From: Microthyrium microscopicum
Lineage: Eukaryota
Direction: 5' to 3'
NCBI GenBank assembly: GCA_010405405.1
Contig: MU004235.1
Span: 1,068,538 to 1,132,537, forward strand
Length of the DNA stretch: 64,000 nt
A program made the translations under genes and the position numbers. The notes beneath the pieces were generated by a model. It was not told the origin of the DNA. It searched no databases and saw only the letters and a list, made by a program, of their open reading frames with translations. This document shows, piece after piece, positions 1-64,000 of this stretch (the stretch's first letter is position 1; each line of letters opens with the position of its first letter).

Positions 1-487
1 GAGCATTTTGCGCGGACGAGGTGGATCGGGGTAGATAGATGAACGATATGAGCTTTTGATCTTTTTATTTTATTCGTTTACTTTGGAGCATGGACGAAAA
101 GCGAGCGTCAAATGGCATTATGAGCTGGTGCAATTAGCGCTGGACAGCGACTAACAATGATGAGCAAGGCGTAACATGTCTTTGAAATCTGTCTTTTTCT
201 TAGCTAGGCTTGATTCCGTCTGGCATGATCTCCATTGCATACATGGATGCGAATTTGGCGTCATATTTGTGTAGCGAGTTGCAAGCGAGGCTAGATGCCA
301 TTGCGATAAGATAGGAAATTCTATCTCTGTGCTATTTTCTTCTGTCACTTATACGTTTCTGTTGAGAGTGCGATCGCTTCTGGGTCATGATATTGCTGCG
401 TACTGAACTGACTATATGAAACATAGATCAGTTGCCTTTCTCATATAATACTCATACACAACTACTCCTCTATCACATAACGAGACT

Positions 488-3400
488 TTACCACAAAAAC
501 TCACTCAATTGCAACTGGCGGTCCTCCAATCCTCGCTCGGCAGCAACAACAACCTCGCGCCGCTCACTTCTCAGATTCTCACTATAGCACAACTTCAACA
601 GCGTCTGCATCTCCTCGTACGTAAATCCCGCCTCCTTGCCCTTAGCCTTCGCCTCGGCAATCACCGCATCCGGCCCTGCGCTGAACAGGTCAAAATACAC
701 CGCCGCTCGCCTCAATTGTGCGCCATCTTCAATGTTCTTGAGGTTCTGCTGCAGCACCAGCACGTTGAGCTGCATACGTGCACATCCGGCTGCATTCATG
801 ACTTGAATATTTTGCGCGGCGGCAACAACGAGCGCGTCAAGAAGGGATGCGAGGCCGGTGGTGATGAATTTTTGGGCGGCGGGCGCGACGTGGGTGGAGA
901 GTTCTTCGTCTATGCCGGCGAGGGCGGCGTTGAGGGAAACGATTTCAGGGTCTGGTTCGTGCAGGTCTTGGTCGAGAGCGAAGGTGCGTGCGAGGGACTT
1001 TTGTAAGTGGTGGACGACGTGCGCACGCGCATCAACGTGTAAGAGTCTTAATACGTCGGTGGCGAGTTGGTTGTAAGAAGATGTCACGCCGTCAAAGGCG
1101 GCGGCAGAGTCGTCGCTGAGCGGTAGGTAGACGTGGTCAGGCTCAGGGGTAGGTTGCGTCGCAATGAGAGTCCAGCGGCGGGCCTTGTCGAAGCGCTCAG
1201 AATGGCGGTTAGTGGAGGGGTCATTAGCGTGGGCGGAGATGAAGCGGAGGGCGGTGAGTTTTGAGGCGAGCCATTTCATAGAGGTCGAGAGGAGGCAAAG
1301 GGCGGCGAGGGCGCGGCGGTCTAGGATGAGATCTGCTTCTTCGACGGTAGTGTTTTGGAGGTCGGAGAGAAGGTGGGTGTTTTCTTTGTTGATTAGGTCG
1401 ATTCGAGCGGCATCGTCGGCGTTGAGAAGCTGATCGACCATTGCTTTGAGAGCGTCATCCTCGAGAAGTGAGGCAGATATTTTGAGACGTTTGCCGCTCT
1501 GGGGGTGAGGTTGAGTTCGTGATACGATTGCTTTTGACGAGTCAGTATGATAAAACAAGTCCAGAATTCTGGCTGGACTTACCTTTGAACCAGCCGCAGC
1601 ACTTATCATAGTAAGCTACGATCTGGGTAATGATCAATTGCGTAAAGGCTTGGTCATGAGGCAAGATATCTAACATCCGGCAAAATGCCTCGATCAGTTT
1701 ATAGAACTTGGCTGTTCCTTTGAATATTGGTTTCTTCGCATTGAATTGCCATAAAGGATCCTGAGTGAAGGCGTCGACTTCAATAAAAGTCTGAGCACTC
1801 ATTTCAACTAGTGTTTCGTCTAGTTGTGGTAAGAAGACATTGATCAAAAAGTCGTCCAAAAACGACGTTAGGGTGCTCATAGCAATGTCTGAGGACGAAG
1901 GTACTACTTCCTTTAGGCGATTGAGGAATGTCAATGATGGCGGAAGTAAAATCGCCATATTGAAGACGGTTGGTTCGACAAGTAATTTGTGTCCAGTGGC
2001 GCTTCCATCTGTCCCGGTGTTATTCGCGGTATTATTTGAGTTTGACTCTTCCGCCCCATCGGTTGTTTTGCTGTCAGACACAAGGCCCGGAACGGAGGTG
2101 GTGAGAATTGATTGCAGCGATTCTTTTTCGGTGATCAAGTCTGTAGATTTGGAATCCATGTCTTTCAATTTGAACATCTTCTTTGTCCTATCGCGTTGAC
2201 TCTTGGAAAAGACACTGCTGCCTCTAGATCCATCATTACTTCGCTTATAAGCAGCATCGCTGGTTGCAAGGTAATCATGAAGAAGAGATCGGATCTCACT
2301 TTGGTATAACTTCCACAATTCTCGAAAGCCACTTGTTAGACTTGAAATTCCTCTGGTGCCTTCTCGTTTTGTTATGCCAGAGATTATCTCGTGCACTACC
2401 CGATGACCTTCGGCAATCGCCTCGAAGCGAGCAAATAAAGTTCCAAAGAGATCGTTTAAGATTACCGACTGTGGCGAGTTAAGAGAGCTGAAGTCAGTAA
2501 GATTATTGGAATCCTTTCCGGAACGAAGACCAGCCGGATAGCGTTGGTCAACTTCGTTTGTGCTCTTTTCCACGACGCGGAAGAGCTCCACAGGTAAACG
2601 TTGTGCAAGAGTCTCAACCGCCACATCCAGTCGCCCAAGAGTATTGAGCGACTCAATGAGTAAGTGAATATATGCAAAAGTATCAGCCTCGGGGTTTTTG
2701 GTGGGGTCATCTCGCATCACTGAATCCGTATCTAGCTGGTCTAGAAATGCGTAAAGCTGACGACCGCCCAGCGTTGTTGCGGTATCTTTCGAAATGCCTC
2801 GTACATGTTGATTAGCATGTTTTTTCCACCTGTTCTCGCAATATGGAGACTTTAGATAGAGGTGGTTGTGGAGTTCCTCAATCAAGATATCGGTGAGAGA
2901 CTAGGTTTGTTAGATTGTTTCCTAAGAAAGATTGAGGCAACATACGTGTTCTTGATTACTCAAATACACTCTCAACTCTCTCAATGCGCCTATGTCTTCC
3001 ATACCATCTTTTCGCATTTCTTTCATGGCATCCTGGAGAGATTCGACTGCACTAAGAAACCTTTTCTCTGAAATCCTAGCTTCTAGCTTCTCTGGTATAG
3101 ACTGAAGTGTTTCTCTGTGATCATGTCAGTATACCTCCGTATATTCTTTACAGGTACCCACATCGAAGAAAGTAGCAGCAACATGTCATCGTAATTCTGG
3201 CTTGTCTTGGCCATACCCTGCAGCTCTGGTCTTGTGGTTTCCAAGCTTCTCTTTGCGCTCCCGAGGCTATCCTTGAGATTTCTCAAACGAGTTTGACTCG
3301 TGCTCAGAGCAGACTGGATCGCATGAAATCTACCAATTGAGCTATTGAACCCCTGATGCTGCTCATTCACAATTTGCCGAAGGGCAGTCTGTAGCTGTGC

Positions 3401-4039
3401 ATGAAGGTCGTTGAACCGGTCGTATTTGGACGCCAAGCCGATACTCGAATCATCCATAAATTGTAATGCGACTTTGATTGGAATACATTTTTCTTCCGTC
3501 ATAAATGACCAGTCTTGCTTGATAACTCGAAGGACCTCTTCTATCTGTCGGCTTCCATCTCCGTTTCCTTGGACACGCCGCGTTGGACTGCGATTCCATC
3601 CACCTCCACCACTGCGACGATTCGCTCGCGTTCTTTCGAGAGCTGTTGGTCGCGGAAGGGAGGCGGGTTCATCCGTAGAATTGCCGGCATCATATCGAGA
3701 GTTAAGGGCACCCGAGGATCCGGCATATGGGTTATCGCCGTAAGGATTCCTATTTCCTGCGCCGCTGCCGTTGCTATTGGAATATGATGTGGATGTGGCA
3801 GTAGGCACCTCGCGATATGGATCGTATTCCTCGTCTGTTTGCCCTGCCCCGCCAACTGCATATGGAGTATATTGTGCGCCTCGACGCGCCGAACGAACGG
3901 GAGGAGATCTTAGGGATTCTGCTTCGGGGTTCGCAGAGCGATCGCGTTGGCTGGAGTAGGGATCGTTCATGGTGTTGCCATTAGAATAGCCGGTGGCACC
4001 GCCCGAGCCACCGGGGGTATTGAAATTGAAGCGAGACAT
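488..4039 (-). CDS. SEC8: Exocyst complex component Sec8 (4 exons)
   Basis: ATG at 4039 (MSRFNFN). GT-AG introns at ~3115-3161, 2901-2945 and 1531-1582 join the ORFs. Recognisable Sec8 segments: IVNEQHQGFNSSIG, ILIEELHNHLYLKSPY, LTSFLDDFLINVFLPQLDETL, RMQLNVLVLQQNLKNIE, and the C-terminus LQLSEFLW. Confidence 0.93.
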
Positions 4040-4730
4040 TTCTGTCGGCAGATTATAGAGGAGGCCGATCCATGATGGTGTTAGGCTGGTGAATGGGTTT
4101 TGTGAATTAGGAGGAAAGGTACCAAGTCTCAAAGGAGAAGGCACTGGTCGTTGAAGCTTCGCACGGACCCACGCAAGGCTGGCCAAGCTCTAATAAGGCT
4201 GAATATTCTTGTTTGGCTCTTTAACCAGCAATAATTATTTGAAACTTCTTACTTTTTGTTTTCCGCATATTTGATCAATTTCATAAACTGGCTTTCCCCA
4301 CGGAAACCATCCGGCAACCGCTTTTGGAGCAGCAAAACCCCGGTTTCTTGATTTCGTAGGTAATACTCGGTTGATGAAAGGAAGAGTCATGTTGAGCATG
4401 ATACGTGCTTGATCTTATAATTGTTTGGAGGATGTGCTGGCCGAAGATGTGCTGGTTGATCTTGGAAGTGTTCAGGTCACCGTGGCGAAATGCAAACTCC
4501 CGTGGAAGAATCGCATTTCCGTGAGATCAAGGCAATGCCGCGAGTCAACAAACCGGCATGCCAGTCTAGTGAAGTAGTGCAACTAACCTTCACTGCTGAG
4601 TCAACAAAAAATCCCAGACAGGAGTATGTGATGAGGTTTGATTAATTCCTGGCCAGACAATCACTGCGTTCTGAATACGTAGGTAGGCAATCACTTATGA
4701 ACTTTTAAGATTAGTATGTAGTGAAGGGCC

Positions 4731-4990
4731 ATGGCATGCGAGGGGAGTAGGTTCACCATTACTGAGAGAGGGTATCTCAAGTTGGCCCTAGACGGGTCGA
4801 GGCAAGGCAACAAGGTGGCTTTTCTATATGGAGGTAAACATCCTGCGATGCTCTGGTCGTTCGAGAATAATGAAGAGCACCAATTGGTCGTAGAGCCGTA
4901 TGCTCAAAGTATGTGGGTGGTGAGGTGCTGGACATCATAGATCCAATGGTAGAAGAACTGGAAGTGGATGCTTTGCGGAGATAATTCTCT
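4731..4990 (+). pseudogene. Degenerate fragment resembling the C-terminus of HET-domain (Het-6-like) heterokaryon incompatibility proteins
   Basis: GSRFTITERGYLKLALDGSRQGNKVAFLYGGKHPAML...HQLVVEPYAQSM resembles the pattern RRFFxTxxGYIGLxPxxxxxGDxVxILxGGxVPxVLR...YxLVGExYVHGIM. The expected GE continuation is in another frame, and there is no upstream ORF. Confidence 0.55.
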
Positions 4991-5340
4991 AGTGTCCAAA
5001 TGATGCCTTATTGGGATGAACATTCCTGTCACATTCATACTTACTCTGGATATTAAGCACTCGATAGGAATTAGAGTATACTATATTTACGAAGTGTCTT
5101 GGCAGACATCGTAGTCGTTGGGAGTGTTCATCCAGACCACTTACTTCTCTTGACACCAAAGAGTGTACACCTTGCTAAAGTCACGAATACAGCGATAAGA
5201 GTGATTGAACGTGTAAAAGAATTTAGCATTATGCCAACCGGGAATATAGATCATAGATACAGTAGAGCCAGCGCTCTAGTCTAAAAGAACAGACGATTTT
5301 CATTTTCCAAACAGACACACCCACCATCCCTCGCGATTCT

Positions 5341-7205
5341 CTATCGCTTGAAATGCTTCTTCTCAAAGGGCCGGGTAATGCAGTAAGATGTGAAGGCAAA
5401 AGCGAATGCCAATTCGAATCCAACATCACCACCAAATGGTGCCTCACCGGCGCTGAGGGCGATTTTTCCGACGTACCATCTGCGAACATGTTAGCATAAG
5501 GTCACAACAGAGAGTTATTGGGGGCAAATACGGCTGAGACATTCCTAAGCTGCGGGTATAGTTAGCGAGTATTCTTAAGTTATATTGTGTTGGTTGAGTC
5601 AGTTTCTGGCCTGCCGGAATGCTGTTCGGTGGTGTTTCACCAGAACAACATTTCAGAAGAAGAGAACAAACCCTAGACCTTGGGATATGGGAGAACTTAC
5701 ACCATGCCGACGATACCCATGCAGAATGAGAAGATGGCGGCGATGCCTGGTGGGAGCATGTTGGGCTGATCCCAATGCGAGACATCGTAGTTCTTGGTTC
5801 CGCGCTTGAAGACAAAGTGGTCTGCGAGAGCAACACCTTCGTAGGCAGCGAGCCAATATCCGATCATGTCCATGAACTCGGAGAGAACAGCCTCAAAGTG
5901 GCTATAACCGGGAATAGCAATGGCGACATAGATGATGCTAGCAATCAAGGTCCACACGAATCGAGGAACCTTAGCAGCATAACGACCGAGAATCTGGGCA
6001 GTGAGAGAGACGGAGTAGATGTTGGGTAGGTTGTTGGCGACAATGGAGAGCGCAAGAATGACGAGAACGAATTTGCCGAATCCGCCTAGAGGAGGGAAGA
6101 GAACAGCAGCCAAGAGACCACCGACCTTTGAGGTTGCGAATCCGTCGGCATATCGGTTGTCGCCACCGTTGATGGAGGTGGCAGAGTAGATACCAGCGCC
6201 AAGCATCTCGCAGAAAAGGATCGGGATGATAAGTCCAAGGAATGTGGAGATGAACACGAGCTTGCGATTTTGGTTACGTGGCTGATACACTGTGTAATCA
6301 GCGGCGTACGACGACCAACCTGTTGCGAAGCCGTATATGATGGAGCCGAAAGAAAGAACACTGCCCATTTCGGCTTTTCCAGTGCTCCATTCGATGTGTC
6401 GGTATGCGCCAGAGTGAGCAAATACACCGATGAGGATAAGATAGATGCTAGATATATGTTAGTTTGTGGTTTGGTAGGCATGCGCTGCATGATGACTTAC
6501 ATAAACACTGGAATCCATGCCCAAGCCTCGAAAGCGTGTACCACTCGGTATCCAAAGAAGCAGACAATGAACGTGCAGATACCAATAATGACGATACCAG
6601 CAGCTCCATCGACCTTGGGGTTAACAGCGTTGATCAATTGAGCACCTACAATCGAGTTGACTGCTGACCACCCGATGCATGCGATAATGTTGAAGATACC
6701 AATAAGCTTAACTCCCCACCAGCCGAACCAGAAGCGGGAGAGAACCATTTGACGAAGACCAAAGACGGGACCGAAGGTGGAGAACAGGCAAACCGGTAAA
6801 ACACCGATCAAGTTGAAGAACAGGATTGTCAAGAAAGAATCCGCAATGCCCATGTAGAACACAGACTGGCCGAGCAGACCGATGGCGAAAGATGAGACCA
6901 CCATGTTTGCGGAAAGCCACTGCAGAATGTTAATCGTGTAAACACTGTTAGCGATCTGGAAATCATACCATGGTGCCAACGTTGAGAATTGAATTGTCGT
7001 GTCTCTCATCTTCTGGAACGCGCTCGATACCGCGCTGTTCAACACCGATCTTAGCAGCGAGTCTCATAATCTTTCCTCGCACGCCAGGAACATGGGTAAA
7101 AGCCTCTCCTCGAACTGCATCGCCATCTTCGACATATTGGTTGTGAGATACTGGAGACGCCGCCTTGTCATCCATCTTCTCGACATCATGCTCGTAGGAG
7201 GCCAT
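5341..7205 (-). CDS. NCS1-family purine-cytosine permease (FCY2/FCY21-like), 5 exons
   Basis: ATG at 7205 (MASYEHDVEK). Motifs VEQRGIERVPEDER, FGPVFGLRQMVLSRFWFGWWG, GWSSYAADYTVY, NNLPNIYS and GGDVGFELAF. Introns at ~6920-6968, ~6448-6500, 5550-5700 and ~5480-5531, with an 18-nt mini-exon at 5532-5549. Stop at 5341. Confidence 0.9.
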
Positions 7206-9343
7206 TTCAGGCACTGCGATTCTGGATTCGAGGAAGTTGAGGGTTAGTGATGTATGTTAACACCAAGTAAAAGAATGGAGGTTTAGTTTGGAAGCTCTGT
7301 GATGTGCTGTCTGGGATTCCTATTCAGCGGCCTCAACCCGCAGTGCTTATATATTAACGAAAACAATGCCCAGAGCTGAAGGTACGATGGAGAGGCACAG
7401 GAAGCGTGGAGGAATTAACACTGTTTCTATTGTATGAACAGCGGAGTGCGGCGAACTGGGAACCACCAGCTTGGACCTGGGCCTCTCCACCGAGATAAGC
7501 TCGATCAAGCTCCCGCATCCATTCGCGAACAGGGTGGCGGGGAGAACATCACAGTAAGACGATCTCGTTTGGCCCATCCATGAGCGTTCCATGCAGGTGT
7601 GGATGCAAGACCATGCCCAACAGAGGTCAAGATCGCATGGCCAGACCACAGACCCTTTGTCCGGAGCTGGCCGACAGCCGACTAAAAAGACAGTCCAAAG
7701 GCAAAGAACCAATCGTGAATGGAAGGTCAGTAGAAAGCTGGGCGCATGAAAGCGTGGGAGGACTGGATGAAGTGCGTCGGAGTGTCGTTTGATTCGTGGG
7801 CGAGTCTATTGTCTGCCAAGAGCCCGTGTCGTGTGCAGTGGGAGATAATGAAAAAAGCAATGGAGTAATAGCACCTACAACTTGGGACGACAAACCTACA
7901 ACTACCGGTATAATTGGCAATATTGGAATAACTCGGCGGGTATGGGCGCGTTCAATGTGAATCATGGGAGATGGATTTTGGCTAAGAAAGTAAGCTTACC
8001 GTGAACATATCCAAGCCATATCAGCACCCCGAATTGTTCCTTTGATGGGCATCAAAAATGTCCTGGTTGTACCTCTAGAGTCTACCTGGGCTTTCTTCAT
8101 GTCCCTTGTTGACGATCCCGGTTAAGTTCCTAGAGATGACATGTAACCTACCACGGCATAAAGTAAGCCACAACCATTGGAATGTGCCGAATGATTTAAT
8201 TCCACGGTTCGCACAATGACTAACGTTATGATCTTGTTCCTATATAATATTACTCGAAAGTACGAGTCCATCTCGAGTCCTCAACGGCTCTTCTCGCGAA
8301 TAACTTTTATTTCTAGAACTGGGGGTTGAAGCTTGGCCTCGCCGAATGGTTGGGCCACCTGATAAGGAATCAACTCCAACCAATAATGGGAATAAGAGTC
8401 AAGCCATGGATCGGGAAGATATGCGGCTAACCATTAAGGTAGAAAGCCACCTCGCGTGCAGTGCGGGACAAGTGGGCTTCTTTTGTGGAGTTATTACTGC
8501 ATTGCGTTGCTAAGGCTCAGACAAGTCCAGCCAATTGCAACACCAATAATTCTACAAAGGTAACACACCACTACCATTATAACATCGGCTTGAACACAAC
8601 GACGGTCTGCCAATAGAGACTAATCTGCTACTAAACCAGCACGCATCAGGTTCAGAGTAATGCCAAGTTGATTGCGATCGCGATAATAAGAGTTTAGCCT
8701 ATGAACAGCATCTGAACAGGTACGATTGTTGCGATTTTACTTGCGCTGTTCCCAAAGTAGAAATTGCGCATAAATCCAGACAGCCTTTTCCATCATCACA
8801 CTACTTCTGGCCATCGCACTTAGCTAGCTTGCCAGGACCGGGTTTTTGACAGCGACTCTGGCATTCGCCATGCGTACCACAGCATGGTTCTTCAATGCAC
8901 ATTAAACCAATTACCGGGCTAGTGGAACCACTTGATCCGGGAACTTTGACCCAAGGCCCAACGAACCTTCATTCCGTGTAGCGAAAGAATAGTTGCGGCA
9001 AGGATGTTTTTCGTCGCCGGTAAAGGCAAGTAGTGAGTAGCCTCATGACTGCTCAGTGCTGATCGTGCGTGTTCTAGAATTTTGACCCTCTTCTAGACAC
9101 TGCAGATCTGGCAGATAGCAGAACGACTTGTGGTTGGTAGATTTTGCTGCCAATCATTCATCGCGTGAGCTTAAATCCAGCTTCGTCCGTAATAGTGACC
9201 ACGGTGACTGAGGTGCGCAGCATCATTTGACCCCACAAACTTCAAAAAGATGGCGATGCCTCGATCTTCAATCTTGCAAGCTGTTGATCCCTCAATGATT
9301 TAGTTGATTGTTGATCGCGTCTATCAAGTTGTATCGCCCTTGA

Positions 9344-10897
9344 TCATATGTCGTCCATTGGTAGTTCGTGCTCAACTCCGATATTTTCCTCAAGCTGTCG
9401 TCTGTCGATTTCGGCCATATCGCGATCCATATCCACATCTTCTTCTTTGATCCGCGCATCCTCTTCCTCTCTGATCTTCAGATAATCGTTGGGGATATAC
9501 TGCATCTGGACACTAGGAGCGCCTTGAATATACCGTAGCTGCTCGTAGATGTTTTCGACTAGAGATTGCAAATATTCCTCGGTATTCTCATTTTCGTGGA
9601 TGACTCTTTGCAGTTGATCGAAGTCTGGGTAGAGCCTACCGTCACCATGTTCCGCGCCCACAAAAGCCTGTCGATATGGTACATGAGCTGGGATGGTTTC
9701 GTTCAGATGCGCACCTACGCAGATAGCGGTTTCGTGAGTCCAACATCTGGCAACGTTGCGTGGAGTGTATCCTCCTCCTCCTAGAATGAGCAACTTCCGG
9801 TTGAAACATCGGTCTTTGACAAACTCAACGCAAGATCCATGAGCCTTGATATTGAGATTGAACGGTCCGAGTCGGTCTCCCCCAAGTGAGTCTGCGCCGC
9901 ACTGTAATACAACAGCACTAGGATTATATTGATCGATCACGGCGCCGGCGATTTGCTGAAACGTCATCCTCCATTGATCATCGGATATTCCTGGTTTTAG
10001 AGGTACATTTAAGCTGTGATGAGCGCCCGCGTTTGAAGGATCCTTTGGCCCAATGTCACCGATCTTACCCGTCTCAGGAAAGAATCCGTAGGCAAAGTTG
10101 TGAAAAGATAAAGTGAGGACTCGATCTGTTGAAAAGAAGGCCTCCTCAACACCATCGCCATGATGGACATCAATGTCGATATACAATACTCGAGTATTGG
10201 TGAGAAGAAGCTGCTGGATCGCAACGACAATGTCATTGATGTAACAAAATCCCGAAGCCTTGTTTTTGTGGGCATGATGTAAACCTCCAGACCAGTTGAT
10301 GGCAATATCAGATTGATCAGAAATTAGGGCTCTGGCGCCGTCCAAAGAAGCTCCAGAGTAATACCTGAAATAGTCCCACATGCCGTCAAAAACCGGGCAA
10401 TCGAGGCTAGTACTGTCGTCTCCAAGATACAAATGCTTTTCGTCCTTGTCGAGGTCTTTTCTGGGATTCAGTCTGATGATTGTCAGCCGTGCCGAATGTA
10501 TATTGAAAACCAATACCACTTACCTTGCAAGAAAACTGAGGTATTCTTCCGAATGAAAAGCTGCCAGCTCAGCCTTTGTGGCCATTCGTGACTCGTACAT
10601 GTCCATGGCATACTGAAGGCCATAGCTAAGGACCAGTTGCTTGGTAAGAGTAAGTCTCCAGGGCTTCATTGGATGTTGACTTCCAAAGTGGTGACCTTCA
10701 ACTCTAGCATTGTAGTGAAAGGAGACCGTTTCTCGCGACGGCCTTTGAATTCCATTGTCAAGAGCTTCTCTCCTGATCAAATGTTCGCGTTGCTCGGGTG
10801 TTAATTGCCTCCATGTCTCGACTTGAACGGGCTGTTTAGTCAGCGCCCATTCCTCGACGATGGCGTTGTCAAAATGAGTGACACAACCGTTCGCCAT
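9344..10897 (-). CDS. HOS2: Class I histone deacetylase, Hos2/HosA type
   Basis: HPMKPWRLTLTKQLVLSYGL (Hos2-typical), GGLHHA, SGFCYINDIV, YIDIDVHHGDGVEEAF, QCGADSLGGDRLG, GGGGYT. One intron at 10473-10523. Confidence 0.9.
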
Positions 10898-11231
10898 GGC
10901 TTGTCCAGGCTGGAGTGCGTTGTGGTTTGATGCGCGGTTCCTACCATGCGAAATTTATGATACAGTAAGTAGCTGATGAAGTTTTATTGATGTGATTAAT
11001 CCAATATCCTTGTAAAACGTAGGTTATGGGCGTTGTTGGATCGTGCTAGTACGAAGACGACCGAGTGTTTACCGAGCTTTGGAGGAAAGCTTGTCAAGGT
11101 CACCAGCGCTTGCCCGGAATAAAATGTTCAAGAAGTTGAAGTGGAAAGAGCCTCGACATCTCGGTTGAGCTGGACTTCTCAAAAGATGCAGATGTGGCGC
11201 GTGAATTTTCGTGGTGTGGCGCAAAGTTTGG

Positions 11232-11241
11232 ATCACGTGAC
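11232..11241. promoter_or_regulatory. ATCACGTGAC E-box (Cbf1/bHLH-type site) in the HOS2-YNG2 divergent promoter
   Basis: Palindromic TCACGTGA inside a ~510-bp divergent intergenic region. Function is inferred only. Confidence 0.35.
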
Positions 11242-11406
11242 TTAGCATCATCTTCCACTTTGTGAGGCGCAAGACAACTCCCCGGGCCGATTCTAACTTC
11301 ATCTGACCCCTAACTGTCCCAGAATCATCAAAAATACATCATTTGCCATCAAATTAAAGAGCTAGGATTGGTCATACGAGGTCCAAACTTCGAAATACAA
11401 GGCAAT

Positions 11407-12732
11407 ATGGCCGTTACTGAAGACGCAGCGAGCGTGCTGGAGCAATTCGTACATGATGGTAAGTCGCGACATCTGGTTTGCACCGCCACACGTTATATCT
11501 ATATAACTTAATATTAACTTCAACGCATAGTTGCCAACCTACCAGGCGAAATAGCCCATTTATACGAGGAAGCAGGCGCTAAGCAAGAAGCCATTAATGC
11601 CCTCAATAGCCTCATCGCCACTAAAGATGGGCAACTCCAAAAGTTTGTCAAAAATTCAGGCTCCCTCACCAAACACCCTAAGGAGGACATATGGAACAAG
11701 GAAATACTGGATGCATACACCAAAGCCCAAGCTCTCCAAGACGAGAAAATTGCTTTTGTGCAAAAGGCTTGCTCCCTGCTGGACCGCTACGTCAAACGGC
11801 TTGATGTTAAGATCCGCGATCTACAAGCCGAAGGCTCCATGCCTCTCGACAACCGCATGCCATCCCTCCTACGCCAGTCGGAAGGCAATCTCGTCGCTAT
11901 CGACTCTAACACTACCGCTTCTACTGTATCCACACCTAATCCTCTGCAACCACTTGCACACAATCCCAATCCGTCCACCTACCCCCTTGCCCAGTCCACT
12001 CTCAACCGCCTGGCAGCTGCAAATGCCGCCTCCGCCAACAGCGCTGGTCGTTCCAGCGCCCCTGCACCGCAAATGCACCCGCTACATCACGCGCAGTCCG
12101 CCGCAACTCCAACACCCGCAGGCAATAGCGCGCAAACAGCCCGCACTCGCGAATCCAGTGTTGGTAGCGATGCTAAGAAGCGTCGTCTGCACCTCGGCAG
12201 CCTTCCGACGCCCTCCATAACCGCCTCAACCCGACACGCCTCCCTCGGCCCCGGCACACCAAAAGCACACACCCCCGGCGTCAGCCGCGCCGGCAGCGTA
12301 GGACCACACGGCATTCGACCAGGCCTTAAGAAAGCTCACACGATGAAGAAACCCACGCTCGCGCAAACACTTGCGCACAAGAAGAAGATGACCAAAAAGA
12401 CCAAACGCCGACTCCTAGGAGCTTCCGGCCGTAATGGAAGCCCAGCAACAACAACAGGCGATGAATTAAGCAATGATGCGTCGAGCGGGAGCGAGGACGG
12501 CGAATTTGGCGAAGGGGGAAGAGGACGGGAGGAGATGGATGAGGCGAGCGATGATACAAAGTATTGCTATTGTCACGATGTGAGCCATGGTGATATGATT
12601 GCGTGTGATAACGCGGATTGTGCGATTCAGTGGTTTCATTGGACATGTGCCGGTATCACGGCGGAGCCGCAGGGGGAGTGGTTGTGTCGGGAGTGTCGTA
12701 AGCTGCCGAGGGAGAAGATTAAGAAGTCTTAG
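11407..12732 (+). CDS. YNG2: ING-family PHD finger protein, Yng2-like (NuA4 subunit)
   Basis: [25 protein letters not shown] across intron 11459-11530. N-terminal ING coiled coil and C-terminal PHD finger [29 protein letters not shown]...WLCREC. Confidence 0.85.
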
Positions 12733-13003
12733 AAGACTGTTTGCTGGATGAGGCGACACATGTGTATGATAACGTGGGAGGCATATGGTCTACTTTATTA
12801 AGATGTTCGTATTAGGTGGTACTTTCATTATATATGAGCCATTTCAAAAACTCCATCAAATGCTCATCACGTTCTGGCACGACCGCTTCAAGATATGCTT
12901 TATTTACAGATATTAACCTCCCATCAACATTTCAGATCTTGGTGCAGTTGCACCTTGCTAGCATTATTTGGACTGTGGTGGTTTTTGGATCATAATATTC
13001 TTC

Positions 13004-14791
13004 CTATTGGTAAGGCGGTGGCCCACCCGGATGCTGCTGATGCATCGTCGGTGTGTATCCATATTGCGGAGGCATCCCACCTGGGTATCCTGGCTGAGGA
13101 GGGTGGACTGGTGGTGCAGAACCATATCCATTGTAAGGAGGTTGCATGGGAGGCAGCGCATGATGCATTGGCGGAAGACCATGCTGCATGGGCGGAAGTC
13201 CCTGTTGCATTGGGGGAAGTCCCTGTTGCATATGTAATCCTTGTTGTATAGGCGGTAGTCCTTGATGAATTGGCAGAGATGCCATTGTCTGCTGATTCGT
13301 AAACTGCTGTGGGTGATGTGGTAGTCCTGCTTGGTAACCGTTTGGCGGTCCTGGAATTGGCGCTGAATATGGTGCGGGTGGAGGCATTTGATTACCATAT
13401 GGAGGGCTAGCTTGATTAGGTGGTGGGCTCAAGGGTGTCATGTTGGTGATGGTCTGAGCTGTAGCTGCTGCGGTGTTCTCGAGATGAATGGGCTTTGGCT
13501 GATCCAGATGATCGATTGATGCATCTGCAGAAGCTGCGTGTATGGGTTTAGGTGATAATGGGCTGGAAATAGGCTGGTGCGGTAAATTAGGACGCGATGC
13601 AAAGTTGACTGGCGGCGGAGCTTGGCTTGTATGATCCTGGCTGGGCAGTCCAAGAGGTGGTCCGGCAGGCTGTCCAGATGCTGGAAAAGCAGCTCCAGTC
13701 GGTTGGCCTGCAGGTGCGCTGCTAGATTTCAAGTCGGCGGGAAGCTCGGCTGGAAGTTCTATTGGCATGTCCGCAGGGAGCTCCGCTATGAAGGTATTGT
13801 GCTCCGTTTTCTGTGGTTCCGGAACCGACATCGGAGGAGTTGGAGGTACAGCAGTATTCAATGACGAAGAAGCGGTTGTTGGATATCCCGCAGACTGGGT
13901 AGTCGCCGGCGAAGGAGTTGGGTAGGATGTTTGATGCTCTGCTAATGGTTGAGTCGCGAGCGGCTTTCGCATTGGACTCATTGTATTTGGAAAAGCTTGG
14001 CCAGGAGTTGTAGACGTAGGCTGATTTGTTGCTCCCATAATCTTGTGCATGTCCAGTCCACTTGAAGCTGCTAGCCAGGATGGAGTTTGCGGAGAAGTAT
14101 TATGGAGGCCCATTGCCGTATGCCCAAGTACCCCATTCTCTTGACCCATCCCTTGGACTGGCGGGCTTGCTATTAGGGGAGCCGAGTAGTTCCCTGGTGT
14201 AGGGTTATGGGCAGCCATTCCAGGTGTACCTATTTGAGAAGGAGGAGGGAGTACAGGTGCCGCATGTGCTGGTGTTGCAGGACTCGCAGACCATGCCAAG
14301 GGACTGACTGGTGGTTGTGGAGCAGACGACGCGTCCCAATGTGCAAATTGCGGGGAAGACTGTTGATAAGGAGCCGTCGGAGGAGTATATGTTTGAGGAG
14401 CGCTATTAACGGGCGTTGGAGAAGAGAGCCCGCTCATGGGAGACGGAGCACTCTGGTATGGACTAGGAGGAGGATGGCCAGACTGGGCATGGTAGGCTGG
14501 ACTTGCATATGGATTTGGTGGTGCTACGGGCGCATAAGGAGAGGGAAGTTGTGGTTGCGAAAGGCTCTGGTGGTACTGAGGTTGTTGACCGGGCTGTTGG
14601 TTTTGAAATGGAGCATCTATGGGTTGTCCATACTGTGGTTGTCCCTGAGGTTGTACTTGTTGTTGCTGCTGTTGCTGGGTCCCAGGCGCGCCCGGTTTCT
14701 GGTACTCGTTCTTCGCGGCTTCAAAAACAGCCTTTCCAATATTAGACGCTTTGTTGGCAAAAGTTCCAGCCTTCTTGGTGAAGCGATCCAT
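13004..14791 (-). CDS. Pro/Gln-rich low-complexity protein of unknown function
   Basis: Uninterrupted ~595-codon ORF from MDRFTKKAG with P/Q/S-rich composition, FIAELPADMPIELPAELPA motifs and C-terminal QQGLPPM repeats. Confidence 0.8.
   Translation of the reverse strand: MDRFTKKAGTFANKASNIGKAVFEAAKNEYQKPGAPGTQQQQQQQVQPQGQPQYGQPIDAPFQNQQPGQQPQYHQSLSQPQLPSPYAPVAPPNPYASPAYHAQSGHPPPSPYQSAPSPMSGLSSPTPVNSAPQTYTPPTAPYQQSSPQFAHWDASSAPQPPVSPLAWSASPATPAHAAPVLPPPSQIGTPGMAAHNPTPGNYSAPLIASPPVQGMGQENGVLGHTAMGLHNTSPQTPSWLAASSGLDMHKIMGATNQPTSTTPGQAFPNTMSPMRKPLATQPLAEHQTSYPTPSPATTQSAGYPTTASSSLNTAVPPTPPMSVPEPQKTEHNTFIAELPADMPIELPAELPADLKSSSAPAGQPTGAAFPASGQPAGPPLGLPSQDHTSQAPPPVNFASRPNLPHQPISSPLSPKPIHAASADASIDHLDQPKPIHLENTAAATAQTITNMTPLSPPPNQASPPYGNQMPPPAPYSAPIPGPPNGYQAGLPHHPQQFTNQQTMASLPIHQGLPPIQQGLHMQQGLPPMQQGLPPMQHGLPPMHHALPPMQPPYNGYGSAPPVHPPQPGYPGGMPPQYGYTPTMHQQHPGGPPPYQ
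13139..13276 (-). repeat. Degenerate 21-bp coding tandem repeat (QQGLPPM heptads)
   Basis: Encodes IHQGLPP-IQQGLH-MQQGLPP-MQQGLPP-MQHGLPP-MHHALPP-MQ. The plus strand shows recurring gaagtccctgttgcat. Confidence 0.8.
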
Positions 14792-15138
14792 GATGTAGAC
14801 GGCAGTACTTCTCAGCAATTATATCATGAGAAAGACTTTGGAGATTCGAGTCCGGCACAAGAGGCATGAAGTTTCCAGGACACAAAGGAGAGGAGAATTT
14901 GCAGGAGGCCGACGTTGGGCCCAGATTTGGATCTCGTCTGAAGTTGGACTGGACTGAACTCGTGGAGGCTGAGTCTGGAAACAATGAGCGCCACTTGTAC
15001 CTGCCTAATCCAACCAAACACCAACCCAAAAAAAATATTATATATTCCGAATTCGACTCAACTGGCAAAACATAGACACAATTTCAAATTGCGTTGAGCA
15101 TTTCCACCATAGCTGATATTGCGCTCACCACGCCCGCC

Positions 15139-16407
15139 ATGGCCGAAACCAAAGTCGAAGCCTCAGACGCAGACATCCTCCTCGCCCAACGTCTCCTCTC
15201 CGCGTCCGCACGCCACGACATTCCCGTCCTCTCCATCCTTCTCAAAGACGCCTCTGCAAACGTGCGTGACCCAGCGACCGGCACATCCCCTCTCCACGCC
15301 GCAATCGAAGCCTGCGCCGAAAACAAATCCCTCGAACCCAGCGCAGTCAAAACCGTCCACCTCCTCCTCGAAAACGGCGCCATTTGGAACGATTTGAACA
15401 AAAAAGACGAAACACCCGGTTGCATCGCTCTTCGCCTAGGTCTAAAAGATGTCTACGACGAGATGGTCATGGCTGGTGTGCGTGCGGAATTACTCTTTGG
15501 ACGGATGAGTGCTCTCGGTTTGCAAGATGAGTCTGACGAAGAGACTACGGAGGGTGCAGAGGGCGAGGAGGCGGATGCAAAGCCAAAGACGTTGGCGGGG
15601 GATAATAACGTTTATCTGGCATCTACTCTTCGCTTCAACCCAACTATCATCCTAGACGAAGAAGATAATGCTGTAATGATGCAATGGGAGGACGCGATAA
15701 TGGCTCGCCATGCCGAAACACTGCTCCCGAACCCACCTGGTTTACGCATCATGAATGTTGGTCATGGCATGGGGATCGTTGATCGCGCCATCCAAGCAAG
15801 AAGTCCAGACGAGCATCATATCATTGAAGCGCATCCGCAAGTGTTGGCGCGTTTAAAGGAGCAAGGCTGGCATGAGAAGAAGGGCGTGACGGTACATGAA
15901 GGCCGTTGGCAGGATGTGTTACCAAAGTTGATGGAGAAGGGTGTGGTTCTGGATGCGATATACTACGACACGTTTGCCGAGGACTATGCGGCATTCAAGG
16001 AGTTTACTGACGGGATTATTCCGATACTGGATGAGGAGGGGAGATTTGGGTGGTATAATGGGCTGGGTGCGGATCGGCAGATTGTTTATGATGTTATGAC
16101 CAAGGTGAGTATTGCGTGTTTTGGGTTTGAAGGGAAGCTGACGGTGTGTTTAGGTTGCTGAGATGGATTTGTATGATGCTGGATTTGATACCAAGTGGGA
16201 GGACATTGGTAAGTTGAAATACATGCTGAGGTTGAGAGGAATACTGACGATAGGCAGCTGTTCCAGCAGATTTACACGGATCTGATCAATGGAACGGTAC
16301 TCGACGACCATACTGGCAAATCGACACCTATAGACTGCCTGTGGTATGTATCAACCCCGGATCCCAACGCGATATGCTAACCATATCAGAATACCTTTAT
16401 CCGTTGA
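15139..16407 (+). CDS. RMT2: Protein arginine N-methyltransferase 2 (ankyrin + SAM-dependent MTase)
   Basis: Ankyrin segment GTSPLHAAI...LLENGAIWNDL..ETPGCIA; NAVMMQWE, MNVGHGMGIVD, HHIIEAHP, IYYDTFAEDY, YNGLGADRQ. Introns at 16105-16153, 16209-16257 and 16344-16389; stop at 16407. Confidence 0.93.
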
Positions 16408-16874
16408 GGACTGAAGCAAAAGTTCAAATGAGTTTACGAATCGAAAGCATTACGCCAATAGAACATATACCCAGGACGAGGAATAGAGTCTGGTTTCAGA
16501 ACAGTCAGAATCAATGACATTAAGTTTGATGACCTGAAAGATCTGATGAACTAATCCTGCAGTTGACCAATGCCACATATAGAAAGATGATATAATACAC
16601 ATGCCAGTCTCGCTGATGCGCTATCAACAACGGCGCAACCATCCAATTAGTGCCGATTCCAAACGCCAAAAATGCAGAGAGGTGAGAGTGGTTTGTTCTT
16701 CACTTCGAGCCCAATCTCTGGCCCGATGCAAATGCTGGTATCGTACAAATCGCAAAATAGAGAAAGCCCGTCCATCTCGGACTGTGCTCGGGGCGCTCAC
16801 TTTTATACCAAAATCTTGAACGCCGAGAGCCATGCAACAACAACACACACAACAGAATCGACCTGTTAGTCAGC

Positions 16875-17884
16875 TTACCAGCGTGAGCTCAGCGCCCGTC
16901 GGCGTGGCGGACTTTTCTGACCGTCAGATCCTTTCGCACCTGCAGAGCTTGGCACTTCTGACTGAAGAAACGACTGAAGCGACTCTTTGCTGACAACCGT
17001 GTTTGTCTCTTCTTTGATGGAAATAGCAGCAAGGCGATCCTCAAGCTTCTCCACCACCTTCTTGATATCGAGTCCACTATCCATCCAACCTTGGATAGTC
17101 TCTTCCACGGCACTAGTCTCCACAGCTGGGACAAATGGGCGAACACACTTGTTGATGTAGCCTTCTGGAATGCCCTCTCCAAGAGCATCAATGATACCTT
17201 GGTTCATTTTGTACGAGTATGCGCGGAAGATGGTATCGGGGGAAGGAGTAACGTGGGTACGGTCGCAGTAGAACATGACGCGGACGCGCTTTCCGCGGCG
17301 CAGAATGTCGAGCTTGCCGGTTTGACCTTCCTTGCGCTGCCAGAGCTCGATTTCGGCTTCTTCTTTGACGTAGCAGTTTGGTACATCATCGAAGCGGTCC
17401 TGACTGGTTAGTATGTCTCATCCTGCCTGGAGAAGAAGTACTACTTACCATGTTGTTGACGTCCTCGTCAGTGAGCTCGTATACCATGCCGTAGGTGCGC
17501 TGGTTACTATCCGGTCGCAAGTCCTGGGAATGGTGGTCGCCAATGAGTGGGCCGAGCCATCTGGAGATATCGTCGTCGAGTTCTGGAGCTTTGGGTAGCT
17601 GGACTACGTTGGCATATCCCTTCTCGTTGATTTGCCATGACCAGTGTCTAAGACGGCCAATACCTGAGGTCCGGTGTTAGTCGCGAAGCTTCCCATCATT
17701 CCTTCTGCTTCAAGCAAGACTTACCGACGAATCTCGCATTTGGGCAGCGGATGGCGACTTGATGCTGCCATAAATTGGAGCCGTACCCAAAGTAGAGAGT
17801 TCCTGCGAAGCGAGGCGCAGGCGACGGACTCCGTGATGCGGAGCCGCGCAGGTCTTCGGGCAAGCTGAGATGTGGTATGGACAT
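16875..17884 (-). CDS. Gamma-glutamylcyclotransferase (GGCT/AIG2-like)
   Basis: LYFGYGSNLWQHQVAIRCP, then WQINEKGYANVV, YGMVYELT and Y..KMNQGIIDALGEGIPEGYINKCVRPF. Introns at ~17673-17724 and ~17401-17448. Confidence 0.85.
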
Positions 17885-18890
17885 GTTTGTATAGCTGTTC
17901 TTGAACGTTGAAGGTAGTAGTAGTTGATGAAATAGCTGTATAGAAAGCGTCAGGTAAGTTTGTTGATGGAAGAAGATGAAGAAAGAAGGTGTGTCAGATT
18001 AAGAGGCAAAGGAAAAGGCAACGTAGAAAAAAAGTTGGAAAGTCCGAATTGGTGAAGCAACAAAACCGAGCGCCAGAAAAGGGAGGAAGGCTGCACAAGG
18101 TTAAGGACAGAGCAGTAATTGGTCACTGCTTGCTTTCATTCAGTCGTGTTGCTGCTCTGATTGGACATGATCCCTGTCAATTAGAGAGCTCGGGGCTCCA
18201 GCCTCGCTCTCAGCCTCGCCGCTTCCATTCTGTGAGCCTGAGCCTGATCCCTTGGCTCCTCAAAAGGAATATAAGCTGACTTAGCTCGACTATCATTGCC
18301 AAATATATTTCTCTTTACTTCCTTTGTTCATAAAAAGCTTGAAGAGTACCATTAAACTCAACAGTTCCGGAGGTTTGGTTGAATTTGTCACAAACAGCAC
18401 ACTGATGTTTGAAATCCAGTCACACGCCCAGCGCTATTACCACTCCTTCAGACAGCCTCGGTGATCGTCAACTCGTCCACAAAAATAACTGGAATGATTT
18501 GTTCGAGTCATCGAGTATAATATCTGCCATTCGTGAAACTTTATTATCGAGCGCTTAAAATACTATAGCATAGGCCGAAACCTCGAAGTATTGTCTTATG
18601 CTAGCTACTTATGAATACCAAGGTTCTTTTCTTAACAAGCAACAAGACCATCATCGTTGACAGGGCGTAACTTTGTCTTATCCACTCGGTAAGTTTCAGC
18701 GTATCACCATGTTACGGGTTACGTGTTCCAAATCTGTGGATTCATTTTTGAGGCTGAGTAAATCAGGGCGAAATCATAAGTTGCACCTTTTCTATCAAAG
18801 ACGGGACATTTCAGCATCATGATACCACTATGATATTTGTGGGGCCGCTTCTCATTACAAAGAGTAATGATAGTACTTCATTGCTTCTCT

Positions 18891-19262
18891 TTATCCACTT
18901 ATCGACAAGATCATAGTGAGCTTGGAGCCCTCCTTGAGCCCGTAGTCTTCCGCTGTCTTGTCATGCTCCATAGGCTGTCCTTTCAGAATGAGGGTTTGCT
19001 GATATAGGGGAGTGTTGTTCGTCTTCTCATACAACTGCTTGATTTGCAGTACGGTAAAGTTGGGCTCGATGTTGAAATCGAACTCTTCTTCCAATACAAG
19101 GCGCTGGCTGTTGCAATTCGTTAGATTGATTTTACTCATATGTGTCGAAGGCTTACATTCTATACATTGTTAGTTTATTTTGATCTCGTTCATTTGGTGG
19201 AGAACAAGACAGGAAAACCATGTACCTGTAAAATGAGCGGGGAATACTTACTTGATGAGCAT
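18891..19262 (-). CDS. Divergent NEDD8/Rub1-like ubiquitin-fold protein (76 aa) ending in a single Gly
   Basis: Exons 19252-19262 (11 nt), 19157-19159 (3 nt) and 18891-19107 total 231 nt and give MLIKIQRLVLEEEFDFNIEPNFTVLQIKQLYEKTNNTPLYQQTLILKGQPMEHDKTAEDYGLKEGSKLTMILSISG*. Both introns have a GTAAG donor, a CTAAC branch and a YAG acceptor. Confidence 0.8.
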
Positions 19263-20249
19263 GATTGGTATAAGTATATGAATACTGTAGTTTGTACACA
19301 AGTTTTATGATGTTGAGAAGTTTGATTCAGTTGATATCTGATGAACTTGGCCTTATATATTCATTGCCTTCTAGGGTTGGTTGGTGGATCAGACCGCAGC
19401 AAATCCTACATCGACATATTCCGGATCCTTCATCAGGAAGTAGGATTCGATCTTCGGGCTGATATCTATTGACATACGTAGGGCATTGGACAAGTCAATA
19501 CCTGAACTTAGCCTCGTAGATTCATCTAGTGAGGATTATTTGATCTAGGTACGATGGGATTGTCTTCCGAGAACAGTAGGAGCTTCCAGCTGTGGTCACC
19601 TACTGCACTATACAATCGACTTTGTGGCTGAAGGTAGTATTAGGATCTAAGAAGTTCCGTGGACAACACCCAAGGCTGTGTGTGGGATGCGCGTGTTCAA
19701 CGAGGATGGGGCTCTAGTATCCATTCAGCCTTGTCTGGCAACCGGTGGACAATATAGCTGGTGTGCTCCCATCGAGTTCGATGGCTCCCACATGACATTC
19801 TTTATTTCCCATAAAGGGCGTTCATACTAGAACAGTTTATCGAACGCGATAAAAACATAGCATCACCCGGTTAGTAGCGTTCAAAGAAGCCATCAAAGTC
19901 GATGAGGGCATGCCAATTGTTCTGTCCATCGGTTGTCTGGCTTGCTATCAATCCTCTGAGAATCACATTGAACCAGCGCCCTGGTCAACCACTACTGTCA
20001 AAGCATGATCGAAAAGAGGGCATCAGATGCGAACAGAAATCTTTCACATTTGCGTACGCTTGATTGAAGGTTTCCAATCACACTCCAAGTTAAGAACGAT
20101 TTGACGATTGTGAGTAGGTTCGTTGTCTGCTCCTACATATGAATAACCCCTTCTAGTCCAGTTGCCTCCGATTCTTTGTTGTATTTCATGTCTCAAACTA
20201 GCTGGTGATGATCCATACTTTCTCAAGCCGTATGGGGATAATTTATGGC

Positions 20250-21060
20250 GATACAGAAGTTGACCTATCTCTTTGTGCTTGGTGATCAAAGCATAGTCTA
20301 CTGCGCTGAGTTCAGTACCAGTTTTTCAGAATATCAATATGTTTGGCTGTCAGAAGTTCCTTAACGACTGCAACATGTCGACCTTCGACTGCGTGAGAAA
20401 GTCCTGTCCTGCCGCGAGAATACATGTCATTGACAATAGATGAATCTGCTTTAAAAAGCATTACAACGCATTTATCATACCCGTTCTTGGCTGCGTATGA
20501 CAGTGCAGTTCGACCACCGCTGCACCTCAAGCCGAGCGAAGATCGATCCACTGCAATAAGTAGAGGGACGGTTCCGCCATACCCCTTTTCAGCTGCAGAG
20601 GACAATGCCGACCGTGAGAGGGTGACAACGATCGAACACAAGCCGGATTTGATACAAGAAGTTTAGCAACGATTTTATGGTGCCTATTCTCCGCTTCATA
20701 TGAGAGTGGTGTCCTGTTTTCCATAGATTTCGTCCAGCTTACACAGGCTGAATCTGTTGCAATTAGTCGTGTAGCGATAGCTATGTGTCCAGTTTGAGCT
20801 GCATGAGAAAGTGCTGTACGTTTTGCCTTATCCAAGATGTTGGCACGCGCGCCTATGGCGATGAGCCAGTCCAGAACTTGATCGCTTCCCCACTTGGATG
20901 CAGTTATCAGGAAAGTTTCGCCATTTTTGAACATGAGATTGACGCCTGCCATAGTCTCAAGCTTGAGTAGCAGGTCAACTGCTGGCAGAAAATTGGAATC
21001 TTGTAATGCTTTGCAAGATGACATATATAGTGGATATACTACGCCTGTGAAATGCTTCAA
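20250..21060 (-). pseudogene. Ankyrin-repeat gene, frameshifted/degenerate
   Basis: Successive ankyrin repeats (GETFLITASKWG, KRTALSHAAQTGH, NRTPLSYEAENRH | GRTALSYAAKNGY, GRTGLSHAVEGRH) are split over different frames near 20640, with a stop at 20312. No clear intron explains the shift. Confidence 0.65.
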
Positions 21061-21063
21061 GTA

Positions 21064-22705
21064 TTATGACTGCTGCCATGCGGATCCAAAATGATTATTT
21101 CTCCCCATTTCCGTATCATCATCGTCGTAATCGTCATCCGAGTTTTCTACCGAGCTGCCCGGTGTCACATCCTCCTCCGAATCGCCCAGAACCTCACTAG
21201 CACGAGCCCATTCGGCACTGTCATTGATATCAGGATGCATCATGGTTTCCACTTCCTCGTCCACCGTCTCAAGCTCGTCTTCCGTTGGCATAGGTTCCAG
21301 CTCGCGCATAGTCGTATCACTTGCGCCCGGAGTCAGCGGCGGTTCGCGTATATTGAATGCATCCCTGCTCTCCGGCTCGAAGAAGCCAACGGATTTGCCA
21401 TTGCTTGTGCCTGGTCGTGGCTGGACTTCTAGCACGTCTCCATTCCATGGTTTGCACTCTTTGACGATCTCGCCACAGCGTAGACATGTCCAGCCTTCGC
21501 CCTCCTCAGCCTCGATGCGTTGTGTGAGGCAAACAAAACAGTATATATCGCCACAAGGTATTGCTTCGTAAGGGTTGGTGATGTCGGTTTGTGCGCTTCC
21601 GACTACGCCGCCTCCTGCCATTGCTTCAATTGCTTCGCCTTCTCCGGTTGCGCCCACGGTGGGATTTAGATCGGAGTAGCAGATGGCACAAGTCCGTTCT
21701 GGTAGAAAGCCGAGTTCTCCACCTTTTTTATAGTCCTCGATATCTCCGTCTGTATTCCGCCCAAACATGCCTTTGACATAAACAACCATTTTTCTCCAGG
21801 ATCTGCCAATGATGCGTCGCCATCTTGATATGCCGACTAGAGGGAGTAGGAACAGTAAGAATTCGGTGAACGCGTGCCAAACGAGCTGCCTGTTAAGATA
21901 CTCGAATGATACCTCGCGAGTTGTATGGGCAGAGGCTGGGACAAGCCGTAGATGAAGTATCCGGTCCAATATAGTCCGATATCTTCCGTTGAAGAGAAAT
22001 GTGAGGAAAGAAGCGAGAGCTGTCATGCTGTGTAAAGTTGAAAGTGATCCTGTTATGCGGGAAAGCTTCCTTATCGATGGTGGTGGTGTTTCGTATCCAC
22101 CTTCTTGATCTAATAGATAATCTTCCCATTTTGTCCAGCCATATCGACCGAATACGGTAATGAGACCATAGACTGTTTTCTGCCAGGTTTTAGGTGGTGG
22201 CCGGGACAAGCTTTTATCTCGCGCATCGGTGTACCGGAGTCCTTGTAATGATGCGCCATAGGAGGCGTCGTGATCCCAGATGGACAACTTGAAGAGTATG
22301 GCGCGGAGGAGGAGGAGGATTTCGGCAGAGTAATCGGTTTGCAAATGAGTCTAGAGTACAATTTTAGTGCTGCTCATTCAATTTGGGTATATCAGAAAAG
22401 TGTACCCCGTGATATTTGAGAGCTTCCCCAACCTGACCTTTGAGCAGGTCGAGAAGCTCATCGTCAAGTAATTCGGCATCTACCTGGCCTACACGAAATG
22501 CCGGATGTGTCCCCTCGCGTCCTTTGATGTTGTCCCATAGTGAAAGACCCGCGTCGCTGATGCTTCGGAAGGGTAATGGTAAGCGCGATGTAGATATAGA
22601 TCGAGCGGCTTCTCGTTGTTGTATTCGAGCAATATTCCGGGCTTCAACTTGTTGGCGTCGCGCTGCTAAACGCGCCTGAGCAGCGGCGAAATCAGCAGCA
22701 GGCAT
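21064..22705 (-). CDS. PEX2: Peroxin-2, peroxisomal RING E3 ligase
   Basis: FRVGQVDAELLDDEL, REVSFEYLNRQLVWHAFTEFLLF, and RING CAIC...TNPYEAIPCGDIYCFVC...WTCLRC. Intron at 22351-22405. Confidence 0.95.
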
Positions 22706-23367
22706 GATAGAGTCCGCATCTGAAGGTTGAGGATGTCTGGCTGGTTGTGCTATTCTTGAAGGATATCAACCATCGCCTCCCATTAAGACCTCGGCTCCAG
22801 CTGCTGATGTTGGAGGCAGGAAAATGTGGTGGGACCCTAGCCCTATAAAATGTTAGGCATCATTTGCAATGAAGCCTTGTTGCCTGGTTGCAGATCACTG
22901 AATATCGAAACACGAGTTGATACCAACCAGATTCACACTGCTAGGTACCTAATGAGTTCGCGTGACAAAAGGCTGAGCTGTAAAGTACACTTGCTTGGAC
23001 TGGATGCTGGATACCCTTGCTTTAGCCAATAATTCTGTCCTGACTGTCAACTACCGAATCCAGGAACCACTCTCGCGGAACTCACTAACACTTCCACTCT
23101 CGCGGTACAAACTTCAGGCTGCTCACGACCCACATTTCGCTCTTTCACGTCCACGCCTACAATAGAAACACATACCTTTCTTATATTCTTGATCTCTCCC
23201 ATCTGCTAGAGAATTCTGATTGTGCTACCGGCCCATACATCTCCCAGAAAAGCATCCTCGTTGCGGTGTAGTGGTTCGCACTTGAAATCTTAGTGTATAC
23301 TACAATATACATGCCGCTCAACCTGCTCTGAACCCCGTTTCGTCAAACTGTAGCCCTTTTCTGAGCG

Positions 23368-26300
23368 ATGGAGGTGGAAGGTGTAACTGAGCTTCCTGCT
23401 GAAGCAAATCCTTTGACAGAGGGTCTACTAATTCATGCTCTTCAAGCCGGTTTATCTGGCGACAACCAGCAACTGATCACTTCAAAACAACAGCTTGAAC
23501 AGTGGCAAACCAAGCCTGGATATTATCTGCACCTTGCGGTGAGTTAGAGCTCTCATTTCTGAACTTGACATATCATAGAACCTGTCACAGATAACATTTG
23601 TCCTACCCAAGACTACATGTCGTGTTTTGTCATGAGACAGATTATAAGAAATTCTTCCAAAATTGCATGCTAACTTGACTTTAGTTAGTCTTTGCGAATA
23701 GGCGGGTACAAAATGATGTCCGTCTTCAGGCAATCATACAACTTAAAAATGGAACCGAGAGACATTGGCGGAAAATGACTCGAAGGTTGGTCGAACATGC
23801 CACTCAAAATTCCTGTATTAACTCCTTATAGTGCAATATCTGACGACGACAAGAACCAGATTCGAGGAGGCCTTCTTCAAGCAACCATCAACGAACCCAA
23901 CAAACAACTAGCTTCTTTTGCAGCCGTTGTGTTGTCGAAAATTGCTAGATACGATTTCCCCACCAAATGGCCAGAAGTAATCACGCAGCTTATCGAAGCG
24001 ATTCGAAATTTCTCGGGCCCCCAATATCAAGGGGCTTTGCCGTATCAGCTCAGTCGTACCTTTCTTGTTCTCCTAAACGTTATCAAGGAAGTTGTACAGA
24101 CTCGGATAGGACCTGGTCGAGTACGCCTCAAGTCATTTACCACTGAACTTCTTGTTCTCATGGGATCGTCTTACTTTGCCGCTTTCCAACCCGACACGAT
24201 ACGATCCCTTTTGGCGACAACTGACCAATGGCCCATTCTCGAGGCTACCCTGGAGCAATCCTTATTTTCTATCAAGATTATTCGAAAGCTGTCTGTTGGC
24301 TTGATGGATCGACCAAAAGACGACGACACTTTTACAGAGTTCTGGTACAAATCACTCTCACTGTGCCAAGAAGCTTTGCAGATAGCGGTGTCGAACACCA
24401 ATGGTATGGAGGCAGAGTCACCTGTCGCTCTTCTTCTTCGCAAAAATCTATGTCAAATCGCCAAAATACATGTTGCTTTAGCAAAGAACAATCCGACCGA
24501 TTTCGCTCTCCTACAGACAGATCAATATGAAGTGGTACGATTGCATTGGCACATAATGTCTCTCCTAGGCCAGAAGTATGCTTCTTCCGCCGGCTATCCT
24601 CCTGTAACACAAGTGACAGGTTCCGTCAACGATTATGACGAGTCCAAACAGAACTTGATCGACAAGCTTGGTCATCAATCATTGCTTCTCCTCCGCGCCT
24701 GTGTGAAAATGGTTTCCCTGCCTGGACGAGGACTCAAGTATCGAAGCGAAGAGCAAAAGTTGCAAGATGAAGAAACAATGGCTAAATTGAAGGACACTGT
24801 CTTCACCAACGATGCCGTCCGTGAACTGGTCAGTCATATCATTTCGGAGATATTCCTCTTTCAGCCTGAGGACATGCGGGAATGGGAAGATGAACCTGAT
24901 GAGTGGGAAAAACGAGAGGAACTTAGTGGCGAGGACTACGAGTTTGCTCCTAGACCGTGTGCAGAGAAGCTTTTGCTTGATCTGGCAATTCATTTCAAAG
25001 ACGTCGCAATACCTCAAATCCTTCAAATGCTGCACACCGTAACTGGTAATGTTTGTTCCATCTATTCCCCGTCTTATCACTAATTTATCACAGCTTCTGG
25101 CTACTCTTCTCTGCTACAAAAAGAGGCTGTATACAACGCTATTGGAATTACTGCACCAGTTCTTGACCAACATCTTCAGTTCAAAGAACTAGTACAATCC
25201 AACCTCATCCCAGAGGTCCAAATTCAAAATCCAGAATACAAAGTCATTCGTCGACGAATAGCGCTTCTGGTTGGACAATGGTCCACCATCCAGGAGGCCG
25301 AAGGTGTCCGACCCATTTACTACCAAATCTTCCAATTCCTTTTGAACAAGGATGACCCAATCAACGATCAAGTAGTTCGAGTTGCTGCAGGTCGAGAATT
25401 AGGTCGAGCTGTCGACGCATGGCAGTACGATGCAAATGAATTCTTACCATACGCGGATGATCTACTCACCCGTTTGATGGCTCTTGTAGAAGAAGTCGAG
25501 CTTCCTGAAACCAAGATGAATCTACTTAGTACAATAAGCATTATTGTGGAACGACTTGATGAAAAGGTAACGTCACTTCTGACAATATACGTGTCAAGTA
25601 ATAATCTAACCTATTCAGATCTCTCCGCATGCAAAACGAATCGTCGAAATGTTACCGCAGCTTTGGGAGCAAGCTGGTGATGTACATTTGATGAAGCAAA
25701 CCATCCTTGGATTACTATCTCGACTCTTTAGGAGCATGAAGGAACAGGGTGCAAGTTATCATGCTTTGGTTCTACCTCTGATCAGAGACACTGTCACACC
25801 TGGATCTGAGCTTAGTGTCATCTTGATGGAAGACTCGTTGGAGCTTTGGCACACTGTAGTCCAGCAAACTCCCACGCCATCCACACCAGCCGACTTGAAT
25901 CCTGACCTCATATCGCTCATACAATACCTAATACCACTCCTCGAACACGACAGCGAATACCTCGAAAAGACCCTCGAGATTCTCGAAGCCTATACAACCC
26001 TGGCCCCATCCGTGATCCTCTCCAACGATGTCTATCCCAAAATTCTTGCAGCCTTCCTGCCAAAGCTAGGCACTATGCAATCTACCCAGAGCGGCTACAT
26101 AACCAATGCTATCGAGCATATACTGAATGCCGCTTTCGCCCTCGGCGGCACAAACGCAATCGGCGACCTTGTCCAACAAATGCTGCACCAGAAATTCTTC
26201 GACGCCATCATCGGTGGATTGAAAGAAGCCTGGGAAGCTCATCAAACCACCGGCCCACGCGCCATCCATACCAAAATCCAAGGCATTATTGAAACCGACT

Positions 26301-26887
26301 ATCTATCCCTTATCGCACGCATCGCTTGGGCCTCGCCTCAAATGCTCGTATCCGCCCTTGAAAATTGCGAAACTGCCACAATCCTGCCTGACAAAATGCC
26401 TAATCCAGACAACCTCCAAGGCGTTGCGGCCACCATGCACTGGTTTCTCCAAGAATGGCTCTCACACACCGAAGACGTACACGATCCCGGCCGCCGAAAG
26501 CTAATCACCATGGCACTCACACGCATCCTCGATCTGCCTCAGCCATATATGCTACCGAATATGCAAAGTCTGATCAACGTATGGACCAACGTGATCGTCG
26601 AGTTGACTGACGGGAACGAAGACACCAGCGTCGACTACTTGGTAGTCAAACCACCAACGGAGCCGAATATAGTGGAGGAGTATCCGCCAAATAGCGCAGA
26701 CGAGCGGCGCAGACGGCAGCTGGCAGACTTGGATCCGGTGTTTACTGTCAATTTGATCGAGCTGGTGCGGAGTTGCTTAACGTCGTTTGTGGAGCGGTGT
26801 GGTGGGAATGAAGGGTTTCAGGCGAATGTGCTGGATAATGTTGATAAGGATGTTATTCAAGCGTTCGGAAAGCTGGGGATCATGTAG
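23368..26887 (+). CDS. KAP120: Importin-beta family karyopherin, importin-11/Kap120-like
   Basis: VTELPAEANPLT, QQLEQWQTKPGYY, VRLQAIIQLKNG, KIARYDFPTKWPE, EWEDEPDEWE, PRPCAEKL, DQVVRVAAGREL. Introns at ~23539, ~23786, ~25047 and ~25567. Confidence 0.85.
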
Positions 26888-27350
26888 ATCTGATTGTGTC
26901 TTGCGCTGGGAGAAGGGCAGGGCACGTTTATACTGGCAGCCTTATGAAGAAAATACCGAAGTTAGCCTTTTGAGCATTTAGCTAAAGCTTTAACATATTG
27001 TACCAGACCCTCCATGCATCCTAGATTTCATCGTCAATCTGAGGAGTAATGCAGGTAATCACAGCTCTATGTTGTTCACATGGGCTTCATCACGGTAACT
27101 TCTTACAATAAGAATGAACACTGCAGTTTTATTCAATGATTGTATTGATAAACGACTGTTATGTCCCGATAGATAAATGTCGGCACAATGCTTTTCCTAG
27201 GACTCTTGACATTTGATCAATTCAATCGTCTTTAGCAAAGACATCACAACATGCCATGCGGTCCTTCGACCACCACCATAACATCGCTAGAGCATAAAAA
27301 CCCGCCTGATCGCTCGCATATTGGGAGCCAATTGCCTGTACGCCGAGACC

Positions 27351-28954
27351 CTAAGGATGAGCATAAGTGCCAGTCTGACCATCGTCTCCTGCTTCCATCA
27401 CGCACTGAAGGTCATCGACCTCATCACTCAATCGCAGCTTCTCTCGCTCAGAATCGGTGAGCCGCTTGGCAAGATAGCTCTCTCGCGCCATTGAAGCCTT
27501 TAGACGGTTTTCAGCCATCATGAGCTTGTCGAACACCTCGTCAATACTCTTCTGCTTGGCCGCCAGTTCTTGAACCTTCACGTCCTGCTCTTTTTCGAGC
27601 GCCTCAGCAAGCTCTTTGGCCTCCTCCTCTTTCATAGTGAAACCCTCGCGTGCTTCACGGGCATCGCGGTCATGCTTGGCAACATTAGCCCGTAGTAGGT
27701 CACAAGTCTTCTGCGCCTCAGCGAGTTCTTCTTTGAGAGCATCACAAGCGGTCTCGGAATCGGCTAGGCCTCGTTGGACGATTGGCAACTGCTCCACCAG
27801 AGACGCGACATTTGCTTCAGCTTCGGAAGCACGTCGCTCTGCTTTGGAGCAGAGTTGCATGAACTTCATCTGATCGGACTTGGCGAGGGTCAGATGGTTC
27901 GTGAGGTTTTTGGCGTGCTTCTCATGGCTAACAGCCTGTTGCTTAGCCTTTGCGGCCTGATCTTCTGCCTCTTGCCGCAGCTTCTTCTCCTTAGCGAGTG
28001 ACTCTTCTGCCAGCTCGCGAGCCTTCTTCTCCTTGGTGAGTTCCTCCTCTGCCGACTCGCGAGCCTTCTTCTCTTCTTCCCGGGCCTTCTTCTCTTCACG
28101 TGCAAAATTGTCCAGCTTCTCGATGTGCTGGCGACGCTCTTCAGAACAAGCTTCTGACTTGACCAGTGCCTTTGACAGCTCTTTGTGCTGATTGCGCTTC
28201 GAGATAACCTCCGCGTTGGCGCTCACAGTTCGCTCGACAACTATAGAATAGCTTTTGATAGCAGAAGTGTACTGCCGTTTCGCCTCGTCCCGTTCTTTCT
28301 CAGTCTCGGCCAGACGCTCCGTCACCTCTGCCAGACGTTGCTGATTTGCCGTAGCAAGTGCCTTGGCATCCAGGAGGCTCTTGTGAGCCTCTGCAAGATC
28401 TTTCTTGGTGGCATCGCGCTCTTCTTTGGTTGACTTAAACAATGCGGCGCCATCCTCAATTTTCAGACGCAAACCCTCGATCTCATCACATAGACCTTCA
28501 GCCCGACCTTCAGCGGCTTCGAAAGCTTCATCAGAGTCGGTCTTTTCGAGAGTCATCACGTGAAGTGACTTGATCGTATCGTCCAATTCGATGGCCAGCT
28601 TTTCAGAGCGTTCATGGTTGGCGACGGCCTGATCCTTGGCTTCGATAAGCGATTGGGATGATTCATTTAAGTCGGCGGTCAACTTGTCAATGCTATCGCT
28701 ATCTGCCTGAGCATTTTGGTAGGCTTCGGTGAGAAGGCGAACAGCGTCATCGCGCTCGACCACGGCTTCGCAAGAATGTGGCTCGTCGGTGGCTGGTGGG
28801 GAGGAGGTAGTTGGCGCAAAGGAATTGTCATGTTCGAGCTCAGAGCTAGTTGATGAGGAGGAATCGCAAAGGTCATATTCCGCATCGGAGAGGTTATTTG
28901 GCTGAAAGCTGTTAGTGGAGTATAAATCTTGACAGCAATATAACATACCGCCAT
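27351..28954 (-). CDS. Long coiled-coil protein of unknown function
   Basis: Predicted exon 1 ATG GCG (28949-28954) and a 47-nt intron at 28902-28948 (GTATGT/CTAAC/CAG) join in frame to PNNLSDAEYDLCD and a heptad-rich E/K/A ORF with EKKARE repeats. The 3' end may have another exon. Confidence 0.7.
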
Positions 28955-29717
28955 GATAGGCTATTGTAATGATTTTTGGTGGGAGTGTGAAAGCAATGCA
29001 GCAAGTAAAGCGTGCAATAGAGCGCAATAAAAGCCGCAAAATAAAAGCGGCGATGGTTTTGTTGAGAGAGGGAGAATGATGGTGTTTGTGTTGTGGAGAA
29101 AGTTGGAGAATGAAGAGGAGGACACGAAAAGGTTTTATGGCCACGAGCCGCTACGGAGTCATGCGAGGTCACTGAATAAGCTCGAGGCTAGTGAAAATGT
29201 CACAGCATGGTACCGGGTTTTTAAGGTAGTTGGTGGTAGACTAAGAGTATATTTGGAGGCTGAACTGGATGTCAAGGAAGGAGCAACCTCACCTTGATAT
29301 CGATATTTTGATATAAATATCAGGTTGCACCCACTACTTCTGCATCAGTAACTATGCCCCGCTAATCCATCTCGCTAACCTGAAATACTCAAACTTTAAT
29401 GAATCAAAATAGTCAGGTACCAAGGCTTCGAGGAACTTTCTAGAACTCTTGAAGAAGACACCTCGATATGAACGGAAGTCACCTCTCACTTCTCCTCAGT
29501 CTCAAGTGGTCTTCAGAAGGTCTACCGATGGGCATGAGCTAATACATATGACATAAGTGGACTTTCTCACGATTTCCAAAGTAGAAGGTCTTCCAAAGAA
29601 GACATTGGAGTGTAAGTTCATAACATTTCGGGTGTTAGCCTCAATTCCACAAAGAAACTTATAACAACATTCAATCCTCTCTTGCCAAACAGAGGAGACA
29701 GTCATTTCTCTCCTTGT

Positions 29718-30274
29718 CTAGCCTTTTAGCGAAGCCCGACCTTCGCTTTCCAACCGGTCCAGCAAAGCCAGCTCCTGTTTCGTATAGTCCAGATGACTCT
29801 CACATATCGCTTCGCGTTCCTGGTCCTCCAAGATTCGAGCCTTCAACTGCTTAAGCTCGCTCTCCAGTCGCGCAACGTCTTTCTCCATATGACCACGAGG
29901 TGGGAGGAAGATTGGGAACTGCCCGTTTTGATGCGCCTGGAGAGGTTGTGCAACACTTGAGGCAGGTACGACTGGTGATCGTGGTCCGAAGCACTGCATA
30001 GATGTGACGGAAATCCTCACTGTTTTGCCAGCACGGCTGGGTGTGATCGCGGTATCCCGTATGCTAGTGGGCTTGTTGAGGGCTCGGAAAGCATCTTCGA
30101 TCTTGGACGGCATTGTATCTGAGGAGATGGCTTGTTTGGATGAATTTGGGACATCGCAGAAATCGTATTCGGAGTCGGGAGAGGTATTGGCCTAGGTATG
30201 GTTAGCAGAGCCATACTTTTTATGAGAAAGTGACGCACTGGACTTTTCGGAAAGTCTTTGCTGTAAGAAGGCAT
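29718..30274 (-). CDS. Small protein with C-terminal coiled coil; probable paralog of the adjacent gene
   Basis: Exon 1 (30239-30274, MPSYSKDFPKSP) and a 47-nt intron at 30192-30238 (GTGCGT/CTAAC/TAG) join in frame to ANTSPDSEYDFCD...MPSKIEDAF...LESELKQLKARI. Confidence 0.6.
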
Positions 30275-30855
30275 CTTGAATATCTTTGCTTTCGTACTCT
30301 AAGTATAGTAGCAAAAGTTCAACGCGCAAAGTATTGCCGTGGTTCAAATCAAAATGATGAAGCGAGATGATGTTTGTTGTGGAAAAGGATGGAGCGAGAC
30401 TGTAAGTACTAGGCAGCATAAGAAGATGTGACGGTGAACTCCAACACCTTAAGGCGTCAATCGATAACCTCGCCTACAGGGGAAAGAGAGGTTGAGGTGG
30501 CTTGAGGTAAAGGAAAAGAAAGACCATTTGGGTCATGGACTCATGGGGAAGGGACTCGCAAGTGACTAAAATGGTGGCTTGCTATATATCTATCACTTGT
30601 GATCTGAACTCAGGGAATTCGATTGGGACAGGAACACAAGAGAGTGACGGTTATATATGAGAATACTTAGAGTAGAAAGCAAATAGACCTTATTTGGCTG
30701 AGGTCAAATTGCGCAAGTGGATTTGGTATTCCTTACTGATCTACTACGTTAAGACGTGTCGCTTTCATGACTGCAGTGTTAGACCCTTTCTTGGCCAGCT
30801 GCTTTCTTTTGAAACAAGTAATTCAATACAAAGATTACGTTCATTCGTAAAATGA

Positions 30856-32929
30856 TCAAGCATCTAGGCGCAGACGATCTAGTAAAGCATCTATCTTGCC
30901 AAGTAAGATCTGGTAGTTCCTCGCCTCTTCCTCAAACTCATCTTCAACGTCTTCCCCGTCCAGTGTCCGTATGACACCAGCGTAGAAATCATCCGGCATG
31001 GCCGGCGCCGAGCCATCTTCGAGCTCAAGACCATCAACCTTGGTAGCTAAAAGCTCATCTTCAGTGAGTAGATTTTCGTCTTCCATTACATCAATGCCAG
31101 CATCCTCGAACCGCATCTTGAATCGCTCAGAGAGGTAGTACCGAATATCATCCACCAGCTCAATTGTATCTGTCTCCTGCCGGTTCTTTACACGTTGTGC
31201 GCTTTCCTTGACGAGCTGTGCAAAATCCTCTTCGTCAATGCACTCTTCTAGCCTGTTGGCGATGTAGCGAGCGCCAAATTCTTCCAGACGATTGACGCGT
31301 ACATCCCAGCCAGCCCGGATTACGTCGTATATGTTGATAAGCTCTACCGTTTCATCATCTCCGGGTTTCGAGGGGTCTGTAGTTGGCGCTCCGCTGGCGA
31401 GTGAGCTGATTGTTGTTGCAGCTTTGACTTTGAGTTTCTCCAAAAGAAGTAGATCTGCGGCAAAGAGAACTTCGATAGCAAGAGACAGTGAAAAGTCGGC
31501 TTTCTCTGTATACAAGAAGGTGAGAACGACTTCAAGGCATTCAGGAGAACAGTCTATGGGTATAATCTGCAAGTGTTCTGTTTCTTGAGCCTCTTTGAAT
31601 GCCGAGCTGAACATGATGAGGAAGAATTCTGATCGAAGAAGCATGGCCTTCTGGACAGGAAATAGAACGGATTTGCGCGCCTTTGATTGTTTGGCGCTGG
31701 ACTTGGATGGTTCTTTGAACGAACCTATTGGTAACGTATTTGAAGGCGCGAACCCGTTTTCTGTAGATCCAGGGTCGATCTCTTCGCTGATATCCTCCTC
31801 TTCGACTTCATCGGCTCTTAATATGACATCTGCAAAGATGGCATTGTCCTTGACCCATTTGACATCCTTAGCCAGAATTGTGTCAGTAACAATTTTGTTT
31901 TTGAGGATGTTCTTTTGAAACCATTGGTTGACCTCATCTCTTGCCAAAGTCAACTCGTCAGACATTCGCTGCCGGGTGAGTCTTCGGTCGTCCCGTTTTA
32001 AAGCGAAATCGAATAACCGTTCAACCTCTATCTGTCTACTGAACTTGTCGATACCTCGCAGTATCTCTTCCTCCTCTTGGTCATCACCAAGATCGATGGC
32101 GACTTCGGAGAAGTATAGAAAGCGTATTGCGGTGTATATCGACTCAAAGGGGATCGCGTTCGGTAATCTCCAAGACGTTATCTCCGGCGAGGTCTCCAGC
32201 TTTTTGGCGAAATAGGGCGACCTTGAAGCAAGAATGAATTTATGTACATGTATCGTATCATTGTCGTATGTCAAGCTGAGATCCCAGGTCTTCGGATGTT
32301 CTCTACCTAGTAGCGATGTGAAGTAAGCCGCTAACGGCTGGAGAGGACTGGTTGATTTGGAAAAATCGAATGAAAGCAGTAGATTTTTTATCCTGTCAGT
32401 CAATGCATTGTAAAGACATCTTTCTCCTTGGAAAGTATCTCGCTCACACAGCTAAAATCGTCAGCGAAATTCCGATAATATGAGGTAGAACTTGCGGCTC
32501 CAGATTCCAGCAGCAATTGAGCCACTTCGTATTGACCACAGAGGGAAGCCTTGAAAATCTTTAGTGAGCGCTTCTTTTGTATCCGAATTCAACTTACCAG
32601 AATCAAAGGTGTATAGTCGAATATATCCCTAGAATTGATATTGATGCCCTCCGCAATCTTTTCATGGACGGTTTTTAGATCGCCTCGGCGACAAGCTTGC
32701 TTGATTTCTTAACAACCCTTCTACTTCATGATCAGAGTAATAAGTAGGCTTACCTTCGCAAAGCGCGCGAAAAGACTCGGAAGTATCAAGTGGGTTATCT
32801 CTACCAATATCGTCAGTGGCGTCCAAGGAGATGCCTCGGGCTAATATCTTACTCTTTGAGCCTTCCTGCTGATATTTCTTGCTTTTCTGCATGCAGAGCA
32901 GCTTCGATTTCATCTTTTCGAAGAACCAT
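30856..32929 (-). CDS. Ankyrin-repeat + two-BTB/POZ protein (Btb3/ABTB1-like Cul3 adaptor)
   Basis: MVLRKDEIE.., NPLDTSESFRALCE|ACRRGDLK, ARDIFDYTPLIL|ASLCGQYEV, CERDTFQGERCLYNAL, HKFILASRSPYF, ADVILRA and RQETDTIELVDDIRYYL. Several short 5' introns. Confidence 0.88.
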
Positions 32930-34233
32930 ATTAGATCTTAGCACTTCCTCTAGAGGCAGAATGTAATGGTCACGATTGAATGAGTGGCGGCATTTCGTGA
33001 ATCAAGATGGATTCCGGAGTTAAAGATGCATACTCCGGTCTAACTCCGGACTAAACTTTACTTCACCTGTTGATCCAGCTCCAATTTCTTTCAGCTTTAA
33101 ATTCTCCAACCTGCGTCTAACTTGCGACAACATCAGCATTTTTCGTATTGCTCAATACCACCGCCCTGCATCTACCGGTAGCCATGTCTACAGGATCTTA
33201 CCGCCACAACAAATGCACCATCGCTCTGCGGTTCGATATATAGCGTTGCCAGACAATGCCCAGGTGCGCGTTGTGTATAACGCCCGCGGATCCCAACGAA
33301 TCAACAAATTGAAGGGCGCTTCGAACGAGTGCGACGGGCTTTTCAAACATCATAATCTCTAACTCCCATCGCAATGATATTTCACAAATGTTTTTGGCAT
33401 TGGATGGGAAATGAAGCAGCTCATGACGGAGTGTAGCGGATGGGAGCCAGCGAAGCTGATGGGAGGGCGACATTTATTTTGTCCTTCAGTTGTCTCCCAT
33501 GGCTGATTCATTCTTTCATCGAACATCTCAACCCGCAATTCTGGCCTCCGGACGATCTTTTCTCGATTCCTTTCTCCAATGTAATGGACATGATCGCATA
33601 TCCTCCCGCATCATTACTAACCGCCATCGCGGGAATGTCGCGTTACAGAAGTGATGAAGTTCACCTTAAGAGCAAGGAATTCTATACGGGCAGCTTCATT
33701 TACGTGAGCTCCTCCACTCCTTTCGTCCCAAAGCCCAAGCCTCGCATGGTTAAACTCAACACTTCTCCATTGCATCAAGCTTTCACTAGGCCGGGCAAAA
33801 CTTCCCATAATGGATGTTCCTGATTATCAAGTACTGCAACGGTGAAATGATAGGGACGAGGATTCGGTGCCAATCGCTGGGAATTGAGCACCTTAAGGCC
33901 ACCTGTAAAGTTAATGGACAAGGGAAATATGGTGCTAGATCCGAGTACCCTTCCTCGATGATCCATTCTTTCCCGAGTCCAATGGCAGCTACGTCCTAGA
34001 GCTGGTATCTCCTACCTATATTCTCATATTCGCTAAACCCAGAATATCTGCCTTGTCCGTTAGCGTGTTGCGGTTTATGAATTTCACCTCTTGACGTTTC
34101 CAGCCGTGTCTATTTAAGCTTTTGCCTCGATGCTTTTCTCGCAAACCTTCAACTTTCAAATTCCCTGACCATTTCTTGCCGAGCGAAACTTTACACGATC
34201 GACAAAGCGCAACATTCCGAAACGACATCCAAT

Positions 34234-35768
34234 ATGTCTCTTCCTAATGAGCTCTGGTGCCTTGTCATAGCCTTGGGTGATTTCACGGTCACCGAGCTAA
34301 CTCAACTACGACAGACTTGTCGCTCATGGAAACAACTCATCGATGACTGCGTGTCTTCCGAGGTTCATTTGATTTCGCACGACAGAGAGCAGTTACTCAA
34401 GCTTTACATCGACATGTTTGAAGGCGACCGCAACTCTGGCATCTATGCAGATCTTCAGAGTAGGCAAGTGACGTTTGATATGCAACAGATGCGGCAATAC
34501 CTGCCCGCCTATCAACTAATCATCGCCAACTTCAAGGAACGAGGAACGCTACCTATTCCAAGCTCCTTGGCCACATGGTAAGAGGCTAATTGGCATCCCA
34601 ATTACCGCTGAAAGAACACAGGCGTGCCCCAATCGATTCGATGTTGACCAATCGTTGTCTTTATGGATGGAACCGGGATTCGAGGCGAATACTATACCAC
34701 TTCATCAGGACAAGAGATCGAAACCATGGATTCTACATTGGAGCACGCCAGTCATTTCTTCTTCACGGTCTATAGTGGCCATAACCTGTTGCTAATGTCC
34801 CTCACTAACACGCGCTAGGCTATTGGAATGGCCAAACCATCTCCCCCTTCCCGTCGTCTGGCCTCAAGCCATACCAATGCGAACCATGGAACTTGATATC
34901 ATGGGTCACGACTTGGTGGCTCCTTACTACGATCGTCAGTCTCTGTTGATAGTTCTTGGTCTACCTGATAGGTACGTATCTTTCCCCCATCCTCAATCAA
35001 CCCGATTTTGTCAACGGCGTCAGCATATACTTATTGCCTAGCCGCGATCTAGCGAAACTGTGCCATTGATCTGCGTGACTGGGTACCTACTCAGTGAACT
35101 GAGCTAACCGTGCAAAGTATTGTCAATTGTGATCATACCCAGGATATTAGATGCCTGCCAGCACATTTGATCTTCCATCTCTGCTACGCCAATGGTTGGA
35201 GAGGAGCTGTTATAGCGCCTTTCATCAATCTAAAAGGTCAGAAACAAGTACACAATCGTGCACGACTTGTGTTACGTGCTATGCGAGACGAGATACTTCC
35301 AGGTTGGGACTTTGCTGCCTTTCGATCTACTCAAATACAAGTCAAGGCGGGATTGGTTCTAATGGCTATTCGTCCTCTGGGATCCCATGGTAAGAACAGC
35401 TTGTGGCATGCTAGATGCTAGGCAATGTTACTTTGCAATATGTCTTATACTAACAGATCACAGTTGCTCCAAATGCTGGCGGATCGAAGAAAAATTCGGT
35501 ATTCACACCCTGGCCGCACTTGGTCTTTCCAGACTATATCACATGGCTGCGATTCGACATGGCGACTAGTCACTACCTGGATTAAACGAAGGGCAACTTC
35601 GAGTTCAAACATAACCCGGAGCAAAATGTCGTTAAACGGATGCTAGGTATACGCATGTATGAGTGGATCAAACAGAACGGAGTTCTTGGGCTACACCCAG
35701 GACATCTACCATCTGGCTGGATTACGAACGACAACTGGACACTTGCCGGCCAATATACCTTGCAGTAG
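34234..35768 (+). CDS. F-box domain protein (multi-exon; internal exon structure uncertain)
   Basis: N-terminal F-box-like MSLPNELWCLVIALGDFTVTELTQLRQTCRSWKQLID. GT-AG introns with branch sites at ~34578, ~34972 and ~35389. Some junctions could not be resolved. Confidence 0.55.
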
Positions 35769-36562
35769 CATTCCTCACATGCTAACGAAGCTCTGATGGT
35801 CTTGCTGGACCTGTGGCCTTTGTCAACGGGTTCAAATCACCAACTCATGCTCTGGCTTCACTCTTTCTATACACTGAACGACCGGCGCCAATGGAAGCAG
35901 AGATCACACTGAATACACTTGATAAGGCAGTAGTAAGATTAACTAGTTAATGTCATTCCTCTTAGTGCTTCATGCCATTGCATCACTTGTTCATCTATTG
36001 ATTTTTCGTGCCATGATCCTCGTTATCGCTGAAGATATAACTGTTATGCCCTCAATTGGAGATGCTTGACAAAGCTTTACTACTCGCGAAAAATTTGTGC
36101 CTTGGCTACACTTTACCATGACCGACAGTACCCATCGAATGATGAGAAAGAACTATTTTTCGAAGGTGAGACGGCAACCACTTCTCCACCGCTGCCGTGG
36201 GGGCGCAAGAAAACTCTTCATTGTACTTCGTGGGCCAAACAAGATCCGGTCTCGGAAGCAAGACAGACGAGAAAAAGGCACCTATCGTGAATCCGAAATA
36301 AATCCAACATCACCCCACGAAATATGTTGATGAAGGCTCTGATGTTCAGTTCACGGCATCCATATGACGCGGATATTCCCGGATCTGGTCGTTGCAACAT
36401 CACGGACCAGATCGGGACTTCAATCAACCTCTTCAAAAATGTGGCCAGACCAAGACCAGCCAGTGGCGAGACCACAGTCCATCAACGAGGCAAAGCATGG
36501 CAAAATCTCGGCCGCGACTCACGACTCGCAAGACAACTGAAAATCTTGTCTCCAAGAGGCTA

Positions 36563-36637
36563 CCCATCGGTTAAGAACACGATCGCCGCAGGCGATCGGG
36601 GACACCTTAACGAGGAGGACACCTCAACGAGGACTCT
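36563..36637 (+). repeat. Left terminal inverted repeat
   Basis: CCCATCGGTTAAGAACACGATCGCCGCAGGCGATCGGGGACACCTTAACGAGGAGGACACCTCAACGAGGACTCT; 71/75 identical to the reverse complement of 39865-39939. Confidence 0.95.
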
Positions 36638-39600
36638 ATTTACTATAGATTACTAAATAATTAATTCTATACGCAAATTATGATATTATTTAATGTAATT
36701 AATATAGGGTATACCTATAGTACTATTCTATAGCTAGTATTAATTTTAGCAATTAATATTAACTTTTAGGGTGTAATCCTATATAGTAATTAAGTTATAT
36801 AGAATATATAAAAATTATAAAATCTCTTAATTTTAATAATAACTAAAACTACTTAAAGCAAATAACACTTAAATTTTATAGTAAATATAGTAAATAACGT
36901 GCGCGTTTTTATATTGTATGTTAGAAAGCGTTAAAGTTCTAAATAGTTAGTAGTACTTTAAGATTAATATCTTTATTGCTAGAACTAGCTAAAGACTAAT
37001 ATTCTTTATTAGTAATTATATCTAGATTGTTTAGCGCTTTATTACTATAGTATACTTTAATAGGATCTATAGGAAGCTAAGGAAGAGTAGGAAGCTATAA
37101 ATTAAAATACTATTTGATTAGTATATTCTTCTTATAATTATACTTAGGGTAATTAATTCCTATACCTAAAAGGTTACTAAAATACTACTACTAAGGATAG
37201 GTTTAAGGGTAATACTACTATGGTAGAGTAAGATCTTTAAATTATAGTAATAGCGAGTAATTTTAATAGGAATCTGCTTATTTGTACCTCTATATCTTTA
37301 TTATCTCTTTGTCCTTAGTAGCGCGCGTATCTAAAGGCTTGATTTCTTCTTTTTTAACCCTTATTTTACGCTTCTTCTTTAGTAACTAAGATCCCTTAGC
37401 TACTACTACCTAAGATACTTAAATGAGAGTAATTTTAGGCTTAGAATCCTTAAGATCTGTAATCTATAAAGCTTTTAAAGCTTTCTTGATGGTAGCATTC
37501 TTTCGTCTTATAATAATACCCTAAAGATTGGTCTAATTCTAGTTAGTGGCCTTTTTAAACGACTTGACGGTAAGGTAATGAAAAAGAGAGGGATAGACAT
37601 AATCGTAGAGGGCAAGTTAATAAAAAAGCTATAAATCTGTAATATAAAGTTAAATTCTACGCTAAGTATTTAGTAATTCTAACAAGCCTATAATATTATA
37701 ATCTCAAAAATTTGCAACGTAGATAAATCTACCTTTTTAAGCCTATTTCCTAGATCTAGATTTTATCTATTTATCGTAAAGTTAAGCTAGATATAAGTTA
37801 AAGTAGTAATTAATTAATTACGTATAAAGAGAGGCTATTACTTTAGTAGCTATTAGGAACGTCTTCCTATTTATTTTTCTCTATCGCCGTAGATTTATAG
37901 GAACTAAAGATACTAAAGAATGATCCCATAATTATACCTATATTAACATCTCTTTAAAGATCGCTGAATACGCTAGAGGAAGCTAAATCTTAGGTAATTT
38001 TATAGCTTTAGGTATTATAGCACGTCTTCTAAACTTCTAAGTCTTCCTATCCTAATTAGGGTATGTTTTTAGGCCTGCTAAAGGATCTACTATAGGTATG
38101 TGATTAAGTACTAGATAAGGATTAAAGGGTATTATTCCTATACGTCTCTAGGTACTCCTAATATTATTTTTAGTAAAGGTTTAAGATCTAATATGCTTAA
38201 TTATGGCAAAGAAGTGTTATTTATTAAAATTGATAATTCCTTAATGGGCGTAAATATTAATTTCTTCTAAATATTAGTGTTTTTATGGTTAAAAGATACT
38301 AATATCTAATGATTATAGGAAGTACGTTAAATATAAAGGTAGAAGTAATAATTTAATCTTATTTAGCTTACAGAATAGTACGAACTAGTAGGTAAGATAG
38401 CTCTTATATCTATTAATTATTAGAAGCCGCTAGTAAACCTTCTTTCGTGCTTAATCCTTTAGCTAGTGTTACTTTAAGAGTTATTAAAAATACTATATCT
38501 AAATAAATCCTAGGTAGTTGTTTAAATAACTACTATCTAATACTACTATAGTGAAGTTAGTACTCTAGATTTAGTAGTTTCAAAGCTATTAACTTACTAA
38601 TCGCGATATCTCCTAATATAAGCCTATTAAACTAAGATTTTAAGATAATGTGGCCTTTAGTAATAAGAAGAGGCGTAATAGTTCTTCTACTAGCAAAATA
38701 GGCCTCCATAGACGTTAAATTCTCTTAATTACTAAGTAATTTAATATGATTATAATGGCTACTAAAGAACTTGTGATTATTAGGCATAATTACTATCTAG
38801 CCTCTTCCTATATTAATTTAAATGCCTATTTCATCTATATTCTACTAATCTTTAGTTAGAATATTGTATTTATTAATTGTCTCTTTATAATCCTAATAGA
38901 ACTTAGTAATGGTATCTCTATTCATTGCCTGCTTATAAGTAGCTTTAATAGTAGGTTAAAATTATAGAGCAAAAGATAAGCGCTTTATCTAACGGCGAGC
39001 CTATTTTGAGCTAATTTAAGGTTGGTTTTAGAAGAGAATATTGTTAATATTAAGGATATCTCGTTGTAGGATCTCGTTAGTAGTACTCTATATAAGCTTA
39101 ACCTAAATAGGGACCCTAATCTTTGCTATAAGGTTAAGATATTACTTTAGGGTGCTTTCTTACGCTTTAAAGAGCTTTTATTAGTTTAATTTGCGTAAAG
39201 AATAAGATTTAGCGCGACTAGTATATCGCTAATGGAGTTGTTTAGGGTAAATTAAAGGGAATTTTACGGTGAGGGTCTTCTATATAGTCCTAGGCTATTT
39301 ATCTTTAAATTCTATAGCTTTTTTGATAGTTACTTCTTCGTCTATATATAACGCGCAATTTTGCTTTATTTATTAGGTTTTTAAAAGTATATTAATAGTA
39401 GTAGAAATAATTGTTGAAGTAGTGAATTATTAAAAGAGCTAGAATTATTATATTATAGATAATAGAACTAGAACTGCTTTATTATATAAAGTTAGATCTA
39501 CTAAGAGGGTCTAAGCGTTAAATTCCTATTTATTATAACTACTTTGCTAAAAGTATATATTATTTTCTAAAAATTTAGTAGTGTGTTTAAATAGGTATAA

Positions 39601-39864
39601 ATGAAGTTTAGTAAAAATATGAAAATTATCTAATAGTTAGTTACTAAGTAGTTGTAAGGAATGTATAGAAATTAAGAAATACTAACCTAATCCTAAGTTG
39701 AACTAATGATACTTAACTATTTATGCTATAGCTAGTTTCTAAGATATAATTCTCAAAATAATATAGGATTTATAGCTTTTACTACGGAATATAATTCCTC
39801 TTTTAGAATTCGAAAATATTACGTTTTAGCTATATGGCAGCTATATAAAGCAAAGAATATAGAA

Positions 39865-39939
39865 AGAGTCCTCGTTAAGGTATCCTCCTCGTTGAGGTAT
39901 CCCCGATCGCCTGCGGCGATCGTGTTCTTAACCGATGGG
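39865..39939 (-). repeat. Right terminal inverted repeat
   Basis: Reverse complement of the left TIR. All 4 differences are C/T at CpA sites. Confidence 0.95.
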
Positions 39940-42900
39940 TACAGACCTTAGCAAATGCAAGATAGCGATTTGCCAGCTAGACCCTGTCAAGATTGCCCGG
40001 ACAATCTTGTCAATCTAAACCGTATTTGGCACAGTCGCGGAGAACGGAAGCACGCGGACTCATTTTTTGTCTTTGAAAGCTGTCAAACCTGTCTTGGAAG
40101 AGATGCATCTATCCACTAATCTTACTCCGAACTTTGCAAGGTTGGAAGCTACGATGTTTGGATCAACGCGCGGACTCGCATTCTTGTAAACCGAAGTTTT
40201 GAACAATAAATTTAAACCTTTCGGAATGTATAAGATGGCCTTCCTGATTCGGAGAAAGCCTAGGGATCCCGAGCAAAGTGATTAGAAATGATCGAGTTAC
40301 TCCGAAAATCCGTCATCGGATGCGTCGGCAGCGGGCAACGAGTAGTCAAAAATTGCCAACGGCCAAGATTTTCTGCGTAACGTCGAAAGTTTACGAGGGT
40401 GATACAGCTACTACATTTCATTGGTATAGCAAACACAGATACTGTCTATGGTGGTATAGAATAGTCACAAGTCGTCGTAGAAGCTGTTAGCTTTGTGCGA
40501 GATGAGGAATCAATAATACGAATATAGCTATGGATACCAGAATCTGGCAGTGAAAGGTCAATCAGGCTGAAATGGGTCTTGGACGGGCCGAGTTTGATTA
40601 GAGATCTGCGAGGCCCGTAAGGCTGTCGAAAGTAATTTGCTAAGCTTTGTTTCGTGCCGGATATAGCAATTCAGGGCAGTGCTTTTGGGCAAGCTTGTGG
40701 AGGGCGGACGGATCCGATGGAGATTATTTGACGAGGTAGCAAGGCGGATCTAAGTATTTGACGATTATAAGGATTATATCGATTGTCTGTTTTTTGGCCG
40801 TAGGATTATCTTCTCGGTGTTGAGGCATTTATTTTTTCTAGAACGCAGCAACAAGGCTGAAAGGAGTGTGTGAATCGTGGCAGAGAATGAGAAGCATCAG
40901 ATCAGGCGTCATATTACGGTTAAATCGAAAACACTCATTTGTAGTACGCTACGAGCTCACTCTTCATATAAAATCGACCCCACTTTAGTCGAGCTTCATG
41001 GGCTTCCCCGGTTCATTTGTTCTTTGCTTAGGTCAGGGTGGCTGATCCCAGCATCAATTCCGGCTGGACATGGTAGAATGATATTGAAGCCTTGGATTTA
41101 TTAGGCATTCTCCCATCTAGTGCCGTAGTAGAAAAAATAAACAAATAAATTCTGGGAGCGATGACGGATACTGTCCGCATGATTTGAGGGTTTGAGGGCG
41201 CAGTCAAGTGTCAGCCTGATGGGTCATCATTCGCTCGCGGCTGAAGGCGCAGCCCGAAATAGCCTTGGCACATTACATCAAACAAACCCAAAGAGGGCAA
41301 GGCAAGAAATGATTGCGATTCAATCTATCTTGACAAAATAATCGTGGTAGCCTGACTATTAGCCCAAAAGGGTATGAAATAAGCGAAGCTTGATATTTGA
41401 TGGGAAAGAAAGAGTCATCGTGGTAAGTAAATGGAGTATTTGGAAGCGACATGGATGGAAATGACTTGGTTGTTTCAGAGAGGAAAAGAAGGATGAAACG
41501 AGGATGGGTCCTTTCGGTGTTGATTATATGAAGAACAATAATAGATCGTAGGATTCACTGTAGCAGATCTCAGAAATGATAACAATTATTAGAGTTGATA
41601 GCAATTAACAAACATCTGAAGAGACGGGATGTCAACAGATGAGTCGAAAGCGGGCGCATCATGCGAGTCATCGCAGGTTAACCAGTGAGAAGCGGCTCTG
41701 CCCGCTTACGCAATGCTTTAGTTAGCGCTAGTAGCTGCTTCTGCGTTGATGATTTGCTGGGTCAGGTTCTCTGCAGTAGCGTCATGCAACTAAACTCTAT
41801 ACTGGATGGTGAATGGCTAATCTGACTTGGCTGGTGTTGGCTGCTGCAAAACGCCCAAGATTGCTCAAGACACAGGATTCACCAAGCAACCAGAAACGAA
41901 AGCAAGGCTGCGTGGATGCCACACTGCCTGCTGCTAGCATGGGAACACATATCATGGTATGATGGGCCGTGGCGAGCCAGGTCTCCTAGGTGCCCACGAA
42001 GTTGGACCAACCAGCTCAGCTGGAGAGGTAAGAGAACAGTTGGCATTGGACAGAGGGGCGGATCAGGCATGGCATCCATTCAATTTCTGGGTGCAGCTGC
42101 AAGGCAAAGAGCAAGATGTTTGAGAAAAATGTGTCCCCTCTAGAGTCCAAGGGGCGAGCTGGACCGTGCAATAATGAAGCCAAGTTGCAAAGTTGCAAGT
42201 TGCAAGGCAAAAACCCAACTTGGCCCTTTCCGGAACCACAGCCCAGCGAAAAGCGAAAAGCCCAGCGGAACCTGCGACCCAGCACGAGAGACTTGGACTG
42301 TGCTCACTGGCCACTGCACGATGACTGGAGTAATCTGAGCAATCTGAGCCCACCACGCCTGTTGTGCTGTCGCTGCTGTCGCTCAGGCTCTGGTCGACCA
42401 CCTCATCAAAACTCGACTCCTCCCCCTTCTCTCCTCCGCTCCTCTCTATCACCGCAACGATGTCTTTTCCTCTCATCTAGATCGCTACGCGCGCCTGCGC
42501 TCTATCTATCCTCCAATAAATCAACTCTCTTCATCTTCTTAATCACCTCTTTGTGTTGTTTGCCTTCCTGAATCCGCGTAACCCCAACTCCTCCGCCTTT
42601 GGTACTCGATTTCTAGCTGCTTTTGCCTCCTTTGTCTCGCAATCCACCTCCAGTCCAAGCGCCGCTGCCTGGACCCCGTCGACTCACCCACCACCCCTTC
42701 ATACAACCAGTCAACACACTATTGCCTCTTTGAACATCTGTCATCTGAGGCCTTGCCACTTTCTCCTTCTTTTATTTTAAAATCTCCCCTCCTGCTTTTG
42801 TTTCTTGTTCAGTATCACGACCTTCGACTTACCCTTCACTAATACACCTTGTTCCGTCGCCCCCTCAGTCCTTCAGGTCATCCCCCATTCCGGCCCCGCC

Positions 42901-43116
42901 ACCACAACAAATCTGGCTCTACTCGCCCAAATCGTCCTGCATCCGGCTTTATAACATTCAGACGACAACTCCTTGTTTACACCCCCCGCTGAACGCGGTA
43001 GCCCCTTTTCTCGAGTGTCTTGCAGTACTACATACTTGCTTCTTGAATGAAGTCGGTTGAGTAGCACCGCCCAAGCGCTCCCCTTTCACCCATTTCATAT
43101 TCCCTCGAATATCAAA

Positions 43117-43209
43117 ATGTTCTGTCACACTGCAATCATACCCAAAGCCGCCAGCCGCTCAGTTGTTACCGTCACCCAAGAGAAGAGCTCCGGAAACGGA
43201 TGTATCTAG
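43117..43209 (+). promoter_or_regulatory. Candidate 30-codon uORF in the long 5' leader of the cyclin gene
   Basis: ATCAAAATG strong start context; encodes MFCHTAIIPKAASRSVVTVTQEKSSGNGCI*. Sits in an ATG-poor, pyrimidine-rich upstream region. Confidence 0.45.
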
Positions 43210-43855
43210 ACCCTATCCTGGAAATTCCGAAGAAGATTCAACTCTCAGCCTTGTCTGAGATTCTGGAGATTCGGATTCTTTTCAACGGTCTTGTGCATAT
43301 CCACGGTTCCTGCTCTTACGGTACTTCTGTCGCTGGCGGTGTCTGGATATAAAGGCTGTTTTCAACGCCCAAGTCAAATTCCATCCTTGACTTGATTCTT
43401 CACCACCAAATCCGAACCTACAATCTGTTTTCTGGACCGAGATTGCACTTTTTCGACCAGTTTGGATCTGTATTTGATCATCGGCCGAGAATCTGGCCTA
43501 CTTTCGAAGTTGGATATTGAAATCGACTTTTGGCGTATTCTGCTTCAGACTACGTGTCAGCGCGAACAATCAACAACTACAACTCTCTCAATTGCTCCTG
43601 CGCGTCATCAACAGACGTGTTGCCGGAAAATTATCAGTCAACAGTTCAGTCAGACGCTCTTTTGAGTGTTTGCGCTACCAAGGGATAATTACCCGGACCA
43701 CCATACAGTCAGGTCATTGTAGGCCCACCAGTCACACCATATTCTTGTGACTTCCTCCCAACCTATACCCACTCATAACAAGTCATAAATTTCCTGGTCC
43801 TCATGCACAGCTCTGTCTAGCTGTGCTATCGTTACTCTTTTTCTGAAGAACGAGA

Positions 43856-45860
43856 ATGACTCAAGTTTTATCATCCTCCATTGGGGCCTTTTCCTCCTTA
43901 CATCAAGGTCCATATCAACAACAACTCTCCTCACCATTATCTGAATCGTCCTACTCGGAAAATTCGTCTGTCGGGATCTCCGATTCCTCAAGTCAGACGA
44001 GCAACTCATCCCAGGATGATCTGGACCGTCAAGACTCTTGGCCTTCAGTCCAGCCTGATCCTCTAGAACCTGTTGGCAAACCTGTGTATACCGGACAGTA
44101 TGTTGCTCCAACTCAGGTGGACTATGGCATCAGCCATCCGAATCCCCGCAGAACGGCTTCTCGTGACACTCCGCCCCCTACTCTTATTCGTCAGAATGAA
44201 AGGAAGGGGCAGTTTGTCTATTATCTAGTCGGTGAGTAAATTCAAAGTAAACCCCCGTCATATGTTCTAAGTCTTTCAAGATTCCGCAACCCACCTCGTC
44301 GAAGTTATCTGGCCGACTTCAGCTCCTGCATGCCATGCCAGTGCACCTCAGTGTCATCAAAGTATGCTCCCTCTTCGTACCTTTATTGAGGAAACTCTTC
44401 GGAGGTCGAAGACTAGCTTTTCGACACTGCAGGTTGCTTTATACTACCTTATCCTGCTCAAGGCTCACGTACCAGGCTATGATTTCACTATGGAGCAGCC
44501 CGAGGACTGTTCGCTAGCTCGCGCTTTACAGTGCGGCAGGCGTATGTTTCTCGCGGCGCTTATATTGGGATCAAAGTATCTGCAAGACCGCAATTATTCT
44601 GCACGTGCCTGGAGTAAGATTTCTGGTTTAGCAGTCTCTGAGATCAACCTAAATGAGCGAGCTTTCCTTGCTGCAGTCAATTGGAAGCTTCACATTCCGG
44701 AAATCACATTCAACCGATGGCAAGAAATTCTCATCAAATACTCTCACCCGTCAATGGTCCGATCGTGGAAGGTTGCGGTCAGAGGTATGGATGCCGAATA
44801 CGTCGAAACCTACGGCTATGCTACTACGATAATCTCGCCAACTACGCGTTTCCAATCAGATGAGTGGTCACCAAGCTCTCTGCCTCCTAGTCCTATGGAG
44901 TTCTCTGGCTGGCATAGCGCCTCATCAGTTTCTGCATCTCCCCGATTCGTTGAGCCGCGTGCTACGATGCAGCCGCCAATGGCACCAATGGACTCTAAGC
45001 TCCCAACACCTTCTCTGTCATCCTATCCTACTCCTGCAGCGAGTGCGGCAAATAAGATGTTGAGAATGGGTGCTTCGAAACCACGTGCTATGTGCTCTGC
45101 TATGAGCATGGCGAGCACTGTAGCCAACGCCCGTTATTGCACGGATATGCCTCCTTCAGCCCTCGGGCTCAATGGTGCTCCTGGCAGATTTAGTCGTCGT
45201 TCTTCTGTGGTCTCGACATCTAGCCAGTCCACTGTTAGTAGAACCGCCTCACCATCTCCCTCTTCGCCAAGAAGTAGTCCTGGATCAATGGTATCCGATA
45301 ACTCATCCCGCCAATCATCCATCTCATCCCTCTCCTCATACTCCCAGACCTCTCCCGTTCGCAGAAACCAACTTACCCGCCTTGCGGCTTTCAACGCCGC
45401 CAATAAGCTCAACGAGAGCACCGCTGCAGCCGGTTCTCTTGACAACTACGACGACTCTGTTACTGTGCTGGGCTCCATGCCCCTCACCTTCAGCGCCGAG
45501 TCGTACAAGCTTACTTCCAGTCCTGAGGCTATCATCGTAGAAGACGATGCCACTCCGACGCAATTTGATGTTCTCCGCGAATCGCGGAAGCGTCATCGCT
45601 GCTCAGTTGATGCGTCAACTGAGCAAGGATACTTTGGAGCCAGACCATTGCAAGATGAAGTGCGCAGTCTTTTGCGCCCAACTTTGCAACAGCCTGTATC
45701 TCGAGAGTACCTTGCGGAGCGGTCAACAGCAAACTACATGTATGATATGCCATCCAAGCCTGCCGCTAAGAAGGCTTGTTATATGACGGAAGTCAATGGG
45801 AACAGTGGTTTAATGCGTCCGGAAGGAGGTCCCGGAATGTGGGCTGGAATTCTGAGATGA
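43856..45860 (+). CDS. Pho85-type cyclin (Pcl5/Clg1/Pas1-like)
   Basis: LIRQNERKGQFVYYLV|DSATHLVEVIWP (intron 44232-44280); cyclin box LPLRTFIEETLRRSKTSFSTLQVALYYL...QCGRRMFLAALILGSKYLQDRNYSARAWSKISGL; C-terminus GGPGMWAGIL. Confidence 0.9.
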
Positions 45861-47615
45861 ACGTGGTTCCGCGTCATGTTTGATATCGGAACGCATCGAA
45901 TCCCGTCGACACTTTACGACTTGATAAACTTTTAAAAACAACCATCAAACACCCGTATCCTATAACACCATATTTGGTCCGCCACACACCAAATCCATCA
46001 TCATCAATATCCAACAACTATGATTTAAGTATCTCCATCTTCCTTTTACCAAGATACCCCCTTGTCAAGCTTCATTTCACCTACGAATTGAAACTCACCT
46101 GTCTCGGACACACGACACACCGAGCAGTGTTGGAGAAAACCAATTCCTCATGGCCTGCCGAACTGTATATTTTTCCAATAGCAATCCGCTCTCATACACT
46201 CTTTGAAGACTTTTTTCTTTTTCCTGTTATTATGGTTTGGGCTTGCGAGCCATGACGTGCGAGCTCATGGACTACGTGTGCGAGGACCACTTGTCGTTTT
46301 CGAGCGCTGAATCAGGACTTGGTGGCGAGTCTTGTTCTGTAAGGTGTGAGACGGAGGTGCCATTGGTATGTAAGAATGGTATATGTAGTTATTAGTCTGA
46401 ATGAATCGATGAAGATGTTTTTTAAATGCTCTTGCTCGTGGTGGTTATTTAAGCCCTTGGGCGACAAAGTGTTGTTGGATTTGCTAGAACTCAGGAGCTC
46501 GAGGTGCTAATTAAGTCATGCCTCGACCATCTCGTCCTCTATCGATTTGAACTTGCCATAGCTTCAGAAGCTTCATAGCTATGCCGCGCATATATGAAGC
46601 ACAAAGCTCACAGCTACACCGGCGCATAAATGAAATACAAAGCTTGAAGCTATCTCCACACATCATCAATTGGCCAGTATGTCTATCTCACCCCATAATT
46701 TCCCCATCTTACCCGCTCATGCGTTTACACAACGTGGTATAGCTACCTGTCTGCCAATCTCTACATCGCTCAGTTACATCTCCTAAAACCCTCCTCATCG
46801 GCCTCAAAATCGAGGTTGTCCTATCACGACGACACGAAATTGTGGGGAAACCATAGCAAACCAATCAAATTAATCGCAAACCTTGGATGAATTTCGTGTG
46901 ATAGGTTGAATGATGAGGCCAGTTGATAAAAAGCGGTGCGTTGAGGCCGGTTACTTTGAAATTGAGGAAGTTCTCAAAAAAGAGGCCACCAGTGAATGGC
47001 CACGAGGCTGGCGAATTCGCGGGGTTTGTGGAGTCTGTGAACCTGTTTCCATCTGAAACTAGGTCCAGAATGAGACTATTTGCCTATGAATAGACTTTGG
47101 ACTGCTTTGGGGGCGAGTATTGATCTTGGTATAAGATATGAGGTGTGACTCTAGTTTTGGGAATGGAGATGAACGTTTTCTACGACGTTGAGGTAACAGC
47201 ATTGATTACTTGTCTCTAACTCTTCTACTTCAGTGTCCTGAATACTTGACCTTGTCGGGTTCGAAGTTTCCTCACCCACCTTTCGTCAAGCTCGAACCTT
47301 CTCGTCGGCTGTAACGCTGCTGCGAATTCTACGCCGATGCTCGAATTGAGTTCCCCTATCCGATGACCATTAGACACCGGAATGGAAAGATACGAATGCT
47401 ACTCTATTTCGCGGGAGTACCCTGTCGTCGGACAAGGTTTGAAGCCTGCTGTCTATTCAGCTCGAAGCTACCCTGTTGGCTCAAGGCAAATCAATGGTTT
47501 TGGGTTTTGGCGGAAACTATCCAACTGTGATACTCATACCTGAATAGAAATCTGATAAATTAAGAGGAAAATATGAATGTAAGTCCAGCCTACTCAAACA
47601 TGACCCTCCAGGGAT

Positions 47616-48837
47616 CTATCTAACCGCTCTAGGAAACAATTGTTCAAATTCTTGCGAAGTCTTGCTGTGGACCTGCTTCACATGCCGTTTAAAGTTGTCG
47701 TAACGCGGAAATCCTTTTGACCCTTTCTTGCATTCCCAATCGTCTAGACATCGATGCTGATGCACTCTATCGCCGGCATGCATGGCCGACTCAAAATGGC
47801 GTAGCAGATCCTTGGGCGACGAAAAGCCCCGGTTACATGGTTGGCAGAATTTGTTACCAGACTCTTCATCTTGTCCATATCTCTGCAGGAGCATAGTCTT
47901 TGCCCGTGTCGTTCGTTTCCTGGAATTGCCAGTTAGTCACAAATCTTTGGGCTTGTGGTAGTGGTACTTACGATGCGCTTCGTATCCGCCGAATTTGAGG
48001 ACTGCCACTGCTGCCACTTATGTACGACGGGCTTGGCGAGTGATCAGTTCGCAGGTAGGTCTCCAAGTTTGGCTCCGGTGTTGAAGGAAACTGGTTCTCT
48101 TCATGTGGAGTCCAGTTACTGGAAAGAGATGTATCCATGGGAGCATCATATTCCACCGACTCTCTCGGCAGTGCGCTGGGATCTGGAAACGCAAAAGTTG
48201 ACAATGCTGCGCCCATGATGGAAGAAGATATTGCCTGGCTTGATTGAAGAAGGTCTTCTTCCATGTACGGATCCGATTCCCATTGTTTCATAGACTGATC
48301 TGGGAAACCATTGATGTCGCTTGGCATTTCTTGAATAGTTGAATTTCCAAGGCCTTGTTCACAAAGCATGGAAATATGTTGTCCAGCTCCAGGCTGGAAA
48401 ATCTCCAGATCAAACTACTCATATGTTAATTTTAGAGAAGAAAGACGACTTCAGAGAGCACTCACCTTTGCTATCGCCTCCATGAGGTGGTACAATATTA
48501 CGCCGTGGTTTTCCTCAAACATGTCCTCTTCTCGAAATTCCTGGAGCAATCTGCCAATTGGAAGATGATTCCACCAATGCAGCAACTGTGGATGACCAGA
48601 TACAGCTGAAGCATTACTTGCCCGACTGGACGGAAAGTTCAGAGGCGTGTGGGCCGTTGAAAATGCCAGTGAGTCGTCCATGTTGTTTGATGGCGTCGTC
48701 CTCCCCAATTCACCCGCGTAAGAGTAGGGTACTTCAAGATGAGTCTCGTGATGTTCCTCGCTTCCAGCGCAAGGAAGATGTGGTGGCAAGAATCCAGCTT
48801 CCATTGTTTCAAGATTTGACGAATAGTATATGTACAA
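47616..48837 (-). CDS. C2H2 zinc-finger protein (start uncertain)
   Basis: Last exon encodes CQPCNRGFSSPKDLLRHFESAMH and CLDDWECKKGSKGFPRYDNFKRHVKQVH. Upstream ORFs are joined by introns at ~48400-48465 and ~47920-47971. Confidence 0.7.
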
Positions 48838-50248
48838 AAATCGGCTTTAAGGGTGGCGAAGTAGATAATCTTGGTTTTCAAGTCCATCTCAGAACTGGAG
48901 TTCTTGGCAATTTAAACATTTGACTTATTTTTGGACGCGTAGCAGTAGATAGACCGGTTCATACTGGCCTCACCATTGGCTTTCCAATCGTGACGAACAG
49001 CCACAATTCATTTCTCAACGGCCTCAGAGTAAACAACAATCGTGCGGCCTCCTGAAATGCACAGCCATCCTGAACAACGGTCATATCATAGAACGGAAGT
49101 GGCAACGAATGGAACTGCAGTTCTCAGCTTGCATCTGTCACTGGGTATGACCCTTATAGGACATAAACCGAGGTGATTTAGAGAAATTGACCAAACAGAT
49201 GGCCAGGAAAGAAGTGGCCTCGAATACCAGAGTAGTCCAGTCATGCATTAGACATGTGGCTCTAAGGTGAGATAGGTGATATCCGATGCTATAGGTTCCC
49301 AAATTCCGTAAATATTCCGGCGGCTGAACTTAGTGCCCGGCAAGATTGGGGCCAGATTGAGGGTGACTCAGGGGTTACTCGGCTGAACTGCGTGATATGA
49401 AGCTATTTGAGATGACGTTGGATTCAATGCCCTGCAATGCAAAAGTACTCCATTGTCAACGGTAGAGGTGCGAGCTGTTGTTTGATTTCCGTTCTTGAAG
49501 CTGGGCGGCTTCTATGCTCTGTTGCAATGGCTTCAGATTCCTTAGGGACGACGTTCATCTTGCTTATTTGGTTCCAATTCCGTGGGCTGACAGGTAGAGT
49601 AGGCAGAGGTTTGCCTGTTGGTATTCGAAGGCATGTAGTTGGATGTAACCTTAGCTGATTGGCTGAGAATTAAGATCATGCCTGCACGTCCAAGACTCCA
49701 GACAACAGGAGAACCACCGTTTCTTCCACCTGCAACAAACTACTAGTACCCTTCCAATGTCGCACAGAAACTGTTTACAAATCATCGCTTTATTTTTGTC
49801 GTCTACGTCGGCTCTTCTAAATCGAATCCGAGTATCGTACATATCCAAAAATGAATCCACATCTTCAACATCCATGCGCCGAAATGCCAGATCACAATCG
49901 GATCTCAATACTCCATACCACCACAAAAACCACTGAAGCTTAGCAAAACGCCGAGATGCCATCACATATCACATGTGCTGGGTGATGTGAAGAGAGAGAA
50001 AAGGGAAAACAAAGGAAAAGTTATGCAGTACGTTGTGCTCGCTGTGTATGCCTCGGCAGCGCGTAAACCGATCCATCAGGCTGGCCAAAAACGCGTCAAA
50101 TGTCCTCAAATTTGAGGCATCATGCAAAATTCAGTGGACATGTCCGGATCTCCCCATCATTCGAGGAAAATCATGCAGAGAAATTCAAGCATCGATTTCA
50201 TCATCGTTTCTGCCTCATTCGTTGTATCATAACCAATCCAGCCACTTA

Positions 50249-52658
50249 TCACCGCGCGCGAGTTCCGCGTCCTCGCACCAGGAATGGGCTGGGCATCTCA
50301 TCAGTCTCTGGATCCCACACCGGACACTGCTTAGTAGGGCTAGTAAACTTGCTCGCTTCTAGGGTACGGTCTATGCCGCCCGCGCGCGCTTGCGCCAGCT
50401 CAACGAGGGTGCGGCCATGGACTCCGCCCATCTGATTGCGAAGCGCTGTCTTCATCAAGCCGGCACCCCCGACACTAACTTCGTCACTAGCGCTGCCCTT
50501 CTTGCTGCGGAAGCCAGTGTTGGCTGTTGCTGCTTTGCGTGGAGAATTGCCAGATTCTGGGATGCGTGTTGCTCGACGGGTGGGCGAATCGGTGTTGGCG
50601 GCTGTCTTGCGAGTGGGTGAAGTTGCAACCACGGGCACAGCGGACGCAGGCCGCGGCTTGAGGACTGGCTGTGCTGCGGGTACAGAAGGATTCAGGGGAA
50701 AGAGTGATGGAGCGGAGGTTAGGCGCTTCATGTTGGCGGGTGCTGTACGCTCACGCGCGAGTGAAGGGCGGGCTTTGCGGGCGACAGGACCAGCGACTGG
50801 GACGCCTGCTCCCTGCATCTTACGCTTAGTATGAGCACGGGAGGGCGAAATCATGCTGAGGTCTGTGTCGGGTTCGTCGGCGGAGAGATCGGAGTATGCA
50901 ATGGTGTCGTCACTATCACTTATGTTTGTCGATTGCCAGCGCTTAGCCGGATCTTGGACCGTAGCGAAGATGTTGCTGTTTGTTTGTCGCGTATGACCGC
51001 GGCCTGGAGACAGATTGAGGTTGTCGATGCTCATTGGAGATGGCGAGGCCATGTGAACATCTTGAGGGGAGAAGACATCAATCATATCGAAAGATTGAAT
51101 GGTTGGTTGATTGGCAATGGTATGTGCGCGTGTAAAAGGAGTGCGTGTTGAGCGTCTTCGACCAGTCTTTGACTCTTGAGACGATTGTGTTGAGGGGTCA
51201 GATTCCAGGGAGAGGCGGCTGAGTCCTGGCCCAAGATCCGCAGACATCATATAGCTAGGCTGTCCCGAAGGTACTTCATCGCGAATAGTGGACTGTGTAC
51301 AGTCGGTATCCTCCTCTTGCGTGCTTGTCAGTCCGACTGCGGTTTTCCCACTAAGATTCGAGTGGACTGATGAGCGGCGTGAGCTGATGTCTTTCATGCG
51401 AGCTTTGCATAATTCTTCTGCCTTGGAGGCAACAGCAGCATCGAATTGGCCCTGGAACTCTGCTTTGGCTAGTGCAACCTGTCGGTCAATCTCTAGACGA
51501 GCCTTGACTTCCCATTCACGCCGAAGCTTAGTATTCACCTCCAGACTAACTTGCTGGCGATGTAGCTCAACCTCTTGTGCTTTTTTCTGAAGATCCTTGT
51601 GTAGTATTACTGCTTCTTGTTGCTTTCGTACCACGGAAACAATAGGCAGGTTTAAGAGATGTGCCGCAGTTGGTCGTTGGTTTGGGTTTACCTGAAGACA
51701 GCTGGTGATGACCTTTTGTAGTTCTTGGCTGTATACTGGCGGAATAGCGCGGAACTTGCCTAATCTGATCTTTTGGAATAATTCGATATGGGATCTCGCA
51801 TTGAAAGGAACCTCAAGGCTGCAGAGTTCGTAGATGATGCAGCCTAAAGACCAGATATCGGAAGCGCTTGTATAGCGCTCACTTCCAGCGAGCTCTGGGG
51901 ACATGTAGTAAGGTGTTCCAACGTAAGTGCTAGCAAAGTCGTGAGATTTTATGATCTTAGACAGGCCGAAGTCGCCAAGTTTGACATTGTTGTTATGGTC
52001 CAAGAACACTAAAGACGTCAGCACAAGACACATCAAATAAAATAGAGCGGGAATTTACCATTCTCTGGCTTAAGATCACGATGAATGATAACCAACGTTT
52101 GGCCTTTTGGAGGGGCCACGCGCTTCTTAGAGAGGCCAAACCAATCGTCCCCTACTTCGGGTGCATCGATGCCATTATGGCAGCGAAACAGGGCAGTAAC
52201 AATCTGGGCAAATATAGACCAAACAAACTGTTCTGGCGCATGCTCTCCCCGTCTCTTGTAGTCCTTGATAACTTGACCAAGATCGCCGTTCCCGCAGTAT
52301 TCCATATACATGTGTAGATCTTGTGTGGCTTTCAAGTGCTCGCGCTCGTAGTATTGGACGATGTTTGGATGACGAAGTTCTTTGAGAATGGAGAGTTCGG
52401 ACTGTAGTTGTTCTTTCTCTTTCTGGGACATTTTGAGATAAGAGATCTCTTTCCGACAGAGTATCTTTGGCAGACGTTAGACTGATTCTTGAGGGGCAAT
52501 AGGAGGGGATCACGTACCAAGCCATCCGACTTTCTCTTGACCTTGCTGATAACTCCAAAGGACCCTTGCCCTACTCTCTAGTTAGTATGTGATAGGAGGG
52601 AAGGAATGATGGTCATACCAATCTTGCCCAAAACCTCATATTTGTCGGAATCAGCCAT
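50249..52658 (-). CDS. nimA: NIMA (never-in-mitosis A) Ser/Thr kinase
   Basis: MADSDKYEVLGKIG|QGSFGVISKVKRKSDG|ILCRKEISYLKMSQKEKEQL, HRDLKPEN, KLGDFGLSKIIKSHDFASTYVGTPYYMSPE, coiled coil LRREWEVKARLEIDRQV, GRTLVELAQARAGG and WDPETDEMPSPFL. Three introns. Confidence 0.95.
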
Positions 52659-52889
52659 GATGCTGGCGGACCCGATCCGACGTTGCGCAGAATGTCCAAA
52701 ATGGAAAATAGGTATTATAGGTCTCCTCCAAGAATACCAATGAGAGGATGAAGAGAGTAGAGGATATTGGAGAGTTAATCTGGAGTAATTGAGAGGTGGG
52801 AGAGGGTTTGGACAAAGTGCAGGAAATATTGATCAGAGAGTGGTGCTTATGCTGGAAGTGTAGCAGAATGAAGCTAAGGGAGTTGGTTT

Positions 52890-52926
52890 TGTTTACAAGC
52901 AATCCATGGCTTGGTTGCCATGGATT
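52890..52926. promoter_or_regulatory. Forkhead site plus RFX/X-box-like inverted repeat upstream of nimA
   Basis: TGTTTAC at 52890-52896, then the perfect 10-bp inverted repeat AATCCATGGC-ttggtt-GCCATGGATT containing GTTGCCATGG. Confidence 0.45.
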
Positions 52927-53788
52927 GAGAGTTAAGCAGGGCGCTAACCGAATAAAGTTAGCGAATAGTGACTGGCTCAAGCGCCATCCAATGATATCTC
53001 CGCACGGGTAACTCCGAACTGCTATAAGGCTAGCCTTGGCAAGGCTGCGCAACAATCAAGTAAACCCCATTTCTGATATGCAGATAGGAGGATTTACCAT
53101 TGTTTGCTTCACTGAGATACATGCGTGTTCTGTATCTGACAATTAGGTGCCATGGAGCTGCGTTCAAGCTTCCCGTGCTGCCTTGGCCTTGCTTTAGGCG
53201 ACCACGATTTCAGCCTGACAAAGAACACATCAAATCTCAATTGACCACAATTTGAACAAGATATTCGATCTCACGGAAAATCAATAAGCAGAATAGGAGA
53301 TCAAATCTCGGCGCGGTGACTACTTAACAGGCTTTCGCTCAAGCAGTGAGGTTCAAGCAGTGAGGTTCTCGCGATTCTATGGACCTACCAGGCCCTAAAT
53401 GCTAAGACGATGGTGGAGTTGCAAGATTGGCAGCAACTTTTACCTTGTAAGTTTCTTCAAAGAGCCTCCTGGGCGTTCATGCAGATGTTAGAAGAATGAT
53501 GCCTGAGTGGATAATATAACTTCTCCATTCAATGGTTGCAGTATCTCTTGCTATTGACTGGACGCGTATATTTTCTAGTATACGTGGACAAACATACGCT
53601 GGCTGGCGACTCCTGCTAGAATTAGGTATCGCGAGGATTAGAAAAACAATGCCTTGTCAAGTTTTACTTGGAGCTTTCAAACGGAAGTGATATATAGCAG
53701 GGCAATCTCGGTAACTCTTCAATATGCTGCAGCAAAAAGATTTCGACCTTTAACGCATATTCCATCTTTTCTCTCACACAAGAGAAAC

Positions 53789-53795
53789 AAAAAAA
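53789..53795 (-). terminator. T7 tract: likely RNA polymerase III terminator of the tRNA gene
   Basis: TTTTTTT on the minus strand, about 18 nt downstream of the tRNA discriminator base. Confidence 0.7.
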
Positions 53796-53812
53796 GAAAT
53801 AACCTTTGAAAT

Positions 53813-54001
53813 TGCGGCGACCGAGACTCGAACTGATTATCTTGTCAGAATCACCAATGCAATTGATATGTTACAGTAAAATTACCTCGGCGCTCAAGCA
53901 GATTTCTCATTATAGCATGGGAAGCTTGAACTAAGTTCAAGTTAGTCAAAGTCTTATAAATGACTTCACCATGTTTACTTTTACCCCTAAACCACCGCCG
54001 C
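53813..54001 (-). tRNA. tRNA-Gly(CCC) interrupted by two spliceosomal-type introns and one canonical tRNA intron
   Basis: Exons 53979-54001, 53918-53930, 53886-53900 and 53813-53832 give 71 nt: GCGGCGG TG GTTT AGGGGTA AAAT T CAAGC TT CCC AT GCTTG AGCG CCGAG TTCGAGT CTCGG TCGCCGC A. All four stems pair. Gly identity elements G1-C72, C2-G71, G3-C70, C35/C36 and A73 are present. Confidence 0.9.
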
Positions 54002-54492
54002 ATTTTGGTAAATCAAAATTCCGCACAATTCATACATAATCAACAGTGGTTGTTCTTTGAGTTCCTTCCGCCAACGCGCACCTGTAACGGTCAAAAGTCA
54101 TGAATTCTCTGCACGATGTAGAATCAAATGTAGCAAAGCCTTGCGTATCACTTTACTTTACAATTTTGGCGACTGAAACAAATGCGCATCAGAAATAGAG
54201 AAGTGTTCTGCGAGCAAGTCAAGAAATGTTGATGGAAAATCTGCAAGGTGAAGTTTGATACTGCGAACTTTGACGGCATTAGCTTGACTCCCAATGTGAA
54301 ACGACATCCAGTTGCAGTGAAGCGGTGCGACTGCCGTAATAGGCAGTCGGGAGAGGAAGAGTGTGGAAGTTCCACTAGGCAAATGCCATGTCACGTGCTG
54401 GGCTTTTTTCTGGGATGCAACTTTAAACCTCAACCTTCAAACTCTCAGCAGCTTGTCATCGCTTCTACACTCACGCATACAAACCATTCACC

Positions 54493-55743
54493 ATGTCTGA
54501 CACTGAGCATCAATCTCCAGAAAACCTTCAGGATGGTGGGAATCCAGCACAAGATCAAGTCCCAGACGGCGAAAGCGCACCGCTGCAAGAGCAGCCTAGC
54601 GATGGCGAACAAGCACCCGCAGAGACCGCTCTCACCACCACAAACCCCGAAAAGAAAATGAAAAAAGTAAAACGAGTCAAGAAGCGCCGAGCTGCTCGAA
54701 TACAAGTTGATCCCGCAACCTTCAAGCCTCCAGCACCCGAAGCCAGTGGCACAATATTCAACATCTGGTATAACAAATGGTCGGGTGGTGACCGTGACGT
54801 TCCCGTTCAGTTTGCTGCGCCAAATCGATGCGATATCGAAAAAGACGCCGGCTATACCCTTGCCGATAGTATCTCAGGCTCATATTTCTGTTTATACTTT
54901 GCGCGAGGTATCTGCACCAAAGGTCGCGATTGCGAATATCTACATCGATTACCTGGGATTCACGATATATTCAATCCCAACATGGATTGCTTCGGTAGAG
55001 ACAAGTTCTCGGATTACAGAGATGACATGGGTGGTGTTGGTAGCTTTATGCGACAAAATCGAACCCTTTACATCGGCCGAATCCACGTCACGGATGATAT
55101 CGAAGAGATCGTGGCGAGACACTTTGCGGAATGGGGACAAGTTGAGAGAACTCGAGTGTTGAATCAACGAGGTGTCGCATTCGTCACCTACTCAAATCTT
55201 GCCAATTCGGAGTTTGCCAAAGAAGCGATGGCTCATCAATCGCTCGACAATGGTGAAGTGCTCAATGTTCGATGGGCCACCATGGATCCCAACCCGGCGG
55301 CACAAAAGCGAGAGGCACGAATGATCGAAGAGCAAGCCGCGGAGGCTATACGAAGAGCATTACCACCAGATTACGTTGCTGAACTCGAAGGGAGAGGTGT
55401 GGATTCACGGAAAAAGAGAAAGACAGAAGGAAACTTCGGCTTGGAAGGATACGAAGCCCCGGATGATGTTTGGTTTGCGAAAGAAAAGGCCGAATGGATA
55501 GCTCAACAACGGGGATTGCCCAGTGGAAGTGCCGCTTCGATTGAAGGAGATGTGCAACACACAATTGAACCTCCACCAGGGCAACAGGATCAGCAAGACT
55601 TGGGTGGCATTCTCTCTGGCTCTACTCTGGCGGCGTTGAAGGCTCGAACGACAAGTACACCCAAGGTCGCTTTCACTACAGCAAAACAAGCAACATCCTC
55701 AGGCCCTCTCGTGGCATATGGTAGTGATGATGACAGTGATTGA
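54493..55743 (+). CDS. CWC2: Pre-mRNA splicing factor Cwc2 (CCCH zinc finger + RRM)
   Basis: GTIFNIWYNKWSGGD, YFCLYFARGICTKGRDCEYLHRLP, DCFGRDKFSDYRDDMGGVGSF, NRTLYIG and FAKEAMAHQSL..EVLNVRWAT. Single exon. Confidence 0.96.
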   Translation: MSDTEHQSPENLQDGGNPAQDQVPDGESAPLQEQPSDGEQAPAETALTTTNPEKKMKKVKRVKKRRAARIQVDPATFKPPAPEASGTIFNIWYNKWSGGDRDVPVQFAAPNRCDIEKDAGYTLADSISGSYFCLYFARGICTKGRDCEYLHRLPGIHDIFNPNMDCFGRDKFSDYRDDMGGVGSFMRQNRTLYIGRIHVTDDIEEIVARHFAEWGQVERTRVLNQRGVAFVTYSNLANSEFAKEAMAHQSLDNGEVLNVRWATMDPNPAAQKREARMIEEQAAEAIRRALPPDYVAELEGRGVDSRKKRKTEGNFGLEGYEAPDDVWFAKEKAEWIAQQRGLPSGSAASIEGDVQHTIEPPPGQQDQQDLGGILSGSTLAALKARTTSTPKVAFTTAKQATSSGPLVAYGSDDDSD

Positions 55744-55847
55744 GAATATCATCAACAATAGCAATTACATTCAGAAAATCTGGATATACTACTTTAGCTT
55801 TCGGGTGGCAGGAAACATCTGAGGATTTGCGACGCAAAGATATAAGC

Positions 55848-58800
55848 CTAAATCTGGCCAACTGGCCGATTGAGTAAGAGGAATACCCGTGCCATTAGGT
55901 CAGCAATACGAAACGGCTTTGCGAGAAAGTCATCCTAAGCATGTTAGTAAAATCATGACAGCTCATTGAATCATTTTCTCACCATCCCAGCTGCTAGAGC
56001 TCGCTCACGTTGTTCCATTCTCACATTTGCCGTCACCCCAATGATAGGAATATGGCCTTTCAATTCTCCATTTGCCTCCAACTCACGAACCCGTTTTGCG
56101 CAAGTCAATCCATCCATGACCGGCATTTCCTAGTCGAGCAGGACGATGGATATAGGCTGAAGTGGGTTAGATGCCCAAGCCGAGTTTTGAATTTGTTCTA
56201 GCCCTTCTTGTCCATGGTTGGCAACCAGCACCTTGCACCCAACCTTCTGGAGCTGCCTGGAGAGCATCTTCTGATTAATCAAGTTGTCTTCGACGATGAG
56301 TACTGTTAGCTCTTTGGCATTTGGCTCCTTCATTCCTACTTTCGCAACCCCGGATCCCGGTGATAACACTGGCGTGGTTCTTGGTGTCATTCTACCTGTA
56401 AATATGTCAATCGAATGCCACGTTAGTCCGATGACGTCTGAAAACCTACATTGGGCGGGACTTGTAGCTAGTGCAGTGGTAGATGGGGACTCTTGTGGTT
56501 GTGTCCGGGTTATCAAGGTAGTCATGGTATGGCTGGACAAAGATCGGAGCAATGGAGGTGGGTTTGGCCGCGCTGGCAAAGTCTGCGGTCCAACAAAAGG
56601 TATACTGGAAGTGCTGGATACGCTCTGTCTTTGTTCATTCGGCTGATGAGTTCCTTGGGCGTATGCTCGTGCTTTAATGAAGAACGCGAATGTACACCCG
56701 TGGCTGGTTTGTGGATTCAAGCCGATGGCGCCGCCTTGCAGTCCTGCGAGTCGGCGAGAGATATACAATCCAAGCCCGCTACTACCGTATTGGATGTGTG
56801 TTTTTGGCGACGCTTCGTATTGTTAGCAGAGTTAAGGGTGCCTATTGACAGCCTCTTACCTTGTGCAAAGCGCGTGAATAGATGCTATCCAGTTCGTCAG
56901 TAAATAAACCAGCACGAGAACGATAGAGATATTTACCTGTCGATCTTCTTGTGTCATACCCTTTCCAGTGTCCCTGACCGCGACATGAATAAACAAACAC
57001 CGGCCATCCCCCTACTCAGGCCGGGTTGTCGGATCTTGTTGAGTTTCTTCCATTGGATAGTACTCACAGTTTTCCATCCACTGAGGCTTCTCGCACGCAT
57101 CGAGCGTAATAGTGATTTTCCTTACTGCCTGATACTTGGTAAATTTGATGGCGTTGGTTATAAGATTGATGCTGATCTGTGTGAACCTAGTTGTGTTAAA
57201 CATAAATTGTTCGATAGCAAGCTCGCGATATCTCTCTGATATAACAAGGTGGAACTGGACATCAGCTTTAGCCGCATCTTTCTGGAATATTTTCAAACTG
57301 GTTCGAATCTCTTTCTCTGGGTTGGCCAGGACCGGGTAGACATCCATCAGTTGAGAGTCTAATTTCGAAGCAGACAACTGAAAATGATTAGCCTCACTAC
57401 TTGTCGCTATCTTTAACTTCACAATTGGAGCAAAGCCCAGAGTGTATGCTGTGCGTGGAGTGAAACTCACCACGTCATCAACGATTCGCTTCTGGTGCTT
57501 TGCACAGGCAAGAACAACTTTTCTACCTCTCCGTTAGTCATCTTAGGAAGCATCTACACAAAACAGAGAAACACGATAGTCCTAGTCCTAATCCTTCTTT
57601 GCGGCGGACAGGGGGCTGGAAGATGCAAAGCTTACCTATTGTCTATCACACTGTCAAGATCTTCCAAAAGGGCGGATTCTGCGATCTTCCCAGGGCCTAT
57701 CTCCACGATGCTTGAGACAGTTTCCACAATGTCTTCAGAGGCGAGGAGGATAGCAGAAAGGGGATTTCGTAGTTCGTGGTTTGTCGAGTCGATAAAACTC
57801 TCTAGTCGTTTTTTGGATTCCAAGGTTTCAGACACCATTTTCTCTTGTACTTCGTTGGCCCATTTCAACGCACTGATATCTGTTACGCCTGCATAGATCT
57901 GAACATGACCAAGTTCGGAGTCCATTACAGGAAAAGCAGTAACCTGGAGCCATACACGATGATCTTGCCCGTCGTCGCCCGAGGGAGAGCCAGTTTCTTC
58001 GTTCTGTGGACGCCATTGTGATTTGCATTTGATCTCGTACGTGACAGGAACGTTTCCTTCGGTGAGTTTTGCCCAGCTGGAGTATATCATGGGAAGCCAT
58101 TCTGGGTCTGCCATGGATCCCCAAACATCTTGAACGCGTGTATGTGTTTCGTGGGAGAAGCTTGTCAAGGCGGCCGTATTTCGATACACATAAGTTCCAT
58201 CAGTTTCTGCAATGAATACACCCAATGGGCTTCGTTCAACAAAAAGCCTCATCAGCTTTTCAGTCCTTACAACCTTTAACTTTGTTTCAGTCAATTCTCG
58301 GGAAATTTCTGCCTAGGTAATGTTAGCATCTAAAGCCGATCGCAACAAAGAGACACGACTGCCTGGAAGGGCGGTGGTGAAAAAACAAACCTGTTTCGCC
58401 TCGCGTTTGACGAGTTGTCTCAGCGACCCAAGAGCGGTGCTTATCAAAGTTACAATAGCCTCGATAAAATCAGAGCATCGATCATCAAGGGCTGTTCGGG
58501 GATTGATACCAATCGCAATGTACCCGGCAGTCAGAGAAGTATCGTATCTGAGGGGGGAGATGACAACAGCTCGGCACTCCTCGCCAAAGTCTTTAGTGAT
58601 AACGTTTGCTAGAAGCTCTGGCGGAAGAGTGCCATCTTCTCTGTGTAGTACTACAGGTCTTCCGGTCTCATAGCAAATACTGCAGAACCTCTCCAATCCA
58701 CTCTCAGTTGAGTTTAACCTGACTTCTGGCATTGCTGTGGGATGGTTTGTTGGTATGCCGAAAGAACCTCTAAGAAGCAACTGAGACATATCATTCACAT

Positions 58801-60619
58801 CCTGATTCGAATCTCCCTCGCTTGAGCTAGAGTCATGTGTATCTGACTTATTAGTGAATGAACATCATAGACGTGCTGTGTGAGTGTGTGAGCTAACTTT
58901 GCGCTTAAGCAACCGATAGTGCCGAAGTGCTACTGAATGGTGCTCCGCATTCATAACATTGCAGCAACTTACCGAGCTTTGCTGATTATCTCATAGCATG
59001 GAGTGACACAAAGAGTGCTTACAGATCATGGCCAACATAATGTCCTTTTCATCGGCTTTCAAAATTTCGACGGTAAGAGCCCAGAACTCATCTATAGATC
59101 GTGCGGTGGCAATCTTGACGGCAAGATCCATGAGTGTATCGAGTCTGCCATAGGTAATCAGCTTGAATAGGGGCAGATCTGCATCGGGAGGTTTACCTGC
59201 GAAGGTGCTGTATCTTGAAGGTCGAAGAAATTCTGTTTATTGGTCAATTTTGATATACGACGCTTGGAAGCATGAAATCAACTGTACCCTCGGAAGTAGC
59301 TGGCAAGAATATTGCCTTGTACACTTTTAAATGGTATCTAACATTGCGTTGGTCAGTGTTGACCCTTGAATGGGAGTGCTTCCTCTTCTGTTGACTATTT
59401 CATCTTTCCTGCAAAAGCGTATAGGCATGATAAGGGAAATGAAGTGGAGGAGGTAAAAACAGTAACCTACGACGGCGAGATCAAAGTAGTCTTCCACCAT
59501 ATGGCCGTCGCTAGACATGAACATGGGGAGATCGTCTGAGCTGTCGAGTGTCAGAAGAGATGTCGAGTGTCAGAAGAGATGTCGAGTGTCAGAAGAGATG
59601 TCGAGTGTCAGAAGAGATCTCCAGAGTAAGGTAGAGTACATACAGAATAGCGCGGCCCGTTCGAATGTCGTCAAAAATACCCACCAAGTAGTCGCAATAT
59701 CCAGGCATTGCTTCTAAGATCGGTTGGCCCATACAAGGATGAAAAGTAGAAATGATTCGAGCGTATTCTGAGTTATAGATCATAACCTTGCCTTCTCCCC
59801 AGCAGACCAAGGCTGGATTAGGATCAGCCATGACAAGATTGCTGATAATTCGAAGTTCGTCCGGCCAGTCCTTTTTAAACCGTCAATTCAGTTCGATTGG
59901 ACTATTGCAAGATTGGGTATAGAGTTGCGTATGTCCATTCTCTTCTCGACTGTGTGAGGAGCACCTACATACATTTGGATCACCAAGTTCAGTGCTTTTC
60001 CAATCAACAGTCCGAGCGTATTGCAAATGCTCGTCCAACTCCTTGATATCAATTCGGGTCCAATCGAAAACATGCTGAGCTGATATGGGTTTGTCACAAC
60101 TGGGGTTGAGGATTGTAGGAAATGATAATGACGAAACGGCATGGCCAATTTCGGGAGGGTATTTCTCATTTGAAGGTTCCGAATCTTCGTAAGTGCCTTT
60201 CGATGCTTTGGTTCGCATGTTCTTCGCAAATTCGCTGAATAACGTGCCACTCACAATGACCCATTGGCCTCTAACGACACATCGGCTCCAAGCATACCCC
60301 TTAACTTGTAAGCTTCGAGAAAAACTTTGCATTGTAGGGCTATACAGACCTGGAAGAGAAAAGTAGTTGATTCACCCTCTGGTGCTCCACCCATTGCCCA
60401 TTGAAAGTATTCCGCGTGCTTGAAAGTCCATGAGATAACCAGAGTAGAGGCGTGGTATTCTCCTTTGACACTTTGAAGCAGGAGCTCTTTCGATTCCAAA
60501 GCAACGTTCTGCCAAAGTATGTTGAATTTGTCTGTACCTGGATTATCGAGATCCAGAACGAATGTAGGTCGAACGTCATGCTTTAGGAATTCATTAAGGG
60601 GGACGGCGCCAAAATCCAT
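55848..60619 (-). CDS. Hybrid histidine kinase (PAS-HisKA-HATPase-REC) carrying two in-frame TAG codons (pseudogene or edited gene)
   Basis: H-box NHELRNPLSAI, N-box INLITNAIKFT, G1 VRDTGKGM, F-box LFTRFAQASPKTH, G2 YGSSGLGLYISR, and REC VLIVEDNLINQ..LLD*EMPVMDG..GVTAN..GM|DDFLAKPF. More than 10 introns. TAGs at 57012-57014 and 56130-56132. Confidence 0.85.
59542..59618. repeat. 19-bp perfect tandem repeat x4 inside a histidine-kinase intron
   Basis: (tgtcgagtgtcagaagaga)x4, lying within intron 59541-59643 (GTATGT...CAG on the minus strand). Confidence 0.95.
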
Positions 60620-61190
60620 AGGCGAAGTAAAAGGACTAGTAGGAGGGGACAGCGATAGAAAAAGGGCAGGTTCATGGAAAGAGAACAATAGGAATAGCTC
60701 GTAGGAGAGATGTTATTTGAGAAGAGTGAGCATTGCGATGCGACGATGTTGATCTAATGGTTTCATCAAGCTTCCAATTTGCTGATGCTTGCACTTAAGT
60801 GTCTGCTTGATCGCCACTGCCTGGTTAACAACGATATTGCCAATTCCAAAGCTAAGCGGTGTACTCAATCTGGGAGGCGACTGCTTTGGTTCAATGGTTT
60901 CAGAACCCCATCAACTATTGTTGTTCCAAACCCGTTGCCCTCAGCATGCCATTATGAATCAACAGTGTTGCTGATTAGAATTGCGCTTTTGACATTGCTC
61001 TAGAGACATGCACTAGCCGAAGGCACATTGTTTTCATGTCCATATTTCCAAACAATTAGTACGTCATGGAAATATCGATTTGAAGGAGGGAAGGAAATGA
61101 ATAAGGGCTATCATTATTAGGTATTCGTTCGACGAGTGATTTGAACCCCATATCAACTCGTCCACGTTTCTGTTCGTTGACACATACTAC

Positions 61191-62710
61191 CTACTTGAGA
61201 AAGGTAGTGAGCTCGAAGTGTTTAAGACCATTTATCGCTTCGTCAGTCTTGTCGCTTCTGGTCGGACTTGTTACGTCCTCGATTATCCTCGTCAAGTACG
61301 TTGGCTCCTCAGAAACCTCGAAGAGATCACTGAATCCATCTTCTAATTGTCTCTCCGGCCACCGCAGAAACTCCGTCCAGTGATCCGGTAATGCGGCCCG
61401 TACCGACTTGAGGGCTCTACGGGAATATCCCACAAGATACCAGTAAGTGTCTTCTACAATGCCGGAGAGCATGGCGAAATGGGCAAAGATAATGAGGGCT
61501 AGAGGATTTGACCCCCTTAGTAACGATAAGTACTCCTCAGAGGTAAAAGCCGCCCATTTCCAGATGATGTTCATCAACGTCGTAGGCGAGCACGAATCCC
61601 TCAAGGTGTGTACTTCGGCGAAGGTGGTTTCCAGCCTGTCTAGAGTAGTGAATAGGCACTGCCGAATGTCAACATCGGCGCATGATTTGCCCATCCAGTT
61701 TCTGAGCCGATTGAACTGATTTCGGGTAGCCTCATTAAGCTTTGTTGGCATTCCAGTCACCATACCTGCTCCTCGGAGTGCAACTAGCGGCCCATCCAAA
61801 TACCATCGATGACCAAAGCAAAGCAGTTTGAACACGCCTCGATTGTGCATGACCGGCTCCAGTATGTCTGCAATGGGCGCAATTTCGTCTCCATGACTGG
61901 TTGACCTTGAGTGCGACATTGATGAGAGTGATAATATTATTACTAGTCCGAAGACGGCGTGGAAGTTCTTTGATGTTATGTTTGATACTATATCTATAAG
62001 TAACAAGCCAACGTGCTATGTTTGTCACTGAGTACTCACAAGTTAAGCGAAGTTGATTTAGTGCTGTGTTTTGATATTTGAGAGCATGTTGAACCCACAC
62101 CCTTTCAGTTGGTCTTTGATATGCCATGTGAAATGCTGATAGACTGAGAATGCCATTCATGAGATATGGATGCTCCATAGCCAGACCAGGAAGTCCTTCT
62201 TCTGTAGCATCTCGTCAGCAAGTATGTCACAAATCAACAGCTGCTGTGGGCTTATCTTACTCCATAGTATGATCATGCCAGATCCCATTGCTGAAAACTC
62301 TTTGACGGTGTTTGTAGTGAAATGTGACATTAAAAACACATCGCGACTCCATTGCTAGACAATCTTAGCCACTTGCAGTCCTACAGCACACTCGAACATA
62401 CCGATGATAATGCAGGCCTGTCTATGCCATTACACGTGAGGCACTCAACTACGCGATACTCGTTTCTTCTTTCGCATTTCTCATTTCTGTTTACACAATT
62501 CGTGCATGGATATAGTTCGTCACACTTGGGTACAAAGTCAGAAGTGGCGATCTATAATATATCGTGAACACTAATTACCTTGACTCTGCGTGCTTTGCAG
62601 TGCACACAGCCATTTCGAGACTTTTTGTGCTTCCGTATCCTCGGGTTTGCCGAAGTTCTCCTGGTTGCGATACTGTTCGGTGAGCTATCAGATCGCGGCG
62701 AGCGTGACAT
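61191..62710 (-). CDS. Zn(II)2Cys6 transcription factor, Upc2/Ecm22-like C-terminal domain
   Basis: RKHKKSRNGCVHCKARRVK|CDELYPCTNCVNRNEKC; LMSHFTTNT, HPYLMNGILSLSAFHMAY, and PLALIIFAHFAML. Several introns. Confidence 0.85.
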
Positions 62711-63447
62711 GTTCCAAAAATGGCTTCTGCTTGGGTTCCAGGAGAGTAGTGAAGTTAAGGTAAAATGCTTGAATGACGCCAAAGTTTCCAAGATCGGTCC
62801 GAGCAGTGCCTGCGATCTCTGTAACATGGGCCAAAAGCACCGCTTCAATACCAACCGCCGTATATAGATTAAGTCCAAAGCGTTGACCCTGGGATTTCTT
62901 AGGCTGGTGTAGTAAGTTCTTGTCCTACCTACCTATAAGGTCAGGTACCTTGAGCGCTTGGAATGAAAATGTGCCAGCGTGATTGGAACGTTTGAGTATC
63001 AACTCCCAATAAGTCAATGACCTGGGCGTCGACCCTCGAGCAAACCCTGATTCCGCTTCCCAATCTCAACATGAAACTCTCTACATGACCTGTCTGCGTG
63101 TTCTTCGGGTTCGGTCCGGTACTGCCCTGAGTTGCTACAATAACCAATTGGAGTAAAGTTGCCCAAAGTTCTTTATGGTTATGTGTAGATTCTTTCCGGG
63201 TTCCAAGCTCCTTTGAACCCACGCGCCCTCTGGCGCTAGCTATGTCTCCATGGCCTCTTTAATGACATCTTAATTAAGCTTGCCCCCGGACTTCCCAACT
63301 ACCTGTTTAGTATGTACCAGTTCGAGCAAACTATGCGGTATGCGGCGGCAGTATTTACGGCATCGTGTTTTTAGGTTTAGATAAAATGGCCGCCAACGCA
63401 GCAGAGCCTCCGGGTAGCCAACCTTTCAGGAACTGGAATTTCTCAAA

Positions 63448-64000
63448 ATGGGAAGTATGACAATTTGGTCGCTAGCAACTTTGCTAGTTGCTTCTCTTCC
63501 AGCTCTAGTCCAGGGTCAAAAGGCAAACAGTCTTCCCACCGTGAAGCTGCCTTATGGCACATATCAGGCCAAGTCCTATGATGCGACTAACGATGTGGGT
63601 CCTCCATGACCTTCACCAGTATAAGTTTTGACCAATGATTTCAGATCTACCTCTTCCAGAATATTCGTTTCGCCGCTCCCCCGGTGCGGTTCTCCAAGCC
63701 TCAACCCCCCGCCAACAACGATACTCTCCAAACTGGAGACTATGGCCCAGGCTGCCCTCAGATGATACCAGGGGGAATTGGCGGTGGTCTCGATCTTGGT
63801 AGTCTCATCAATGGTCTCTCTGGATCCGCTGAAGACTGTTTGTTTGTCGACGTCTTTGTTCCTGGCAAGGCGTTGAAGAGTGGCGCAAAACTTCCTGTCG
63901 TCAACTGGATATACGGAGGCGCCTATGTCTTGGGAGAGAAGAGTGGCATGTATGGGGGTACTCCCATTGTCAAAGCCGCGAACGGCAATCTGATTTATGT
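63448..64000 (+). CDS. Secreted type-B carboxylesterase/lipase (5' part; runs off the window)
   Basis: Signal-peptide-like N-terminus; LPTVKLPYGTYQA, IYLFQNIRFAAPP, EDCLFVDVFVP and LPVVNWIYGGAY. Intron at 63595-63644. Confidence 0.88.

Follow-up and report, generated by a model that had tools for sequence, protein, structure and literature searches.

A tRNA-Gly(CCC) gene that is broken into four exon pieces lies on the minus strand of the analysed window, by which we mean the whole stretch of 64,000 nt of DNA from Microthyrium microscopicum. The preliminary description had recognised a split tRNA at this position, and the present analysis has confirmed, on the basis of the sequence, a tRNA-Gly(CCC) gene with two introns of spliceosomal type and one canonical tRNA intron. 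The gene stands alone in an intergenic gap of 1.5 kb. Downstream, and on the same strand, a NimA/NEK-like protein kinase gene starts at a distance of about 1 kb, and on the other side the tRNA gene lies about 300-470 bp upstream of a divergent gene for a Cwc2-type pre-mRNA splicing factor, whose closest named homologues belong to Dothideomycetes (Tothia, Trichodelitschia, Verruconis; 66-72% identity) and whose metagenome homologues, on JGI contigs of up to 711 kb, reach 74-78% identity. The elements of the locus are given in the direction of transcription of the tRNA gene, followed by its two neighbours:

53813..54001, minus strand: the complete split tRNA-Gly(CCC) gene with its 189 nt, G1 through the discriminator A73, as delimited by ARAGORN on the spliced form
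53979..54001, minus strand: exon 1, 23 nt, tRNA nucleotides 1-24 in standard numbering, with the acceptor 5' strand, the D stem 5' strand, the D loop and 3 nt of the D stem 3' strand
53931..53978, minus strand: intron 1, 48 nt, in the D arm between nucleotides 24 and 25 (GTAAAC...GACTAAC...TTAG)
53918..53930, minus strand: exon 2a, 13 nt, with the end of the D stem, nucleotide 26, the anticodon stem 5' strand and the loop to A37, including the anticodon CCC
53901..53917, minus strand: intron 2, 17 nt, in the canonical position 37/38, without GT..AG ends and with a relaxed BHB-like pairing with the anticodon loop
53886..53900, minus strand: exon 2b, 15 nt, with nucleotide 38, the anticodon stem 3' strand, a 4-nt variable loop and the T stem 5' strand
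53833..53885, minus strand: intron 3, 53 nt, in the T arm between nucleotides 53 and 54 (GTAATT...TCTGAC...ATCAG)
53813..53832, minus strand: exon 3, 20 nt, with the T loop, the T stem 3' strand, the acceptor 3' strand and A73
50249..52832, minus strand: NimA/NEK-like protein kinase gene (Pkinase matches)
54493..55743, plus strand: Cwc2-type pre-mRNA splicing factor gene (Torus + RRM)

Both flanking genes are represented among contigs of RNA type, all of them from a single run that is transcriptome-like by its behaviour, and where they cover these genes they are spliced and match the window at 100% identity. The contig of the kinase gene ends at 52805 and those of the Cwc2 gene start at 54300 and 54470, and none has been found on 52806-54299, the interval that includes the tRNA gene. 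As assemblies of this kind lose short Pol III RNAs, the missing contig is uninformative on the expression of the tRNA. A further DNA run has yielded just one 37-nt piece with less than 90% identity, located within the kinase gene.

When the four exon pieces are joined and the inserts of 48, 17 and 53 nt are left out, ARAGORN draws a complete tRNA-Gly(CCC) cloverleaf of 71 nt with an acceptor stem of 7 bp, a D stem of 4 bp and a T stem of 5 bp; the anticodon stem has 6 bp in the ARAGORN drawing and 5 bp in standard numbering (nucleotides 27-31 with 39-43). If the 48- and 53-nt inserts alone are removed, the program reports the same tRNA in an 88-nt form that carries a 17-nt intron in the anticodon loop. 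The spliced tRNA has kept U8, A14, G18-G19, U33, T54-T55-C56, A58, C61 and A73, and in the ARAGORN output it shows G1-C72, C2-G71, G3-C70 and A73, which we take to be glycine identity elements. No disruptive change has been seen in any of the exons, which suggests selection on the spliced product.

In the unspliced genomic DNA no tRNA has been detected here, neither by ARAGORN with or without its intron mode nor by Rfam at gathering scores, and a relaxed Rfam search at E <=10 on 53750-54060 has returned two chance matches and no tRNA. We have further scanned both strands of the 64-kb window for split tRNAs, as defined by a T loop and an acceptor 3' strand of 7 nt, with a 5' strand at most 500 nt away that pairs with it throughout and is followed by an A-box-like head, and the tRNA-Gly(CCC) locus has been the sole candidate. 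In our judgement the locus is a real nuclear tRNA-Gly(CCC) gene of a filamentous ascomycete that is probably still functional.

The two long inserts have the form of short fungal mRNA introns, for which the kinase gene provides a local standard at a distance of 1.3 kb. A spliced contig of 5000 nt, 100% identical to the window, skips two introns of this gene, and the signals to be compared are the following:

53941..53945, minus strand: in intron 1, CTAAC as candidate branch site, its branch A (53942) 11 nt from the 3' end
53844..53848, minus strand: in intron 3, CTGAC as candidate branch site, its branch A (53845) 12 nt from the 3' end
52571-52618, minus strand: kinase intron of 48 nt (GTATGA..TACTAAC..TAG), 11 nt after the branch A, seen in the spliced RNA-type contig
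52465-52517, minus strand: kinase intron of 53 nt (GTACGT..CTAAC..AAG), 12 nt after the branch A, seen in the spliced RNA-type contig

Introns 1 and 3 thus equal the two kinase introns both in length (48 and 53 nt) and in the spacing from the branch A to the 3' end (11 and 12 nt). For intron 1 a single position of the boundary fits, given the mature sequence, and there the insert begins with GT and ends with AG. Because of an AG/AG repeat, the boundary of intron 3 can slide by 0-2 nt with the product unchanged, and one of the three boundaries that yield this identical product has GT..AG ends. How often such signals arise by chance has been estimated from shuffles of each insert and from every stretch of 48 or 53 nt in the 64 kb: GT..AG ends alone occur in 0.34-0.43% of 48- and 53-mers, and the combination of these ends with a CTRAY motif 8-20 nt from the 3' end has a frequency of 1.3e-4 to 2.6e-4 per insert. 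Two such inserts within one gene of 71 nt are not a product of chance. A rough comparison of lengths points to the same size class, as 14 of the 23 candidates in a heuristic intron set from the 64-kb window are 42-57 nt long; this set consists of the shortest ORF-bridging GT..AG stretches with CTRAY, is noisy and includes false positives, has given a 45-nt variant for one of the confirmed introns whose true length is 48 nt, and has been used for the rough comparison of lengths and T-runs only.

Several features count against a spliceosomal reading. The extended donor consensus is absent from both introns, with A at +5 in GTAAAC and T at +5 in GTAATT, and both RNA-confirmed kinase introns have G at this position; G at +5 is not an absolute requirement, and donors that lack it occur among the ORF-supported local candidates of the noisy heuristic set (GTAAAT at 52058, GTAATG at 25046). 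The exonic context of intron 1 is poor, as it is preceded by AAA, and a competing GT is located 6 nt upstream of its donor, at gene nucleotide 18. Splicing from this upstream GT would make the final G of the A box intronic and would result in a 65-nt product that lacks the 3' half of the D stem, and its defective D arm would speak against the main reading. The preliminary description had also taken the AG|GT insertion context to fit a proto-splice-site or reverse-splicing origin; the proto-splice-site context holds in part for intron 3, where the upstream side agrees (GAG|..|T), and does not hold for intron 1 (AAA|..|T). With these reservations, introns 1 and 3 are U2-type GT-AG spliceosomal introns in form, and their splicing is a prediction.

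Intron 2 is of a different kind. We have compared all three inserts with the bulge-helix-bulge (BHB) motif, for which the geometry has been taken as it is commonly described: a helix of 4 bp, formed by the exon bases before the 5' site and the intron bases before the 3' site, between two bulges of 3 nt. Intron 2 forms 3 of the 4 central pairs in addition to the anticodon stem, and together with its 37/38 position and its pairing with the anticodon loop (ARAGORN and BHB check) this is what characterises a canonical tRNA intron. The central helix has been found to contain one of the four pairs in intron 1, and one, none and one of the four at the three equivalent boundaries of intron 3. As the BHB-like pairing is confined to intron 2 and is missing from introns 1 and 3, the gene seems to depend on two different systems of splicing.

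Regarding the polymerase, the preliminary description had stated that the split gene still looks competent for Pol III, with an A box lying wholly in exon 1, a B box rebuilt by the 3' splice site of the T-arm intron, and introns free of long T-runs. The elements concerned are:

53984..53994, minus strand: A-box-like element TGGTTTAGGGG, gene nucleotides 8-18, compared with the consensus as commonly given
53824..53834, minus strand: B-box-like element AGTTCGAGTCT in the genomic reading, gene nucleotides 168-178, its first two bases being the AG that ends intron 3
53878..53881, minus strand: T4 run in intron 3, the only T4 in the transcribed gene
53789..53795, minus strand: T7 tract 17 nt behind A73, a candidate terminator for Pol III

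The observations themselves have been borne out. The A box TGGTTTAGGGG is fully exonic because the sole boundary of intron 1 that leaves a full D arm places the donor after gene nucleotide 23 (53979|53978). Intron 3 follows exonic ..CCGAG and itself ends in ..ATCAG, and AGTTCGAGTCT reads identically in the genomic DNA and after splicing. The longest T-run in any intron is the T4 of intron 3 (runs of at least three T in the 189-nt gene are T3, T3, T3 and T4), a T7 is found behind the gene at 53795-53789, and a T5 tract is located 57 nt beyond it. What these observations can carry is less than had been assumed. The A and B boxes do not separate Pol III from Pol II, because they are also the D- and T-loop nucleotides that any working tRNA needs. 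The rebuilding of the B box is automatic, as an intron ending in AG follows an exonic AG, and it amounts to one conserved base (G53) and a non-conserved A. The proposed Pol III competence is reasonable, the layout being compatible with a type-2 Pol III unit, but it relies on features that would be there in any case.

The further suggestion that the intron sequences are constrained to avoid Pol III termination is not supported. Among shuffles of the three introns, 79% contain no T5 or longer and 40% no T4 or longer, and a T5 or longer is absent from 22 of the 23 mRNA-intron candidates of the 64-kb window, a set that is heuristic; with two introns, terminator avoidance is undetectable. In the accessible part of a study on S. 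pombe, 5 Ts are stated to terminate about 90% of transcription (PMC3592421), which makes T5, and not T4, the relevant threshold if the host fungus behaves alike. The T4 of intron 3 could nevertheless cause some premature termination, which is a point against the main reading. A further one is that no TATA-like element has been found in the region -80..-1 of the tRNA gene. All three inserts fall between the boxes, and the gap from A to B has by this grown to 149 bp; separations of up to about 365 bp are reported to still allow transcription in the accessible part of PMC12498455. The features listed make a Pol III route possible and, since each of them would be expected anyway, are not evidence for it. 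Taken as a whole, the gene is compatible with Pol III, and its layout, with inserts confined to the spacer, a T7 nearby and a stand-alone position in the 1.5-kb gap, leans towards this polymerase.

The reading that we prefer, and in which we place a divided confidence, belief and doubt being about equal, is that of a functional gene with a Pol III transcript from which both systems remove introns. In this route, TFIIIC would bind both boxes over the 149-bp spacer, the A box being intact and the B box intact in the genomic DNA, and Pol III would transcribe about 220 nt, up to the T7. In the nucleus the spliceosome would then remove introns 1 and 3, in the way known from intron-containing fungal U6, and only after this could intron 2 be removed by the tRNA endonuclease and ligase, which measure from the folded mature domain. 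More tentatively, and with confidence that falls short of even, we propose the complete chain of events together with its generalisation: that a Pol III-made pre-tRNA-Gly(CCC) passes through the spliceosome twice without cap and CTD and then through the endonuclease and ligase, and that introns can colonise tRNA genes and persist in them when they land in the spacer between the A and B boxes. It counts against this route that Pol III transcripts are devoid of the cap and the CTD that normally aid the recruitment of the spliceosome.

As an alternative, the tRNA could be embedded in a capped non-coding Pol II transcript; the two introns would be removed from it by the spliceosome during transcription, and the tRNA would then be excised by RNase P and RNase Z. 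The A and B boxes would then have been kept merely as parts of the tRNA structure, and the host could be, for example, a transcript that leaves the Cwc2 promoter in the divergent, upstream direction and would pass through the tRNA in sense over the distance of about 300-470 bp. Pol II transcripts are where spliceosomal introns are normally gained and retained, no feature ascribed to Pol III discriminates, and the absence of a TATA-like element upstream also fits such an origin. We consider it unlikely even so, as the complete layout is that of a stand-alone Pol III unit, in which all inserts lie within the A-B spacer and the T7 follows 17 nt behind the 3' end, as it occupies its intergenic gap alone in the manner of fungal tRNA genes, and as the spliceosomal splicing of Pol III-made U6 provides a precedent for the Pol III route.

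Doubtful as well, in our estimation, is the view that the locus is a relic, that is, a redundant copy of tRNA-Gly(CCC) that has been hit by two intron-like insertions and no longer yields a tRNA, its exons being intact as the event is recent. Introner-like elements, the multi-copy intron-generating repeats of Dothideomycetes, would be an example of such insertions. Where GGG is read by tRNA-Gly(UCC), a tRNA-Gly(CCC) may not be needed, which makes a decaying copy possible; the weak donors that lack G at +5 and the cryptic donor 6 nt upstream would suit a gene of this kind, and a target duplication of 2 nt could account for the AG/AG repeat at intron 3. The relic would, however, need two independent insertions into a target of 71 bp which both spare the A and B boxes, and each of them would have to bring the correct GT, branch site, spacing and AG, for which the chance is about 1e-4 each. 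Furthermore, all exons are free of disruptive change, and a search of the 64-kb window with intron 1 and most of intron 2 has given, among the matches listed, no look-alike longer than 10 nt except for one 12-nt stretch with a mismatch.

That the two long inserts might be non-canonical tRNA introns cut by the tRNA splicing endonuclease, with GT..AG ends by coincidence, we regard as very improbable: Cyanidioschyzon merolae does have tRNA genes with three introns, in the D arm, the anticodon arm and the T arm, according to the accessible part of PMC9602550, but the central helix of the BHB motif is nearly absent from both inserts, with one of four pairs in intron 1 and at most one of four in intron 3 at any of its three boundaries, and both carry full spliceosomal signals at the local spacing. 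Hardly credible is an assembly artefact or chimera with inserts foreign to the DNA of the organism, since the exact local intron architecture would not be created by misassembly and the flanks (53506-53737 and 54020-54267) are 100% identical in the contigs of another sample, although the runs in which the whole stretch is present are confined to those from which the assembly may have been made and the other DNA contigs, which in that sample cover 53506-53737 and 54020-54701, end before the tRNA gene and do not span it.

In the textbook view, Pol II transcripts are the home of spliceosomal introns, fungal U6 and a small number of fungal snRNA and rRNA genes being oddities, and the introns of tRNAs are cut by proteins at position 37/38. 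If the route that we prefer is true, the hosts of spliceosomal introns would be extended to the most abundant class of Pol III transcripts, and the gene would offer a natural system for the recruitment of the spliceosome without the cap-binding complex and the CTD. It would also bear on the gain of introns, be it by reverse splicing into abundant RNAs or by the insertion of introners. Should the gene be a dead copy, it would be a mere curiosity. As a natural substrate of the spliceosome, the split tRNA-Gly(CCC) would moreover expose a blind spot of tRNA finders: as ARAGORN and Rfam miss the gene, fungal isoacceptors that are apparently missing may hide in split genes. A report of natural spliceosomal introns in tRNA genes has not been found in the literature searched, with subscription papers and old scans lying outside it, and the accessible text of one preprint speaks of 'non-spliceosomal tRNA introns' (bioRxiv 10.64898/2026.07.09.736142). 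Relatives have also been sought in metagenome contigs with a 19-nt pattern over the junction of exon 1 and intron 1; of the 11 loci obtained, four resemble a tRNA-derived repeat, and none has a tRNA-Gly-like continuation.

Among the known systems, an artificial one stands close to the proposed route. Koehrer, Vogel and Domdey (EMBO J, 1990) reportedly equipped a yeast tRNA gene with a pre-mRNA intron, taken from actin, which the pre-mRNA pathway removed; this construct would show that a Pol III tRNA precursor is a possible substrate of the spliceosome, and it differs from the natural tRNA-Gly gene in being man-made. Non-canonical tRNA introns that are cut at BHB motifs occur in C. merolae, in nucleomorphs and in archaea, and the atypical tRNA introns of C. 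merolae are of this BHB type and cut by the tRNA endonuclease. The likeness to C. merolae lies in the three introns, which interrupt a nuclear tRNA gene of a eukaryote in the same arms; unlike its introns, which are described as atypical tRNA introns in the accessible part of PMC9602550, introns 1 and 3 of the tRNA-Gly gene depart from the BHB motif and carry spliceosomal signals.

Introns of the mRNA type in fungal non-coding RNA genes have been described for the U1, U2 and U5 snRNA genes of Rhodotorula and for rRNA genes of ascomycetes (Takahashi 1993, 1996; Bhattacharya 2000; via the accessible part of PMC5855946). The tRNA-Gly gene shares with these cases the presence of mRNA-type introns in a fungal non-coding RNA gene, which in rDNA extends to genes not transcribed by Pol II, and it differs from them in the class of the RNA and in the polymerase. 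The list of non-coding RNAs with spliceosomal introns in the accessible part of PMC5855946 contains no tRNA. The nearest parallel to a Pol III route is U6. In S. pombe this Pol III-made RNA carries a spliceosomal intron that is spliced by the spliceosome, and other fungal U6 genes have one to four predicted introns each (PMC5855946, accessible part, with the work cited there: Tani and Ohshima 1989, 1991; Canzler 2016). Like U6, the tRNA-Gly gene encodes a short non-coding RNA, has Pol III promoter elements in its interior and carries short introns that have canonical 5', branch and 3' sites. Unlike U6, its RNA is a tRNA and not a component of the spliceosome, and reverse splicing at the catalytic centre is for this reason not directly applicable to it. 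The B box lies inside the intron in S. pombe U6, as the title of Frendewey 1990 states, and is exonic in the tRNA-Gly gene save for the AG that it shares with the end of intron 3. The tRNA-Gly gene differs further in its additional canonical tRNA intron, by which two splicing systems would be needed, and in that its splicing is predicted from sequence, whereas that of S. pombe U6 is established. With its introns of predicted splicing, the gene adds a tRNA to the non-coding RNA genes that carry introns of the mRNA type.

A possible competing donor lies close to the spliceosomal-type intron 1 (48 nt) in the D arm of the split tRNA-Gly(CCC) gene: an alternative GT (GTAAAA) has been found at position 53984 of the window on the (-) strand, 6 nt 5' of the intron-1 donor, and its exonic context (G|GT) is slightly better than that of the donor whose use restores the cloverleaf. 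Splicing from the 53984 GT would yield, as computed, a 65-nt tRNA that lacks the 3' half of the D-stem, and this GT may give rise to mis-splicing or serve regulation.

The gene at 54493-55743 (+), which is divergent to the split tRNA, codes for a pre-mRNA splicing factor of Cwc2 type (Torus and RRM domains). That a splicing-factor gene adjoins this tRNA is probably a coincidence; any divergent transcript from the Cwc2-type promoter would read the split tRNA in sense. Three further features have been located on the tRNA-bearing strand, the translations of the two open frames having been judged by eye:

56130-56822 (-), open frame with histidine-kinase and response-regulator-like sequence
55971-56129 (-), open frame with histidine-kinase and response-regulator-like sequence
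52009-52058 (-), 50-nt candidate for a third intron in the NimA-like kinase gene, linking a 139-codon open frame with one of 585 codons

The two frames together appear to resemble a hybrid sensor kinase. The donor of the candidate intron is GTAAAT, without G at +5, and GCTGAC is situated 9 nt from its acceptor.

In the AT-rich island at 36501-40000, GC falls to 0.27-0.32 (surroundings ∼0.47), with TpA/ApT of 1.4-1.7 and (CpA+TpG)/(ApC+GpT) of 0.3-0.6. Together these values mark the island as a degraded repeat that carries the signature of repeat-induced point mutation.

In four of the 11 metagenome loci matching the 19-nt pattern across the exon 1/intron 1 junction (L001, L006, L007 and L010), the sequence opens like a tRNA head and continues with ∼170 nt that are similar among the four and end in an A-run. 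These loci resemble members of a tRNA-derived SINE-like repeat from a plant or other eukaryote and have no connection to the split tRNA-Gly(CCC).

Follow-up and report, generated by a model that had tools for sequence, protein, structure and literature searches.

The 64-kb window analyzed here, by which we mean the whole stretch of DNA at its full length, contains at positions 54001-53813 of the minus strand a locus that reads, once its exons are joined, as a tRNA-Gly(CCC). It is composed of four exon pieces of 23, 13, 15 and 20 nt and of three inserts of 48, 17 and 53 nt. The assignment of the two long inserts to the spliceosomal type and of the short insert to the type cut by the tRNA splicing endonuclease is well supported by their sequence features. 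We estimate the probability at roughly 0.6 that the locus represents a working, selectively maintained nuclear tRNA gene, the transcript of which would need the spliceosome first and the tRNA endonuclease second.

Structure and genomic context of the locus

All elements of the locus are located on the minus strand. Exon 1 (53979..54001, 23 nt) corresponds to tRNA positions 1-24 and comprises the 5' strand of the acceptor stem, the 5' strand of the D-stem, the D-loop, and three bases of the 3' strand of the D-stem. Insert 1 (53931..53978, 48 nt) interrupts the D-stem at position 24/25 and is followed by exon 2 (53918..53930, 13 nt; tRNA positions 25-37), which supplies the last D-stem base, position 26, the 5' strand of the anticodon stem, and the anticodon loop up to the CCC anticodon and A37. 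The 17-nt canonical tRNA intron (53901..53917) is found at position 37/38. Exon 3 (53886..53900, 15 nt; tRNA positions 38-53) contains the 3' strand of the anticodon stem, a 4-nt variable loop, and the 5' strand of the T-stem, at the end of which insert 3 (53833..53885, 53 nt) occupies position 53/54. The gene is completed by exon 4 (53813..53832, 20 nt; tRNA positions 54-73) with the T-loop TTCGAGT, the 3' strands of the T-stem and of the acceptor stem, and the discriminator base A73. The standard tRNA numbering of the three inserts was counted off the ARAGORN drawing of the joined exons. This drawing gives the same positions as the original prediction (24/25 in the D-stem, 37/38, and 53/54 at the junction of the T-stem and T-loop), the coordinates and boundaries of which proved correct to the base when the minus strand was reread.

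The locus lies between two protein-coding genes. A nimA-like protein kinase gene (50249..52658, minus strand) shares the strand of the tRNA, whose 3' end is separated by 1,155 nt from the downstream start codon of the kinase. On the other side, the gene for the pre-mRNA splicing factor CWC2 (54493..55743, plus strand), a protein with Torus and RRM domains, is transcribed away from the tRNA gene, with 492 nt between its start codon and the 5' end of the tRNA. The CWC2 protein is ~70% identical to its counterparts in the Dothideomycetes Tothia, Trichodelitschia and Verruconis, and up to 78% identical to metagenome proteins. By this protein comparison, the host is a Pezizomycotina fungus, with Dothideomycetes as the nearest named CWC2 relatives. 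An assembly artefact was considered and rejected, as an independent contig build of the source reads was identical, with one contig spanning the tRNA locus and 0 differences. Of four sequencing runs compared with 53400-54500, only this probable source run spans the tRNA locus; a putative RNA run reaches no further than 54300-54500, beside the start of CWC2, and no joints were seen, a result that is neutral with regard to expression.

Joined exons as a tRNA-Gly(CCC)

The four exon pieces, joined by their coordinates into a 71-nt sequence, are called tRNA-Gly(CCC) by ARAGORN. The same call is obtained for the 88-nt form, in which the program reads the 17-nt insert as an anticodon-loop intron. 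All 21 of the 21 stem pairs of the cloverleaf are standard pairs, two of them G-U, and are distributed over stems of 7, 4, 5 and 5 bp with a 7-nt anticodon loop and a 7-nt T loop. The cloverleaf of 71 nt with a CCC anticodon and four paired stems that had been claimed for this locus is thereby borne out. An ordinary intronless tRNA-Gly(GCC) gene, which was a chance find in a metagenome, is identical to the joined exons at 54 of 71 positions in a gapless comparison; the differences between the two are found mostly in the stems, where pairing is kept.

At the level of individual bases, G1-C72, C2-G71, G3-C70, A73, C35 and C36 are all present in the joined exons, and we take C2-G71, G3-C70, A73 and C35 C36 to be the glycine identity set. 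The glycine identity elements invoked in the original prediction can thus be found in the sequence. The universal tRNA bases T8, G18 G19, T33, T54 T55 C56, A58 and C61 are likewise all present, as seen both in the sequence and in the ARAGORN drawing. Derivation of the locus from a tRNA-derived SINE was also considered, and was rejected given that there are no repeat copies in the 64-kb window and the cloverleaf is perfect.

Detection by tRNA finders and in silico splicing control

ARAGORN makes no tRNA call on the raw locus or on the forms that keep either of the two GT..AG inserts, and finds no tRNA in the whole 64-kb window whether or not anticodon-loop introns are allowed. Rfam at gathering thresholds gives no match in the 64-kb window. 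When relaxed to E values up to 10 for the region 53700-54120, it returns no tRNA, and its two matches (E 0.61 and 2.7) are weak and unrelated. Spliced and raw forms of the locus therefore behave as had been anticipated, in that the 71-mer is recognized by ARAGORN as Gly(CCC), whereas the raw locus is blank in both ARAGORN and Rfam and would be missed by standard finders. Since eukaryotic finders allow introns only at 37/38, split genes of this type should be invisible to them in general.

As a control for in silico splicing, all GT..CTRAY..AG candidates of 38-90 nt were collected on both strands of the window and removed, either singly (1,403 records) or as nearby pairs (2,569 records), and each of the resulting 3,972 records was run through ARAGORN. 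Only two of them yielded a tRNA call and both are derived from this locus, so the splicing procedure does not manufacture tRNAs. The second of these two calls uses an AG located 6 nt inside exon 2, and it is a poor, non-Gly call. There is no second split tRNA gene in the 64-kb window.

Two types of introns in one gene

Introns cut by the tRNA splicing endonuclease are defined by a bulge-helix-bulge, in which a 4-bp central helix borders on one or two bulges of 3 nt, with further helices on the outside (PMC3728597). We scored this motif in the register appropriate for a canonical intron at 37/38. In the 17-nt intron, three of the four central-helix pairs can form, among them the one that joins position 32 to the intron, and the anticodon stem serves as a 3-bp outer helix; this amounts to a relaxed bulge-helix-bulge. 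The 17-nt intron is also the only one of the three inserts that is found at 37/38, the position required by eukaryotic endonucleases outside red algae and nucleomorphs. The canonical endonuclease-type insert proposed for this position is thus supported both by its location and by its structure. The motif is absent from inserts 1 and 3 (24/25 and 53/54), for which one of four central pairs is formed in each case, a value equal to the mode for random segments of the window. As the bulge-helix-bulge is present in the 17-nt intron and absent from the long inserts, the gene appears to carry two different intron types. Group I and group II introns were rejected as candidates, the inserts being far too short.

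The long inserts have the features of spliceosomal introns. Insert 1 starts with the donor GTAAAC, contains the branch site CTAAC (A at 53942, 11 nt before the 3' end) and terminates with the acceptor TAG. The corresponding elements of insert 3 are GTAATT, CTGAC (A at 53845, 12 nt before the 3' end) and CAG. Both inserts open with GT and close with AG exactly where the host sequence is restored, and the boundaries are unambiguous because any shift would alter the joined sequence.

Comparison with mRNA introns of the host

As a reference set for the mRNA introns of this genome, we used three introns of the nimA-like kinase gene (minus strand) at 52618-52571 (48 nt), about 52514-52462 (53 nt), and 52058-52009 (50 nt). 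Their donors are, in this order, GTATGA, GTACGT and GTAAAT, the branch sites CTAAC, CTAAC and CTGAC are followed by 10, 11 and 8 further bases, and the acceptors are TAG, AAG and TAG. These introns can be trusted because their removal restores the glycine-rich loop (K-I-G | Q-G-S-F-G, GxGxxG) as well as the HRDLKPEN and DFG motifs; matches to positions 25-116 and 131-261 of the Pfam kinase profile flank the third intron. The tRNA inserts are built as the kinase introns are: they measure 48 and 53 nt, and there are 10 bases downstream of CTAAC in the first and 11 downstream of CTGAC in the second. The claimed resemblance of the two inserts to the mRNA introns of the window in length, donor, branch site and acceptor is matched by this reference set.

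A general frame-bridging intron finder with no branch-site requirement proved noisy (1,143 candidates in 117 clusters), after which we adopted a composite intron motif: GTA at the start, a total length of 42-61 nt, CTRAC 8-12 nt before the end, and YAG. The window contains 33 matches to this motif, vs 7.6 +/- 3.3 (maximum 17) in a set of 60 shuffles that preserve the dinucleotides. At the tRNA locus there are four matches, namely both inserts and two nested alternatives. Among the 29 matches elsewhere, 14 are frame-bridging, with 40 or more open codons on either side, and are probably introns of coding genes. Both tRNA inserts fit the composite motif exactly at the boundaries that the cloverleaf dictates, and by its precision this fit is not plausibly an accident.

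Some details of the splice signals are less favorable. The original prediction also stated that both donor hexamers recur in protein-gene introns of the window. This appears to hold for GTAATT at 62578, which looks like a real donor, but GTAAAC at 59196 is part of an open reading frame that continues without a break and hence may not be an intron donor. Neither GTAAAC nor GTAATT has a G at +5, the mark of strong donors such as GTAAGT or GTATGT. This base is present in 9 of the 14 frame-bridging matches, and is absent also from the verified kinase intron that starts with GTAAAT. Cryptic sites in the neighborhood count against a functional reading: a GTAAAA donor 6 nt upstream within exon 1, a GTAACA within insert 3, and an AG 6 nt into exon 2, the use of which destroys the Gly call. 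The same is true for a predicted fold in which the end of insert 1 and exon 2 form a 6-bp hairpin with the acceptor in its loop. The predicted fold of the full 189-nt precursor keeps the acceptor stem between its ends.

These features also bear on a very improbable alternative, in which all three inserts would be cut by the endonuclease and the GT..AG ends of the long ones would be coincidental. Such a system operates in the red alga Cyanidioschyzon merolae, the nuclear tRNA genes of which are multiply interrupted; its tRNA-Ile(UAU) carries introns in the D-stem, at 37/38 and at 53/54 (PMC3728597; also PMC9602550). Because this tRNA shares the three position classes with the locus described here, ectopic introns in nuclear tRNA genes do have a precedent. 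Against an endonuclease origin of inserts 1 and 3 are their central-helix pairing at background level and the full set of donor, branch site and acceptor that both of them possess at mRNA-intron spacing, a combination that occurs ~7.6 times per 128 kb of shuffled sequence. Moreover, fungal endonucleases are described as dependent on position 37/38 (PMC3728597).

Selective constraint and origin of the inserts

The exons have a G+C content of 59.2%, vs 30.7% in the two long inserts and 36-39% in the flanks. We found no copies of the inserts elsewhere in the 64-kb window (blastn-short; the best matches are exact words of up to 10 nt), and the two inserts are dissimilar (global alignment score 3). 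Being unlike each other and unlike the rest of the window, they are not two fresh copies of one element. Introner-like elements are characterized by numerous near-identical genomic copies, by a length above that of regular introns and by a stable predicted structure; neither insert has a copy elsewhere in the 64-kb window, and both have the length of regular introns. The stem pairs, the conserved bases and the splice signals are all still in place, which argues for selection on the spliced product, as far as one sequence allows such an inference.

The opposite view is that the locus is a dead gene, an ordinary tRNA-Gly(CCC) gene with a 37/38 intron that received two intron-generating insertions, either introner-like or reverse-spliced, and whose exons have not yet decayed. 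The weakness of both donors at +5 would agree with this scenario. GGG codons are readable in principle by tRNA-Gly(UCC), so a tRNA-Gly(CCC) gene might be dispensable. In addition, introner-like elements are reported to multiply in Dothideomycetes and to shrink into ordinary-looking introns (PMC4457414, PMC3609843). We nevertheless regard a dead gene as unlikely. Two independent hits on a 71-bp target would be far likelier in a gene that is maintained for a long time than in a short-lived decaying one. The inserts show no sign of being recent copies, given that they resemble neither each other nor any part of the 64-kb window, and yet the 21 of 21 stem pairs survive, together with T8, G18 G19, U33 and the T-loop bases. 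The splice signals are intact as well.

Transcription signals

The A-box-like TGGTTTAGGGG is intact in exon 1. Exon 3 and insert 3 have the same last two bases, AG, so that the 11-nt B-box sequence reads the same in the genomic DNA as in the mature RNA. Seven consecutive T residues (53789..53795, minus strand), located 18-24 nt past the discriminator base, may serve as the RNA polymerase III terminator. Within the gene, T runs do not exceed four residues; the T4 run in insert 3 also counts against a functional reading. Judged by the box consensus sequences, the locus has the elements of a type-2 polymerase III gene, namely A and B boxes and a T7 at +18 to +24, with an atypical spacing: the A box and the B box are 160 nt apart in the DNA vs 42 nt in the mature form, which is long for a tRNA gene and again counts against a functional reading.

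This spacing, unusual for polymerase III, is among the arguments for a different route to a functional, spliceosome-dependent tRNA. The tRNA could be embedded in an RNA polymerase II transcript, either a non-coding one or a long upstream extension of the kinase gene, from which the introns would be spliced co-transcriptionally and the tRNA then excised by RNase P and RNase Z. The tRNA is indeed encoded on the kinase strand, 1,155 nt upstream of the kinase start codon in the shared promoter region, and polymerase II transcripts are the normal setting of spliceosomal introns (PMC12530127). We consider a polymerase II origin improbable, as the A box, the B box and the T7 run are all at the expected place and the inserts are devoid of T runs of at least five residues. 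Preservation of the B-box 11-mer in the DNA would also be pointless in a polymerase II transcript, although an AG|GT insertion site alone could yield it.

Proposed maturation pathway

For a working gene transcribed from its own promoter, we propose the following pathway. A single precursor of ~210 nt would be synthesized, most likely by RNA polymerase III, as suggested by the A box, by the B box that is kept by the last two bases of insert 3, and by the T7 run. The spliceosome would then take out the 48- and 53-nt GT-AG introns, presumably by intron definition. For this step, parallels are provided by the equally short mRNA introns of this genome and by the fission-yeast U6, which is a polymerase III transcript. 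The product would be a classical pre-tRNA of 88 nt, the mature domain of which could now fold, allowing the tRNA splicing endonuclease and ligase to remove the 17-nt intron. The order in which the two machineries would act is suggested by the fact that the eukaryotic endonuclease measures from the mature domain. End trimming and addition of CCA would finally give the tRNA of 71 nt.

A broader and rather doubtful possibility is that in this fungal lineage the spliceosome routinely acts on pre-tRNAs, so that the locus would be one visible member of a hidden class.

Relation to known systems

The locus joins two known kinds of genes, tRNA genes that are split several times and non-coding RNA genes with spliceosomal introns. 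Genes of the latter kind have been listed in a review for U6, U2, U5, U1 and rRNA, and tRNA is absent from this list (PMC5855946). According to the same source, the U6 genes of fungi, which are transcribed by polymerase III, can each contain as many as four introns that are otherwise unconserved in sequence, and what determines insertion into such genes is described as unclear (PMC5855946). The inserts of the tRNA locus resemble the introns of fungal U6, U1, U2 and U5 in being short, with canonical donor, branch site and acceptor, inside a small structured RNA gene. Unlike the hosts of these snRNA introns, the host RNA in our case is a tRNA, and a second, unrelated intron type is present in the same gene. 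Because a tRNA is not part of the spliceosome, reverse splicing at the catalytic center, the usual origin story for snRNA introns, is not directly applicable here.

A second parallel comes from the same fungal subphylum. The nuclear rDNA of lichen-forming ascomycetes carries spliceosomal introns (Bhattacharya et al. 2000, as cited in PMC8527467), and in an engineered case yeast splices such an rDNA intron from polymerase I transcripts (PMC8527467). Both the rDNA introns and the tRNA inserts are short ectopic spliceosomal introns in a gene that is not, or in the tRNA case most likely not, made by polymerase II. The rDNA introns differ in that they are located in polymerase I rRNA and are not accompanied by an endonuclease-type intron in the same small RNA.

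Among split tRNA genes, the closest in architecture is the tRNA-Ile(UAU) of C. merolae, which has three introns in the same position classes. Its ectopic introns are removed before the 37/38 intron (PMC3728597), so that the ectopic-first order that we infer for the fungal gene has been observed in the alga. The introns themselves are different. Those of C. merolae are short (e.g. 22 nt), form a bulge-helix-bulge and are cut by the endonuclease, whereas the fungal inserts of 48 and 53 nt have GT..branch site..AG signals and no bulge-helix-bulge.

Searches of the open full-text literature turned up no report of a tRNA gene with a spliceosomal intron. The spliceosome has no relevant mention in PMC4090602, PMC3978253 and PMC13578239, and PMC9860276 and PMC11146597 contain nothing relevant. 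In a metagenome scan for the pattern of a D-arm, a 30-60-nt gap and an anticodon loop, four loci were obtained, none of which is a relative of the present gene; in two of them an ordinary tRNA-Gly(GCC) gene is followed by a fortuitous match, and the other two are fortuitous matches altogether.

Conclusions

If the proposed pathway is correct, tRNA would be added to the few non-coding RNAs known to host spliceosomal introns, so far U6, U1, U2, U5 and rRNA (PMC5855946), and would constitute a second class of polymerase III transcripts accessible to the spliceosome. Textbooks and recent reviews keep spliceosomal and tRNA introns apart, as unrelated systems with different transcripts as substrates; in a 2025 paper the nuclear intron types are still presented as unrelated and the spliceosomal ones as belonging to polymerase II transcripts (PMC12530127). 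[quoted passage not shown] The combination of candidate-intron removal with a tRNA finder provides a simple screen that is applicable to whole genomes for finding more genes of this kind. If a hidden class of such genes exists, some of the 'missing' isoacceptors in fungal genome annotations would be artefacts, and spliceosomal introns could colonize any abundant nuclear RNA, whatever its polymerase.

Genomic context of the split tRNA-Gly(CCC) gene

The G+C content of the window is otherwise even, the exception being an A+T-rich island at 36001-40000, where two 2-kb bins have values of 0.34 and 0.29 versus 0.44-0.54 elsewhere; this island may represent a repeat or a transposon that has decayed. 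In the region 54020-54500, contigs from runs that carry three other organism codes (X5, X6 and X8) are letter-identical to the window wherever they cover it, the sole difference among them being one T inserted behind 54403 in X5. Judging by this identity, other data sets seem to contain this species or strain as well.

Short matches to parts of the tRNA gene were observed elsewhere in the window. At 53162-53179, 17 of 18 bases match the junction of exon 2 and the 17-nt canonical tRNA intron in inverted orientation, ~650 nt away (blastn-short E-value 0.036), which is probably a chance similarity. At 59549-59613, four 8-nt matches to one single word of insert 3, the 53-nt spliceosomal-type insert, occur at intervals of exactly 19 nt, a regular spacing that points to a short tandem repeat with a 19-nt period, either within or beside a histidine-kinase-like gene.

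Splice-site signals of the inserts

The acceptor TTAG of insert 1, the 48-nt spliceosomal-type insert (53978-53931), lies in the loop of a predicted 6-bp hairpin CTTGAA/TTCAAG (53925-53942, minus strand), in which the end of the insert pairs with the six bases at the start of exon 2. Since the arm from insert 1 is similar to the anticodon stem's 3' strand, the predicted hairpin could compete with the folding of the tRNA or affect how the acceptor is used.

The original prediction cited GTAAAC at 59196 (minus strand) as an mRNA-intron donor identical to that of insert 1. This hexamer is located within an uninterrupted open reading frame (F-A-G-K-P-P-D...), and may therefore be coding sequence instead of a splice donor. 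Two cryptic donors were found on the minus strand within the tRNA gene: GTAACA inside insert 3 (53874-53869), and GTAAAA inside exon 1 (53984-53979). The latter is immediately 5' of the real donor, forming the near-tandem GTAAAA-GTAAAC. The native sequence of the Gly D-arm is itself 5' splice site-like, which may have a bearing on the origin of insert 1.
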